Notes under the pieces: model-generated | What the model was told of the DNA's origin: nothing | Database searches by the model: none | What the model saw: the letters and a program-made list of their open reading frames with translations, nothing else | Program-made: the position numbers and the translations under genes | Part shown: positions 1-55,512 of the stretch, in pieces | Layout: each line of letters begins with the position of its first letter | How positions within the stretch are numbered: the stretch's first letter is position 1 | Origin: an uncultured Syntrophus sp. | GTDB lineage: Bacteria; Desulfobacterota; Syntrophia; Syntrophales; UBA5619 | DNA length: 55,512 bases | Direction of reading: 5' to 3' | NCBI GenBank assembly: GCA_964540555.1 | Contig: CAZINF010000004.1 | Span: 1-55,512 of the forward strand

Positions 1-208
1 CATTAAAATCTTGTCCTCAAATGACGGTTATAGCTCCGCGAAAATCGGTGTTTATCTGTCAAGAGAAAAACGATTGACACCAAATTCGTTTTTCTTGTAC
101 TCTCGCGTGTAAGAGCGAGTTCCTTTCAGTGTAGATTTCCAACACAGGCAAGCGAGATTCCATAGGTCTGTTCCCTGCCGATTTCGCAAGAAAGGAGAAA
201 AGAGAGCG

Positions 209-946
209 ATGGACAGGAGTGTGGATAAGCATGAGATATCGGGTATTTTTTTTGGTTCATCGGGGCTGGCATACAATTATTCCCGCCGTCAATTCCTCAA
301 GCTCAGCGGGGCATCCATTATCGGCATGTCGGCTCTCGCTCCCCTTTTGGCTGGGGCCGCAAACAAACCCCTGATCATTATGGAACAGTCCAAGGGGATT
401 GTCATCGCCGATCCGACAAGATGCGTCGGCTGTCGCCGCTGTGAACTGGCCTGCACCGAATTTAACGACGGCAGGGCTGCCCCCTCGCTGGCCCGAGTGA
501 AGGTTGCACGAAATCTCAACTTTGGTCCCAAGGCGGCTCATGCCGCACAGAACGGCAACGGCAACTGGGGCAACGGGCTGATCATCCAGGATCTCTGTAA
601 GCAGTGCGCCCACCCGGTGCCATGCGCCGATTCATGTCCGAACGATGCGATCGTCGTTAAACCGCCTGTAAACGCGAGGATCGTGGATGCCGGGAAGTGC
701 ACCGGGTGCAGGATCTGTCTGAAGGCCTGCCCCTGGGAAATGATCTCCTTCGATCCCGATGCCGGCAAGGCAACCAAGTGTTTCCTTTGCGACGGTAAAC
801 CCAAGTGCGTCGAAGCATGCCCGGCGGCAGCCCTGAGTTATGCATCCTGGCGCGATCTGACGGACAGGGTCCCAATCCGCGTCGCACCCGCGGCGTTCAT
901 AACGCCGGCGAAAGCCGCAACGTGCTATGACTGCCACAAGAGGTAG
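209..946 (+). CDS. ydhY: Tat-exported 4Fe-4S dicluster ferredoxin-like subunit (YdhY-like)
   Basis: Twin-arginine motif SRRQFLK followed by a hydrophobic segment; Cys motifs CVGCRRCELAC, CKQCAHPVPCADSC, CTGCRICLKAC, CFLC..PKCVEAC; directly upstream of an AOR-family gene. Confidence 0.8.
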   Translation: MDRSVDKHEISGIFFGSSGLAYNYSRRQFLKLSGASIIGMSALAPLLAGAANKPLIIMEQSKGIVIADPTRCVGCRRCELACTEFNDGRAAPSLARVKVARNLNFGPKAAHAAQNGNGNWGNGLIIQDLCKQCAHPVPCADSCPNDAIVVKPPVNARIVDAGKCTGCRICLKACPWEMISFDPDAGKATKCFLCDGKPKCVEACPAAALSYASWRDLTDRVPIRVAPAAFITPAKAATCYDCHKR

Positions 947-963
947 GAAAGGAGGATCACATC

Positions 964-3069
964 ATGGCGAAATACGGCGGATGGGTTGGTAAGGTTCTGC
1001 GGGTCAACCTGTCGAACGGTAAGATCTGGACCGAAGACACGGTTGAAAAATACAAGGACGAACTGGGCGGAACGGGATTGGGATACAGGGTCCTGTGGGA
1101 TGAGGTTCCGGCGGGAACGAAGCCCTTTGATCCCGGGAATAAAATCATTTTCGGCGTCGGTCCTCTGGCCGGGACCGGGGCCCCCTGCAACGGCCGCACG
1201 GCCATCACGACGCTTTTCCCCACCTGCTGGCCGAGACCGCTTGTGGGAACCGGGCATATGGGTGGGCAGTTTGCCGCGGAGCTCAAGTATGCCGGGTACG
1301 ATTCGATTGTCATTGAAGGCAAGGCGGATCGACCCGTGTGGTTGTCGGTCGTCGATAATAAAGTGGAAATCAAGGATGCCCGCAACATCTGGGGGCAGGG
1401 TATCCGGCGGGCAACGATCGAGATTTCCCAGGAACTGGGTCCCGAAGCGGCTGTGGCGGCGATCGGACAGTCGGGAGAGAATCTGGTTCCCATGTCGGTC
1501 GTGATGAACTCCTACTCGCATTCCGCCGGCGGTGTGGGTGCGGTCATGGGATCGAAAAACCTCAAGGCGGTCGGTGTCCGCGGGACCGGCAGTGTGCGGA
1601 TTGCCGGCAGGAGGGATGAATGGGAGAAGCTGGTCAAGGCACACCTTGCTCTCCTGGGGGCCAACAATCAGCATGTGGTGCCCAGCTCTCCCCAACCCTG
1701 GGCCGAATACTACGATCCGTCGTCGCGTTGGAAGGGTTCCAGGGGACGACGATGGGAACAATCATTCCCGGCCATCGAAACGGGGACCTGCAATCCCGGG
1801 GACCTCAACCGAATCGCCTACCGGACAAACAACGCCGCCCATTACCTCGGCGGCATCGGCTGGACATATACCGTCAGGGGAAACGGCTGCAGCGGTTGTC
1901 CGATCCGCTGCCATACCATGATCAAGGTCCCCGCGGTCGCGGCAAAATACGGCATCCCGGACGTCGGACAGAACACGTGCGGCGGTCTGAACTTCGGGCG
2001 TTCCTTCTTCAAAAAATTCCCGGACGGGGCGAGGGGACAGACGAATGTCGAGGCCTGCATGGTGGGGATGCATATCGCCGACGACTATGGCATCTGGTGC
2101 AACTACGGCCAGTTGCAACGGGACTTCAAGAGGATTTACTATGACGGCACGATCAAAGGCAAGCTCGGGGAAAAGGAGTTCAAGAGTTATTCCTGGGATA
2201 AATACGAGAAGGGCGATCCCTCCTTCCTTTTCGAGCTCCTCCCCAGGATTGCCATGAAAGAGGGCGAATTGGGTGCCGTTCTGGGGCTCGGTACCGGGTA
2301 TATGCTGGATAAATGGTCTCTCTCCGAAGCGGTATGGAAGAAAGAGCATGAACTCAGCTACTGGAAGATGGGGCACCCCAAGCACCATGCCAGCGAAGAG
2401 GTCGGCCAGTGCGGGGTGATCATCAATACCCAGTACAATCGCGATGCCCAGTGTCATTCCCACGCCAACTTCACCCGCAACGGGTTGCCGCTGGAAATCC
2501 AGAAGCGTCTGGCGGCAGAGATATGGGGAACGCCGGATGCGGTCGATCACATGGGGTCTTACACGCCGATGAATATCGGTAAAGCGAAGATGGCAAAATG
2601 GTCGCTCATCCGCAAAGAGCTTCATGACTCGTTGTCCCTGTGCAACTGGATGGGACCGTGGGTCGCTTCGCCGTTGAAAGAGCGCGGGTACCGCGGCGAT
2701 GACTCCCTCGAATCCCTGTTGTACAGCCTTGCCACAGGAGACAGGAAGGGCCGGGAGGAATTGGATCGGGCGGGAGAGCGCATATTCCTGCTTCACCGGG
2801 CCCTGACCATCCGTGACATGGGGACCAGGGAGATGCGGACCGAACACGATGCCGTTCCGGAATGGGTCTATCACGATCCTGCAGGCAGACCGGTCTATAC
2901 CAAAGGGACAATCCACCTGGACAAGGGGGATGTTCAACTCGCCATGGAGATGTTTTACGGATTGATGGGATGGGACAAGACCACCGGTTCACCCACGGAG
3001 GATGCCTATCGAAAAGTGGGACTGGGAGCGGTAGCGGAAGAACTGAGGAGGAAAGGGCTTGTCTCCTGA
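964..3069 (+). CDS. ydhV: Aldehyde:ferredoxin oxidoreductase family protein (YdhV-like, Mo/W-bisPT)
   Basis: AOR N-terminus GWVGKVLRVNLS, AGYDSIVIEGKAD, GAVMGSKNLKAV, CSGCPIRC; RBS AGGAGG upstream. Confidence 0.88.
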   Translation: MAKYGGWVGKVLRVNLSNGKIWTEDTVEKYKDELGGTGLGYRVLWDEVPAGTKPFDPGNKIIFGVGPLAGTGAPCNGRTAITTLFPTCWPRPLVGTGHMGGQFAAELKYAGYDSIVIEGKADRPVWLSVVDNKVEIKDARNIWGQGIRRATIEISQELGPEAAVAAIGQSGENLVPMSVVMNSYSHSAGGVGAVMGSKNLKAVGVRGTGSVRIAGRRDEWEKLVKAHLALLGANNQHVVPSSPQPWAEYYDPSSRWKGSRGRRWEQSFPAIETGTCNPGDLNRIAYRTNNAAHYLGGIGWTYTVRGNGCSGCPIRCHTMIKVPAVAAKYGIPDVGQNTCGGLNFGRSFFKKFPDGARGQTNVEACMVGMHIADDYGIWCNYGQLQRDFKRIYYDGTIKGKLGEKEFKSYSWDKYEKGDPSFLFELLPRIAMKEGELGAVLGLGTGYMLDKWSLSEAVWKKEHELSYWKMGHPKHHASEEVGQCGVIINTQYNRDAQCHSHANFTRNGLPLEIQKRLAAEIWGTPDAVDHMGSYTPMNIGKAKMAKWSLIRKELHDSLSLCNWMGPWVASPLKERGYRGDDSLESLLYSLATGDRKGREELDRAGERIFLLHRALTIRDMGTREMRTEHDAVPEWVYHDPAGRPVYTKGTIHLDKGDVQLAMEMFYGLMGWDKTTGSPTEDAYRKVGLGAVAEELRRKGLVS

Positions 3070-3085
3070 TCGGGTATCGATTGAC

Positions 3086-3132
3086 CGGGAGCGCAACCCT
3101 TTAAGCCCCGCCCTGTCGGCGGGTAGCTTCAA
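3086..3132 (+). mobile_element. Collapsed (single-hairpin) copy of the ~107-bp IS200/IS605-type non-autonomous element
   Basis: TGAC|CGGGAGCGCAACCCTTTAAGCCCCGCCCTGTCGGCGGGTAGCTTCAA: the left part matches the 12010 copy and the right part matches that copy's right hairpin and end. Confidence 0.7.
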
Positions 3133-3197
3133 TCCATCCGGCGAGAGGAGGGTTTTAGTCCCCACGCCATGCGAAAAAAAAGAGCAGGACCGGTGAA

Positions 3198-3797
3198 ATG
3201 GACTTAGAAAAAACAGAGGGGCTGGATGAGAAAGAGGATAGGGGGGCCGCCTCAAGGGTCATCGCCGAGCTGATTCGCCGGGGAAGCGAGGAGGGTCGAT
3301 TCGTCACGCACGGCGAGCTGTTTGGAAAACTGATGGAGCGAAATCTCCCGATCCCCGGCGGCGGTGAATTGGGACCTGCTTTTGAAACCCTGATAATGAA
3401 AACCAGGGAAGGGAACGGGGATATCAAGGTGACCCCGGACAGGGACGGATCTCCACGCTACTACTCATCGCTCTTCATGAGCGAGGCCTATTGCGGAATT
3501 CTGTCGAAGAAGGAAGGGGATCCTCTTGTGCTGATCGCCGAGAGTGTGAGGGAAAACTCCGCCGTCTATCCGCGCCCCGTTTCCCTGGAGATGTTCGGAA
3601 ATCCGCCTTTCGATCTGACTCCGGCGGAGGTTCACTCCTGCGTGGAGCAGATGGCCGGTCGGGAAGAATACAAGGATATCGGGCAAATCACCACCTCGGC
3701 GGAGGGTGTTTTCCTCTATTCCAAGTCTTATCTTGAACCGGGCCACGCCGCCATACTCGCCGAATGGCTTGATGTCGGCCAATTTGATCATCCTTGA
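3198..3797 (+). CDS. ydhW: YdhW-family oxidoreductase-system protein
   Basis: Motifs YYSSLFMSEAY, VRENSAVYPRP, FLYSKSYL..A.ILAEW; position after ydhV. Confidence 0.75.
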   Translation: MDLEKTEGLDEKEDRGAASRVIAELIRRGSEEGRFVTHGELFGKLMERNLPIPGGGELGPAFETLIMKTREGNGDIKVTPDRDGSPRYYSSLFMSEAYCGILSKKEGDPLVLIAESVRENSAVYPRPVSLEMFGNPPFDLTPAEVHSCVEQMAGREEYKDIGQITTSAEGVFLYSKSYLEPGHAAILAEWLDVGQFDHP

Positions 3798-3914
3798 ATC
3801 TTCTGCCCTGCTGTTTTTCAGACGGTGTGGAATGCCTTGCGGAGGGCCTCCATCCTCACGCCCGTGTGGAGCAACTCCAGTGCGTCGCGATTTGAGAAGA
3901 AAGAGGAAATAATT

Positions 3915-6560
3915 ATGGGTGAGCTTTTAAAGACAGCTCTGCACGACAAGCATGTTTCCTTCGGCGCCACTATGGTCGATTTCGGCGGCTGGCATATGCC
4001 GCTCCAGTGCGGAACTGGAATTGTGGAAGAACATCTCGCAACGCGGAAGGGGGCCGGGATCTTCGACGTGTCTCATATGGGGCGATTCATCGTCCGCGGC
4101 GCCGGGGCGCTTGCCTTCCTGCAGCACCTCCTTTCCAGCAACGCCGCCGCCCTGGATACCGGCTTTGCGCAGTACACGTTTATTCCCAACGACCGCGGGG
4201 GCGCCCTCGACGACGCCTATCTCTACCGGTTCATACAGGACGAATACCTCCTTGTAGTCAATGCCGCCAACCGGGAGGCCGACTGGTGTTATCTAAAGGA
4301 GATGCTCTCTTTTTTCCCATCGACCCAGATGGAAGACGTCTCCGAATCGATGGCGATGATCTCCCTCCAGGGGCCCTCTTCCCGGGCCATTCTCCAGGAT
4401 CTGCTCGGCTCAGGCGGTTTGCCGGAACCCATGAAGAATGCCTGTAGATCGGTTTCCATCAGCGGAAAAAAGGTACTTATATCCCGGACCGGCTACACAG
4501 GCGAGCCCCTCGGTTTTGAATTCTTCTTTGCTGCTGCCGACGCTCCGTGGCTCTGGGGTCTCTTCCTCGATAAGGGTGCAATCCCGGTGGGGCTGGGGGC
4601 GCGGGACACCCTGAGGCTTGAAGCAGGCTTGCCCCTTTTCGGTCATGAACTGGGAAATGATCCCGCCGGAAAAGAGATCCCCATCTTCGCCTGCCCCCTG
4701 GCCCGTTTCGCCGTGAGTTTCTCTTCCCTGAAAGGTGCGTTCATCGGGCAGGAGGCGCTTGCAATCCAGTTTGCCGCCTTCAAGAAGATCAAGGATGAAG
4801 ATTACACCTCGATCGAGGACCTGCCGCGGATAGTCATGCCTTTTGCACTCCGCGGAAGGGGGGTTGCCAGGGCGGGATTTCGCGTGTTTAAGGGTTCGGG
4901 GGAAGTCGGTTTCGTAACGAGTGGCACGATGGTTCCGTACTGGAAGACAGCGGGCACGGGGCTTTCGACGCGTTTTACCGGTGAGCGGGAGATGCGGGCC
5001 ATCGGCCTGATGCTGGTCGATAGCCGTCTCAAGAAAGACGATTCGGTGGAGATTGAGATCAGAGGAAACCGGATTGATGCGGTTGTGGTTCCCTATCACC
5101 TGCGTTCGGACGCGCCTCCTTATGCCATGCCGATTCTGCCGCGTCCCGTGGAGGACCGGGGAAAATCAATTTCCGACGCTTGGCAGGATAAAACCTTTGA
5201 TCTACTGGAGAAGGCAATTCAAAACACCCTCTGGCGGCAGACCGAGTGTATCAACCTCATCCCGTCGGAACAGACGGCCTCGTCGATGGTGCGGCGTCTA
5301 TCGATGCTGGATCCCGCCTTCCGCTACGCCGAGCATCGCCCCCTCCGATCTTACTATGATGCGGAAGTCTTCTACTACCAGGGAACGGATTTTATCGAAG
5401 GCGTAGAGGAGCTACTCAAGGAGGAGATGGTCCGTTACCTGGGCTGCCGGAAGGTGGAGGCCAGGGTGATCAGCGGCCAGATGGCCAACTCCGTCGTCTT
5501 CAGCGCCCTCGTCGATTACCTTAACAGGGGTGATCGGAAGACGGAACCCCGGCGGCTCGGCTCGGTCCTGAACAACCACATGATCCGGGGCGGCCACCTG
5601 AGCGCCCAGCCGATGGGCGCCCTTCACCATTTCGTCCGGATCGATCCGCGGACGGAAAAACCAGCCGTCGTGAACTTTCCGGTTCTGCAAGAGGATCCCT
5701 ACAAGATCGACGTGGAGGCGACCTGCCGGATCATCGACGAACACCGGCCGGAGCTGATCATCTTCGGCAAGAGCATGGTCCTCTACCGCGAACCAGTTCG
5801 GGAGATCCGGGACTTCCTTCGGGAGCAAAAGATCGAAGCCATTATCCTCTACGACATGGCCCACGTTCTGGGGCTGGTGGGACCCTACTTCCAGGAGCCG
5901 TTCGACGAAGGGGCGGACCTGGTCACCGGCTCCACCCACAAGACCTTCTTCGGCACCCAGCGGGGAATCGTTGCCGGGAACTGGCGGGAAGAGGAAAAGC
6001 AGTATGCCCTTTGGGAGTCCGTGGAGAACCGGACCTTTCCGGGAAGCGTCAGCAACCACCACCCGGGAACCCTTTCGGGATTGCTGATGGCCGCCTATGA
6101 GATGAACTGTTTCCGGGATGCCTACCAACAGGCGGTCATCCGGAATGCGAAGGCCTTTGCCCGGGCGCTCCGGGATGCGGGTTTGCAGGTGGCGGGCGAT
6201 CCGGCGATCTCTTTTACGGAGACCCATCAGGTGATCGTAAAGGTGGAATATGCCAGGGCGGTGGAGGCGGCCCGCCGGCTCGAGGAGAGCAACATCATCT
6301 GCAACTTCCAGGCGGCGCCGGACGAAGAGGGGTTTACCGCGGCCGGAGCCCTCCGGATGGGCGTGCAGGAGATGACGCGGTTCGGCATGGGGCCGGAGGA
6401 TTTCCTGACGCTGGCCCAGTACATCCACGACGTTGTGGCGGGTGGCCGTTTGGTCCGGGAAGAGGTGACGGCATTCCGGAAGCGCTTCCTTGTGATGGAC
6501 TATTGCTTTACGGAAGATATGTTCATTGATCTGATGGATAAGCTGCACCGTTTAGTATAA
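3915..6560 (+). CDS. gcvT-glyA: Fusion of glycine cleavage T protein (aminomethyltransferase) and serine hydroxymethyltransferase
   Basis: N-half has FDVSHMG, SRTGYTGE, GLGARDTLRLEAGL; C-half has INLIPSE, GGHLS, YDMAHVLGLV and the PLP-lysine motif TGSTHKT; ATG 3915 follows a GAGG RBS. Confidence 0.9.
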   Translation: MGELLKTALHDKHVSFGATMVDFGGWHMPLQCGTGIVEEHLATRKGAGIFDVSHMGRFIVRGAGALAFLQHLLSSNAAALDTGFAQYTFIPNDRGGALDDAYLYRFIQDEYLLVVNAANREADWCYLKEMLSFFPSTQMEDVSESMAMISLQGPSSRAILQDLLGSGGLPEPMKNACRSVSISGKKVLISRTGYTGEPLGFEFFFAAADAPWLWGLFLDKGAIPVGLGARDTLRLEAGLPLFGHELGNDPAGKEIPIFACPLARFAVSFSSLKGAFIGQEALAIQFAAFKKIKDEDYTSIEDLPRIVMPFALRGRGVARAGFRVFKGSGEVGFVTSGTMVPYWKTAGTGLSTRFTGEREMRAIGLMLVDSRLKKDDSVEIEIRGNRIDAVVVPYHLRSDAPPYAMPILPRPVEDRGKSISDAWQDKTFDLLEKAIQNTLWRQTECINLIPSEQTASSMVRRLSMLDPAFRYAEHRPLRSYYDAEVFYYQGTDFIEGVEELLKEEMVRYLGCRKVEARVISGQMANSVVFSALVDYLNRGDRKTEPRRLGSVLNNHMIRGGHLSAQPMGALHHFVRIDPRTEKPAVVNFPVLQEDPYKIDVEATCRIIDEHRPELIIFGKSMVLYREPVREIRDFLREQKIEAIILYDMAHVLGLVGPYFQEPFDEGADLVTGSTHKTFFGTQRGIVAGNWREEEKQYALWESVENRTFPGSVSNHHPGTLSGLLMAAYEMNCFRDAYQQAVIRNAKAFARALRDAGLQVAGDPAISFTETHQVIVKVEYARAVEAARRLEESNIICNFQAAPDEEGFTAAGALRMGVQEMTRFGMGPEDFLTLAQYIHDVVAGGRLVREEVTAFRKRFLVMDYCFTEDMFIDLMDKLHRLV

Positions 6561-6571
6561 TAAAGGGGGGA

Positions 6572-6811
6572 ATGATGAAAAGGATTGATGAAATCGACCT
6601 GCCGGAAGAGCTCCGTTACAGCGCCGACCATGAATGGGTCCGGCCGGAGGGCGATCTGGCGCGTGTGGGGCTTACCGACTACGCCCAGGATCAGTTCGGG
6701 GATATCGTGTATGCGGAGCTGCCGTCCGTCGGGGCCCATATTACTCAAGGAGCGGTCTCACAACGCCTGACGGCGGAGGCCTACCTTGCCCGTTTGAAAG
6801 GGGGGGCGTAG
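6572..6811 (+). pseudogene. gcvH: GcvH with an in-frame internal deletion (lipoyl-lysine region absent)
   Basis: N-terminus LRYSADHEWV..VGLTDYAQDQFGDIVYAELP joins directly to the C-terminal LTAEAY; no ESVK-type lipoylation motif; 79 aa versus about 125-130 typical. Confidence 0.8.
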
Positions 6812-8143
6812 ATGCGATACCTGCCCCACACCGCTGAGGATATCGCCGCCATGCTCGACGTGATCGGTCTCAAGGAGCTCGATGACCTCTTCGCGGCGAT
6901 TCCGGGGGATTGCCGTTTCGAAGGGGCGCTGCAACTGCCGGAGACGATGAGCGAGTGGGTCCTGGAGGGGCATGTCGGCCGTCTGGCCGGCCGGATAGCC
7001 GTCTCCCCGGAGTATTCCGTCTTTCTGGGGGCCGGGAGCTATGACCATTATATCCCCGCGACGGTTTCGTCGCTTCTGGGCCGTTCCGAGTTCGTGACTT
7101 CGTATACGCCATACCAGCCGGAGATGCTGCAGGGAACGCTGCAGGGGATCTACGAGTACCAGACCCTGGCGGCCCGTCTGCTGGGAATGGATGTGGCCAC
7201 GGCCTCCCACTACGACGGCGCGACGGCCCTGGCCGAGGCGCTCCTCATGGCGGTACGCATCACCGGACGGAAAAAGGTGGCGCTGTCCCGAGCGATACAC
7301 CCCCACTACCGGCAGGTCGTCCGGACCTACTTCGCCCCCACCGGTTATGAACTTCTGGAAATCCCCTTTGGGGAAACGGGACTCACCGATCTTGCCCGCC
7401 TGGAGGAGATACGGGGTCTCGCCGCCGTGGCCCTGCACTCCCCTAACTTCTTCGGCTGCATCGAAAACATACAGGCGGCGGCGGAAGGGGCGCATTCCGG
7501 AGGCGCGCTGCTCGTTGCCGGATTCACCGAGGCGCTGGCCTTTGGGCTCCTCAAGAGTCCGGGAAGCCAGGGCGCCGACATCGTCGCCGGAGAGGGCCAG
7601 AGCCTGGGCATCCCCCGCTCCTTCGGGGGGCCGGCCCTGGGGATGCTCGCAAGTCGGAAACAGCACATGCGAAGCCTGCCCGGCCGCCTCGTGGGAAGGA
7701 CGAAGGACCGGGATGGGAGACGCGGCTTCGTTCTCACGCTGGCCGCGCGGGAGCAGCATATCCGCCGGGAAAAGGCGACCTCGAACATCTGTTCCAACAA
7801 CAGCCTCTGCGCCCTCGCCGCCGCGATGTACATGGCCTCCCTGGGCGGTACGGGGATCCGGCAACTCGCCTTGCTCAACCAAGACAAGGCGGAATATCTG
7901 AAAAGCGCCCTGCGGGCTGCTGGATGCTCCATTCTCTTTTCCGGTCTCACGTTCAACGAATTCGTCGTCGGCTTTCCCGGCGGTTTCGAAGCCCGGTATG
8001 AGCGGTTGCTCGATCGAAAGATCGTCGCCGGGCTGCCCCTGGGCGGTTTTTATCCCGAGTTGGCGGGTCACGCCCTCCTCTGCGTGACGGAGACGTGCAG
8101 TCGGGGGGAGATGGACCGGCTGGTCGAGGAGGTGACGGCATGA
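6812..8143 (+). CDS. gcvPA: Glycine dehydrogenase (decarboxylating) subunit 1
   Basis: MRYLPHT, FLGAGSYDH, SYTPYQPE..QG.LQ.IYEYQT, REQHIRREKATSNICSN. Confidence 0.95.
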   Translation: MRYLPHTAEDIAAMLDVIGLKELDDLFAAIPGDCRFEGALQLPETMSEWVLEGHVGRLAGRIAVSPEYSVFLGAGSYDHYIPATVSSLLGRSEFVTSYTPYQPEMLQGTLQGIYEYQTLAARLLGMDVATASHYDGATALAEALLMAVRITGRKKVALSRAIHPHYRQVVRTYFAPTGYELLEIPFGETGLTDLARLEEIRGLAAVALHSPNFFGCIENIQAAAEGAHSGGALLVAGFTEALAFGLLKSPGSQGADIVAGEGQSLGIPRSFGGPALGMLASRKQHMRSLPGRLVGRTKDRDGRRGFVLTLAAREQHIRREKATSNICSNNSLCALAAAMYMASLGGTGIRQLALLNQDKAEYLKSALRAAGCSILFSGLTFNEFVVGFPGGFEARYERLLDRKIVAGLPLGGFYPELAGHALLCVTETCSRGEMDRLVEEVTA

Positions 8144-9597
8144 ACGAATCACTCGGAACGACCGGGCTCATCCTGAATGAGCCGCTCCTCTGGGAGAAAG
8201 GGAAGAAGGGGCGCTGCGGCTTTTCCATGCCCCCGAGCGACGTGCCGCTAAGCCCGCTGCCCGAAGAACTGACGGGCGATGGACCCGATATCCCGGATCT
8301 TAGCGAAATTGAGGTGATCCGTCATTACACCCGCCTGTCCACATGGAATTTCGGGGTGGATACCGGCCTCTATCCCCTCGGTTCCTGCACCATGAAGTAC
8401 AACCCGAAAATCAATGAGAAGCTGGCGGGTCTCCGGGGATTCGCCGCCGCCCATCCGCTGCTGCCGGCGGAACTTTCCCAGGGGGCGCTGCAGTTGATGT
8501 TCGAGCTGGAGCAGTTTCTGGCTGAGATCACCGGCCTGGACGCCGTGACGCTGCAACCGGCCGCCGGCGCCCAGGGAGAGCTAACGGGGATGCTGATCAT
8601 CCATGCGTACCATCGCCTCCAGGGGAAACAGCGGACGAAGATCCTGATTCCCGACACGGCGCACGGGACGAATCCGGCGAGCGCCGCCCTCTGCGGTTAT
8701 CTCCCCGTTCCGGTTCCTTCCGGTCCGGATGGCATCCTTCTTTCAGAAACGGTGGCGGCGCTGATGGACGGGGAGACGGCGGGGATCATGATCACCAACC
8801 CCAACACCCTGGGTCTCTTCGAGGAGAACATCCGCGAGATAACCCGGATCGTCCACGACCGGGGCGGGCTCGTCTACGGCGACGGGGCCAACATGAACGC
8901 CATTATGGGTGTCGTAAAGCCGGGCGCGATCGGCGTCGATATCTTGCACTTGAACCTCCACAAGACCTTCTCCGCACCCCACGGGGGCGGCGGGCCCGGC
9001 GCCGGTCCGGTGGCCGTACGGAAGGATCTCGCCCGGTTTCTTCCCGTTCCCCGGGTCGTTGAAAAAAACGGGATATATCAACTTTCCGAAGATTTCCCGG
9101 AATCCGTCGGTCGCGTCCTGGCTTTTCACGGCCATTTCGGCGTTCTTTTACGGGCCTACGCCTACATCCTCAGCATGGGGCCGGACGGGCTCAAAAAGGC
9201 GAGCCGCCTCGCGGTCCTCAACGCCAATTATGTCCGGGAGAAACTGAAAGACGTCCTACACACGCCCTATGACCGGCCCTGCATGCACGAGTGCGTTTTT
9301 TCCGACCGGAATCAGCAGGAAGCCGGGATCACCATCCTGGAGATGTCCAAGCGCCTCATGGATTACGGGTATCATCCGCCCACGATCTATTTCCCGATCA
9401 TTGTTCGCGGCGCGGTCATGATCGAGCCCACGGAAACGGAAACGAAGGAGGATCTCGACGGTTTTATCGAGGCGTTCCGATCCGTCGTCCGAGATGCTTC
9501 GGAGAATCCCCAGGTCATTCGGGACGCGCCGACTCGCTGCAAGGTGAAGCGACTTGACGAGACCGCGGCGGCCCGGAACCCCTGTCTGACAGGATGA
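8140..9597 (+). CDS. gcvPB: Glycine dehydrogenase (decarboxylating) subunit 2
   Basis: YPLGSCTMKYNPK, LQPAAGAQGE, HLNLHKTF..PHGGGGPG; ATGA overlap with gcvPA. Confidence 0.95.
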   Translation: MNESLGTTGLILNEPLLWEKGKKGRCGFSMPPSDVPLSPLPEELTGDGPDIPDLSEIEVIRHYTRLSTWNFGVDTGLYPLGSCTMKYNPKINEKLAGLRGFAAAHPLLPAELSQGALQLMFELEQFLAEITGLDAVTLQPAAGAQGELTGMLIIHAYHRLQGKQRTKILIPDTAHGTNPASAALCGYLPVPVPSGPDGILLSETVAALMDGETAGIMITNPNTLGLFEENIREITRIVHDRGGLVYGDGANMNAIMGVVKPGAIGVDILHLNLHKTFSAPHGGGGPGAGPVAVRKDLARFLPVPRVVEKNGIYQLSEDFPESVGRVLAFHGHFGVLLRAYAYILSMGPDGLKKASRLAVLNANYVREKLKDVLHTPYDRPCMHECVFSDRNQQEAGITILEMSKRLMDYGYHPPTIYFPIIVRGAVMIEPTETETKEDLDGFIEAFRSVVRDASENPQVIRDAPTRCKVKRLDETAAARNPCLTG

Positions 9598-9679
9598 TTC
9601 TTGGTCATTCCCTTGATCCACATCCGCGGGGGGCAGGTTTCTTAGAAGGACGTGATGAAAGATCGACTAAAAAATCTTC

Positions 9680-9708
9680 TTGACATGGAGAGTCGGTTTG
9701 CTTATCTT
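9680..9708 (+). promoter_or_regulatory. Putative sigma70 promoter
   Basis: TTGACA-17 nt-TATCTT upstream of the permease gene. Confidence 0.5.
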
Positions 9709-9756
9709 ACGCGCGTTTCATAGTACGGATTGTTATTGGAATCAGGTGGCATCGGT

Positions 9757-11079
9757 ATGCAGGAACAGGCGGCGGCACCACAAAAGACGCTTTCCCTTAT
9801 CGACGGCGTCGCCCTGATCATCGGCGTGGTCGTCGGAACGGGGATCTTCAAGACCCCCTCCCTTATTGCAGCCAATACGGGAAGCGAAGCGGCTTTTTTT
9901 TTCGCCTGGATTCTCGGGGGGGTCATCTCCCTGATCGGGGCCTTGTGCTATGCCGAGCTTGCCACCGCCTATCCCCATGCCGGCGGCGATTACCATTACC
10001 TGACCCGGGGTTTCGGGCGGAATGTCGCCTTTCTTTTCGGATGGGCCCGGATGACGGTCATCCAGCCCGGTTCCATCGCGCTTTTGGCTTTTGTTTTCGG
10101 CGATTATTTCTCGCAGCTTCTCCCTTCCGCTTTCAGCGCTCCGTTCTGCGCCTTTATGGTCGTCATTGCCCTGACATTCACGAATATGCTGGGCACTCAG
10201 AAAGGGGCATGGACACAGAAAGTCCTTGCCGCGGCAAAGGTCATCGGCCTGTTTTCCGTCTGTCTTGCGGGACTTGCATTTGCTCCGCCCCTGCCCCCGG
10301 CGGCAGCCGCTTCTTCCCCGGCCGGGGCTTCGTTCGGCCTTGCCATGGTTTTCGTCCTTTTGACGTTCGGCGGCTGGAACGAGGCGGCCTATATTTCGGC
10401 CGAGCTTCACGAAGGACGGCGCAACATGATCCGTGTGATGCTCTGGGGATTGGGCGCCATCACCGCTCTTTATCTTTTTACCAGTTTTGCTTACGTCAAA
10501 GGATTGGGATTGAACGCCATGAGCGGCTCGGATGTGGTGGCGGCGGATTTGATGCGCAGGTCCTTCGGCGAGGGCGGGGCAAAGGTCGTCAGCGCGCTGA
10601 TCGCCATTACCGCGCTGGGGGCGATCAATGGCACCATCTTCACCGGCGCTCGAACCAACTACGCCATCGGGCGGGACTACGAACTGTTCGCCTTCCTCGG
10701 CCGCTGGCGAGAAAAGAACAATGTGCCGGCCAATGCCCTCCTGCTTCAGGGGGCGATTGCATCGGGCCTGGTCCTCCTGGGGACGGTCACCCGCAAAGGG
10801 TTTGAAACCATGGTGGAATTCACCGCCCCGGTATTCTGGCTGTTTTTTCTCTTAACCGGATTGGCCCTCTTTGCGCTTCGACTGCGGGAACCCGGCGTCG
10901 AGCGTCCTTTCAAGGTTCCCCTGTATCCTGTGGTCCCCCTCCTGTTCTGTATCTCCTGCGGATATATGCTCTGGGCAAGTCTTGCCTATACCGGCATCGG
11001 CGCCACGGCCGGCCTGGTCCTGCTTTTCGCGGGGGCGATATTCCTGGCGGCGGCCCGATCCCGGCAAAAAAAAAGATGA
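9757..11079 (+). CDS. APC family amino acid permease
   Basis: IGVVVGTGIFKTP, GALCYAELATAYP..GGDY, multiple TM helices, ERPFKVPLYP. Confidence 0.9.
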   Translation: MQEQAAAPQKTLSLIDGVALIIGVVVGTGIFKTPSLIAANTGSEAAFFFAWILGGVISLIGALCYAELATAYPHAGGDYHYLTRGFGRNVAFLFGWARMTVIQPGSIALLAFVFGDYFSQLLPSAFSAPFCAFMVVIALTFTNMLGTQKGAWTQKVLAAAKVIGLFSVCLAGLAFAPPLPPAAAASSPAGASFGLAMVFVLLTFGGWNEAAYISAELHEGRRNMIRVMLWGLGAITALYLFTSFAYVKGLGLNAMSGSDVVAADLMRRSFGEGGAKVVSALIAITALGAINGTIFTGARTNYAIGRDYELFAFLGRWREKNNVPANALLLQGAIASGLVLLGTVTRKGFETMVEFTAPVFWLFFLLTGLALFALRLREPGVERPFKVPLYPVVPLLFCISCGYMLWASLAYTGIGATAGLVLLFAGAIFLAAARSRQKKR

Positions 11080-11159
11080 CGGCGCCGGATGAACCTGCAT
11101 CGCTTTAATGGGGGAATGACCTTCCCTGTTTTTATATCACCCATCAAAGGAGATTTTTT

Positions 11160-12008
11160 ATGACTGTACATCGCTTCCTGCGTCAAATCTTACTGGTATT
11201 GTGTCTGTCTATCATGGCCGCCGTGTGCGTTTTCGCTCAGGCGCCGACGGGAAAAGAGGAATATCAACCGTCGGTCGGCCAGCACGGCAAGGATGTGATA
11301 TGGGTGCCGACTGCGCAGGCGCTGGCCGACAAAATGTTGAGCCTGGCGCAGGTCACGCCGCAGGATTACGTGATCGACCTCGGTTCGGGTGACGGACGCT
11401 TCGTCATCACGGCCGCGAAGCGCGGCGCTCGCGCACACGGAATCGAATACAATCCCGATATGGTTGAGCTGTCGAAGCGCAACGCCGCCAGGGAAGGGGT
11501 CGCCGACAAAGCCACTTTCGTCAAGGCGGACCTGTTCGAGAGCGATTTTTCCACGGCAACGGTGATCACCATGTTTCTCCTGCCCGAAATCAACCTGAGG
11601 CTTCGCCCGTTGATTCTCGATCTCAAGCCCGGCACCCGCATCGTTTCCACTTCTTTTGATATGGGGGATTGGACGGCCGAGCAGACGATCACGTTGACCA
11701 AGGAAGAGGGGTGTGACAACAATTATTGCCAGGCCTATTTTTGGATCGTGCCGGCCAAAGTCGCGGGCGCATGGAAGCTTCCCCAGGGCGAACTCAGGCT
11801 CACGCAAAACTACCAGATGGTTTCCGGTGATTTGCATTCCGGTAAGAATCGCACATCCGTTGCCGATGGCCGCCTCACAGGCAGCCAGATCAGCTTCAAG
11901 ATCAGCGATGCCCACTATACCGGGAACATCGTCGGCGCCGCTATGGAGGGGACGGTCAAATCGGGTAACAACAGCGCCCCGTGGAGTGCGAAGCGGCTGG
12001 CAAACTGA
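11160..12008 (+). CDS. Secreted class I SAM-dependent methyltransferase-fold protein
   Basis: Signal peptide, DVIWVPT, SAM motif IDLGSGDGR, DLKPGTRIVS; its stop codon TGA is part of the TGAC target of the adjacent element. Confidence 0.8.
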   Translation: MTVHRFLRQILLVLCLSIMAAVCVFAQAPTGKEEYQPSVGQHGKDVIWVPTAQALADKMLSLAQVTPQDYVIDLGSGDGRFVITAAKRGARAHGIEYNPDMVELSKRNAAREGVADKATFVKADLFESDFSTATVITMFLLPEINLRLRPLILDLKPGTRIVSTSFDMGDWTAEQTITLTKEEGCDNNYCQAYFWIVPAKVAGAWKLPQGELRLTQNYQMVSGDLHSGKNRTSVADGRLTGSQISFKISDAHYTGNIVGAAMEGTVKSGNNSAPWSAKRLAN

Positions 12009-12009
12009 C

Positions 12010-12117
12010 CGGGAGCGCATCCCTTTAAGCCCCGCCTAGTAGGCGGGGTTGAGTGGCGCATCGACATATGAACGATTCCTTGCCGGGAAGCCCCGCCCTG
12101 TGGGCGGGGAGCTTCAC
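12010..12117 (+). mobile_element. 108-bp non-autonomous IS200/IS605-type element (two subterminal hairpins)
   Basis: Follows TGAC; left hairpin CCCCGCCTAGTAGGCGGGG, right hairpin CCCCGCCCTGTGGGCGGGG, ends GCTTCAC; closely similar to 34639-34745. Confidence 0.85.
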
Positions 12118-13998
12118 GTGTGCCCGGCATGGGCAGCAGCTTGGGGGTGCAAGTCCCCTGCAGGTCCTGATGGTGGAAACTGTTAGCCAAGGGCAAGGGC
12201 GTCCATCGTGAGGTGGGGTCTGAAGGAAGCCGGAGGCAAAACGCCGATCTGAGGAACACGAATCGCATATCAGGCTGTATCATCAGGGCGAGCTTACGTG
12301 ATAAGGCAAAGCCCATAACCATCAAGTGGTGATGCAGTAAATGCGGCGGATGTGGCGGGAAGGCGGCTGTTCTTACCCGGGGAGGTCTGCGAGCTTGTCG
12401 ATGGCGACTAAGGATTCCGTAAGGGATTTTGAGGGGTTCGCAGAAGTCAGCAGAGGCCATAATAGGCCCGGCGTAAGCCGGGCTGAAGGGCCGAACAGGT
12501 AGCCGGAGGCGAGGCTCAAGGATTCGTGGTCGTGGCGATGCAGCAACTTTCATTATTCGATGAAACCCTTCTTTCAAGTCCTCCGGGTGAAGCCCGCGGG
12601 GATGACGGCAAGGCGCACCAAGCGGCGGCGGCATCGGAGAGAACCAAACCCATGGTGGTTGATTTGATGGATCATGTTGTCAACAGAGAGAACCTGATCC
12701 GGGCGCTGAAACGGGTCCGTGCGAACAAAGGCAGCCCAGGCGTAGACGGCATGACCGTTGACGACCTGACGGGCTATCTGCGGGAGCACTGGCAGCCGAT
12801 TCGGGAAAGGTTGTTGAGAGGAGATTACTGCCCTCAGCCGGTCAAGGAGGTTTTGATTCCCAAACCCGGCGGCGGAACCAGACAGCTCGGCATACCCACG
12901 GTACTGGATCGATTTATCGAGCAGGCGATCCTGCAGGTTCTCGATCCCATATTTGACCCGACCTTTTCGATTCACAGCTATGGTTTTCGTCCTCATCGTC
13001 GTGCCCATCAGGCGGTGACCCAGGCGAAGCGATACGTTGCGGAAGGATACGAATGGGTGGTCGATATGGACCTGGAAAAGTTCTTCGACCGGGTGAACCA
13101 TGATATTCTCATGGGGAAACTGGCCAAAAGAATCGGGGACAAGAGAGTCCTCCGGGTCATCCGCAGGTATTTACAAGCCGGGATCATGGTCAACGGGGTC
13201 GTACAGGAGCGATGGGAAGGAACGCCCCAGGGCGGACCTTTATCGCCGCTGCTCAGTAATATCCTTCTCGACGAATTGGACAAGGAGCTGGAAGGGAGAG
13301 GGCATCGGTTCTGCCGATACGCGGATGATGCGAACGTGTACGTGAAGTCGCAGCGTGCCGGGGAACGGGTGTTCGAATCCATAGAGAGATTTCTCCTCAA
13401 AAGGTTAAAGCTTCGGGTCAATCGTACGAAAAGTGCTGTTGTCCGATACCATGAGCGGGGCTTTCTGGGATTCGGTTTTACCTCCGGGAAGAACCTGAAG
13501 ATCAAACTGACCGATACATCCTTGATGCGCTTTAAGGATCGGATCAGGGAGATTACCAGGCGATCCCGTGGCATACCGCTTGTCCAAGTCATGGAGGAGC
13601 TGGGTGTGTTCCTCCGCGGCTGGATAGGGTACTTCAGGCTGATCGAGACACTGACGATCCTCAAAGATCTGGATAGCTGGATACGGCGAAGGCTGCGTTG
13701 TTTCATGGTCAAGCGATGGATCAACAACTGCCACACCCGGTACAGAAATCTGGTCAAACTGGGCGTCAATGGCTGGCAGGCCTGTATGGCGGCAGCATCC
13801 CACAAGGGTCCTTGGGCGATGTCCAATATGAAACCGCTCAAGATCGCCATGTCCAATCGTTACTTTACCGAGCATGGGTTTCGGAGCCTCTTTGATCAAT
13901 ATCAGGCATTTGGCAAGGCGACTTGAACCGCCGTGTACGGACCCGTATGCCCGGTGGTGTGGGAGGGCGAAGGCCGTGAGGCCTTCCCCTATCCCGAT
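12118..13998 (+). mobile_element. Complete group II intron, class IIC-like
   Basis: 5' end GTGTGCCCGGCATGGG; short domain V GAACCGCCGTGTACGGACCCGTATGCCCGGTGGT; domain VI ending CCTATCCCGAT; RT ORF inside; inserted just downstream of a hairpin. Confidence 0.92.
12538..13926 (+). CDS. ltrA: Group II intron reverse transcriptase/maturase (no endonuclease domain)
   Basis: NKGSPGVDG, RQLGIPTVLDR, SYGFRP, DLEKFFDRVNH, GTPQGGPLSPLL, RYADD, X-domain GWIGYF..WIRRRLR; no HNH motif seen; start uncertain. Confidence 0.95.
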   Translation: MQQLSLFDETLLSSPPGEARGDDGKAHQAAAASERTKPMVVDLMDHVVNRENLIRALKRVRANKGSPGVDGMTVDDLTGYLREHWQPIRERLLRGDYCPQPVKEVLIPKPGGGTRQLGIPTVLDRFIEQAILQVLDPIFDPTFSIHSYGFRPHRRAHQAVTQAKRYVAEGYEWVVDMDLEKFFDRVNHDILMGKLAKRIGDKRVLRVIRRYLQAGIMVNGVVQERWEGTPQGGPLSPLLSNILLDELDKELEGRGHRFCRYADDANVYVKSQRAGERVFESIERFLLKRLKLRVNRTKSAVVRYHERGFLGFGFTSGKNLKIKLTDTSLMRFKDRIREITRRSRGIPLVQVMEELGVFLRGWIGYFRLIETLTILKDLDSWIRRRLRCFMVKRWINNCHTRYRNLVKLGVNGWQACMAAASHKGPWAMSNMKPLKIAMSNRYFTEHGFRSLFDQYQAFGKAT

Positions 13999-16146
13999 TC
14001 AGATCGCCATGACAAACAGGGCGTCCGCGACCACCGGTTTTGAGCCCGCGATGATGACGGGGTTGAGGTCGATTTCGGTGATCGCCGGGTGGAGAAGGGC
14101 AATGGCGCCGATCGCCTGAAGGATGGCGGCGAGGGCCGGCAGGTCGACGGCGGGAAGGCCGCGGAACTCGCCCAGAAGATCGCTTGCGCGGATCGCGAAG
14201 AGTAGCTCCTCCGCCTCGGTCACGCTCAGCGGCGCCGAGCGGAAGGCGGCGTCCTTGAGCGCTTCGGTGAAGACGCCGCCGAGGCCGAAGAGGACGCAGG
14301 GGCCGAAGCCGGGAAAGCGGGTCATCCCGGCGACGAACTCGCGGCGCCCCGACACCATCTCCTGGACAAGGACCGGAATCTTCCGTCCCGCCGCTTTTCG
14401 GACGGCGCGGAAAGCCTGGCGCAGGGCCGCTTCGGTCCGGATGTCCAGGGCGATGAGCCCCTTTCCACTCTTATGCATGATCTCCCAGGCGCAGGCCTTC
14501 ACGGCGAGCGGGAAGCCGATTCTCCTTGAAATTTCCAAGGCCACGTTTTCGGTCGAGGCTTTCTCCTCGCGGGTGACGGGAACGCCGTAGGCGGCGAGGA
14601 CCTGTTTCGCCTGATGCTCGTCCAGGGCATTCTGCCCGGCGGCGAGCGCGGACCTGATGATCCGGGCGGCCTCCGGATTTTCGGTCGGGAGGGCCGGTTT
14701 CACAAAGGGTTTCCGTTCGCGGATTTCCTTGTACCTCAGCAGAGACGCCATACCCCGCGCCGCCTTCTCCGGCGAGTCAAAGACGGGAATGTCATGGTCC
14801 ATGTACGAAGCGGTGCTGTCGTCATCACGGCCGAAAAATGAGGAGATCACCAGGGGGAGATGATATTTTTGAGGCAGCCCCGCCGCGGTGGTCATGTCCC
14901 TTGTCGCCAGTTCAAGAAAGGTCTCCCGGGAGATGCCGCCCAGCAGTTCACTCACGTGGGAATAGACCATCTTCATGAAGCCGGAACTTATCGCCCCGTG
15001 GAGGACCAGGCCGTCCGCCTCGCCGCTTTCCATGATGAGCTCGGGGATGGTGACGGCCAGGACCTGCATATCCGTGTGGTAGGTGAGATCCACCGGGTTG
15101 ACGCCGGCGGCGTGGGGCGGGATCAACGGTCGGATCTTCGCCTGCAGGGCGTCGGAAAAGCGGGGGAGCGTCATGCCTCCCAGGTCGGCGTAATGGGAGA
15201 TTGCCGTTCCCGGGCCCCCGGAATTGGTGACGACGGCGAGCCTGTTGCCGCGGAGTCGCGGCTGGGTGGCGTGGACCCACCCGTGGGCGTAAAGGTCCTC
15301 GATGGAGTAGCAGCGGATGATCCCGGCCTGCTGGAAGATGCCGTCGTAGAGGAGATCGGGACCGGCGAGCGCCCCGGTGTGGCTGAGGCCCGCCCTGGCC
15401 CCGGCAGCCGATCCGCCGACGTACTGGGCGAGGACCGGCTTTAACGGCGTGATCCGCCGTGCGGTTTCGATCAGTCGCCTGCCGTCGCGGGTCCCCTCGA
15501 TGTAAAGGATGATCGCCTTCGTCTGTTCGTCTTCGCCTAAGTATTCAAGGACGTCGATCATGTCGATATCGGCCTCGTTCCCGCAGCTTACCGCCTTGCT
15601 GAAGCGGATTCCCCGCTCCCGGAGGTAGGCCAGCGTCTGGGTCACGTAGGTGCCGCTCTGCGAGACGAGGCCGAGGTGGCCGGGGCGTTTTTCCAGGGCG
15701 GAAATGGTGACGTTCAGGGGGATGGCGGTGTTCAGGATCCCGATGCAGTTCGGGCCGAGAAAGCGCATCCCGGATGCCGCGGCGATCGCCGTCAGACGTT
15801 CCTCAAGCTCCCGCCCGGCGGGGCCGGTCTCCTTGAATCCGCCGCTGATGATGATCGCCCGCTTCGTCCCGATCTTCGCAAAATCTTCGAGGACGGGGGC
15901 GACCTGGTCCGTCGGGACAACCAGCACGGCGAGGTCCGGGGTTTCGGGGAGGTCGAGCGGCGAGGCATAGGCCTTGTGGCCGAGGACCGTCTTTTCGGTG
16001 GGATGGATGGGATAAAAAGCCCCTTGCCAGCCGTCCTTGAGGATGGACAGCGCCTGGAGGGTCCCCATTTTCATCGGATTGTTGCTCGCGCCGGCGACGG
16101 CAATGGAGCGGGGGTGCAGAAGCAGATGCAGCGGATTGTCCGGCAT
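13999..16146 (-). CDS. ADP-forming acetate/acyl-CoA ligase (fused alpha+beta)
   Basis: PRSIAVAGAS, RFLGPNCIG, SHTGALAG, VTNSGGPG, ATP-grasp C-terminus with EIDLNP. Confidence 0.9.
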   Translation of the reverse strand: MPDNPLHLLLHPRSIAVAGASNNPMKMGTLQALSILKDGWQGAFYPIHPTEKTVLGHKAYASPLDLPETPDLAVLVVPTDQVAPVLEDFAKIGTKRAIIISGGFKETGPAGRELEERLTAIAAASGMRFLGPNCIGILNTAIPLNVTISALEKRPGHLGLVSQSGTYVTQTLAYLRERGIRFSKAVSCGNEADIDMIDVLEYLGEDEQTKAIILYIEGTRDGRRLIETARRITPLKPVLAQYVGGSAAGARAGLSHTGALAGPDLLYDGIFQQAGIIRCYSIEDLYAHGWVHATQPRLRGNRLAVVTNSGGPGTAISHYADLGGMTLPRFSDALQAKIRPLIPPHAAGVNPVDLTYHTDMQVLAVTIPELIMESGEADGLVLHGAISSGFMKMVYSHVSELLGGISRETFLELATRDMTTAAGLPQKYHLPLVISSFFGRDDDSTASYMDHDIPVFDSPEKAARGMASLLRYKEIRERKPFVKPALPTENPEAARIIRSALAAGQNALDEHQAKQVLAAYGVPVTREEKASTENVALEISRRIGFPLAVKACAWEIMHKSGKGLIALDIRTEAALRQAFRAVRKAAGRKIPVLVQEMVSGRREFVAGMTRFPGFGPCVLFGLGGVFTEALKDAAFRSAPLSVTEAEELLFAIRASDLLGEFRGLPAVDLPALAAILQAIGAIALLHPAITEIDLNPVIIAGSKPVVADALFVMAI

Positions 16147-16345
16147 GCGTTTCCTCTCTTTTTCGGGTGGATCATCCTGGGTGCGAACAGGAGCCGAGGC
16201 ACTATAGGCAATCCTGGATGCCCTGTCAAGCAAGTCGCCCTTGGGTCGGATAAATTTCTTGACACGATGCATAATTGTTGTCCATCATGATGCATACAAA
16301 AACGAAGCTCGTATATTAATTGTTGGGATTTACGAAAGGACACGA

Positions 16346-16870
16346 ATGAGAACAGACCTGCGGCGTAAGGAACGGGCAATGAAGACCTCACGGGAAATGG
16401 AACTTTTACTGGAACGTATGCGAGTCGGTCGATTGGCCGTAACAACTGAAGAGGGTCCATACATCGTTGCCGTGAACTACTTGTTTTTTGAAGGAAGCAT
16501 TTACTTCCATAGCGGATTGTCAGGCCGTAAAATGGAGGCGCTGTGGGCCGATTCTCGCGTCTGCTTTATGGTAGATGAGATTGGGCCTCAGGTGCTTTGG
16601 GCACAGGGATGTGGGATCAGTCAGGTTTACAAAAGCGTCGTCTGTTTTGGAAAAGCCGAATTTGTGGAAGGGCAGGTTGAGAAGGGAAGAATCCTGAAAA
16701 AAATGGTACAGAAATATGTGCCCTCCAGTTATGCTTTTTCTCCTATGAAAGACCAGAACATCAAGAGGACCGCAGTCGTAAGGATTGTCATAGAGTCTAT
16801 GAGCGGAAAAGAAAACGCACTTTCTCCAGCGCACACGGTAATTAGCAATCCCTCTCCAGAAATGGGATGA
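16346..16870 (+). CDS. Pyridoxamine 5'-phosphate oxidase-like / NimA family flavin-binding protein
   Basis: LRRKERAM, VGRLA, PYIVAVNY, IYFHSG..GRK, YKSVVCFG, MSGK. Confidence 0.8.
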   Translation: MRTDLRRKERAMKTSREMELLLERMRVGRLAVTTEEGPYIVAVNYLFFEGSIYFHSGLSGRKMEALWADSRVCFMVDEIGPQVLWAQGCGISQVYKSVVCFGKAEFVEGQVEKGRILKKMVQKYVPSSYAFSPMKDQNIKRTAVVRIVIESMSGKENALSPAHTVISNPSPEMG

Positions 16871-17029
16871 CCTCTAATGCTTGGACATCTTACATGCGTA
16901 TCCGCTGAACAGAATTATTACGGCGCAGCGTTTAGCGCTTTACAAAAGGGCTGTTTGTCGATTAAATAGTCCTATCGGCTGACTGCCGGGGCAATACTTC
17001 AGTAAGACGAGAGAGGAGAGCGGACAATC

Positions 17030-17995
17030 ATGGCTGCAGAATTGGTTTCCAATTCATTATACGATGTCGTCATCATCGGCGGCGGGCCGGCGGGGCTTAC
17101 CGCGGGGATGTATGCCGCCCGAGCGAGCCTCCGGACGCTTGCAATCGCAGGCGAATCGACGGTGAGCCAGGTCACGGTCACCGATCTTATCGAGAACTAT
17201 CCGGGAATCCCGGAGGGAGTAAACGGGTTCGATCTTGCCGAGCGCCTCAAGACGCAGGCGCTCCAGTTCGGTCTGCAGACCGCCTCCGGCGACGTGACGG
17301 CGGTCGTGAAGAAACGCTGGGGCGATCGGGACGGCTTCGAGATCGCCGCAGGCGGGATGCGTTACGGGGCGCTCGCAGTGATCATCGCCACCGGGGCAAA
17401 CTGGCGGCGTCTCGGTGTACCGGGCGAGGAACGGTTCATCGGGAAGGGGGTCTCTTTCTGCGCCACCTGTGACGGCCCCTTTTACAAGGACCGGGAAGTC
17501 GCAGTGGTGGGTGGCGGAGACACGGCCATTCAGGAGGCCATCTACCTCACCCGTTTTGCGAAAAAGGTCACGGTCATCCACCGGCGGGATCGCCTCCGAG
17601 CCACGGCGATTCTCCAGCAGCGCGCCCTGGCCAACGAAAGGATCGCCTTTGCCTGGAACTCCGTCGTCGAATCGATCGATGGTCTCGATCTCGTCCAGTG
17701 GGTCCGCCTGAAGGATCTGAAAACGGGGGCCACGCGGGAGCTTGCCGCAGACGGGGTCTTTATCTTCGTCGGCCTCACCCCCAATACCGAGGCATTCCGG
17801 GAGTTGATCGCCGTGGATCGGGGCGGCTATGTCATTGCGGATGCGAACATGCAAACGTCGGTTCCGGGGATCTTCGCTTGCGGGGACTGTATCGCCAAGC
17901 GTCTTCGCCAGATTGTCACGGCCTGCGGAGATGGGGCGACGGCGGCCTTTTCCGCCCAGCTCTACATCGAAGAGCTGAAGGGAGAGGCTTACTGA
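17030..17995 (+). CDS. trxB: Thioredoxin-disulfide reductase
   Basis: IIGGGPAGLTA, IENYPG, active site GVSFCATCDG, VVGGGDTA, GIFACGD. Confidence 0.95.
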   Translation: MAAELVSNSLYDVVIIGGGPAGLTAGMYAARASLRTLAIAGESTVSQVTVTDLIENYPGIPEGVNGFDLAERLKTQALQFGLQTASGDVTAVVKKRWGDRDGFEIAAGGMRYGALAVIIATGANWRRLGVPGEERFIGKGVSFCATCDGPFYKDREVAVVGGGDTAIQEAIYLTRFAKKVTVIHRRDRLRATAILQQRALANERIAFAWNSVVESIDGLDLVQWVRLKDLKTGATRELAADGVFIFVGLTPNTEAFRELIAVDRGGYVIADANMQTSVPGIFACGDCIAKRLRQIVTACGDGATAAFSAQLYIEELKGEAY

Positions 17996-18834
17996 TGCAG
18001 GATTTGATCATGGCCTGGCGGCATCTCCCGTCGCACCTGAGCCCGAACCTCCTGGAGATCGGCTCCTTCCAACTCCGCTATTACAGCCTGATGTACCTGG
18101 CTGCCTTCGCCTGCACCTATTACCTCGTCATGTATCGGATCAGACGGGAGAGATATCCCTACACGGCGGAACAGATCCAGGACTACTTCGTCTGGGCGAT
18201 CCTTGGCGTGATCCTGGGCGGACGCCTCGGCTATGTCTTCTTTTATAACCTCGGCTACTACCTTGAGCGCCCGCTGGAGATCCTCTTTCCCTTCGATTTC
18301 TCAAACGGTTTTCACTTCATCGGGATCAGCGGCATGTCATACCACGGGGGCGCCATCGCCGTCCTTGTGTTCTCCATCCTCTTCTGCCGGCGGCGGAAGA
18401 TCGATTTCTGGCGTTTCGCCGATCTCTTCTGCCCGGCCGTCCCGCTGGGTTACACCTTCGGGCGGCTCGGCAACTTCATCAACGGCGAACTTTACGGTCG
18501 GGCGACCACTGTCGCCTGGGGGATGGTCTTTCCCCTCGATCCGCTGCACCTGCTGCGCCACCCCTCTCAGCTCTATGAGGCCTTCTTCGAAGGGATCGTC
18601 CTGTTTGCCGTTCTATGGGTGATCCGGCGAAAGAGCCCCTTCGACGGCGCCCTGTTCGCCTGGTACCTGATCGGCTACGGCGCGGTTCGTTTTTTCATCG
18701 AATTCTTCAGGGAGCCCGACGTGCAACTGGGTTTCGTCCTCGGCCCCTTCACCATGGGCCAGCTCCTCTGTTTCCTGATGATCGCGGCCGGCGCCGGGAT
18801 TTACGCCATCCGCCGCTCCGCAAAGGAAAATTAA
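17995..18834 (+). CDS. lgt: Prolipoprotein diacylglyceryl transferase
   Basis: GGRLGYV, GMSYHGG, GRLGNFINGELYGR, RHPSQLYE, RFFIEFFREPD. Confidence 0.95.
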   Translation: MQDLIMAWRHLPSHLSPNLLEIGSFQLRYYSLMYLAAFACTYYLVMYRIRRERYPYTAEQIQDYFVWAILGVILGGRLGYVFFYNLGYYLERPLEILFPFDFSNGFHFIGISGMSYHGGAIAVLVFSILFCRRRKIDFWRFADLFCPAVPLGYTFGRLGNFINGELYGRATTVAWGMVFPLDPLHLLRHPSQLYEAFFEGIVLFAVLWVIRRKSPFDGALFAWYLIGYGAVRFFIEFFREPDVQLGFVLGPFTMGQLLCFLMIAAGAGIYAIRRSAKEN

Positions 18835-18846
18835 AATGAGGGCAAG

Positions 18847-19869
18847 ATGAAGGCAGCACGAGTCCATGAACTGGGAAAAATTGTGATCGAGGATGTGCCT
18901 ATTCCTCAAGTGAATGAAAAAGAAATACTGATCGCTGTGCATCGGGCGGGCATCTGTGGGACGGATGTCGGCGTTGTGGACGGTCATGTCTCCGCGAAAT
19001 ACCCCGTCACCCTCGGACATGAATTTTCAGGGACCATTGCCAAGTTGGGAAATCCTTCGCTCACGGCTCTCAAAGAAGGCGATCCGGTCTTTTCCGGCGG
19101 CGGCTGGGGGTGCGGAGAGTGTGAGCTCTGTCATCAAGGCCTTGGGCTGTATTGTAAAAGTAGATTTTCCCTTGGCAGGAACGTCGATGGTTGTATGGCG
19201 GAGTTCGTCAAAGTGGACTGCCGGGTCGTGCAAAAACTGCCTGAAAATGTTTCTTTTGACGAGGCCCAAAATACGGTCAATATTGCCTGCGCTCTGCGGG
19301 CTGTCAAAAAAATCGATTTACAAAAGGTGAAGACGGCTGCCGTTTTCGGTCCGGGCAACGCGGGTTTGATCATATTGCAGCTTTTGAAAGTGAGGGGGGT
19401 GGATAAGGTGGTAATGGCAGGGACCAGGGACTTTCGGCTCGAGATGGCCAAAAGCTTTGGCTCGGATGTCGTGGTCAATGTCAAAAGGGAAGATCCGGTT
19501 AAGGCCATTTTGAAATGGTTTCCAGACGGCGTTGACGCGGTCTTCGAGTCCTCCGGCAGGGTGGATGCGCTGCAAAGCGCTTTTTCCGTGGTCAAATCCA
19601 ACGGGTCGATCGTGGTCTTCGGCATCATCTCGGAGAAGATCAAGGAGTTTGATCCTTCTGTTTTCTACTATAAAGAACCGGTGGTCTACGGTTCAAAAGG
19701 GGCGAGCGGGGCGTACGGTGAAACCATTGCACTGCTTGAACAGAAAAAATTGAAAATATCGCCGATGATTACCCACCGGTTTCCGCTCGAAGACACGGCA
19801 AAGGCATTCAAGGTGTTTGAAGACAAGGTCTCCGATGCCCTCAGAATTGTCATTGACGTGAGACCCTGA
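18847..19869 (+). CDS. Zinc-dependent alcohol/polyol dehydrogenase (MDR family)
   Basis: GICGTD, GHEFSG, structural Zn CGECELC..C, NAD motif FGPGNAG. Confidence 0.88.
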   Translation: MKAARVHELGKIVIEDVPIPQVNEKEILIAVHRAGICGTDVGVVDGHVSAKYPVTLGHEFSGTIAKLGNPSLTALKEGDPVFSGGGWGCGECELCHQGLGLYCKSRFSLGRNVDGCMAEFVKVDCRVVQKLPENVSFDEAQNTVNIACALRAVKKIDLQKVKTAAVFGPGNAGLIILQLLKVRGVDKVVMAGTRDFRLEMAKSFGSDVVVNVKREDPVKAILKWFPDGVDAVFESSGRVDALQSAFSVVKSNGSIVVFGIISEKIKEFDPSVFYYKEPVVYGSKGASGAYGETIALLEQKKLKISPMITHRFPLEDTAKAFKVFEDKVSDALRIVIDVRP

Positions 19870-19953
19870 AAAAAGATGAGATCATCCTGCGAACGGAGTT
19901 CACATCAGGCTGATGATCGATCATCCTGCATGGGGGGCGATGCGGCGAGGCAT

Positions 19954-20841
19954 ATGAACAGCGGCGTGGTATTCAACATTCAGCGATTCTCCATTCATGA
20001 CGGGCCGGGCATCCGGACGACCGTATTTTTAAAGGGGTGTCCCCTTCGCTGTTTCTGGTGTCAGAATCCGGAATCCAAATCGGACAGACCGGAAATCCTG
20101 CTGGACAGGAGAAAGTGCGTCCAGTGCGGCGTATGCTCTGCCGTCTGTCCGAATGGCGCCTTCCGTCTTGAAGAAAGCGGACCGGTTTTCGACAGACGGA
20201 TCTGCAGAGGGTGCGGGCGATGCGCGGTCTCCTGTCCGAACGAAGCCCGGCGCCTTTCCGGAAAACGCATGACGGTGGAAGAGGTCATGCGTGAAGCTCT
20301 CAAGGATCTGAAGTTCTATGAAAACTCGGGCGGCGGCGTCACCCTGTCCGGTGGTGAACCCCTTGCCCAGCCTGATTTTGCACGACTGATCCTTAAGGGA
20401 TGCAGGGAGGTGGAATTGCACACGACCCTCGACACCTGCGGTTACGCCCCCTGGCCGGCGATTGAGAAAGTGCTGGAATATGCGGACCTTGTTCTTTTTG
20501 ATATCAAACACCTCGACGCGTCGAAGCATCGGGAGGCGACCGGGCAGGATAATCTGCTGATTCTTGAAAATGCGAGAAAGATATCGAAACTCAAACCGAT
20601 GCATATCAGGGTCCCCCTGATTCCGGGATTCAACGATTCCTTCGAGGCGGTGCGCGGGATTGTCGCTTTTGCAAAAGATGAACTGGGTTGTCGGGATCTC
20701 GACTTGCTTGCATACAACAGGATGGGTGAAGTCAAATACGATTTTCTGGATCAATCGAGCGTGCCGCTGCCGTCGCAGGGCGACGAACATCTGCACACGC
20801 TCGAAGCTATGATCGGCGGTTACACCGCCGTACCCAAATAG
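19954..20841 (+). CDS. Glycyl-radical enzyme activating enzyme (radical SAM with ferredoxin insert)
   Basis: FNIQRFSIHDGPGIRTTVFLKGCPLRCFWCQNPE, two extra CxxCxxCxxxCP motifs, GGVTLSGGEP. Confidence 0.92.
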   Translation: MNSGVVFNIQRFSIHDGPGIRTTVFLKGCPLRCFWCQNPESKSDRPEILLDRRKCVQCGVCSAVCPNGAFRLEESGPVFDRRICRGCGRCAVSCPNEARRLSGKRMTVEEVMREALKDLKFYENSGGGVTLSGGEPLAQPDFARLILKGCREVELHTTLDTCGYAPWPAIEKVLEYADLVLFDIKHLDASKHREATGQDNLLILENARKISKLKPMHIRVPLIPGFNDSFEAVRGIVAFAKDELGCRDLDLLAYNRMGEVKYDFLDQSSVPLPSQGDEHLHTLEAMIGGYTAVPK

Positions 20842-21154
20842 CAGGTTCGATCATTTACAAACCCGCCGCACCCCCCCGCTTTTTTTAAAAAATTTCCGGT
20901 TCATCCCGTTCTTGCATGCTTTCCGGGTTGAAAAGGGATCATGCTGACAGCATATGACACTTGGTACACAACGTCCCATCGAGTGACCAGTGACCGATCA
21001 TTACCAGGCCGACGTTTCCGTCCACCCTTTCTTGAACAGACCTGGAGTATTCAGGGAATTCTCCGTTCCACGACAAAACGCACCCGCATAGCGGGCAAGG
21101 AGATACCGCTTGAATCACTAATCAGTCATCAGCCAACACGCATCACGCAGGCAC

Positions 21155-21760
21155 TTACAGAGGCCTGACCTGCACCTTGCGCCACTTGATGGGCCCTCCG
21201 GCGTACTGAAGCGCAAAAGGCCCTTCGGCGAACTTGCTGTCCCGGATGTTGACAGTGACGACCCCGTTGAAAACGACGGTCAATTCCGGTCCCTTGGCCT
21301 TGATCTCGAAGGTGTTCCACTTGCCGCCGGCTTTATAGACGATGGGAACCGGTACCTTGGCGAAATCGACGATGGCTGCCGTGCCATAACTGGGGTCGGG
21401 GCGCGTGTCCCAGATGTTTACCTCATAGGAATTGGCGGCGGTAATATTGACGGGGTCGCTGCAGCGGATGAAGATGCCGCTGTTCGTCTTTGATTCGGCC
21501 CAGAACTCGGCCCGAATCTCGAAATCCTTGTAGGAGTTCTGTGTGACCAGGAAGCTGCTGCCCTTTGTGGTACTCATATCGGCCACGATGGCCCCATCCT
21601 CCGCCCGCCAGTTGGCTCCGCCTACACGTTTCCAGTTTTCAAAACCAGTTTCACCGTCAATCAGCGTGAACCAACCCACGCTTAACGGCAGGTGAGCGCA
21701 GCCGGCAACAATGAACACGACAGCCAACAAACCGATGGTAATGCGAGACATGCGTTTCAT
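21155..21760 (-). CDS. DUF1080 (3-keto-disaccharide hydrolase fold) lipoprotein
   Basis: Lipobox VAGC; NSGIFIR, YEVNIWD, GKWNTFEI, GPFALQ, IKWRKV. Confidence 0.8.
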   Translation of the reverse strand: MKRMSRITIGLLAVVFIVAGCAHLPLSVGWFTLIDGETGFENWKRVGGANWRAEDGAIVADMSTTKGSSFLVTQNSYKDFEIRAEFWAESKTNSGIFIRCSDPVNITAANSYEVNIWDTRPDPSYGTAAIVDFAKVPVPIVYKAGGKWNTFEIKAKGPELTVVFNGVVTVNIRDSKFAEGPFALQYAGGPIKWRKVQVRPL

Positions 21761-21980
21761 TTTTCCCTCCCCATAGTTGATAGATTTCCTCACGACCTGC
21801 CTCCTTTCTTAGCTCTGAGTATCAGAGCAGAGCTGAAAGTCTTTGCTTATTGCTTCAAGTTAGGTCGAATTAAATGGGCCAAAGGTGAACGAATAATCCC
21901 TTTCGGCCCTATCGTTTGGGCATTTTTGGATATTCGAAAATGTGAACCGGTTTAAAGGATAATTCAACACCTTTTAAGTT

Positions 21981-23591
21981 TTACTTCCTGATCGCCGCCA
22001 TGGCGTCGTTGAGCAGCTTGACACCGGCCTTGGAGGCGGTAATTGAGTCGGTCAGGCTTTCGCGGGCCAGGCCGGGGTTATGGAAGCCGTCCGAGTTCTC
22101 GGCGGTCCAGTACTCCCAAAGTACATGAGCCTCCTCGTGCTTCTCACGGGCCTGGTCGAGGACGCTCGGCGCAACGCCCATGCGCTGGGCGGCAGCGTAG
22201 GTGTCGATCAACTGGCCGAGCCAGTACTCTGATTTGCGCATTTTCCCCTTGGTGTAGTTGATGATCGACTCGATCTCGTAGAGTTTTTTCTCAACCGTGC
22301 TGTCCGGATGACAGCCGAGACAGGAGGCCTTGACGGTCAGCTTGGGTTTGACCATGCCATGGGTCGAGAACATCTTGCCGTCCTTTCCCTTCTGCTTGGG
22401 CATGTGGCACTGATGGCACTGCACGCCGGCCTTGTCGTGCACGCTGCCGGCATAGGTCTCCGCTTCGGGATGCTGGAGCTTGATCAGGCGCGCGCCGGTC
22501 ACGGCGTGCCTGAAGTCGAAGAAATCGAGCGACTTGTAATGTTTAAGCAGTTGCAGCGCGTTCTTGAGCGGGAAATGGTTGGTGCGCCGGTCGGCATAGG
22601 CGACAGGCTTGCCGTCGCTCCACTGGACGCCGACGCCGCAGTTGTATTCGACGTGGCACTGGGCGCACATCATTCGCGAGTCTGTTTTTCCCATAACCCC
22701 GATCTTGCGGAAGTCGTCGCGGAAGGAGATGACCTTCAGATCGGTCTTGCCTCCTTTGGCAAAAATATTCTCCTTGGTGTCCCGCTCGATAGCCTGGATC
22801 AGGCCGTCCCGCACCACGCGGGGCTGGGCGCCGTGCGGGTCGTGGCAGTGGATGCAGCCGACGGGGTTGTGGGTGTCCTTGGAGATATCCACAACGTTCG
22901 AGGTGCGGTCCCACTTGGCTTTGGGATCCTTGTCGCCCATGAACTTCCACTTCAGGATGTGGTCGGATGACTTGCACTGGATACAGGTCGGATTCCCGGC
23001 CATTCCGGTTTCTTTCATCTTGAAGTCAGCGCCTTTGTCGGTCAGCACGTCCCAAGTCCTGCCGGTTTTGTCGATGCCTTTCCAGCCGTCCTTGAACTGA
23101 AAACGGCCGCCCTGGAAGCGATCCACGACAAACTGGTCGATGACCATGAAGGCATGACCGCGCGGCTCATTGTGCTCAAAAGTAAATCCTTGGGGGGCCA
23201 GCAGCTTGTCCTGCAGGGGCGAGCGGCCGGTTGGAACGCCCTTCTCCTTGCGGGCGCCGCCATCGCGGGTGACACGGTAAAAACTTTCCACCTGGCTCTT
23301 GTGGCATTTTCCGCACAGCCGCTGGTCGATGATCGTGACCGGCTTGTTCTTCTCCAGATCTTCCATGTGGGCGTCAAACTTGTTATGACAGGTCTTGCAG
23401 GCGAGCTTGGCGTGCTTCGAGCCCTCTTTGAGGGTCTTGATATCCTCATGACACCCGTAGCAATTTTCCCTGCCGTCGTTGATCATTTTTGCCGCCGGTC
23501 TTTCCTTGGCAGCGGGTGCCATGGCAGGGATTGACAATACAGCAACCGTCCAGATGATTCCAGCGGCAAAGGCCAGATTTTTCTTCAGCAC
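21981..23591 (-). CDS. nrfA: Octaheme cytochrome c nitrite reductase (NrfA core plus three N-terminal hemes)
   Basis: Seven CxxCH motifs plus one CxxCK (CIQCK); HNEPRGH, CAQCHVEY, KLQHPEAE, ENSDGFHNP; signal peptide; GTG start after AAGGAG. Confidence 0.88.
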   Translation of the reverse strand: MLKKNLAFAAGIIWTVAVLSIPAMAPAAKERPAAKMINDGRENCYGCHEDIKTLKEGSKHAKLACKTCHNKFDAHMEDLEKNKPVTIIDQRLCGKCHKSQVESFYRVTRDGGARKEKGVPTGRSPLQDKLLAPQGFTFEHNEPRGHAFMVIDQFVVDRFQGGRFQFKDGWKGIDKTGRTWDVLTDKGADFKMKETGMAGNPTCIQCKSSDHILKWKFMGDKDPKAKWDRTSNVVDISKDTHNPVGCIHCHDPHGAQPRVVRDGLIQAIERDTKENIFAKGGKTDLKVISFRDDFRKIGVMGKTDSRMMCAQCHVEYNCGVGVQWSDGKPVAYADRRTNHFPLKNALQLLKHYKSLDFFDFRHAVTGARLIKLQHPEAETYAGSVHDKAGVQCHQCHMPKQKGKDGKMFSTHGMVKPKLTVKASCLGCHPDSTVEKKLYEIESIINYTKGKMRKSEYWLGQLIDTYAAAQRMGVAPSVLDQAREKHEEAHVLWEYWTAENSDGFHNPGLARESLTDSITASKAGVKLLNDAMAAIRK

Positions 23592-23608
23592 GGTGTTTCT
23601 CCTTTCTG

Positions 23609-24844
23609 TCACTGGTTCAGCGCGATGTGTTCCATATTCCCTTTTTCATCAAAACAGGTTTCTATCAATTCTCCACAGACTTCAAGCTGTTCTTGCCTGA
23701 GAACCTCCCCGATGAGCGCCTCTGTGGCCAGGAATTGATCGAGTTGGAGCGTGTTCATTATGCGAATAATCCTCGCTTTTTCCGGATGCTCCATCCTGTG
23801 AATCACCGCATCGAGAATCGCTTTATCGTTTTCAAGGGTAACCGGAACCCTTCCCGCCGAGTAGATACCAGTGGCCAAGACATTGGTGTACGTGGCTCGA
23901 TAGTCTATTTTTTCAACCAATCTCCTCGTCGTCAGATCGGCAAGTCCGATGCCCATCGCGTTTCCTTCCGTTTTTTCGGTTAGTTCCAAAACAGCCAGGG
24001 GGACCGCAACCTGCCCGGTTATAACCAAACGCCGTGTAAAGCCGATCACATTCGTGTCCATTCCGGAACCGCTGACGTCTTTTCCCATCTGCTCGACGAT
24101 GACCATGTCCAGTTGGCGAATGGGTATTTTCGGCATGATCGAGCGCGATTCCTTTGCCCATGCTATATCGTATTCCTTGAATTTGTCGGGGGCCACCACG
24201 GCCACATCGCGGGTCTCGTCGTAAGAATTTTCGAGAACGGCCACCCCGAAAATGACGGGAACGGCGGATCGGATGAAATCGCCCAGGGCGCCCAACACAT
24301 CCGTCCTGCCGGAAGCGTGGACGGCATCGGCGCCTTCTTTCTTCCCGAGTCCGACGACGAGCATCTTGTTCAGACCGCTTTGTATCTCCCCTTTGAAAAC
24401 CTGATGAGGCTTGATTCGGTTGATGACAACGATTCCATCCGCCTTATAGGCATTCTTATCCATGTACACGGGAATGTTTTCGACTGTCCCGAGCCGGACG
24501 ACCTCCATCGATGAATGAACGGGGACGCCAAGGTTGCCCTCGGTTAATCCGATCTCTTCAAGAACTTTTACCTGTCCGCGATCAGTCGCGCCGCCGTGAC
24601 TTCCCATCGCGGGCGCCAGGAAAGGGCGTCCTCCCTTCGACGAAATATAATCGATGACCGCCTTGGTTATCGGGGTGAGATTGGAAATGTGACGACTGCC
24701 TGCAGTAATGGCGATGCGCGCATCCCTCCAGGCAAAAAGGCCGTCCGACAGCGATGTCAGTTGACTGTACGTAGAGCGGTAAGGATCATCAACCCGTCTT
24801 CTATCAAGATTTTGACGAACCCTGATCCATTTTGGGTAGTCCAT
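23609..24844 (-). CDS. LarA-like (lactate racemase domain, DUF2088/DUF362-type) protein
   Basis: IAITAGSR, PAMGSHGGAT..GQ, NRIKPH, SGLNKM..GLGK..GA, GKDVSGSGMDTNVIG, GNAMGIGLAD. Confidence 0.75.
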   Translation of the reverse strand: MDYPKWIRVRQNLDRRRVDDPYRSTYSQLTSLSDGLFAWRDARIAITAGSRHISNLTPITKAVIDYISSKGGRPFLAPAMGSHGGATDRGQVKVLEEIGLTEGNLGVPVHSSMEVVRLGTVENIPVYMDKNAYKADGIVVINRIKPHQVFKGEIQSGLNKMLVVGLGKKEGADAVHASGRTDVLGALGDFIRSAVPVIFGVAVLENSYDETRDVAVVAPDKFKEYDIAWAKESRSIMPKIPIRQLDMVIVEQMGKDVSGSGMDTNVIGFTRRLVITGQVAVPLAVLELTEKTEGNAMGIGLADLTTRRLVEKIDYRATYTNVLATGIYSAGRVPVTLENDKAILDAVIHRMEHPEKARIIRIMNTLQLDQFLATEALIGEVLRQEQLEVCGELIETCFDEKGNMEHIALNQ

Positions 24845-24909
24845 AGGGGTTTTTACACCATATCAGTAGGGGTGACAGATCCTATCGTTTGTCGCCTTTT
24901 TACCTCAAT

Positions 24910-25109
24910 GAGGACTTTGAAAATCATGCTCCCTCCGCACGCTGGACATTTTTCGACCCTGCACCTCCTCGCTTCGCTGCAAAGACGAAACTCGCGCCGA
25001 CGCGCTCAGACAGTCGTCTTTGCAGACGCTACGCTGTGGAGGCAGGGTTCCCCGAAAAATCTCCAATGCGTGCTTCCAGGACATGATTTCCAAGTTGCGC
25101 AAAGGTCTC
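24910..25109. repeat. 200-bp foldback MITE-like element, copy A
   Basis: Ends GAGGACTTTGAAAATCATG / CATGATTTCCAAGTTGCGCAAAGGTCTC; arms are self-complementary and match 27687-27914 in inverted orientation. Confidence 0.8.
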
Positions 25110-26654
25110 TCAATTCAGTTCGATATCCTCAAAGGGGGCCGTAAACCAGATCAGCGGCTGGATCTTATACGGGTTCCCCTTCACCCTGGGGCCGATCGCT
25201 GCCGGAGAGTTGGTGTTGGTCAGGGGGAGCCACATGCTCCGCTCGTGGGCAAGGGTCTGAATCCTGTCGCTCAGCGACTTGCGGCCCTTCAACGATGGTT
25301 CTTTCTGGTATCTGCTCCAGAGTTCTGCGAGATCGGGGTAGTTCCCGTAGGAACCGCCGCTGAAAAGGGTGCTCAGGCGCATTGCCACCGTGGGCGCGGT
25401 GGGGTTGTCGATGAAGACCGCATCTTTCAGCTTTCCCGCCGCCCTCTGGGCCAAAAGCGCCGGCTTGTCCAACAGGACCGTTTCCATGTTGATGCCTACG
25501 GCCTTCCAGTAGGTGGATACCTGTTCACCGTAGGGCCAGTATCCTCCCTGGTAGGGATAAAACTTCCCTCCGTGGAAACCGGAGGGGTACCCGGCCTCGG
25601 CCAGAAGCTTCCTGGCGGCCGCCGGGTCGTATCGATCCGCCGGGAAATCGATACCCGTCGGGTCGCCGCCCATCGCCAGAGATCCCACGGGTCCGCCGCC
25701 CGGCATATGGATATCCGCCAGCGTCTGCCGGTCTATGGCCAGGCTTGCCGCTTTGCGCACCCGCGGATCGGCCCACGGCGATTTGGGATCCCACTGGGCG
25801 CCGATGTAGACCAGCCAGTTCACCGCGCTCAGGGGTGTCAGCGTGCGAAGACTCGGCGTTTTCTTTAAATCTTCATAATAGACCCCCTGCATGAGTGTCG
25901 CGATATCGGCCTCGCCCCGCTTGACCATGGCGAGTCTTGTTGCCGGCTCGGGGGTGTTGAAAAACTCCAGCCGCTTGATGTTCGGCGTCTTCCTCCAGTA
26001 CCCGTCAAAGGCTTCCGCCACCAGCTTGACACCGGGAACATGCTCGACATACCGGTAAGGGCCGGCCCCGACGGGCGCCTTTCTGAATGCCGCATCCCCG
26101 ACCTTTTCCACGTAATTCTTCGGGACGATCCAGGCGATCGTCGTCGCCCCCGGCAGCATGTACTCGAGGAAATCGGGGAAGCTTTCCTTGAAGCGGATCC
26201 GCACCAGGTTGGGGTTCACCGCTTCTACCTGCTCGATCCGGCCCTGGATCATTTTGGCGTTGGCCCCCTTGTATCGCTTGATTGTAAAAACCACATCGTC
26301 GGCGGTCAATGCGTCTCCATTCTGAAATTTGACACCTTTGCGGATTCTAAACTCATACGTCTTGGAATCTTCACTGATGGTCCACGACTCGGCCAGGCTT
26401 GGGGTGAAAAGGCCTCCGGGCATCGGCTTGAGCAGGGCGTCATGAAAGAGATACAGGGGATGATAGGCGGGGATCGGGAAGCTGCCCATGGATGGATCGA
26501 GCCAGTCGGCTGAAAAAGACCAGTGGATCGCCTGCTTGAGCACCCCCTGGGGCGTCGCGCAAACGTCACCCGCGGACATCAGCAAAATTCCCGCAACGGC
26601 CAAGACGGAGATGATCCTTGCCCATCGCTTTTTTATTGTCTTCATTTCTTTCAT
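25110..26654 (-). CDS. ABC transporter substrate-binding protein, family 5 (peptide/nickel)
   Basis: Signal peptide; PSLAESWTIS, GVKFQNGDALTADDV.FT, PVGAGPY, DPRVRKA. Confidence 0.9.
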   Translation of the reverse strand: MKEMKTIKKRWARIISVLAVAGILLMSAGDVCATPQGVLKQAIHWSFSADWLDPSMGSFPIPAYHPLYLFHDALLKPMPGGLFTPSLAESWTISEDSKTYEFRIRKGVKFQNGDALTADDVVFTIKRYKGANAKMIQGRIEQVEAVNPNLVRIRFKESFPDFLEYMLPGATTIAWIVPKNYVEKVGDAAFRKAPVGAGPYRYVEHVPGVKLVAEAFDGYWRKTPNIKRLEFFNTPEPATRLAMVKRGEADIATLMQGVYYEDLKKTPSLRTLTPLSAVNWLVYIGAQWDPKSPWADPRVRKAASLAIDRQTLADIHMPGGGPVGSLAMGGDPTGIDFPADRYDPAAARKLLAEAGYPSGFHGGKFYPYQGGYWPYGEQVSTYWKAVGINMETVLLDKPALLAQRAAGKLKDAVFIDNPTAPTVAMRLSTLFSGGSYGNYPDLAELWSRYQKEPSLKGRKSLSDRIQTLAHERSMWLPLTNTNSPAAIGPRVKGNPYKIQPLIWFTAPFEDIELN

Positions 26655-26658
26655 TGTC

Positions 26659-27624
26659 TCACGACGCCAACCATTCTCTGTTCGCCAGGTATTTCGGGGT
26701 CTGACCCTTCAGGACCGCGACGATGTCCCGGGCAACCGTTATCCCTATCCGCTCGATGGCCTCGGTGGTGACGCCGCCTATGTGGGGAGATCCGATAAAA
26801 TTATCCAGCTCAACCAGAGGGGTTTTCCCCGGCGGTTCATGCTCAAAGACATCGAGGGCGGCGCCGGCGATCGTTCCTTCCTTCAAGGCGAGATAGAGCG
26901 CCTTTTCATCCACGATTCCGCCGCGGGAGGTATTGACGAGGATCGCGCTTTTTTTCATGGCTCTCAAATCGCCATCACCAATAAATCCCAGAGTTTCCGG
27001 ATTGAGCGGCAGATGCAGGCTGATGAAATCCGCCTCTCTGAGGATCTCCGCCTTGCTTTTGTATTCGATCCCCAACTCCCCGGCCAACGGCAGGTTCTCA
27101 AACAGATCGTACGCAATGATCTTCATGTCGAAGCCCTTCGCCCGTCTGGCCACGTTGAATCCGATTTGGCCGAGGCCGAATATTCCCAGGGTCTTTCCCC
27201 AGACATCATTGCCCATGATCCTTTTCCACTGGCCGCCCCTGGTCATCCTGTCGGCCTGGGGGATTTTTCTGGCCAGGGCAAGCATGAAACCGAGGGTAAG
27301 GTCTGCAACCGCCTGCGCGTTGGCGCCCGGCGTATAAACGACCGGAATCCCCCTTGCGCCGGCGGCTTTCAAGTCGATGTTGTCGAGCCCGACACCGCAC
27401 CGCCCGATAACTTTGAGCCGCTTTGCGGCATCGAGCGCCTTTTCGGTGATTCGCTGCAGGCCGACGACAAGGACATCCGCATCCCTTGCCGCTTCGATGC
27501 CCTGTTCCTCGGAATTGGCGTCGATCTGCAGCGATTCGAATTCGCAACCGTTTGCGATCAGCAAATCGATCGGGGCACGATCCGTTTTCCCGAAATCGAG
27601 GGAGGTGGATTTCACCTTGATCAT
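26659..27624 (-). CDS. D-isomer-specific 2-hydroxyacid dehydrogenase (SerA-like)
   Basis: GVGLDNID, GKTLGIFGLGQIG, SLHLPL, VNTSRGGIVDE, LDVFEHEP, SPHIGG; start placed at the ATG after a GGAG RBS. Confidence 0.9.
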   Translation of the reverse strand: MIKVKSTSLDFGKTDRAPIDLLIANGCEFESLQIDANSEEQGIEAARDADVLVVGLQRITEKALDAAKRLKVIGRCGVGLDNIDLKAAGARGIPVVYTPGANAQAVADLTLGFMLALARKIPQADRMTRGGQWKRIMGNDVWGKTLGIFGLGQIGFNVARRAKGFDMKIIAYDLFENLPLAGELGIEYKSKAEILREADFISLHLPLNPETLGFIGDGDLRAMKKSAILVNTSRGGIVDEKALYLALKEGTIAGAALDVFEHEPPGKTPLVELDNFIGSPHIGGVTTEAIERIGITVARDIVAVLKGQTPKYLANREWLAS

Positions 27625-27686
27625 GTTAGCTCCTCGAACCCGTCTTCTTACAGAAACAATATTCGTTGCACCGGAAGCGTTACTTC

Positions 27687-27914
27687 GAGGCCTTTGCACA
27701 ATTTGGAAATCATGTCCCGGAAGCACGCATTGGAGATTTTTCGGGGTCCCCTGCCCCCGCAGCATAGCGCCAGAACGAAAAATGGGGACAGCTCCCTATT
27801 TTTCGCTATTTTGGAAAATAGGGAGCTGTCCCAAATTTTCCGTAGAGCGAAGCGAGGAGGCGCAGGGTCGAAAAATGTCCAGCGTGCGGAGGGAGCTTGA
27901 TTTCCAAAGCCCTC
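27687..27914. repeat. 228-bp foldback MITE-like element, copy B (inverted relative to copy A)
   Basis: Same arms as 24910-25109 but a different central hairpin (GGGACAGCTCCCTATTTT...AAAATAGGGAGCTGTCCC). Confidence 0.8.
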
Positions 27915-29127
27915 ACTCCATGAGTCTCGCCTCAAAAGGAGTCCCTTCGCTGATGCACTCGCACCCGTCTTCCGTCACGACGAAGTTGTCCTCCAGGCGG
28001 ATGCCGCCGATACCCGGCGTCCCCGTATAAGGTTCGATCGAGAAGACATTTCCCGGCACGAGCTTGCGCGCGTCTTTTCCGGTCACGCCCGGATAGAGGC
28101 CGATGAAGGGCGCATCGTTCGCCCCGACACCGATTCCGTGTCCCAGACTGCGATTGAGAATCTGATCATTGCCGCAGGCGAGCGCCACTTCTTCCGTCGT
28201 TGCGCCCGGCTTGATGGCCTTCTGCGCCCGTTTCATGCCTTCATAGGCCCGCATATGCAGCTTCACGAGCTCCTTCGAAGGGGCCTTCTCACCGCAGATC
28301 CAGGTTCTGGTGTAATCCCCCCAGTAACCGTTGAACCGGCTTCCGATATCGATGATCACCGGATCGCCGTCGGCGATGATCCTGTCCGATGTAAAGCGCC
28401 GGTACGGGGCGGTATAGGGGCCCGAGCAGACGATGTTCGCGCACTGCGTCCATTCGCCGGCAAGATCGTAAAACTTCTTGAACGCGACGGCCAGCACTTC
28501 GCATTCCCGGACGCCGGGCCTGAGAAACTCTTTGGCTGCATACATGCCCGACATCGTCATGTCGTAGGCAATCTTGAGGCAGAGTATTTCATCGGGCGTC
28601 TTGACGGATCGCGCCTTGATCATGACATCCTGGCCGTTGACGAGTTCCGCGTCCTTGAATACCTTGGGAAGCGCGTAGGCAAGGCCGGGAGAATACATGT
28701 CCACCGCCACCCTTTTCACGTTGATGTCCAGCTTCTTGCACCGTTCGAGCACATCCTGCGCCCACACCATTGAGCCTGTCTCCGATTCCAGGCCTCTGGA
28801 CGTGACAGGTTCTCCCTTCTCGTTCTCGGCCAGAGAGCTCCACAGCCAGGGACATCGTGCTTTGGCATGATAATAATCCAGGGTGTAAAGGTATTCCTGA
28901 CTCCTGGAGGTGATGGCAAGCGCGGCCATGCCGAAATGGGCCTGGGGCCAGTCATGGGTCCTCAGCGCGGTCGCGTAGCGAATATTTTCCAGTCTGAACG
29001 TGAGCAGAAGGTCGACTCCCGAATCCTCGACCGCTTTTCGGACTTTCTCTATCCTGCTTTTCCTTAATCGGTCAAAATTGACCCGCTCTTCCCAATCAAC
29101 GCCAATTAATCCTCTACCGTAATCCAT
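27913..29127 (-). CDS. M24 family metallopeptidase (Xaa-Pro peptidase/creatinase fold)
   Basis: Metal ligands in IIDIG, GYWGDYTRT, GHGIG, FSIEP, GIRLED; RSVKTPDEI. Confidence 0.88.
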   Translation of the reverse strand: MDYGRGLIGVDWEERVNFDRLRKSRIEKVRKAVEDSGVDLLLTFRLENIRYATALRTHDWPQAHFGMAALAITSRSQEYLYTLDYYHAKARCPWLWSSLAENEKGEPVTSRGLESETGSMVWAQDVLERCKKLDINVKRVAVDMYSPGLAYALPKVFKDAELVNGQDVMIKARSVKTPDEILCLKIAYDMTMSGMYAAKEFLRPGVRECEVLAVAFKKFYDLAGEWTQCANIVCSGPYTAPYRRFTSDRIIADGDPVIIDIGSRFNGYWGDYTRTWICGEKAPSKELVKLHMRAYEGMKRAQKAIKPGATTEEVALACGNDQILNRSLGHGIGVGANDAPFIGLYPGVTGKDARKLVPGNVFSIEPYTGTPGIGGIRLEDNFVVTEDGCECISEGTPFEARLME

Positions 29128-29144
29128 TTCATTTATCCTCCGAA

Positions 29145-29699
29145 TTACGAGAATCGGTTGCGGTGCAACCAGCTTCCCTCGGGCCTCAGTTTGCGAGGCG
29201 CAGGCTCTTCTGCAGGGACGCCGATGGAGACCGCCGCTACGAGCTCCATGTGCTGAGGGGCGTGGAGGATGGCGTTGATTTGCCCGATTGCATCGCCGCT
29301 GAAGCGGGCGATCCTTGTGCCCAAGCCCTCGGCCACCGCCGCAAGGAGCATGTTTTCGATACAGCACCAGGCGCCCGCGGCATCGGCAAGTTCCCGGTTG
29401 CAATAGACGACGATGAGGCTGGCGTTTTTAAAGGAATCCTTCTGTTTCAGCGCCGCTTTTTCCTGTTCTTCGGGCGCTACTTCCCCTGCGGCTTTGCCTC
29501 GAATGAGGACGTATTTCACCTGGCCTATTTTATCAATGATCCCCTGATCATCAACAGCAACGAATTCCCAGTTTTGTTTGTTCATGCCCGAAGGTGATTG
29601 GGCGCCTGCTGCGAGAATTCTCTTCAACTGATCTTCGGTGGCGGACCCCTGAAATTTACGGATTGTTCTGCGTTGTTCGATGGCTCGATACAGTTCCAT
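29145..29699 (-). CDS. Nitroreductase family protein
   Basis: IEQRRTIRKF, SPSGMNKQNWEF, ENMLLAAVAEGLGT. Confidence 0.9.
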   Translation of the reverse strand: MELYRAIEQRRTIRKFQGSATEDQLKRILAAGAQSPSGMNKQNWEFVAVDDQGIIDKIGQVKYVLIRGKAAGEVAPEEQEKAALKQKDSFKNASLIVVYCNRELADAAGAWCCIENMLLAAVAEGLGTRIARFSGDAIGQINAILHAPQHMELVAAVSIGVPAEEPAPRKLRPEGSWLHRNRFS

Positions 29700-29815
29700 A
29701 GCGATGTGCTCCTTTTTTAGGTTGATGCTGGATGTCATTTCTCATGAGTGATACGACGTGCCTCGATCGGGAATTAATCAGGACATTCCTTCATACACAA
29801 ATAAGATACAAAGGG

Positions 29816-29915
29816 CAGCCCTGCATGTCAAGATGTTATTATAGAAGTTATTATAGGGCTTTTGTCGAAAGCGGAGCAAAAACCCTGAACAGAAACTTCT
29901 TGACATGCAGGGCTG
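29816..29915. promoter_or_regulatory. Divergent sigma70-type promoters sharing a perfect 18-bp inverted repeat
   Basis: CAGCCCTGCATGTCAAGA (29816-29833) and TCTTGACATGCAGGGCTG (29898-29915); each contains TTGACA followed 17 nt later by TATCTT (minus strand) or TATCGT (plus strand). Confidence 0.7.
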
Positions 29916-30005
29916 TTCTACATATCGTACCCCCGCGCGAAGAGGCAAGTTCTCAAAAGTCGTATGGTTTACGGCCCCCTTTGAAGACATGGAGCTCATA
30001 AATTA

Positions 30006-30923
30006 ATGAAGAGATACATCGTCAGACGTTTTATTTTTGGGATTGTCGTTGTATGGATCGTATCCGTGATGATTTTTTTGGCCACACGGATCGGGCCTGA
30101 TCCTGCATTCATGATCGCCTCTCCGGGGGCGGACGAAGCGGAACTCAATGCGATCCGGGATCGCTTCGGCATGAATGAACCGCTGCCGGTGCAATATCTT
30201 ATTTTCATCAAAAAAGCGCTCCAGGCCGATTTCGGGGAGTCGTTGTATTACGGTCTGCCGGTTTCGGAGATTGTATGGCAACGACTGCCTGCTTCGTTGA
30301 TGCTCGTAGGGACAGCCAAGATCATCTCTTTGAGTTTTGGGATACTTGCGGGTCTGTTGGCAGCCAGGAGGCGCGGCAGTTTCACAAGTAATTTCCTGCG
30401 ATGGTTTTCGTTTTTGGGTTTGTCCATGCCCAACTTTTGGATTGCCATGCTGTTCATTCTCATTTTTTCCGTGACATTAGAGATTCTGCCTACGGGAGGA
30501 TATGGAACCTTCTGGCATCTTTTGATGCCGGCCTTTTCCTTAGGCTGGTATTTCAGCGCCGGATATACACGCATGACGGAGTCGTCTTTGCTGCAGGTTT
30601 TGAATACCGAGTATATTAAACTCTGTCGGGTGAAGGGACTCTCCGAACTGTCGGTGGTGGGAAAGCACGCCCTGAAAAACGCGCTTATTCCCGTAGTCAC
30701 CTTGGCGGGGATGAATATCGTGCTCATGGTTTCGGGCGCCGTCGCCGTCGAGATGGTTTTTGCCTGGCCTGGATTGGGACTCCTGATGTACCATGGCGCC
30801 GTCTACCGCGATTTCAATGTGGTGCAGGCCGTCATCCTGTTTATCTCCACCATGATGGTCTTTGTGAACCTGGTCGTGGATATCCTCTATGCATACCTGG
30901 ATCCGCGTATTCGGTATGATTGA
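30006..30923 (+). CDS. dppB: Peptide/nickel ABC transporter permease (DppB-like)
   Basis: PLPVQY, SMPNFW, EAA-like YIKLCRVKGLS..KHALKNALIP, VDILYAYLDPRIRY. Confidence 0.88.
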   Translation: MKRYIVRRFIFGIVVVWIVSVMIFLATRIGPDPAFMIASPGADEAELNAIRDRFGMNEPLPVQYLIFIKKALQADFGESLYYGLPVSEIVWQRLPASLMLVGTAKIISLSFGILAGLLAARRRGSFTSNFLRWFSFLGLSMPNFWIAMLFILIFSVTLEILPTGGYGTFWHLLMPAFSLGWYFSAGYTRMTESSLLQVLNTEYIKLCRVKGLSELSVVGKHALKNALIPVVTLAGMNIVLMVSGAVAVEMVFAWPGLGLLMYHGAVYRDFNVVQAVILFISTMMVFVNLVVDILYAYLDPRIRYD

Positions 30924-30944
30924 AAAACCATAAGGAAAAGAGAG

Positions 30945-31814
30945 ATGATGGGCACAGACACGATAAAATGGATAAAAGAAATCTGGAGAAGGATTCCAAG
31001 AGTCGCGGTGATCATTATCCTCCTGCTCATCGTTACCGCAGTGTGCGCCGACTTTCTGGCGTTGCATGATCCGGAGATCGGCGATCCCAGGCTGCGGTTA
31101 TTGCCGCCTGCCTGGAGTGCAGGAGGTCAATGGACATATGTTTTAGGTACGGATACCATGGGGCGGGATGTCCTCAGCAGACTGATCTTTGGATCGAGGA
31201 TTTCTCTGGTGGTGGCTTTTTCCGCCGTGATTATTGCCGGCTGCATAGGGACCTTTTTAGGAGTCATCGCCGGATTTTTCGGGGGCTGGGTGGACCAGGT
31301 CATCATGCGCTTTACCGACGCCTGGCTGAGTATCCCCACAGTCATGTTCGGGGTTCTCATGGCCGTCATCCTGGGTCCGGGGGTGTGGAATATCGTCATC
31401 ATCCTGGGCGGCACCTTTTGGTCGAGGTACGCCCGTGTGGTTCGGGGACAGACCCTGAGCATGAAGAGCAGGGATTTCGTACAACTGGCGAGGATTGCCG
31501 GATGCGGGAAATTCTGGATCATCCGAAAGCATATCCTACCGAATGTCTTCGACAGTGTGATCACGCTCTCCTCCCTGCAAATCGGAATCGTCATTGTCGT
31601 GGAGGCGTCTCTCACCTTCCTCGGGGTGGGGGTTGCACCGCCCACGCCTGCATGGGGACTGATGCTCTCCGAGGGGAGAGGCGGATTGCTGGCCGGTTAC
31701 TGGTGGCTGGTCATTTTTCCTGGAATAGCGATCGCCCTTTTGGTGACCTCTTTTAATGTGATTGGAGATTGGCTCCGCCGGTATCTTGATCCTTTTTATC
31801 GAAATATAGAGTGA
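30945..31814 (+). CDS. dppC: Peptide/nickel ABC transporter permease (DppC-like)
   Basis: LGTDTMGRDVLSRLIFGSRISL, KHILPN, EASLTFLGVG, PAWGLML. Confidence 0.88.
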   Translation: MMGTDTIKWIKEIWRRIPRVAVIIILLLIVTAVCADFLALHDPEIGDPRLRLLPPAWSAGGQWTYVLGTDTMGRDVLSRLIFGSRISLVVAFSAVIIAGCIGTFLGVIAGFFGGWVDQVIMRFTDAWLSIPTVMFGVLMAVILGPGVWNIVIILGGTFWSRYARVVRGQTLSMKSRDFVQLARIAGCGKFWIIRKHILPNVFDSVITLSSLQIGIVIVVEASLTFLGVGVAPPTPAWGLMLSEGRGGLLAGYWWLVIFPGIAIALLVTSFNVIGDWLRRYLDPFYRNIE

Positions 31815-32800
31815 GGACATTGGAAAAGAAAACACTATTGGAAGTTGTCGGATTGACCACGCATTTCTTCTCGTTTGCGCGTACACGAGTGGTAAAAGCG
31901 GTTGACAATGTGTCTTTCGCGGTCAAGACGGGAGATCGTCTGGCTTTGATCGGTGAATCGGGTTGCGGGAAGAGCACCGTGGCCGCATCCCTCCTCCGGG
32001 TTCTTCCCCCTTCCGGGGAAACGGTAAGCGGGAAAATCCTCTTCGAGGGAGAGGATCTCATGCTGAAAAGCAACCGGGAGATGACCCAAATCAGGGGCAA
32101 GAAGATCGGTATGATCCTCCAGGATCCCATGATGTCACTGGATCCGGTCTTTACCATCGGAGACCAGATCGGGGAGACCCTTTGCAAACACGCCTGCCTG
32201 AAAGGGCTCCCCCTGAGAGAGCGGATCATTGAACTCTTGACGGCGGTGAAGATCTCGGAACCTGCGCGGCGGATCAACCAGTGGCCGCATGAAATGAGCG
32301 GCGGGATGCGCCAGAGGATTGTGGGAGCGATTGCGATCAGTTGCGAGCCGAAATTGCTCATCTGCGACGAGGCGACGACGAATCTGGACGTCACCATTCA
32401 ACTCCAATATTTGAACCTGCTCAAAGAGTTGCAGGAAAAAACAGGCGTCACCCTGGTTTTCATCACGCACAATCTCGGGATCGTTGCGGAGTTGTGCGAA
32501 TATGTGATCGTCATGTATGCGGGTAAAATCGTGGAGCGCGCACCGGTAATGGATATTTTTGATACGCCTGCGCATCCCTATACAAAGGCGCTTTTGGATG
32601 CGGCTTTTGGGTTGCAGGATTTAAAGAAGCGAAAACCCATCCCAGGCGAGCCCCCCAATCTGGCCAATTTGCCTTCAGGATGCAGCTTTCATCCGCGTTG
32701 TCTGCGTGCGGATGATCGTTGCCGAAAGGAAGATCCGCTGGAAGTGAACTTGGCTGCTGCACGGAGCGCCAGGTGCTGGTATCCGGTAATGCAATCATGA
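31811..32800 (+). CDS. dppD: Peptide ABC transporter ATP-binding protein (DppD-like)
   Basis: GESGCGKS, MSGGMRQR, ICDEAT, HPYT, GCSFHPRC. Confidence 0.9.
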   Translation: MRTLEKKTLLEVVGLTTHFFSFARTRVVKAVDNVSFAVKTGDRLALIGESGCGKSTVAASLLRVLPPSGETVSGKILFEGEDLMLKSNREMTQIRGKKIGMILQDPMMSLDPVFTIGDQIGETLCKHACLKGLPLRERIIELLTAVKISEPARRINQWPHEMSGGMRQRIVGAIAISCEPKLLICDEATTNLDVTIQLQYLNLLKELQEKTGVTLVFITHNLGIVAELCEYVIVMYAGKIVERAPVMDIFDTPAHPYTKALLDAAFGLQDLKKRKPIPGEPPNLANLPSGCSFHPRCLRADDRCRKEDPLEVNLAAARSARCWYPVMQS

Positions 32801-32837
32801 ATGGGGATGGATTTCAAATCCGTCCCCATTCATGATT
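32793..32837. repeat. Near-perfect 45-bp palindrome (REP-like)
   Basis: AATCATGAATGGGGATGGATTT-C-AAATCCGTCCCCATTCATGATT, overlapping the dppD stop codon. Confidence 0.7.
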
Positions 32838-32888
32838 CAAGGTTCTTGCGACTTTTTACGAGATCGTCAATGAATGGAAGAATGCATA

Positions 32889-33881
32889 ATGGAACCAAAA
32901 GAGTATGATTATCTCCTGCAGATTAAAAATCTGAAGATGCATTTTCCGGTGAAGGCCGGGATCATCATGGACCATGTGATCGGATGGGTGAAGGCGTTGG
33001 ACGGCATTGACCTGACCATCAAGCCCATGAAAATTGTCGGGATGGTAGGGGAGTCCGGCAGTGGGAAGACCACCCTGGCTAAAGTTCTGCTGCTCCTTGA
33101 GAAGCCAACGCAGGGGGAGGTGCTCTTCAAGGGTAAAGAGATTCACTCTCTGGATGGTTCGGAGCTGAAGGCCTACCGTCGCACCATCCAGGCGGTTTTT
33201 CAGGATCCTTTTGCCTCTCTCAGCCCCCGTATGAGGGTGCATAAGATCATCACGGAACCTCTGGAAGTATCCGATACCCTGAGCAAGGAAGAGCTTGATG
33301 ACAAGGTGGTGGAAGTGCTGCAGCTGGTGGGGCTGGACACGGGACTCAGGCGGGTCTACCCTCATGAACTGAGCGGGGGACAAAGACAGCGAGTGGCCAT
33401 CGCGCGGGCCATCTCCACGAAATCGAAAATCATCATCCTGGACGAGCCTACTTCATCGCTGGATGTCTCCGTCCGCTTGCAGATCGTCAGTCTCTTGATG
33501 GATCTGCAAAGCACTCTGGAACTCAGCTACTTGCTTATCGGGCACGACCTGGCCATGGTGGCCTATATGTCCACGGACATAGGCGTGATGTATCTGGGGA
33601 AGATCGTGGAATTCGCCGAAACCAAGGAGCTGCTGGGAAACACACTCCATCCGTATACCCGGGCGCTCATGGCGGCGTCGCTGCCCGATCACCCCCGGGA
33701 TAAAAGGGAACGGGCCGTTGTGTCCGGAGAAATCGCAAGTCCTTTAAATGTTCCCCCGGGCTGCCGTTTTCACCCCCGATGTCCGGAGAAAAAATCGATC
33801 TGCGCGGTGCAGGAACCCCCTTTGTCCGCCGTTGGGAAAAACCATTGGGTCGCCTGCCACGTCGGCTACACAGGTCCCTAA
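32889..33881 (+). CDS. dppF: Peptide ABC transporter ATP-binding protein (DppF-like)
   Basis: GESGSGKT, LSGGQRQR, ILDEPTSSLD, HPYT, GCRFHPRC. Confidence 0.9.
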   Translation: MEPKEYDYLLQIKNLKMHFPVKAGIIMDHVIGWVKALDGIDLTIKPMKIVGMVGESGSGKTTLAKVLLLLEKPTQGEVLFKGKEIHSLDGSELKAYRRTIQAVFQDPFASLSPRMRVHKIITEPLEVSDTLSKEELDDKVVEVLQLVGLDTGLRRVYPHELSGGQRQRVAIARAISTKSKIIILDEPTSSLDVSVRLQIVSLLMDLQSTLELSYLLIGHDLAMVAYMSTDIGVMYLGKIVEFAETKELLGNTLHPYTRALMAASLPDHPRDKRERAVVSGEIASPLNVPPGCRFHPRCPEKKSICAVQEPPLSAVGKNHWVACHVGYTGP

Positions 33882-33883
33882 TT

Positions 33884-33960
33884 TTGATGGCTTCCTAAAA
33901 AGTCCAAAATTCCCTCCCTCTTGACGGGGTAGGGGGGTGGACTCTTTACGAAGCCGTCAA
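33884..33960. mobile_element. 77-bp MITE-like element with 21-bp imperfect terminal inverted repeats
   Basis: TTGATGGCTTCCTAAAAAGTC ... GACTCTTTACGAAGCCGTCAA; a lone related end GACTTTTTACGAGATCGTCAA lies at 32850-32870. Confidence 0.65.
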
Positions 33961-33962
33961 GG

Positions 33963-34457
33963 ATGACAGTGTACAGAGGTGATATGTCTGCCCCCTCGCG
34001 GTTCGCACTTATCTGGCTGTGGCTGCTTCTTCTGTCGGCCGGACCCGTGACCGCCGCTGCAGGACCGGATATCTGGATCGTCATTGCCACCGAGAGGCCG
34101 GAGAAGACGATTGCCTGCGTGCCGCTGCAAGCCGGAGAGCCCTTTCATCTCGATTATATCAACTCCATCTATCGGGAACCGGTGCGGGAGTCCTTTGTCT
34201 ATGAGCAAGGAGAGGGACTTTTCATCATCCAGGTGGAGACCCCTTCGGTCGGAGTCTTCGAATATCTCGGCCTGATCCCGGAGGAGCCGGGAAAGGCCCG
34301 GCTGCGGCTCAAGTGAGAGGAGATCCGGCTCCTGAGTACCGATTACCGGACCTACCGGTTAAGAGTAAGCGGGCTAGGCCTCCGGCTAAGAGGGTTCGGT
34401 CGCGACGGCCTGCCCCTGATCCTAAGGGTTATCACCGATCGGCGGTCCTGCCCCTGA
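33963..34457 (+). pseudogene. DUF1850-like exported protein with an in-frame TGA at 34314-34316
   Basis: Signal peptide, F.LDYINSIYREPVRE.F motif; the frame stays open 46 more codons after the TGA, to 34457. Confidence 0.55.
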
Positions 34458-34504
34458 CTCCTTTTTCTCCTTATTCTGAATCTCAAGCGGGTCCATGAGG
34501 ATGA

Positions 34505-34618
34505 CCCATACATGTTATCCTTGCTGATTCCGGATTCAGAGACAGTCTGCTGGCGACGATGGCGAAGATCCAGTCCGGCGAAACGAAGTGGTCAAGTTAC
34601 GATGAGGTCTTCAGATGA
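34505..34618 (+). pseudogene. C-terminal remnant of a type II antitoxin
   Basis: Reads PIHVILADSGFRDSLLATMAKIQSGETKWSSYDEVFR*, an antitoxin-like tail, with ATGA overlap onto the toxin start; no in-frame start seen for the N-terminus. Confidence 0.55.
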
Positions 34619-34930
34619 TCGCCCTTTTCAGCGATGACCGGGAGCGCATCCCGCAAGCCCCGCCTTGTAGACGGGGTTGGGGGGCGCATCGAAAAAAGAA
34701 CACTTCCTTGCCGGGAAGCCCCGCCCTGTGGGCGGGGAGCTTCACTTTGGCGATTCTCTGAAAAAACACTCAGCCCTGAAAAAGATCGTCCAGAAAAAGA
34801 TGGATATGGTTCTCACGAATCCCGTCGAGCTCGGTGAACCCTTGAAGGGGAGTTTACGCGGTTATTACAGCGTCCCGGTGAAGAAAGACTTCCTCATCAT
34901 TTACCTTTATTACTTGATTTGCAACCGAGG
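34615..34930 (+). pseudogene. RelE/ParE-family toxin interrupted by the 107-bp element and apparently truncated at its 3' end
   Basis: Removing 34639-34745 gives MIALFSDD|FGDSLKKHSALKKIVQKKMDMVLTNPVELGEPLKGSLRGYYSVPVKKDFLIIY. Confidence 0.75.
34639..34745 (+). mobile_element. 107-bp non-autonomous IS200/IS605-type element
   Basis: TGAC|CGGGAGCGCATCCCGCAAGCCCCGCC...GAAGCCCCGCCCTGTGGGCGGGGAGCTTCAC|; no target duplication; precise removal restores the toxin frame. Confidence 0.9.
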
Positions 34931-34939
34931 CCCATATAG

Positions 34940-35668
34940 TCAATATTTCCATATCTCATGTCCGAGGGGGCTTTTATTCAGCGTGTCACGCAAAAGACGC
35001 CATTGAGGCATAATCTTGTCCATATAGGCGGTAAACCGATCATTGTGGTGGCGTTCCAGCAAGTGGACCAACTCATGTACCAGTATGTATTCAAGGCATT
35101 GGACGGGCTTCTTCGCCAGTTCCAGATTTAGCCAGATCCGCCGCGCTTTGATGTTGCAGCCTCCCCACTTGGTTTTCATCTTCTTGATACCCCAGTCAGC
35201 AACGTCAACACCCAAGATCTGCTGCCATTTTTCGAGTAGTGGCGGTGCCAGGGCTTTCAGTTGCTCGCGGTACCATCGCTGCAAGACCTTCTCGCGCTGT
35301 TCGGCATCGGATCCCGGCCGCACGTAGATATCTATCGCTGCTTTGTTCCGCAGCACAACTTTCCCAGCACCACTGTGTTCGATCATATTCAGCCGGTAAC
35401 GCTGGCCCAAAAAATAATGGCTCTCTCCGTTGACCATCTCTCGCCGGGACTGCCGGGGCTGGGCGTCAAACTTCGCCTGCTGTCGTTTGATCCAGCCCAG
35501 CCTTGAGATCACCGCCAATTTTACCGCATCATCACTCACCGCTAGTGGTGCAGCCACCCGCACTCGACCCTGGGGGGGATATACCCCCAGGTGCATGTTC
35601 TTGATGGCCTTTCGCACTATTTCGATGGATAAGCCGCTGACTGTGATGCGATGTGATTCAGTATTCAT
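34940..35668 (-). CDS. YgjP/DUF45 M48-like metallohydrolase associated with type I R-M
   Basis: GESHYFLG, KKMKTKWGGCN, LEYILVHELVHLLERHHNDRF (HExxH). Confidence 0.9.
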   Translation of the reverse strand: MNTESHRITVSGLSIEIVRKAIKNMHLGVYPPQGRVRVAAPLAVSDDAVKLAVISRLGWIKRQQAKFDAQPRQSRREMVNGESHYFLGQRYRLNMIEHSGAGKVVLRNKAAIDIYVRPGSDAEQREKVLQRWYREQLKALAPPLLEKWQQILGVDVADWGIKKMKTKWGGCNIKARRIWLNLELAKKPVQCLEYILVHELVHLLERHHNDRFTAYMDKIMPQWRLLRDTLNKSPLGHEIWKY

Positions 35669-38600
35669 GCTGATTTTTCACCAGTTCCAACGTTTTTTCT
35701 GTGAGTTCTCCATCGTCCTGCAGGACGGACTTAATGGCCAGTTTTATCTTCTTGACCTTGAAGGGATTGCTGCGCCAATCGTCCTGTCGGTTTTCATGGA
35801 TTGCATGATGCACTTCAAGCGCCCGCACTTCGTCTTTGCCAAGATTGTCGTACAGAGCCCTTTTGGCAGCCGTATCCAGGGCGGTGGGGTAAACAGAACC
35901 CGTCGAGGGATTCTTGACCCTCCTGGTCAGTTCAACGATCCTGGCCAAGTATTCCTGATAATCCAGCACCTCTTTTTTACGTTGCTCGATCAGCGCGTCC
36001 AGTAGTTCCGACATTTTTTCGTAATACTTCGGATTGATCGGCTGCTCGTCGACGATCAATTTACGGACGTTGTTTTCGATGGTCTCCGCCACCGCCGCCC
36101 TGTTTTCCCTGATGCCTTTGGGCAGTTCATTTACCGCATCGGCGCCGCGCTCCACGATGAGCTGGATCAGCGACAGGTCGTCAAAGGCCGATATCTTCTC
36201 GCTTTCCTCAGCGCGAATATAGGTATCGATCAGATGGCGCATGGCCGGCTCGAACATTTTGAGGTCGATGTAGTCACCACTAGCCAGCTTTACTTCGTTG
36301 CGGACCTTGTCGAAGTGATCCACCTCGGTTTTGAGGGTAGCGATCTCCGGCATGGTGTAGCCGGCCTCTTCCAACTCGTTAGCCAGATTGGCAAAGGCGC
36401 GCAGCAAGGATGATGTGAGCGTGTACAGCGTCAGCCGCCTGGGTTCGTTTTCCTTGAGCTGGTAGGCGTTGCCGGAGTCTCTGGCACAGAAATAGCGAAG
36501 ATAGGCAGCAGTATCCTTGGGCGCCTCCACCGGTTCGCACAAAGCCTTGATGGCTTCCCACGCCTCCTCCAGGCGCTCACGCGCCTTGGTCAGGCGGTCT
36601 TCCAGCAATCCGGCCACATCTTCCTTGTCATAGCCGTCCAGCGCCCCGGAGGTATAGTCTTTGACCGTCCCCTCCAGGCTCTTGAACAGGTCCTTGTAGT
36701 CGATGATATATCCGTATTCCTTGTCGTCGCCGTCCAGTCGGTTTACCCGGCAGATGGCCTGGAACAGACCGTGGTCCTGCATTTTCTTGTCGATGTAGAG
36801 ATAGGTTGCCGGGGGCGCGTCAAAGCCGGTCAAGAGCTTGTCCACCACGATCAGGAGCTTCATCTGCCCCGGTTCTTCGACGAATTTTTTCTTGACCTGT
36901 TTCTCGAATTCCTCCGCCTTGTTAACCGCCGTTTCCGGGACTTCATTGAACCAGTCGGCCAGCATCTTCTGGTAGATGGCATACTGGTGCAGGTGTTCGG
37001 TCTCTCCTTCGCCGCTCTCCTCGCCTTTCAGATCTGCCGCTGATGGCCTATAGGAGGTGATGATGGCGCACTTGCCTCCCAGTTCGGTCTTGGCGAACAG
37101 CTCGTAAAACTTGCACGCCTGGTAGATGCTCCCCGAGACGAGCATGGCGTTGCCACGTCCATCCATCAGCCTCGGCCTTTTTGCCATGTCCATCAGGATG
37201 TCCGCCACAATCATTTCAAGCCGGGATTTTGAACTGAGCACCTTCTGCAGGGTTCCCCAGCGTTGCTTGAGCTGCGCTTTGGCAAGGTCATTGAGTCCCT
37301 TGGTCTTGGCTTCGAACCATTCGTCGATTTTCTTCTGCGAGGTGATGTTCTGATCGATGTCCCGCGCTTCATAGCGTAGATCGAGGATCACCTTGTCCTT
37401 CACCGCCTCGTCGAACTTGTAAGTATGGATGTAGCTGCCGAACACCTCGATGCTTTTCTGCTTGTCGGCCTTCAAGAGCGGCGTCCCGGTGAAACCGATA
37501 AACATGGCGCTGGGCAGGATCGCCTTCATCGCTTTGTGCAGCTCGCCGGACTGGGTTCGGTGGCACTCGTCCACAAAGACGAAAAGGTTGCCCTTTGCCC
37601 AAAATCCAGGCGGCAGCGCCTTCTTCAGTTCCTCGATGTAGCCGGGGATGTCGCCCTCCTCCTTGCCGCCGAACTTGTGGATGAGCGAGCACACGAGCCA
37701 CGGCGTTGTGGCGTTGAGGGTGGCAATCAGGTCCGCGCCGCTCCGGGTGCGGTAGATGTCTTCGTTAACGCCCTTGAATACCTTCTCGATCTGCTCATCC
37801 AGCTCCGTGCGGTCGGTGATGATCAGAACCCGGCCATCCCTCACATTCTCGCGGATCCATTTGGTAAGCCACACCATCGTCAGGCTCTTTCCGGACCCCT
37901 GCGTGTGCCAGATGATGCCGCCCTCGCCCCGCCTCACGCTCTCCTGGGCGGCGCGCACACCGAAATACTGGTTGTGCCGGCAGAGCTTCTTTACGCCGGC
38001 GTCGAAGACGATAAAGTCGTGGATGAGTTCAAGGAAGCGGGTTTTGTTGCATAGCTGTGCCAGCGACCGGTCAAGCGGGTTTTCGATAGTGCTCTGTTCT
38101 TTCCAGGCAAGGTAATATTTTTCCTTCGCTTCGATGGCGCCATAGCGGAGACCTTCGGTGTCGTTGCCGGCCATGATCCACTGCATCGTGGAGAAGAAGG
38201 GCTCAATGAAGATCTTCTTCTGGTTATCCAGGTTCTGGCGGATGCCCTCGGCTACCGAGACGGTGGAGCGCTTCAGTTCCAGCACGCCGAGCGCGATTCC
38301 GTTGACGTAGATCACGACATCCGGTCGTTTGCCGTGGGCTTTGGCATCCGCCCCGAGGACCGTGACCTCCTCGGCGATAGCAAAGTCATTCTTTTCCGGC
38401 CGCTTCCAGTCAATCAGCCAGACGGTCTGCGTATTCTCGCCCACGTCGGGCTTCACCTTCACGCCGTAGCGCAGCAGGTCATAGACGGCGCGGTTGCGGT
38501 CGTAGAGGCTTTTGCCGGCATCGCCGGCGGTCTTTTCGAGAATATGCAACGCCCGGCCGATCAACATCTCATCTTCCCCTCGCTTTTTCAGCCAGGCGTG

Positions 38601-38735
38601 CAGCAGGGCCGTTTCGATGTTGGCGTTCCCTTCACGATCGGTCCAGTCGCCAAGGTAGTCGTAGTCCAGATCTTCACGAAAGAGCTTCACGATGCGCTGC
38701 TGCGTCTTCATTTCCTTCTGACCGACCGTGCTCAT
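35658..38735 (-). CDS. hsdR: Type I restriction endonuclease subunit R
   Basis: RPDVVIYVNGI..LELK, IWHTQGSGKS, VDECHR, GFTGTP, DKLLTGFDAP, QAICRVNR. Confidence 0.96.
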   Translation of the reverse strand: MSTVGQKEMKTQQRIVKLFREDLDYDYLGDWTDREGNANIETALLHAWLKKRGEDEMLIGRALHILEKTAGDAGKSLYDRNRAVYDLLRYGVKVKPDVGENTQTVWLIDWKRPEKNDFAIAEEVTVLGADAKAHGKRPDVVIYVNGIALGVLELKRSTVSVAEGIRQNLDNQKKIFIEPFFSTMQWIMAGNDTEGLRYGAIEAKEKYYLAWKEQSTIENPLDRSLAQLCNKTRFLELIHDFIVFDAGVKKLCRHNQYFGVRAAQESVRRGEGGIIWHTQGSGKSLTMVWLTKWIRENVRDGRVLIITDRTELDEQIEKVFKGVNEDIYRTRSGADLIATLNATTPWLVCSLIHKFGGKEEGDIPGYIEELKKALPPGFWAKGNLFVFVDECHRTQSGELHKAMKAILPSAMFIGFTGTPLLKADKQKSIEVFGSYIHTYKFDEAVKDKVILDLRYEARDIDQNITSQKKIDEWFEAKTKGLNDLAKAQLKQRWGTLQKVLSSKSRLEMIVADILMDMAKRPRLMDGRGNAMLVSGSIYQACKFYELFAKTELGGKCAIITSYRPSAADLKGEESGEGETEHLHQYAIYQKMLADWFNEVPETAVNKAEEFEKQVKKKFVEEPGQMKLLIVVDKLLTGFDAPPATYLYIDKKMQDHGLFQAICRVNRLDGDDKEYGYIIDYKDLFKSLEGTVKDYTSGALDGYDKEDVAGLLEDRLTKARERLEEAWEAIKALCEPVEAPKDTAAYLRYFCARDSGNAYQLKENEPRRLTLYTLTSSLLRAFANLANELEEAGYTMPEIATLKTEVDHFDKVRNEVKLASGDYIDLKMFEPAMRHLIDTYIRAEESEKISAFDDLSLIQLIVERGADAVNELPKGIRENRAAVAETIENNVRKLIVDEQPINPKYYEKMSELLDALIEQRKKEVLDYQEYLARIVELTRRVKNPSTGSVYPTALDTAAKRALYDNLGKDEVRALEVHHAIHENRQDDWRSNPFKVKKIKLAIKSVLQDDGELTEKTLELVKNQHEY

Positions 38736-38803
38736 GGAGTCTCTCTCAATCCGTGGATAGAAACATTCTAATTTTGGTGGGTCTATAGGGGTGTTGTAGA
38801 AAC

Positions 38804-39346
38804 TTAGCGTTTCTTCTTTTTCATTTTGTTCTGATGACGGCGAATCTGTTTCTTTTGAATTGCATCCGCTTTTGCCACATAGTCAATCTGAATGCCATCT
38901 GGTGGGATTCTGAAGGAGAACCATGTATTGCCGAGACCATTGGTTATCGCAAAATCCCCCAGCGTGATGATATCCATGCCAATCAGCAGATCATAGTTTC
39001 CGAGATTAGCCGCTTCGGTGACTCGAACATCGGGGATCAAGATTCCATTCGGGAGACCGATATCGACCATGTAGGTGTTTGTCTGGTAGGAATTGTTTGC
39101 ATCATGTGCTGTGATGACACCGGTAGGAATCAGGCTGAGTTGTCCCACGACGTCACGGCTGATGGCGGTATTGGTTGCGCCGGTATCCCATATGGCCTGA
39201 ACCAATCTGTCCTGCCGGGCGACATGAAAAAAGCGCACAATGCTGCGCGCTGTAAATATATGCGCCTGAGTCACAAGTTCCCTCAAGCGGCCACCCTGCG
39301 CTTTGACAGTAACGGCGTGGAATGGAGGCGGTTTAACGATGTTCAT
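38804..39346 (-). CDS. Retropepsin-like (clan AA) aspartyl protease
   Basis: Catalytic AIWDTGATNT and LLIGMDII motifs; basic C-terminal tail. Confidence 0.82.
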   Translation of the reverse strand: MNIVKPPPFHAVTVKAQGGRLRELVTQAHIFTARSIVRFFHVARQDRLVQAIWDTGATNTAISRDVVGQLSLIPTGVITAHDANNSYQTNTYMVDIGLPNGILIPDVRVTEAANLGNYDLLIGMDIITLGDFAITNGLGNTWFSFRIPPDGIQIDYVAKADAIQKKQIRRHQNKMKKKKR

Positions 39347-39576
39347 GCAAACGCAACCCGGGAATGAAACCGCTGCACAGTGTTATTGCGCTCTTCGCAC
39401 GGCTGAACGATGAACGTACCCAGTTCATGGGCCTTGGCGGTTTCTTCAAGTGCCTGTTCCATGGTGTCATAGATTCCGATCACTTGTTCTCCTTTTATAA
39501 CGGCAAACTTATGGGGGTGATCGATTGCCAACTGTGAAGCTATCGTCTCAAAATATTGATATTCTCGCTCCAGCAT
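39343..39576 (-). CDS. Small protein (DUF5678-like), translationally coupled to the aspartyl protease
   Basis: 77 aa, KFAVIKGEQVIGIYDT.EQA pattern; AAGGAGG RBS; ATGA overlap with the protease. Confidence 0.7.
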   Translation of the reverse strand: MLEREYQYFETIASQLAIDHPHKFAVIKGEQVIGIYDTMEQALEETAKAHELGTFIVQPCEERNNTVQRFHSRVAFA

Positions 39577-39720
39577 GTCTAAACCTCCTTTCCCGAACAA
39601 CCGTCGTTTTTTCTATAACACAGATCGGATGATTGCTCAATTTCTTTAGAAGTCCCGTTCGCCAGGTAGCCAAAAGGGGATACTCGCAGTTCACAAAATC
39701 CTTATATCTCAGGACTTTAA

Positions 39721-39813
39721 TCTCTCTGGGTCAAATTCCCCGTCGCTTGCGACGAAGAAGAGAGTGCTGCTGGTCCATCATGATACCCCGCTGCTTGCGG
39801 CGGGGAGATTCAT
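39721..39813 (+). mobile_element. 93-bp non-autonomous IS200/IS605-type element of a second family
   Basis: Follows TTAA; hairpins CGTCGCTTGCGACG and CCCCGCTGCTTGCGGCGGGG; ends GATTCAT; left boundary inferred. Confidence 0.6.
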
Positions 39814-39875
39814 TCGAAATAGCTCATTTTGCTCAATGGGTGAGCAAAATTACTCAATCATGCCCCCTGACGGGA

Positions 39876-41102
39876 TCATACCAGCCTTGTCCTGCCGGTC
39901 AGCAGTTCCTGCATCATCCCCTGCTTGAGCAGACGGGTCTTGTCGCGGCGGGCTTCGAGGGCGGCGATCGTGTCGTCCATGTCCGAGAGGACGGCGGCGA
40001 TGGCGGTTTGTTCGCTTTCGTGAGGAAGCGGCACTTTGATGTTTCCTAAAGCTGTTTTGTCCAGATTACGCAGTCCACTCCCCTTGAAGGTTAAGGAGTC
40101 TAGTTTGCTCTTGTGGAGAGAAAGCCAGTAGAAATAGAAGCGCATGTCTCCGCAAATAGAAACGACATAACAGTGATCCGTTACTGAGAAATCGCCGGCG
40201 AAATATCTGACATCGAAGACACCACCGTCAGAGAAGATCAGGGCCTCCGTGTTGGAATAGAGAGCCCTTTCTATTCGCTTCACCTCTCCACCTGAAACAA
40301 ATAATGAAAAAGCACCGTCCTTTGCGCCGTCAGACGAACTGATGGGCGATTTCTTAAAGATATCATCGTAGATGTACTTGAATGGAACTTCTCGCCACTT
40401 CTCGTGAAAGCTCGGGAGGCGCTGCCGACCGGTGAGGAGCTGCTGCATGGCAGCCTGTTTGAGGTCGCAATTCTTGGCGATGAGCCGGTCCAGCGCGCCG
40501 ATCAGCGCATCCACATCGCTCAGCGCCGACGCAATGGCGCGTTGTTCGGTGTCATCTGACGGAAGGGGTATGCCAAACTGAAAAAGGTCCTTGAGCGTTA
40601 TACTGGCTTGGTTTGCGTTACCCCGAAAAATCCCTTCGATAAACACCAGATACCTTTTCATTCTGAAGTGGTCTAGAAATAACCGTTGAATGTGTGCACG
40701 TCGCTTCTTATTGCGTATCAATATGGCATTCTGATTTAGGAGAGCGCCTTCGTGCGATTTCTGAATCAGAATCACTTTGCCAACCATTGAGTCATACATC
40801 GGCGGTTTAGATCCCACAGTGGAAATAACAAGATCGTGTTCTCTGAGCCTCCACTTCGTATAAAGAGATGCTTTAGTCTGAGCCATAAACACCGGATCTG
40901 CTTCCAAGATCGAATCGTAGGTGGTATCACTCACTCTGACGATACGAACACCGTCGCTTTTGTATTCGCTCGACTTGAAGGCGTAACCCTTTGTGTAGTC
41001 TACCATGTCGCCAAATATGGCGACCTCCCACTCCTCTGGAATCACCCCTACCTCGGTCTGCTTGTACCCATCCGGGCATGAATAGCCTGGTTTCACTTCC
41101 AT
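39876..41102 (-). CDS. hsdS: Type I restriction-modification specificity subunit
   Basis: GYKQTEVGVIPEEW; two repeats of the conserved region EQ.AIA..LSD.D..I..L and KQ..MQ.LLTG around two variable TRDs. Confidence 0.95.
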   Translation of the reverse strand: MEVKPGYSCPDGYKQTEVGVIPEEWEVAIFGDMVDYTKGYAFKSSEYKSDGVRIVRVSDTTYDSILEADPVFMAQTKASLYTKWRLREHDLVISTVGSKPPMYDSMVGKVILIQKSHEGALLNQNAILIRNKKRRAHIQRLFLDHFRMKRYLVFIEGIFRGNANQASITLKDLFQFGIPLPSDDTEQRAIASALSDVDALIGALDRLIAKNCDLKQAAMQQLLTGRQRLPSFHEKWREVPFKYIYDDIFKKSPISSSDGAKDGAFSLFVSGGEVKRIERALYSNTEALIFSDGGVFDVRYFAGDFSVTDHCYVVSICGDMRFYFYWLSLHKSKLDSLTFKGSGLRNLDKTALGNIKVPLPHESEQTAIAAVLSDMDDTIAALEARRDKTRLLKQGMMQELLTGRTRLV

Positions 41103-43555
41103 ACCGCCCCCATCTTCCTGAGGTGTCCGTCCACGCGGGCAGCAAGGGTTTCTACTTCGCCGGTTAGCTTCGGCAGCGGGGTGGCGTAGCGTTCGGCCAG
41201 TTGGCGGATTCCGCCGGTGAGCGTCTGCGACACGCGGTCGAGTTCGGTCTGTACATCAGCAGCCAGCGTCGCCAGCCATTTGTCGCCCACTACCAGTGTC
41301 TTGATCTCGTCCTCCGTGAGTTTGCCATACTTTGCCGCGACCCTGGCCTCCAATTTCTTCTGCGCGTCTTTGACCTGGCTGTCGGTGTCGGCTTCCTTTT
41401 CGATGAGGGCAAGGTATCCCTTTAGAACGTTCAGCTCATCGGCAAATTCCGCATCGCCCTCGATTTCCTTGATGCGGGCCGTGACGGTGGCCTTGGTGAT
41501 TTTTCCTTTGTCATTCTTCACTGCCTCCAGCAGCCCCTCCTCGCCGCCGTGTTCCTCGGCCATTTCTTCCATGCTCTGCACGAGGGCGGCAGCTTCGGAT
41601 ACCAGACTCTCGATGGCGGCCTGCTCGGCGGCGAAGTAACGGGCGACGAGAATCGAAACGGGAATCAGGTCGGCCTTGAACTTCTGCTTCCCCACCGTAA
41701 AGTCCGGCTTTTCCTTCGTCTTCCTGTCCTTGTCCTCGATGATGAGCCGGGGTCTGGCGGCTTCTTGCCAGCCGTCGCTGACGATCATATACACATCGTC
41801 CTGCATGGTCTCGGCCCAGTAATCCATCAGGTGCTGATAAATGTCGTAGGTATTGATCAGCCTGGCCTTCTGAAAGGTCTCCAGCAAGTCCTCGGAGAGG
41901 ATTTCAATGAGCGCCTTGGGATGGTCGCCCTTGGCAATACCTGCGAGGCGTGGGGCGTTGGCGGCCTTCCACTGCGCGAACAGTGTGGTGACGGATGCGT
42001 TGAACGCGGTGAACTCCGCATGGCTGAAGATGGCGGCCTTGATCTCGCCCACCGGCAGCTTCAGTCGGCTGTAACCGTGGCGTCCGGCGGACTCGAACAG
42101 GAGCGGGCGTAGGCTGGGAAAGATATGCCAGTACCTGTCGAGGTCATCGATGTCATGGTCGGGGATGCCGCCGCGCAGGTGGCCGTCGATGTCCTGCAGG
42201 TCCTCCGGTTCGGTGCTGTCAATGTAGCGCGGCAGGTTGAGGTTGAATGCGTTTTTCGGGTCGCTGATCTCGGAAAGCGGCACCATGCGCGAGTACTTGG
42301 GGATTTCTACTTGCCGATTGAAGGTATCTACGATCCTGTGGATGTCCTGGGCGCGCAAGCGGTTCTTGTTGCCGTCCTTGATAAAACCTTTGGAGGCGTC
42401 AATCATAAAAATGCCTTTGCGGGCATGGGCGTTTTCCTTGTCGAGCACAAGAATGCAGGCGGGAATGCCGGTGCCGTAAAAGAGGTTGGCAGGCAGGCCG
42501 ATGATACCCTTGATGAAGCCGCGCTTGACAATCTCTCTGCGAATGGCAGCCTCAGCGCCGCCGCGAAATAGCACGCCGTGGGGGTGGATGACCGCGCCCT
42601 TGCCCGTGCTTTTGAGACAGGCGAGGATGTGCAGCAGGAAAGCGAAATCGCCATTCTTCTGCGGCGGAATCCCGTAGCCGAAGCGGCCATAAAGGTCATT
42701 GGCCGGGTCGAAGCCGTTGCTCCAGGCTTTGGAGGAGAACGGGAAATTGGCGACAACGAAGTCGAACGTCTTGAGACGGCCATCGCTGCCTTTAAAATGC
42801 GGGCTGGAGAGGGTATTGTCCCGCCAGATTTCCGCCGTCGGGCAGTCGTGGAGGATCATGTTCATCCGCGCCAGCGCGGCGGTGGCGTTGTCCATTTCCT
42901 GCCCGTAAAGGGCCAGGTCGAGACCGGTTTGGCTTTTTGCTTCGTCGTGGGCCTTGAGGAGGAGAGACGCCGAGCCGCAGGTGGGATCGTGGGCGGACTG
43001 GCTGGCGCTCCTGGCGTTGCCAATGCCGATGACTTTTGCCATGATCCGGGAGACCTCCGCCGGGGTGTAGAACTGCCCCTTGCTCTTGCCCGACTCGGTG
43101 GCGAAGTGACGCATGAGGTACTCGTAAGCGTCGCCCAGGAGGTCGTCACCCTCGGCGCGGTTGTTGCGGAAATCGAGGGCCGGCGTGTTAAAGATGGCCA
43201 CCAGATTGGAAAGGCGGTCCACCATCTCCTTTCCTCTGCCGAGCTTTCCCTCGTCGTTGAAGTCGGCAACATCGATGACACCCCTGAGGCCGTTGGCCTC
43301 GGCCAACTTGCCGATGATCTTGTTGATCTTGTCGCCGATTTCCTTGTCGCCCTTGAGATCTACCATGTCGGCGAAGCCGCCGCCCTTGGGAACGTCGAGC
43401 AGGTAGCCCTTCTGGCCGGCCGCCTTGTCGGAGACATACTTCATGAACAACAGGACCAGGACATAGTCCTTGTACTGCGAGGCGTCCATGCCGCCACGTA
43501 ATTCATCACAGCTTTTCCAGAGGGAGGAGTAGAGTTCGGATTTTTTAATCGCCAT
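41093..43555 (-). CDS. hsdM: Type I restriction-modification DNA methyltransferase subunit
   Basis: LWKSCDELRGGMDASQY, GQFYTP, DPTCGSASLL, VVANFPFS, NLFYGTGIP, NLNLPRYID. Confidence 0.96.
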   Translation of the reverse strand: MAIKKSELYSSLWKSCDELRGGMDASQYKDYVLVLLFMKYVSDKAAGQKGYLLDVPKGGGFADMVDLKGDKEIGDKINKIIGKLAEANGLRGVIDVADFNDEGKLGRGKEMVDRLSNLVAIFNTPALDFRNNRAEGDDLLGDAYEYLMRHFATESGKSKGQFYTPAEVSRIMAKVIGIGNARSASQSAHDPTCGSASLLLKAHDEAKSQTGLDLALYGQEMDNATAALARMNMILHDCPTAEIWRDNTLSSPHFKGSDGRLKTFDFVVANFPFSSKAWSNGFDPANDLYGRFGYGIPPQKNGDFAFLLHILACLKSTGKGAVIHPHGVLFRGGAEAAIRREIVKRGFIKGIIGLPANLFYGTGIPACILVLDKENAHARKGIFMIDASKGFIKDGNKNRLRAQDIHRIVDTFNRQVEIPKYSRMVPLSEISDPKNAFNLNLPRYIDSTEPEDLQDIDGHLRGGIPDHDIDDLDRYWHIFPSLRPLLFESAGRHGYSRLKLPVGEIKAAIFSHAEFTAFNASVTTLFAQWKAANAPRLAGIAKGDHPKALIEILSEDLLETFQKARLINTYDIYQHLMDYWAETMQDDVYMIVSDGWQEAARPRLIIEDKDRKTKEKPDFTVGKQKFKADLIPVSILVARYFAAEQAAIESLVSEAAALVQSMEEMAEEHGGEEGLLEAVKNDKGKITKATVTARIKEIEGDAEFADELNVLKGYLALIEKEADTDSQVKDAQKKLEARVAAKYGKLTEDEIKTLVVGDKWLATLAADVQTELDRVSQTLTGGIRQLAERYATPLPKLTGEVETLAARVDGHLRKMGAVWK

Positions 43556-43951
43556 GGCGCCCCTTTTCCAAAATGACCGAATGGTTGTGGAAAGATAGCA
43601 AAATAATGATCGCTTTGAAGATTTGTTGTTTGAATTCTATACCGTTCTTGGGATTGTGTCAAATCCGGAAGCTCAAGAAGCAAGCAGCATCCACATCAAA
43701 ATAAATGAGCGGTAAACCAGTGCACCTTTCGAACCGCATTCAGTGATCTGACCCGATCATCCGCCCTGCAGACTTGTATTTGAACTAAGTGCGGTTGATG
43801 AACATCAGACACCTCTTGCTCGGTAGCTTCTATTCCTGCCCATGAAAGCATGAAATCGAGCTGCATCCTGTGCCGTAATAGTCTCCTCAGTGGTGGATAA
43901 CCTTCTCTTTTGCCAATCAATATCCCGAATCGAAGGTATGGATGGACCTGT

Positions 43952-44962
43952 CTATGGGCGATCGGCCAACCATTTTCGGGCTGCCGGGCTGCCCAGCCGG
44001 GCAGCCTTGCGCATATCCCCCCGACACCGTCCTTTTTGGCCGACCCCCAAATACGCCGTTGCGCGCCAGTAGTAGACGGACGGGAACGAGGGGGCGATCG
44101 CCGCGGCTTTGGTGAAGTCGGCGATGGCGAGTGCGTATTGCTTTTGCTTCAGATAGGCAAACCCGCGGTCGTAATAAGCCCAGGCGTAATTGACATCCGT
44201 CTCCAGGGTCTTATCGAAATCCTCGATTGCCGAGGCATACAGGCCCTGCCTGCTCAGGATCAGGCCACGGTTGTACGTGGCCCAGGCGAAGCCGGAATCG
44301 ATCATCATCGCACGATTGTACTCCTCGATGGCCTGGTCAGGTCGGCCCAGCGTCCGCAGAGACGCACCGAGATGATAGAGGGCCCAGACATGTTTCGTGT
44401 CCAATGACAGGGCCTTACGAAAATCCCCGGCAGCCTTTTCCGCATGGCCCTTCAGGCGAAAGGCGATCCCCCGGCTATAGTAGGCCCATGCTTCGTTCGG
44501 GTCATCCGTGACGGTTTTGGAGTATTCCTCAATTTCCCGGTCATCCCATTTCTCCATGCCGCTTTCCGACCGTTCTATATCCGGGGGCAGGGCTGTTGCC
44601 TTGCTGTAGTCCTCTGTTTCCCGGTCAAAATGGCCTTTCCTACCGTAAGCCAAGGAGCGCCTGTAATACGCCGCCGCATCACCCGGGTCCCTGAGGATGG
44701 CGAGAGAGTACTCCTCGATCGCCCGGTCATGCCTGCCTGTTTTGTCCAGGACCAGGCCGCGGCTGTAATAGGCCCTTGCGCACCGAGGCGCTCGCGCAAC
44801 TGCCTTGTCCAGCGCCGCCATGGCTTCGTTATAGGCGCCCCGCCGGAGATGGTCCTGCCCCCTGGGCAGCCACTCCCCGGCTTTCAGACAGGGATCCGCA
44901 GCCATCCCGGTCGCAGCCCGGAGAAAAAACAAGACCAGGCAACCCGAGAACCATTTTTTCAT
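43952..44962 (-). CDS. Exported tetratricopeptide repeat protein
   Basis: Signal peptide; repeated AYY.RG...A..DF.KA units. Confidence 0.85.
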   Translation of the reverse strand: MKKWFSGCLVLFFLRAATGMAADPCLKAGEWLPRGQDHLRRGAYNEAMAALDKAVARAPRCARAYYSRGLVLDKTGRHDRAIEEYSLAILRDPGDAAAYYRRSLAYGRKGHFDRETEDYSKATALPPDIERSESGMEKWDDREIEEYSKTVTDDPNEAWAYYSRGIAFRLKGHAEKAAGDFRKALSLDTKHVWALYHLGASLRTLGRPDQAIEEYNRAMMIDSGFAWATYNRGLILSRQGLYASAIEDFDKTLETDVNYAWAYYDRGFAYLKQKQYALAIADFTKAAAIAPSFPSVYYWRATAYLGVGQKGRCRGDMRKAARLGSPAARKWLADRP

Positions 44963-44989
44963 CGCTTCTTCTCCTTAACCAACAAGACA

Positions 44990-45682
44990 TTAGCGCATCT
45001 TCACGAGAGAGGGAAGTTTTCCGGCGAGTCCCGCATGGCCGTCCTTGACGATCAGCACACCGCTGACACCCTCTATGGAAACGATTTGATTGAGGGCAGG
45101 CTCCACATCGCCGACGGTCTTTACGAGATTGGCGGCCAGGGTTGCAGCGGCGTCCGCCAAAGCGGCGTCTTTGGCGACCACAGTCGCCAGATCGCAATAG
45201 CCGAGGCTCAGCGAGTGGCCCATTTTCCCCGAGGATGAACAGATAGATAAAGGAGTGTCGCACGCCTGCAGGGAAAAGGCCAGCCGGCCGATCTGCTCCG
45301 ACTCGCCCGGATAGAGACCGATGATCACGGGCTCGACGGTCTGCAGATAGATGTCGCCCCCGTTATCCACGATCACCTCTTCGGCGCCGGCCCTCAAAGC
45401 GGCCTCGACCGCAAGCTGGGCCATGGCGCCGGCGACGGCGGCCATCGGTCCGACACCCACCGTGCTTGCGGCGCGGGCCATCCGCCGTGCGACTTCGGGT
45501 GCATCGACTTTTACCGCAACGGGCTCAAGCGAATGGTGAAAAAGGGGATGCCGCCGGATATAGGCCTCCAGAATCGCCCGTTGCCGAACGATCTCCTGCG
45601 TGACCGCTTCAAACGGTTCGCAGCAGATACGGAAGAGCGCTTCTTTATGGACGAACGTTCTATATACCCGTTTGCGGTTCAT
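44990..45682 (-). CDS. UPF0280 / ApbE-like protein (COG2122)
   Basis: VGPMAAVAGA, IVDNGGDI, CSSSGKMGHSLSLG, LADAAAT..AN. Confidence 0.88.
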   Translation of the reverse strand: MNRKRVYRTFVHKEALFRICCEPFEAVTQEIVRQRAILEAYIRRHPLFHHSLEPVAVKVDAPEVARRMARAASTVGVGPMAAVAGAMAQLAVEAALRAGAEEVIVDNGGDIYLQTVEPVIIGLYPGESEQIGRLAFSLQACDTPLSICSSSGKMGHSLSLGYCDLATVVAKDAALADAAATLAANLVKTVGDVEPALNQIVSIEGVSGVLIVKDGHAGLAGKLPSLVKMR

Positions 45683-45706
45683 GGGGATAACGGAGCTTGG
45701 TATTAG

Positions 45707-45856
45707 CATCCTGTTGAAAAAAGTCTCTTTTGCCGGTTGTTCAAAAACGTCCAGATGCAAGGCCCCCGCAATTCTGAGCCGTGAGGCGTACTTGTTGGTA
45801 CGTTGAACGGCGAAGGATAAGGGAAACGCAGCAGATGGGCGTTTTTCAACAGCCGG
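45707..45856. mobile_element. 150-bp MITE with IS5-like ends and TTAG target duplication
   Basis: TTAG|CATCCTGTTGAAAAA ... TTTTTCAACAGCCGG|TTAG; internal second inverted repeat. Confidence 0.75.
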
Positions 45857-46279
45857 TTAGAACGCCGATGTGCATGCGCCGTAGGGACAGATGCGGATGC
45901 ATGCCAGGCACTCGATGCATTCGGATTCTTTGTAGGCGATCTTTCGTGTGGCGCTGTCTTCGATTTTCAGCGCCCTGGGGGGGCAGTAGGGGACGCAGTA
46001 GCCGCAATGGGAGCAGCGCTCCTCGTCAAGGATAACCCCCTTTCCGGAGTAATTAACAATGACGTTGAAGGTCTTTACAAAATCGATCCCGCCCTGGATC
46101 GCCTCTTCCGTGCCCGTGACGTCCAGCACAAGGTACCCTTCCTCTTCCGGCGTCACCTTGGCGCGAAAGACATTGACGATGAGATGATAATCTTTGACCA
46201 GGTGGTATATGATCGGCTTGTCGCATTCGCACTTGGGAAAGTAGAACATCAGTTTTTTGGTCACGGTGTCGTTGTTCAT
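45857..46279 (-). CDS. NIL domain plus 2x[4Fe-4S] ferredoxin
   Basis: KPIIYHLVKDY.L.VN.FRA.V NIL pattern; CSHCGYCVPYCP and CIECLACIRICP. Confidence 0.88.
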   Translation of the reverse strand: MNNDTVTKKLMFYFPKCECDKPIIYHLVKDYHLIVNVFRAKVTPEEEGYLVLDVTGTEEAIQGGIDFVKTFNVIVNYSGKGVILDEERCSHCGYCVPYCPPRALKIEDSATRKIAYKESECIECLACIRICPYGACTSAF

Positions 46280-47466
46280 CGGGGCGGCTCCCTTTTCGCA
46301 AGCGGTTTCATTTTCGTGTCTTTCTTGAGAGGGGCGATCGGGGCGGCAAGCCGGAAATCACCCCGCCGGATCTCATCCGCCAGCAGATTGGCGATTTCCA
46401 ATGCCTTATAGTAGGAAGAGAGCGATCCCACCTCCACCGTCCGGCCTTCGACCTCGATCCGGCCGGTGCGCAGTTGTTCGTAGTTGACGTGACCAATGAC
46501 GTTGCCGGTATTATGCGGATACTCGGAACCGTAGTCGACCACCGGGGCCAGGATATCCCGGTCGCGCACGCAGGTGCGTCTCAGGACTTCTTCGTTGAGG
46601 ATGGGAATGGGAATTCCTATCCCCAGTGCCAGCGAGACTCCATAGCCGGGGAAGCTCACGCCCCGGACGAACTCCTTTCGCATTTGCTTCATGTCGCCGG
46701 TCAGCGCCAGCGTTCCCGCTCCACAGGTCGGCACGCCATCCGGCGTCCTGCCGACGCCGCCGGCGTGCTGCGTTCCTTCCGCGTACACATGTCCCTGCGC
46801 CCCGGCCAGCCAGACGCGCGTGCCGACGCCGATGGTTTCGTAGTAGGGGTCGTTGAGCAGAGGCGACAACTGACCCGCGGAGCAGTAGTTCGCGTTTTTC
46901 TGACGGGGTTCGAGCTGGCCCATGTATGTGTAGATCGTGTGGTCCGACCGGTTGATCGCCACATTGTAGTTCTGGTAGCAGTTGCGCGGATTGACCATGA
47001 TCGCCTGATTCAGGTCCTGGATGGTGAAGTAGGTACGGATCTCCCGGAGCGGATAACAGTCCGTGCCGTAAGAGAGGGCGAAGAGCTGGAGGGTTTTTCC
47101 CGCTACGAGATCCTCGATCACGTGACCGCCGCCATACCGGAACTCGCCGGGCGGATACATGTTGGCAGGATCTCCGTGCCGAAGCTGCGTGCACCCGAGA
47201 TAGACATCAACGGCTGCGAGACCTGTGTAGACAAGAACATCGGAAACCCATGCCTCCGACATGCGGATCCTCGGTTTGGAATGTCCGAAGTTTAAGAAGC
47301 AGCCCGACGAACACATCGGGCCGAACGTGGCGGTAGTGACGACGTCCACCGCTTCGGCCGCGGCCTGGAGCCCCTTTTTGTCCACGTAATCCATGATCTC
47401 ATCGGCCGTCAGCACCACGGCTTTCCCGGATTCGATACGATCGTTGATCTGTTCATAGGTCTTCAT
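46276..47466 (-). CDS. DUF39 homocysteine biosynthesis protein (L-aspartate semialdehyde sulfurtransferase)
   Basis: VDVVTTATFGPMCSSG, YGGGHVIEDL, YGTDCYP, NPRNCYQNY, GQLSPLLNDP. Confidence 0.9.
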   Translation of the reverse strand: MKTYEQINDRIESGKAVVLTADEIMDYVDKKGLQAAAEAVDVVTTATFGPMCSSGCFLNFGHSKPRIRMSEAWVSDVLVYTGLAAVDVYLGCTQLRHGDPANMYPPGEFRYGGGHVIEDLVAGKTLQLFALSYGTDCYPLREIRTYFTIQDLNQAIMVNPRNCYQNYNVAINRSDHTIYTYMGQLEPRQKNANYCSAGQLSPLLNDPYYETIGVGTRVWLAGAQGHVYAEGTQHAGGVGRTPDGVPTCGAGTLALTGDMKQMRKEFVRGVSFPGYGVSLALGIGIPIPILNEEVLRRTCVRDRDILAPVVDYGSEYPHNTGNVIGHVNYEQLRTGRIEVEGRTVEVGSLSSYYKALEIANLLADEIRRGDFRLAAPIAPLKKDTKMKPLAKREPPR

Positions 47467-47631
47467 AGTGTCATTTCCCGCTGTAGGATAGGATTCTTAA
47501 AAACACTTTGCGCGCATTTCGTACACATCTTCATTTTTTTTGTCAAGCAATTGCTTCCCCATGATTTTCGCAGAGACAAACCGAAAAAACAAAGGCCTGA
47601 TAATGCCTGCAGGGTTTTTGAATTCGATTTG

Positions 47632-48747
47632 CTACGAGCCGGCCAGATTCTTGTGCATGTTTCTTATAATATCGTCGGCCTCCTTCATGATCCTGTCAAT
47701 CAGATCCTGAACCTTGGGCAGGTCGTTCACCCGCTGCGCGCATTCGCCGCCCGCCATCATCGCGTTTTCCCGGTCGCCCATGCAGACGGCTTTGATGCCG
47801 GCCCTTTCATATTCGATCAATTCCAGCGGAACCGTGCTCCAGTCATCGGGGACGCCCGTAAACACCCCGGGAGACTTCACGAGGGTATTCTGCAGGTGGA
47901 TCATGCTGGAGGGGGTCTTGAGCCACCGGGCGGGCCCCACGACGCCGCGGGCCACCAAGGTTCCCCGATCCTCCGTTTTAACGACCTGTTCCTTCCACAG
48001 GGGATGGAAGTCGCTCTCTTCCGTTGCCAGGAGTCTTGTTCCCATCTGCACTCCCGCCGCGCCCATGGCAATCGCCGATGCAAGGGTCTTGCCGTCGCAG
48101 AAGCCGCCCGCCCCCACCACCGGATAATTCGGGTCCTCTATTGCATCGATCACGGCAGGCAGTAAAACCATGGTGTGGACCGGTTCCCAGGCGATATGAA
48201 AACCCCCTTCGTGCCCGGAAGCGACGATGCAGTCCACCCCCGCTTTTCTGCATCGCAGTGCGCCTTTGACCGAGGGTACGACGTGCAGCCACGTCAATCC
48301 GGCGGACTTGATCTTCTCGCGCCAGGGGAGGGGGTCGCCGGCCGATGTAAAGAGCACCTTGAAATGCTTCTTCATTTCGGGGTTCTCCTCACGGACCCGT
48401 ATCGCCGTATCGATGAAGAGCTGCGCTTTATCGAGTATTTCCGCCGACACCATCACGTTGATGCCGAAGATGCCGCCCCTGTCTTTCGTCAGTCGATATG
48501 TCCGCTTCAGGATCTTCTCGAGCACCTTGGCTATATCGTCTTCCATGGACGCCTCTCCACTCTCGACGAACGCATTGTATATCCAGGGTTGCCCTTCCCT
48601 GTCAAGAAGTCCGCTGGTTGAGAGCAGGCCAAGTATCCCCGCATTGGCTGCCGCGACGCAAAGGTTGTTGTTGCTGAACGGACCCATGCCTGCCTGGATG
48701 ATGGGATGTTTGATTCCTAGTAACTCCGTAAGTCTGGTTTTCAGCAT
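47632..48747 (-). CDS. Nitronate monooxygenase/FabK-like FMN-dependent oxidoreductase
   Basis: TRLTELLGIKHPIIQAGMG, ASGHEGGFH, GAGGFCDG, GVQMGTRL. Confidence 0.85.
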   Translation of the reverse strand: MLKTRLTELLGIKHPIIQAGMGPFSNNNLCVAAANAGILGLLSTSGLLDREGQPWIYNAFVESGEASMEDDIAKVLEKILKRTYRLTKDRGGIFGINVMVSAEILDKAQLFIDTAIRVREENPEMKKHFKVLFTSAGDPLPWREKIKSAGLTWLHVVPSVKGALRCRKAGVDCIVASGHEGGFHIAWEPVHTMVLLPAVIDAIEDPNYPVVGAGGFCDGKTLASAIAMGAAGVQMGTRLLATEESDFHPLWKEQVVKTEDRGTLVARGVVGPARWLKTPSSMIHLQNTLVKSPGVFTGVPDDWSTVPLELIEYERAGIKAVCMGDRENAMMAGGECAQRVNDLPKVQDLIDRIMKEADDIIRNMHKNLAGS

Positions 48748-48762
48748 TATCGTCTCCTTAAA

Positions 48763-50841
48763 TCAGTTGAATGTTTTCCCTTCGGCAGCGAGCTTTGCCA
48801 AAAGCGGCGCCGGCTTCCAGAACTCGCCGTGGCGCCTTTTGGCGAATTTCTCCATCGCTGCGACCACATTGGACAGGCCGACAGTATCGGCATAGAACAT
48901 CGGGCCACCGCGGTGAAGCGGGAAACCATACCCGGTGATATAAATGATATCGATGTCCGACGCCCGCTGCGCGATCCCCTCCGCGAGGATATAGGCGGCC
49001 TCGTTCACCAGCGAGTAAACCAGCCGCTCGACGATCTCCCTATCGTCGATCGCGCGCCGCTCGACGCCGATCTCCTTCGAGTGGTTGACGATCATCGCGT
49101 TCACCGCTTCAGACGGATAGGCTTTGCGGTCGCCCGGCTTGTAGTCATACCAGCCGGCGCCGGTCTTCTGGCCGAAGCGCCCCATCTCGCAGAGCAGATC
49201 GGCGGTCCTGGAGTAGACGACATCCGGATTCTCGGAGTACCGCCGTTTGCGGACGTACCAGCCTACGTCGTTCCCGGCGAGATCGCCCATCCGGAACGGT
49301 CCCATGGCAAAACCGAATTCCTCCATCGCCCGATCCATCTGCTCCGGGAGAGCGCCTTCTTCGAGCAGGAATCCGGCCTGCCGCCCATACTGCTCGATCA
49401 TTCGGTTTCCGATAAAACCGTCGCAGACGCCGGAAACCACTCCGATCTTCTTGATTTTCTTGGCGAGCGCCATGACAGTGGCGAGCACGTCGATGGCGGT
49501 CATCTCGCCGCGCACGATCTCCAGGAGCCTCATGATATTGGCAGGGCTGAAGAAGTGCGTGCCGATCACATCCTGCGGCCGCCGGGTAAAGCCCGCGATC
49601 TTGTTTACGTCGAGAGTGGAGGTGTTGGAGGCGAGGATGGCGCCCGGTTTCATCACCTCGTCGAGTTTCCTGAACACCTTTTCCTTGACACCCATCTCTT
49701 CAAACACCGCTTCGATGACGATATCGGCGTTTTTAATCTCGTCGTAGGACAGAGTTCCGCGGATCGCTCCGGTTACTTGATCGAATTTCTCCTGGGTGAG
49801 GCGGCCCTTTTTCAGGGAACTTTCGTAGTTCCTGCGCACTATGGCCAGCCCTTTCTCCAGTATCTCCTGATTGACCTCCAGGACGACGACCGGTATCCCG
49901 GCGTTGGCGAAATTCATGGCGATGCCGCCCCCCATCGTGCCGGCCCCGACGACCGCGGCCGATGTGATCGGGCGCTTCGGCGTATCCTCCGGCACGTCGG
50001 GAATCTTGGCCGCCGCTCGCTCACCGAAGAAATAGTGGCGCAGGGCCTTGCTCTCGGTTGTCTGCACAAGCGCGAGGAAGCACTCCTGTTCCACCTTGAT
50101 CCCCGCGTCGAAGGACCTGGCGACGGCGGCCTCGACACAGTCGACGCATTTGAGCGGCGCCGGGAAGTGCTTCGCGGCTGCACTTACGGTGGCGCGCGCC
50201 GTCTGGAAGAAGGCCTCGCGATTGGGAAGTTCGATCTTGATGTCGCGCACCTTCGGGAGAGGCTGCTTCTCGGCGATCTCCTCAGCGAACGCGATGGCGC
50301 CCGCTATCAGGTCCCCCGTGATCATCCGGTCAAAAAGCTTTGTTCCGGCAAGTTTTTCCGAAAGGACCGGATCGCCGGTAACGATCATCTTCAGCGCGGT
50401 CTCCACACCGACCACGCGCGGTAGGCGCTGGGTGCCGCCCGCGCCGGGCAGGAGACCGAGTTTCACTTCCGGGAGGGCGATTTGCGCCCCCGGCGATGCC
50501 ACACGGTAATGGCAGCCCAAGGCGAGTTCCAGCCCCCCGCCCATGGCCAATGAGTGGATCGCGGCGACCACCGGCTTGTCGGCGGCCTCGATCGCCGCGA
50601 TGACCGACGGCAGGATCGGTTCGGCGGAGATCATGGGCGTGTTGAATTCCCGGATGTCGGCGCCGCCGGAGAAAGCCTTGCCCGCGCCGGTGATCACGAC
50701 CGCCCTTACGGCGCTGTCGGCAAGGGCTTTTTTCAGCCCGTCGAAAATGCCGCTGCGGGTCGAATGCCCGAGGCCGTTGACCGGCGGGTTGTTCATGATG
50801 ATGATCGCGGTGGAGCCTCTGACATCATAGTCTGCGCTCAT
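48763..50841 (-). CDS. Enoyl-CoA hydratase / 3-hydroxyacyl-CoA dehydrogenase multifunctional protein
   Basis: [61 protein letters not shown]. Confidence 0.93.
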
Positions 50842-51253
50842 GGGACCTCCTGATTAAAGATGCGTCGATTGTCTTTAACCCCAAGAATTTCACCATCGGA
50901 TCGAAATCCCTGTCGTCATGTAACAATGTCAATTGATAGTGAATACAAAAAGTTCCAATCATGATATCGATGGTCTTCCTTACCGTGACGCCTCGTTTTC
51001 TCAACAGTCTATAGTTCATCGCGCTTTCCAATCCCAAAGACCGTCCTCCCATCGGCACGAACGGGATAAGTAAGAGAAGATCCCTGGCAATCCTGAAGTC
51101 CTTATCTCTCTGAAACCCCTGAAGTACCTCGGTCAGGATAAGATCGCCAATGAGGATAGGGGTGCTTCCCAGCGAAGAATCCAGCCAATCCGTTTGCGCC
51201 GTTTTTTTACCGTTGAAGTAGTCGATCCAGACGGATGAATCAACGAGAATCAT
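50825..51253 (-). CDS. vapC: VapC PIN-domain toxin
   Basis: MILVDSSVWIDYF, EVLQG, KTIDIMI, LLHDDRDF. Confidence 0.92.
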   Translation of the reverse strand: MILVDSSVWIDYFNGKKTAQTDWLDSSLGSTPILIGDLILTEVLQGFQRDKDFRIARDLLLLIPFVPMGGRSLGLESAMNYRLLRKRGVTVRKTIDIMIGTFCIHYQLTLLHDDRDFDPMVKFLGLKTIDASLIRRSHERRL

Positions 51254-51444
51254 TTGTCCAACCGCATTTCGTCGAGACTACCAGTCCATTTGAGTTTTCC
51301 CCGAAAACCTCTGAGCTCCTTCTGACCTTTCAGTTGCACCAGCAATTTTAACCCTTCTTCTATGGCATCCTTTTTTGTCCGCAGGCCAGACACCTTGAGG
51401 GCCGATTCCATCAGGTTGTCATCAATAACTATAGTCGTTCTCAT
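51250..51444 (-). CDS. vapB: VapB antitoxin
   Basis: MRTTIVIDDNLM..A...SGLRTKK..IEEGL; ATGA overlap with vapC. Confidence 0.9.
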   Translation of the reverse strand: MRTTIVIDDNLMESALKVSGLRTKKDAIEEGLKLLVQLKGQKELRGFRGKLKWTGSLDEMRLDK

Positions 51445-51455
51445 CTTTGCCTCCT

Positions 51456-51485
51456 ATGTGTATCAATAAGGGTTACTATACACAT
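51456..51485. promoter_or_regulatory. Putative VapBC autoregulatory operator
   Basis: Inverted repeat ATGTGTAT-N14-ATACACAT just upstream of the vapB RBS. Confidence 0.55.
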
Positions 51486-51603
51486 TAACAAGACGATTGA
51501 AAAGGTTTATATCGTCGAGTGGATCGTCGCCCTTGCCGGCCAGAAGCCTTTCCAGTCGGGCAGGCTGATCCGCCACCTGCCGCTCTTCCTCGCAGAGCTG
51601 GTC

Positions 51604-51888
51604 AAAGGAGCCGCGCCGGCTCCTGAGGCCGCCGGCTGCGAGCTCGTGGAGATGAAAGATGCAGATAAGTGCTGCGGCATGTCGGGGATCTTCGGGGTGA
51701 AATACGCGGAACTCTCTATGCCGATCCTGGAGCAGAAGATCGCCGCCATCCGGGAGACGGGCGCCGAAATCGCCGCCTGCGCCTGCTCGGGCTGCATGGT
51801 CCAGATCCAGGGCGGCCTCGACAAACGGCTCCCCGGCGTCCGGATGAAACACGTCGCGGACATCCTGGCGGAGAAGATCAAGGGATAG
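51604..51888 (+). pseudogene. C-terminal CCG-domain fragment of a GlcF/HdrD-like Fe-S oxidoreductase
   Basis: ELVEMKDADKCCGMSGIF, ACSGCMVQI, VRMKHVADIL; the preceding KEPRRLL is frameshifted; no N-terminus. Confidence 0.7.
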
Positions 51889-51957
51889 CCAAGCCACCGG
51901 CGCGGTAGAGCGGATACCGTCCCCAGCTCCGCATGGGGCGCCGGACTTCGGGAATGC

Positions 51958-52659
51958 CTACTCTTTCTCCCCGTGAATCGGGGTCTTGAGCGACCGGTAA
52001 TAGCTGTCGATATTGTAGATGGCGGCCAGCGGATTGTGCCCCAGAAGGCGATCCTTGACGGCGAAGACCGTACAGAGTGCAGCCGAGTATTTCAGAAACA
52101 GGGAATCGTGCCCCACGCATAAACCCATCATGACATTGAACTCGGTCTTTTCCTCGTTGAACAGAAACGCCTGGGCGATGGGGTTGCACATCGCTTCGAA
52201 GCAGCCGATCCTGATCTTCTGACCATCCAGGATCCCCAGCGCCTCCTTCGGCACCCGACCCGCCTTGCAGAGACCCGAGACGACCGTAAAGCCGTGCGCC
52301 GCAATAAGGCCCTCCACGACCTTGGCCTCTTTACGCAAACCCACGCAGAAGGCGAGCCCGACCTTTTTGTACTTCATCTTCCCGGCAAACTCGATGATCT
52401 CCAGAATCCGCGGCTTGAGGGGTCTTGTCCTGGCATAACCGAGTTCCCTATCCGCGTATCCTTCCCCCTCCTGGATCGACGCCTGCAGGGCGAATTCCAG
52501 GATTTCCGGTTTTTTCAGCTCTTCGACCGCCCTTGCAATCATCGCTTCTCTATTTACCGTGGGGCAGAAAGGGGGCGCGTTTCCTTCTTCGCTCTGGCAG
52601 ATTCGTCCCTGTGGTTCATACGGGCAGCGCGCACAACCCGGCAGTTCTTGATCCATCAT
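51958..52659 (-). CDS. DUF1847 Cys-rich protein
   Basis: PRILEIIEFA, GLAFCVGL, MCNPIAQA, GLCVGHDSLF, VKDRLLGHNP. Confidence 0.85.
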   Translation of the reverse strand: MMDQELPGCARCPYEPQGRICQSEEGNAPPFCPTVNREAMIARAVEELKKPEILEFALQASIQEGEGYADRELGYARTRPLKPRILEIIEFAGKMKYKKVGLAFCVGLRKEAKVVEGLIAAHGFTVVSGLCKAGRVPKEALGILDGQKIRIGCFEAMCNPIAQAFLFNEEKTEFNVMMGLCVGHDSLFLKYSAALCTVFAVKDRLLGHNPLAAIYNIDSYYRSLKTPIHGEKE

Positions 52660-52690
52660 ATTCTCCTTATGCCGTTCATATTGAGTCTCT

Positions 52691-53569
52691 CTAAAAAATC
52701 ATCTCGTCCTTTTTCTTCCAGAATGGTCCATCAAGCGTGATCTGCATCGTCCGTTCCGGTTCACTGGGATTGGCCAGCCGGACATAGATCTCCGGTGGGG
52801 CTGCCGGTGGGAGCGAGACGATCCAGCTCGCAAGTGTTCGTTCCCTTTCCAGCTTCCCCCCTGTCCGCCAGAGGCTGTCGTCGGGACCGTCGTGACGGTC
52901 CTGGCTGAAGGCGATGAAATCCTCCAATGTCAATGGAGCCATGCGACGTTCCAAAAGCTCCCTGATTCGCTCCAGGCGTTTCCGGCTGCTCCTGCCGATT
53001 TTCCTGTTTGCATCGATCAGTGTCTCGTCCAGATAATGGTTCGTATGTGCCAGCATGCCGCTGCCGGTGCTGCGAACAGAGAATTTCCCCTCGGGGGCGA
53101 CTTCAATCCAGGCGGTGCGGTGGCGGTCCGCGACCAGATACATCGACGGGTGTGTTCGGGAAAAAAGCGACCCGCTTGCCAGAACCTCCTCCACCGTGGA
53201 AAAATCGGTAAGAAGTTTCGATATCAGGCCGCTTCCGCCTTTGATTCTCTCCCCGCGGGGAATGCTGCCCGCCGACGCGGTGACAACGACAAGCCCTCTT
53301 TCGTTGATTCCGGCGACGCAGCCGCGCCTTTTCCCGTCGCGTATGGGAAAGAGGCCGAGAAACCGGCGTCCTTCGCTGGAACTCACCAGCCGGACTTCAC
53401 TCTTCTCGGGGATCCAATCCCTGTTTTTGGCGATAAGGCACCCCCCGTGGGCGACTCGCTCCCCCGCAGCCGCCGACAGGGTGCAGGCGTCAAGGGCCGA
53501 TACGTTCGTAAAAGTGACAAATGCGCCAAAAATGGCCGAAATAAGAAAGATGGAAACGATGGGTATCAT
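52691..53569 (-). CDS. Exported Ntn-hydrolase, peptidase C45/acyltransferase-like
   Basis: Signal peptide followed by the nucleophile ACTL, AKNRD, GINERGL, HTNHY; start uncertain. Confidence 0.75.
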   Translation of the reverse strand: MIPIVSIFLISAIFGAFVTFTNVSALDACTLSAAAGERVAHGGCLIAKNRDWIPEKSEVRLVSSSEGRRFLGLFPIRDGKRRGCVAGINERGLVVVTASAGSIPRGERIKGGSGLISKLLTDFSTVEEVLASGSLFSRTHPSMYLVADRHRTAWIEVAPEGKFSVRSTGSGMLAHTNHYLDETLIDANRKIGRSSRKRLERIRELLERRMAPLTLEDFIAFSQDRHDGPDDSLWRTGGKLERERTLASWIVSLPPAAPPEIYVRLANPSEPERTMQITLDGPFWKKKDEMIF

Positions 53570-53776
53570 GATGACGATCATAGCCCATCCGGACGGGATT
53601 GGCCATAGAAATTTCCTGTGTGTCCGCCCCGGCCGTCGATTTAACAATCCGTTCGGCTGTACTCCGGGGAATCGGACGCAGTTTAAAACGACAGGGCCGG
53701 ACCAAACGGCCCTGCCCTGTGTATTGAATCACTGCCCCGGGAAAGGACAGCGTTTATCTCTTTGAGACGGCTGCCG

Positions 53777-54925
53777 TTACCGGATGATCCCCATGCCCAC
53801 CAGGACCGACAGCATGACCGCGGCGGCGATGACCGATCCCACCTGGCCGCCGGCGTTAGCGCCCATGGCGTGCATAAGCAGGTAGCTCTTCTTGTTCCAT
53901 TTGGCCCCTTCTTTCTGGACGACGCGCGCCGCCATCGGGAATGCGGAGATCCCGGCCGCGCCGATCAGGGGGTTTACCTTTCCGCCGGTGGCGACCCGCA
54001 TCACCTTGCCCATCAGGACGCCGCAGACCGTGTCGAGACAAATGGCCACAAAACCGAGCCCCAGGATGATCAGGGTCTCGGTTTTGATGAAGGCGCTGCC
54101 CACCATGGTCGCGCCGATGCAGAGACCCAGAAAGAGGGTCACGACATTGGCGATTTCATTCTCCGACGCCTTGGTCAGGCGGCTGACGACGCCGGATTCC
54201 CGCATCAGGTTTCCGAGCATGATCGTCCCGAGCAGCGGCAGACCCTTTGGGGCGATGATGCCGCCGAGGATCGTAATGACCAGCGGGAAGAGAAGTTTCG
54301 TCGTCTTGGAGACCGGTTTGGCCAAGGGCTTCATCACGGTCATACGCTCGTTCTTCGTGGTCAGGAGCCTCATGATCGGCGGCTGGATGATCGGCACCAG
54401 CGACATGTAGGAATAGGCGGCGACCGATACGGCGCCGAGCAGGTGCGGGGCATACTTCGATGTGACGTAGATGGCCGTCGGTCCGTCACACGCCCCTATG
54501 ATCCCGATGGCGACCGCGTCCAGCTGCGAGAAACCCATCGCCAGTGCGAGGAGCAGCGTTATGAAGATCCCGAATTGGCCCGCGGCGCCGAGAAGAAACA
54601 TGGAGGGCCGGGCGAGCACAGGCCCGAAATCCGTCATCGCGCCGATACCGACGAAGATCAGCAGCGGGAAGAGTTCCGTTGTAATGCCCGCGTCATAGAT
54701 CACCCGGATGAATCCTTCCTGGCTCATCACATCCGAAAGGGGAATGTTTGCGAGGATACAACCGAATCCTATCGGAACCAGCAGGAGTGGCTCGCAGTCC
54801 TTCTTGATCCCGAGGTACAGAAGAACAAAACCCACCAGGAGCATGACCGTATTGCGCCAATCCATGGCGAGCATCTGAAACCCGACGGTGAGGCCGCCGA
54901 GGCCGTTAACGATTGCATCCGCCAT
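53777..54925 (-). CDS. oadB: Sodium ion-translocating decarboxylase beta subunit
   Basis: EPLLLVPIGFG, GAMTDFGP, IGIIGACDGPT, AAYSYMSLVP, GISAFPMAAR, HAMGANAGGQ. Confidence 0.93.
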   Translation of the reverse strand: MADAIVNGLGGLTVGFQMLAMDWRNTVMLLVGFVLLYLGIKKDCEPLLLVPIGFGCILANIPLSDVMSQEGFIRVIYDAGITTELFPLLIFVGIGAMTDFGPVLARPSMFLLGAAGQFGIFITLLLALAMGFSQLDAVAIGIIGACDGPTAIYVTSKYAPHLLGAVSVAAYSYMSLVPIIQPPIMRLLTTKNERMTVMKPLAKPVSKTTKLLFPLVITILGGIIAPKGLPLLGTIMLGNLMRESGVVSRLTKASENEIANVVTLFLGLCIGATMVGSAFIKTETLIILGLGFVAICLDTVCGVLMGKVMRVATGGKVNPLIGAAGISAFPMAARVVQKEGAKWNKKSYLLMHAMGANAGGQVGSVIAAAVMLSVLVGMGIIR

Positions 54926-54928
54926 GAC

Positions 54929-55066
54929 CTACGCCTCCTTCTTTTCCGACTTTTCGGGGAACAGCTTCCCCAAAAAGGCCATTACGAGGCTCATGATCCA
55001 CAGGGTCAGGATCGTCCCCCCCATCCCGCAGATCAGCATCGTAATCCCGAATGTCAAGTTATCCAT
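54929..55066 (-). CDS. Small OadG/GcdD-like membrane subunit (45 aa, below the ORF track cutoff)
   Basis: MDNLTFGITMLICGMGGTILTLWIMSLVMAFLGKLFPEKSEKKEA*; GGAGGTG RBS; lies directly before the beta subunit. Confidence 0.75.
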   Translation of the reverse strand: MDNLTFGITMLICGMGGTILTLWIMSLVMAFLGKLFPEKSEKKEA

Positions 55067-55307
55067 TCACGACACCTCCATATCTATTCCGTCGGTTTTC
55101 CCACCGACGTACATGAAAAAATGTTTTTCCGTAGAAAAACTTTCCGATGAACTGCGCCTCCTTAACCGCAACGCCCCTCCGGTGTCAAGCGAAAATAGAG
55201 TTCAAAACATTGACTTTCTGACGATTGATCCCTCGGAAATGCAGTAAATTTGAGTTAACCTCGATTTTTAAACATTTGCAAGTAGTAGTATTTATTAAAC
55301 TAAAACA

Positions 55308-55460
55308 GTCAACTACCACCACCTGAGGTGGTGGCTTGAATTAAAGTCCTGAAAGGTACCATAGTTTACGTCATGTTTACTCAAACAAACCTAATTGATT
55401 CCGTTCGAGTTCCTTCTCTTTCGTCTCTTGCCATTTCACATACTTCCTTATCTTTTCGGC
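55308..55460 (-). mobile_element. tnpA: IS200-family remnant: TnpA (Y1) C-terminus and right-end hairpin
   Basis: 55460-55377 reads AEKIRKYVKWQETKEKELERNQLGLFE* (catalytic YxxxQ helix), with an in-frame stop just upstream; end sequence CAAGCCACCACCTCAGGTGGTGGTAGTTGAC. Confidence 0.72.
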
Positions 55461-55512
55461 TCTTTCTCATCTCAAGTGGGTAATCCTGTTTTGCTGAAAT
55501 CCAGTTTGCCTG

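Follow-up and report, generated by a model that had tools for sequence, protein, structure and literature searches.

The locus lies in a window of 55,512 nucleotides, the whole stretch of DNA that was analysed, from an uncultured Syntrophus sp. (contig CAZINF010000004.1). An ORF at 11160-12008 ends in a TGA stop codon that forms part of a TGAC tetranucleotide (12006-12009, + strand), and is followed directly, on the same strand, by a 108-bp repeat (12010-12117) and then by a 1881-nt intron (12118-13998), which encodes a reverse transcriptase (RT)/maturase of 466 aa (12526-13926, + strand). The base behind the intron, T 13999, opens the complemented stop codon of a minus-strand ORF (13999-16272). 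GC skew, examined for the direction of replication, changes sign along the window.

An intact-looking group IIC intron

The intron (+ strand) was delimited with matches to three Rfam families, RF02001 (D1; 12202-12371, 146 bits), RF01998 (12408-12491, 66 bits) and RF00029 (D5/D6; 13926-13998), the last at 38 bits, slightly below the gathering score of 40, with its final base falling exactly on 13998. The sequence begins with GUGUG (GTGTG in the DNA) at 12118 and ends in ...CCCGAT (..GAU) at 13998, and the RF00029 alignment (..CCGCCG..) gives CGC as the D5 triad within domains V and VI (13926-13998, + strand). About 480 nt of the intron lie outside the ORF. A CGC triad in domain V and a small ribozyme are hallmarks of IIC introns. 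The encoded protein contains the Pfam domains RVT_1 and GIIM and nothing else, and is thus without an endonuclease domain; it scores 420 bits against TIGR04416, and its best solved relative is the GsI-IIC RT (6ar1, 499.6 bits), with the E. rectale IIC RT at 356.7 bits and non-IIC RTs far lower (LtrA, from group IIA, 137 bits; the IIB RT 6me0, 135 bits). The ribozyme core, the endonuclease-free RT and the small size with its CGC triad, together with the short EBS1-IBS1 pairing and the upstream stem-loop described below, are all those of group IIC, to which an earlier note, made from the letters of this DNA, had already assigned the intron. The window intron is a group IIC intron, and it looks intact.

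At the 3' junction, T 13999 (+ strand) is the probable IBS3; among 31 unique 3' junctions from the close clade defined below, 29 carry T at position +1. The intron may be active today. One RNA library (X14) yielded contigs that match it at ∼97% likeness; as DNA carry-over is possible, this is only a weak hint of transcription. The joint of 12117 to 13999 that marks a spliced or empty form was not found among the contigs of four public runs, which cannot reveal rare forms.

A miniature IS200-type element upstream of the intron

The 108-bp repeat, identified by repeat comparison, folding and its relatives, carries an imperfect subterminal hairpin at both ends, on the same strand, and has no terminal inverted repeats, as is the case for IS200/IS605 elements. 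The left hairpin occupies 12029-12049, and the right hairpin has a stem formed by 12091-12098 and 12102-12109 that is extended, with a 2-nt bulge, by pairing of 12087-12090 with 12112-12115. The core of the right hairpin stops 8 nt 5' of the intron junction. Folded as single-stranded DNA, the element reaches -31.1 kcal/mol (z = -3.9).

The left boundary is marked by TGAC, which stands immediately left of the repeat in 41 of 61 left ends of the same genome, with no conservation at positions -5 to -8. On this conservation we read TGAC 12006-12009 as the insertion target of the element. The repeat ends show no target duplication, and insertion 3' of a fixed tetra- or pentanucleotide with no duplication is also the manner of IS200/IS605 elements, which move strand-specifically as single strands ("peel and paste"). 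Two congeneric genomes lack the element at this locus. In G010, the orthologous gene end reads ..GCAAACTGAC and the locus reads ..AAACTGAC, then different sequence, and in G006 the same two genes lie one base apart with no element between them.

The right boundary was examined in 80 right ends of the same genome, among which similarity breaks off after ..CTTCAC (40 of the 80 end in CAC), the next base being A in 32, T in 23, G in 15 and C in 10. Contigs that diverge right after 12117 number 13, 8 and 7 in three sequencing runs. Because the likeness of the 80 ends stops at this point and contigs diverge after it, the intron junction coincides with the true end of the element, and chance overlap does not account for it. 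The earlier coordinates, with the intron beginning at 12118 right after a terminal TCAC (12114-12117, + strand), therefore hold, and the argument drawn from a sister copy with the same terminal TCAC (34639-34745, + strand), that the insertion point is the element boundary, agrees with the 80 ends. The sister copy is preceded by TGAC (34635-34638), ends in TCAC (34742-34745) and is followed by T, so the empty pad that had been noted at 34745 is indeed a matching unoccupied target. It belongs to a set of 13 ends that fit T[CT]A[CT]/T (the slash marks the boundary) and have no intron. In this genome 1 of 14 ends of matching form is occupied, suggesting that homing is rare or recent. By BLAST, the repeat family has ∼47 right ends, and it is present in 12 of 14 congeneric genomes; a short single-hairpin form, recognised by repeat comparison, lies at 3086-3132 (+ strand) and ends in TCAA.

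The 108-bp element has no ORF and carries no transposase. The assembly to which it belongs (85.8% complete) lacks a canonical IS200 tnpA, its one Y1 gene being RAYT-like, and no TnpB was found in this genome. The label "IS200-type" accordingly rests on anatomy and on relatives. The window element and canonical IS200 copies in the related genome G027 have one and the same right-end hairpin; in G027, GCCCCGCCCTGTGGGCGGGG plus 4 nt plus TCAC is common to three copies, tnpA-bearing or solo, and T directly follows TCAC in all three. The right ends of IS200/IS605 elements consist of a hairpin and, at a fixed distance from it, a conserved cleavage tetranucleotide, and the right end ..GGGCGGGG-AGCT-TCAC of the window element has its homologue in ..GGGCGGGG-TTAT-TCAC behind tnpA in G027. 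The exact right boundary of canonical IS200 is placed from the layout, and could lie one base further in the G027 copies. The earlier description of the repeat as an IS200/IS605-type element stands as far as the two hairpins, the TGAC target, the absence of a duplication and the G027 right end are concerned, and has to be narrowed with respect to the transposase, which the repeat does not encode; it is at most a non-autonomous IS200-type derivative, MITE/PATE-like in form. A reading of the repeat as part of a REP/RAYT system was rejected: the RAYT-like gene (C7:36267-36590; 69.8 bits against NF047646, under the cut-off of 80) is not flanked by the repeat, whose nearest copy on that contig lies 8 kb off, at ∼44484-44590.

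A four-base match between EBS1 and the element end

The tetranucleotide GUGA at 12298-12301, the exact complement of TCAC, lies in the 8-nt loop of a domain I hairpin (12292-12307, + strand), within the RF02001 match. It had been placed in a loop CGTGA enclosed by a stem CTTA/TAAG; the position in a hairpin loop is retained, and the stem is replaced by the Rfam consensus helix GCUU/AGGC, in which 12292-12295 pair with 12304-12307. An extra A-U pair (12296/12302) is limited to the window copy, because close relatives have C there.

To evaluate whether this loop is EBS1, as had been proposed, it was compared with the last four exon bases at 91 junctions. On average 3.53 of the 4 positions pair, whereas shuffling gives 2.15 ± 0.09, and none of 5000 shuffles attained the observed value. 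Covariation was evident within the close clade, where exon position -1 and the first EBS1 base formed C:G in 23 cases, T:A in 9 and T:G in 4, with 2 non-pairs, such that EBS1 GUGA accompanies exons ending in ..AC and AUGA those ending in ..AT. A second intron of the same genome has ACAA at the EBS1 position and UUGU in its exon. Since GUGA 12298-12301 covaries with the last bases of the exon, it is EBS1, and the terminal TCAC of the element, which forms 4/4 pairs with it, is the IBS1 of the intron.

EBS1 is GUGA or AUGA in 34 of 40 close-clade junctions, which fits a conserved element end T-N-A-Y. Position -3 often presents a G.G mismatch (16 of 38, at TGAC-type ends), so the effective reading is T-N-A-Y rather than strict TCAC, and one close-clade junction, L180, has only 2/4 pairs. 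The gap between hairpin and junction in the close clade is most commonly 7-8 nt (21 of 39).

Close relatives occupy the same site behind IS200 transposase genes

The flanks of related introns were examined at 98 unique 5' junctions, 40 from a close clade (at least 60% RT identity) and 58 from more distant relatives, where unique means unique over the last 30 nt and does not imply independent events. The census leaves out six junction rows in which the intron start had been mis-projected, and in 35 rows matched by nhmmer in the 5' region the 5' end could not be located. A same-strand IS200 tnpA lies 39-111 nt upstream in 18 of the 30 assessable close-clade junctions (18 of 40 in all), mostly on metagenome contigs, and in 0 of 52 assessable junctions of the distant relatives; Pfam Y1_Tnp was found in all 10 ORFs that were tested, including one taken from an IS200 copy with no intron. 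Ten further close-clade flanks have no tnpA and show left-end and/or right-end homology to tnpA-bearing loci, and among metagenome contigs L152 and L187 are LE+RE miniatures of tnpA-bearing IS200s that resemble the window element. The closest relatives from the genome collection that have an assembled 5' flank (L009, L010, L012/L014, L013, L017 and L020) all lie directly behind Y1_Tnp genes. Because close relatives occupy the same spot behind IS200 transposase genes, transposon ends appear to serve this lineage as landing sites. An E. coli class C intron relic that had been considered as a supporting case was set aside: in the one record examined, it adjoins an antisense InsQ/TnpB pseudogene fragment, and no right-end hairpin was seen.

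These flanks could in principle reflect a generic hairpin-seeking IIC intron, for which IS200 ends are merely common GC-rich hairpins, with no specialisation of the lineage. IIC introns are known to take various stem-loops, e.g., terminators and attC sites, the spacing from hairpin to junction is alike in both clades (median 7 nt in the close clade, 6 nt in the distant one), and no IS200 end could be assigned to 11 of the 40 junctions in the close clade (one close-clade junction has the intron behind another intron). The confinement of tnpA to the close clade, however, is not expected on this reading, and neither are the EBS1 sequences GUGA/AUGA that match the T-N-A-Y end; T-rich flanks, as at terminators, occur at 7 of 40 close-clade junctions but at 48 of 58 distant ones. 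An RT tree (IQ-TREE in quick mode, 84 rows, after L020_767, a non-RT ORF with a branch length of 10, was pruned) also speaks against it, since the common ancestor of the 26 IS200-linked rows has 37 tips, among them no terminator-type row, with an SH-aLRT of 99, while 35 terminator-type and 12 other rows fall outside this clade. The IS200-linked introns thus form one clade of single origin, and we regard generic hairpin seeking as an improbable explanation.

A further reading would have the intron and the IS200 element travel together as DNA in a single composite, a group II equivalent of the IStrons, which contain a group I intron. The intron directly adjoins the element and is co-oriented with tnpA at all 18 tnpA-linked junctions, as a composite would be. 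Yet the intron lies outside the element boundary defined by the 80 ends, no second right-end-like motif was seen behind the intron, and intron-less copies are the rule, with 13 matching ends empty and 1 occupied in this genome and further intron-less copies in G027 and G005 (L124). Moreover, identical introns are paired with divergent IS200s. A composite unit is scarcely credible. In the genome of L013 itself no intron-less full copy of its IS200 was found, only truncated copies and one solo right end.

The pairing of similar introns with different elements bears equally on the order of events. L013 and L014 have introns of 99.4% identity, and these stand behind IS200 copies whose TnpA proteins are only 57% identical, pointing to separate insertions. 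L012 and L014, with 96% identity over 4.9 kb that take in the 3' flank, represent a single locus, duplicated or in variant form, and were not counted as independent. In a groundwater run, the intron 5' end (1 difference in 168 nt) stands behind a different, G005-type IS200 end, and copies with ∼95% RT identity lie behind at least 5 different end types. If the order were reversed, elements that target TGAC, itself IBS1-like, would have inserted exactly at the joint of an already present intron with its 5' exon. At the window locus TGAC would give 3/4 pairs with GUGA, and the ancestral site, reconstructed as ..ACTGAC/TCAG.. (the slash marks the junction), likewise has T at +1. IIC introns need a hairpin in the 5' exon. 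The ancestral 5' exon has none, however, and the sequence that GUGA matches perfectly (4/4) is the end of the element, not TGAC. Given the divergent TnpA proteins and the variety of end types, a reversed order would also demand that many different elements arrived at the same junction, and we consider it very unlikely.

A IIC lineage with the transposon right end as its probable habitual target

The checks on EBS1 and on the flanks of close RT homologs both favour the interpretation offered in the earlier note, that of a IIC intron specialised for IS200/IS605-type right ends. In our view, the window holds, with high probability, an intact-looking member of a single-origin IIC lineage that habitually targets IS200-type single-strand transposons at their right end. 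In mechanism it is an ordinary IIC intron, and the target class is new; our search of open-access article texts brought up no paper that describes an IIC intron at an IS200/IS605 right end.

At the window locus, the element would first have inserted 3' of TGAC, in the one-base spacer of two convergent genes, and the intron would then have entered between the TCAC of the element and the neighbouring stop codon. The target would consist of four parts, a GC-rich hairpin, a spacer that sets the junction 7-8 nt past the hairpin foot, the terminal T-N-A-Y, and T. The DNA stem-loop would be recognised by the ribonucleoprotein, as in other IIC introns, EBS1 (GUGA, or AUGA in relatives) would pair with the last four bases of the element, and EBS3 probably with the T at +1. 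Reverse splicing would then take place into the strand bearing the hairpin, exactly at the element boundary, after which the intron would presumably be copied from a replication primer, as it has no endonuclease.

We further propose, tentatively and with slightly less than even confidence in the claim as a whole, that this IIC lineage is a parasite dedicated to IS200/IS605-type single-strand transposons. On such a reading the intron would use TnpA's own folded-DNA signals, the subterminal hairpin and the terminal tetranucleotide, on the same transiently single-stranded template, and each transposition of an IS200 or of a miniature would create a fresh landing pad. The pairing would be an old one that has crossed phyla, judging from records titled Deltaproteobacteria and Aminicenantes. 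It may also feed back on the transposon, for example if the intron is expressed by read-through from tnpA, or if excision of the element alters the 5' exon.

If the specialisation is real, IS200-type ends are a third target class of IIC introns, beside terminators and attC sites, and endonuclease-free retroelements are seen once more to switch host site by retuning the four bases of EBS1 while hairpin recognition is kept. Such a lineage would further give a clear example of a retroelement that specialises on a DNA transposon, with the multicopy element providing safe, intergenic, hairpin-bearing pads, and a natural system in which to ask whether Y1 transposases and IIC introns are rivals at the replication fork for the same single-stranded DNA. 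For annotation, ∼1.9 kb of "extra" sequence behind IS200 ends in genomes and MAGs becomes identifiable.

Comparison with known systems

IIC introns have been described with two target classes, intrinsic terminators and the attC sites of integrons. The window intron shares with terminator-targeting class C introns, such as B.h.I1 and GsI-IIC, the ribozyme families RF02001, RF01998 and RF00029, an endonuclease-free RT, a 4-bp EBS1-IBS1 pairing and insertion a few bases past a DNA stem-loop, and the distant relatives sampled here resemble them in their T-rich flanks. In contrast, the target of the window lineage has no T-run, its stem-loop is an IS200-type subterminal hairpin with T-N-A-Y as the last four bases, and its RTs form a separate clade. 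The likeness to IIC-attC introns, such as S.ma.I2, is of another kind, since in both cases a sublineage has left terminators for a recombination site that belongs to another mobile system and folds as a single strand. The hairpin that the intron reads is then the one read by the recombinase of that system; the site in the window, however, is an IS200 right end, read by a Y1 (HUH) transposase, and not an integron attC, read by IntI.

To our knowledge, the F4 introns of Thermosynechococcus elongatus are not class C introns. They resemble the window intron in being group II introns at a conserved site of an IS200-family element, having inserted repeatedly at one such site of ISEL1, but their insertion is described as lying in the element, in a passage that mentions no boundary-and-hairpin target (PMC2882425). 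IStrons, in which a group I intron is combined with IS200/IS605 genes, likewise join a self-splicing intron intimately with an IS200/IS605 element; they are described as DNA transposons of a single chimeric build that contain a group I ribozyme (PMC4227781), whereas the window intron is a group II retroelement that would move by itself and lies outside the boundary of its element.

A class C intron directly behind a repeat element

A group II intron, complete and in + orientation, spans 12118-13998 of the window; its first bases are GTGTG and its last ..CCCGAT. Rfam matches on the + strand were RF02001 at 12202-12371 (146 bits), RF01998 at 12408-12491 (66 bits) and RF00029 (D5/D6) at 13926-13998, the last of which reached 38 bits (gathering score, 40) and ended at the last intron base. 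The RT ORF of 466 aa (12526-13926, + strand) matched Pfam RVT_1 and GIIM, with no endonuclease domain detected by Pfam, and matched TIGR04416 with 420 bits. Its best solved relative was the GsI-IIC RT (499.6 bits), with other IIC proteins next, and IIA and IIB proteins scored ∼135 bits. The non-ORF ribozyme part measures ∼480 nt and D5 contains CGC; a small ribozyme and this triad are hallmarks of class C, with which the intron is compatible.

Right ends of IS200 elements in front of close relatives

To see where relatives of the intron sit, we sampled the 80 top-ranking RT relatives in each of two sources, the genome collection and metagenome contigs, and located intron 5' ends with the first 423 bases of the window's intron. 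This gave 116 junction rows, of which 6 with a mis-projected start were left out, and 98 unique junctions were kept. Forty formed the close clade (60% or more RT identity with the window's RT, or 5' part alike), and 30 of these were assessable, either because their upstream sequence reached 600 nt or more or because a tnpA was visible. A same-strand IS200 tnpA lay 39-111 nt upstream in 18 close-clade junctions, compared with none of the 52 assessable junctions among the 58 distant ones, an outcome in favour of the reading in the earlier note, which had suggested testing whether the 5' flanks of close RT homologs are IS200/IS605 right ends. Ten tnpA ORFs, including one of an IS200 copy without intron in G027, which belongs to the same order as the window's genome, were compared with Pfam, and every one matched Y1_Tnp (112-147 bits). 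Ten further close-clade junctions had tnpA-less flanks with left- and/or right-end homology to tnpA-bearing loci, including two miniatures with both ends (L152, L187) that resemble the window's element; 11 of the 40 were not assigned to an IS200 end, among them one intron behind an intron and one poor match (L180). Five or more T among the ten bases before the junction, the T-rich flank that is the classical terminator target of IIC introns, occurred in 48 of 58 distant junctions vs. 7 of 40 close-clade ones. Given these distributions, a generic hairpin-seeker associated with IS200 ends by chance has low odds.

In an IQ-TREE quick tree of RTs (84 rows after pruning one junk row), the 26 IS200-linked rows descended from one node (SH-aLRT 99) whose 37 tips included no terminator-type row, and FastTree recovered the same clade. 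The introns of loci L013 and L014 are 99.4% identical and the TnpA proteins before them 57% identical, and at least five different end types precede copies with ∼95% RT identity to the window's RT; these comparisons point to separate insertions. In one run, the intron 5' end (1 difference in 168 nt) followed an IS200 end of the type found in congener G005, and the same end type occurs intron-less in L124. Two alternatives, that the elements landed at the junction of an older intron, or that intron and element form a composite DNA unit, are both assigned low odds.

Several further copies and relics were seen. The window's own genome has an intron 3' part interrupted by a contig end (C17:1-667, L006) and a 5'-truncated 3' fragment of ∼130 nt (C15:∼1745-1874, L005), both ending ..CGAT and followed by T. 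Intron starts directly follow another copy's 3' end (D6 hairpin ..CCGA/..CCGAT) at L186:1751, L025:2513, L072:4318, L077:4317 and L216:1351; these cases are tandem or nested, with an altered first base in some. Congeners carry short relics of the window's intron that are 84-99% alike (L104, G005:C14; L106, G007:C176; L120, G009:C15): two are 3' fragments, 85 and 157 nt long, and one is a copy with an internal deletion. A hairpin with a T-run, resembling a terminator, precedes one of the fragments. In E. coli (L231, NZ_CP100530.1, ∼2761-4235), a decayed class C intron adjoins an antisense InsQ/TnpB pseudogene fragment; no right-end hairpin was seen at the intron start in this single record.

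Pairing of EBS1 with the element terminus

GUGA at 12298-12301 had been put forward as EBS1, the loop that pairs with IBS1 (the last four bases of the 5' exon, here TCAC, 12114-12117). This placement was supported both by the Rfam alignment, which sets the 8-nt loop of the D1 hairpin at 12296-12303, and by loop-exon covariation: over 91 unique relative junctions, loop positions 3-6 formed on average 3.53 of 4 pairs, with 57 junctions pairing fully, compared with 2.15 ± 0.09 for shuffled pairings, which reached the observed value in 0 of 5000 shuffles. The combination of exon base -1 with the opening base of EBS1 was C:G in 23 close-clade cases, T:A in 9, T:G in 4 and a non-pair in 2. Exon -3 frequently lacked a partner (16 of 38 were G.G), so that the effective target reads T-N-A-Y. 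The G at the third EBS1 position is kept where IS200 ends finish TGAC or TGAT, giving the G.G mismatch at -3, and a matching C at this position was not seen among close-clade introns. Position +1 of the 3' exon was occupied by T in 29 of 31 junctions of the close clade vs. 31 of 58 distant ones, which fits a putative fixed EBS3-IBS3 pair.

A second IIC intron of the window's own genome (C67; L007 ∼3846-2429, minus strand), of the same Rfam type, is decayed, begins with GUACG and has an RT gene without its 5' part. It lies after an ordinary GC hairpin, not after the repeat, and ACAA at its loop positions 3-6 matches its 5' exon end UUGU.

The element and its insertion site

The 108-base element of the repeat family (12010-12117, + strand) lies directly 5' of the intron. 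The family has a long form with two hairpins and a short form with one, and was present in 12 of 14 congeneric genomes searched. In the window's own genome (323 contigs, 85.8% complete), BLAST found ∼47 right ends, and stricter patterns gave 61 left and 80 right ends. TGAC stood directly left of the element at 41 of 61 left ends, with no conservation in the four bases beyond; right ends finished ..CTTCAC in 40 of 80 and CAA in 11 of 80, with no conservation of the following base. Contigs from three sequencing runs split into unlike sequence right after 12117. At the orthologous locus, congener G006 has convergent genes 1 base apart and lacks the element, and congener G010 reads ..GCAAACTGAC, then unrelated sequence. 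From the TGAC left of the ends and these element-free loci, the element appears to have inserted 3' of an already present TGAC, without duplication.

In the window, element and intron jointly occupy this former 1-base spacer. The stop codon of the upstream gene (12006-12008) is contained in the target TGAC, and the complemented stop codon of the downstream gene (13999-14001) begins with the T at +1 of the intron.

The two hairpins of the element share one strand; the right one has a bulge, and folding as single-stranded DNA gives z = -3.9. The element is like IS200/IS605 in every respect but the missing transposase: canonical tnpA and tnpB were not found in the 85.8% complete assembly, and its sole Y1 gene is RAYT-like, without repeat copies at its flanks. 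That protein (222 aa; C7:36267-36590, L001 1195-1863, minus strand) scored 69.8 bits against REP_Tyr_transpos, under the cut-off of 80. Canonical IS200 copies of G027 have the identical right hairpin, then TTAT-TCAC, a few dozen bases past the tnpA stop. In many close-clade right ends, such as those of L160, L162 and L181, the last bases are able to pair with the sequence immediately 5' of the hairpin foot, resembling the contact between guide and cleavage site of IS200/IS605 ends.

Mechanism and comparison with known systems

The IIC mechanism is sufficient, and no new one is needed. EBS1-IBS1 pairing has the usual four bases, and the hairpin-to-junction spacing is most often 7-8 nt in the close clade, with a median of 6 nt in terminator-targeting relatives. 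EBS1 has shifted from A/U-rich to GUGA or AUGA, and the class of acceptable hairpin has shifted with it. The hairpin would be recognised while the DNA is single-stranded at the fork, the accepted view for both IIC introns and IS200/IS605 transposases. Since the intron lies outside the element, a TnpA cut after TCAC should remain possible, and the intron would stay behind. Occupancy was low: the window's own genome has 14 matching ends, of which 1 carries the intron; neither a spliced nor an empty form of the locus was found in contigs of four public runs, which cannot show rare forms.

Within the openly accessible full-text literature searched, no account turned up of IIC introns located at the right ends of IS200/IS605 elements. 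The nearest report found concerns T. elongatus, whose introns occupy a conserved site of the IS200-family element ISEL1 (PMC2882425), and, for P. putida group II introns, REP elements are associated with 2 of 9 copies (PMC1525189).
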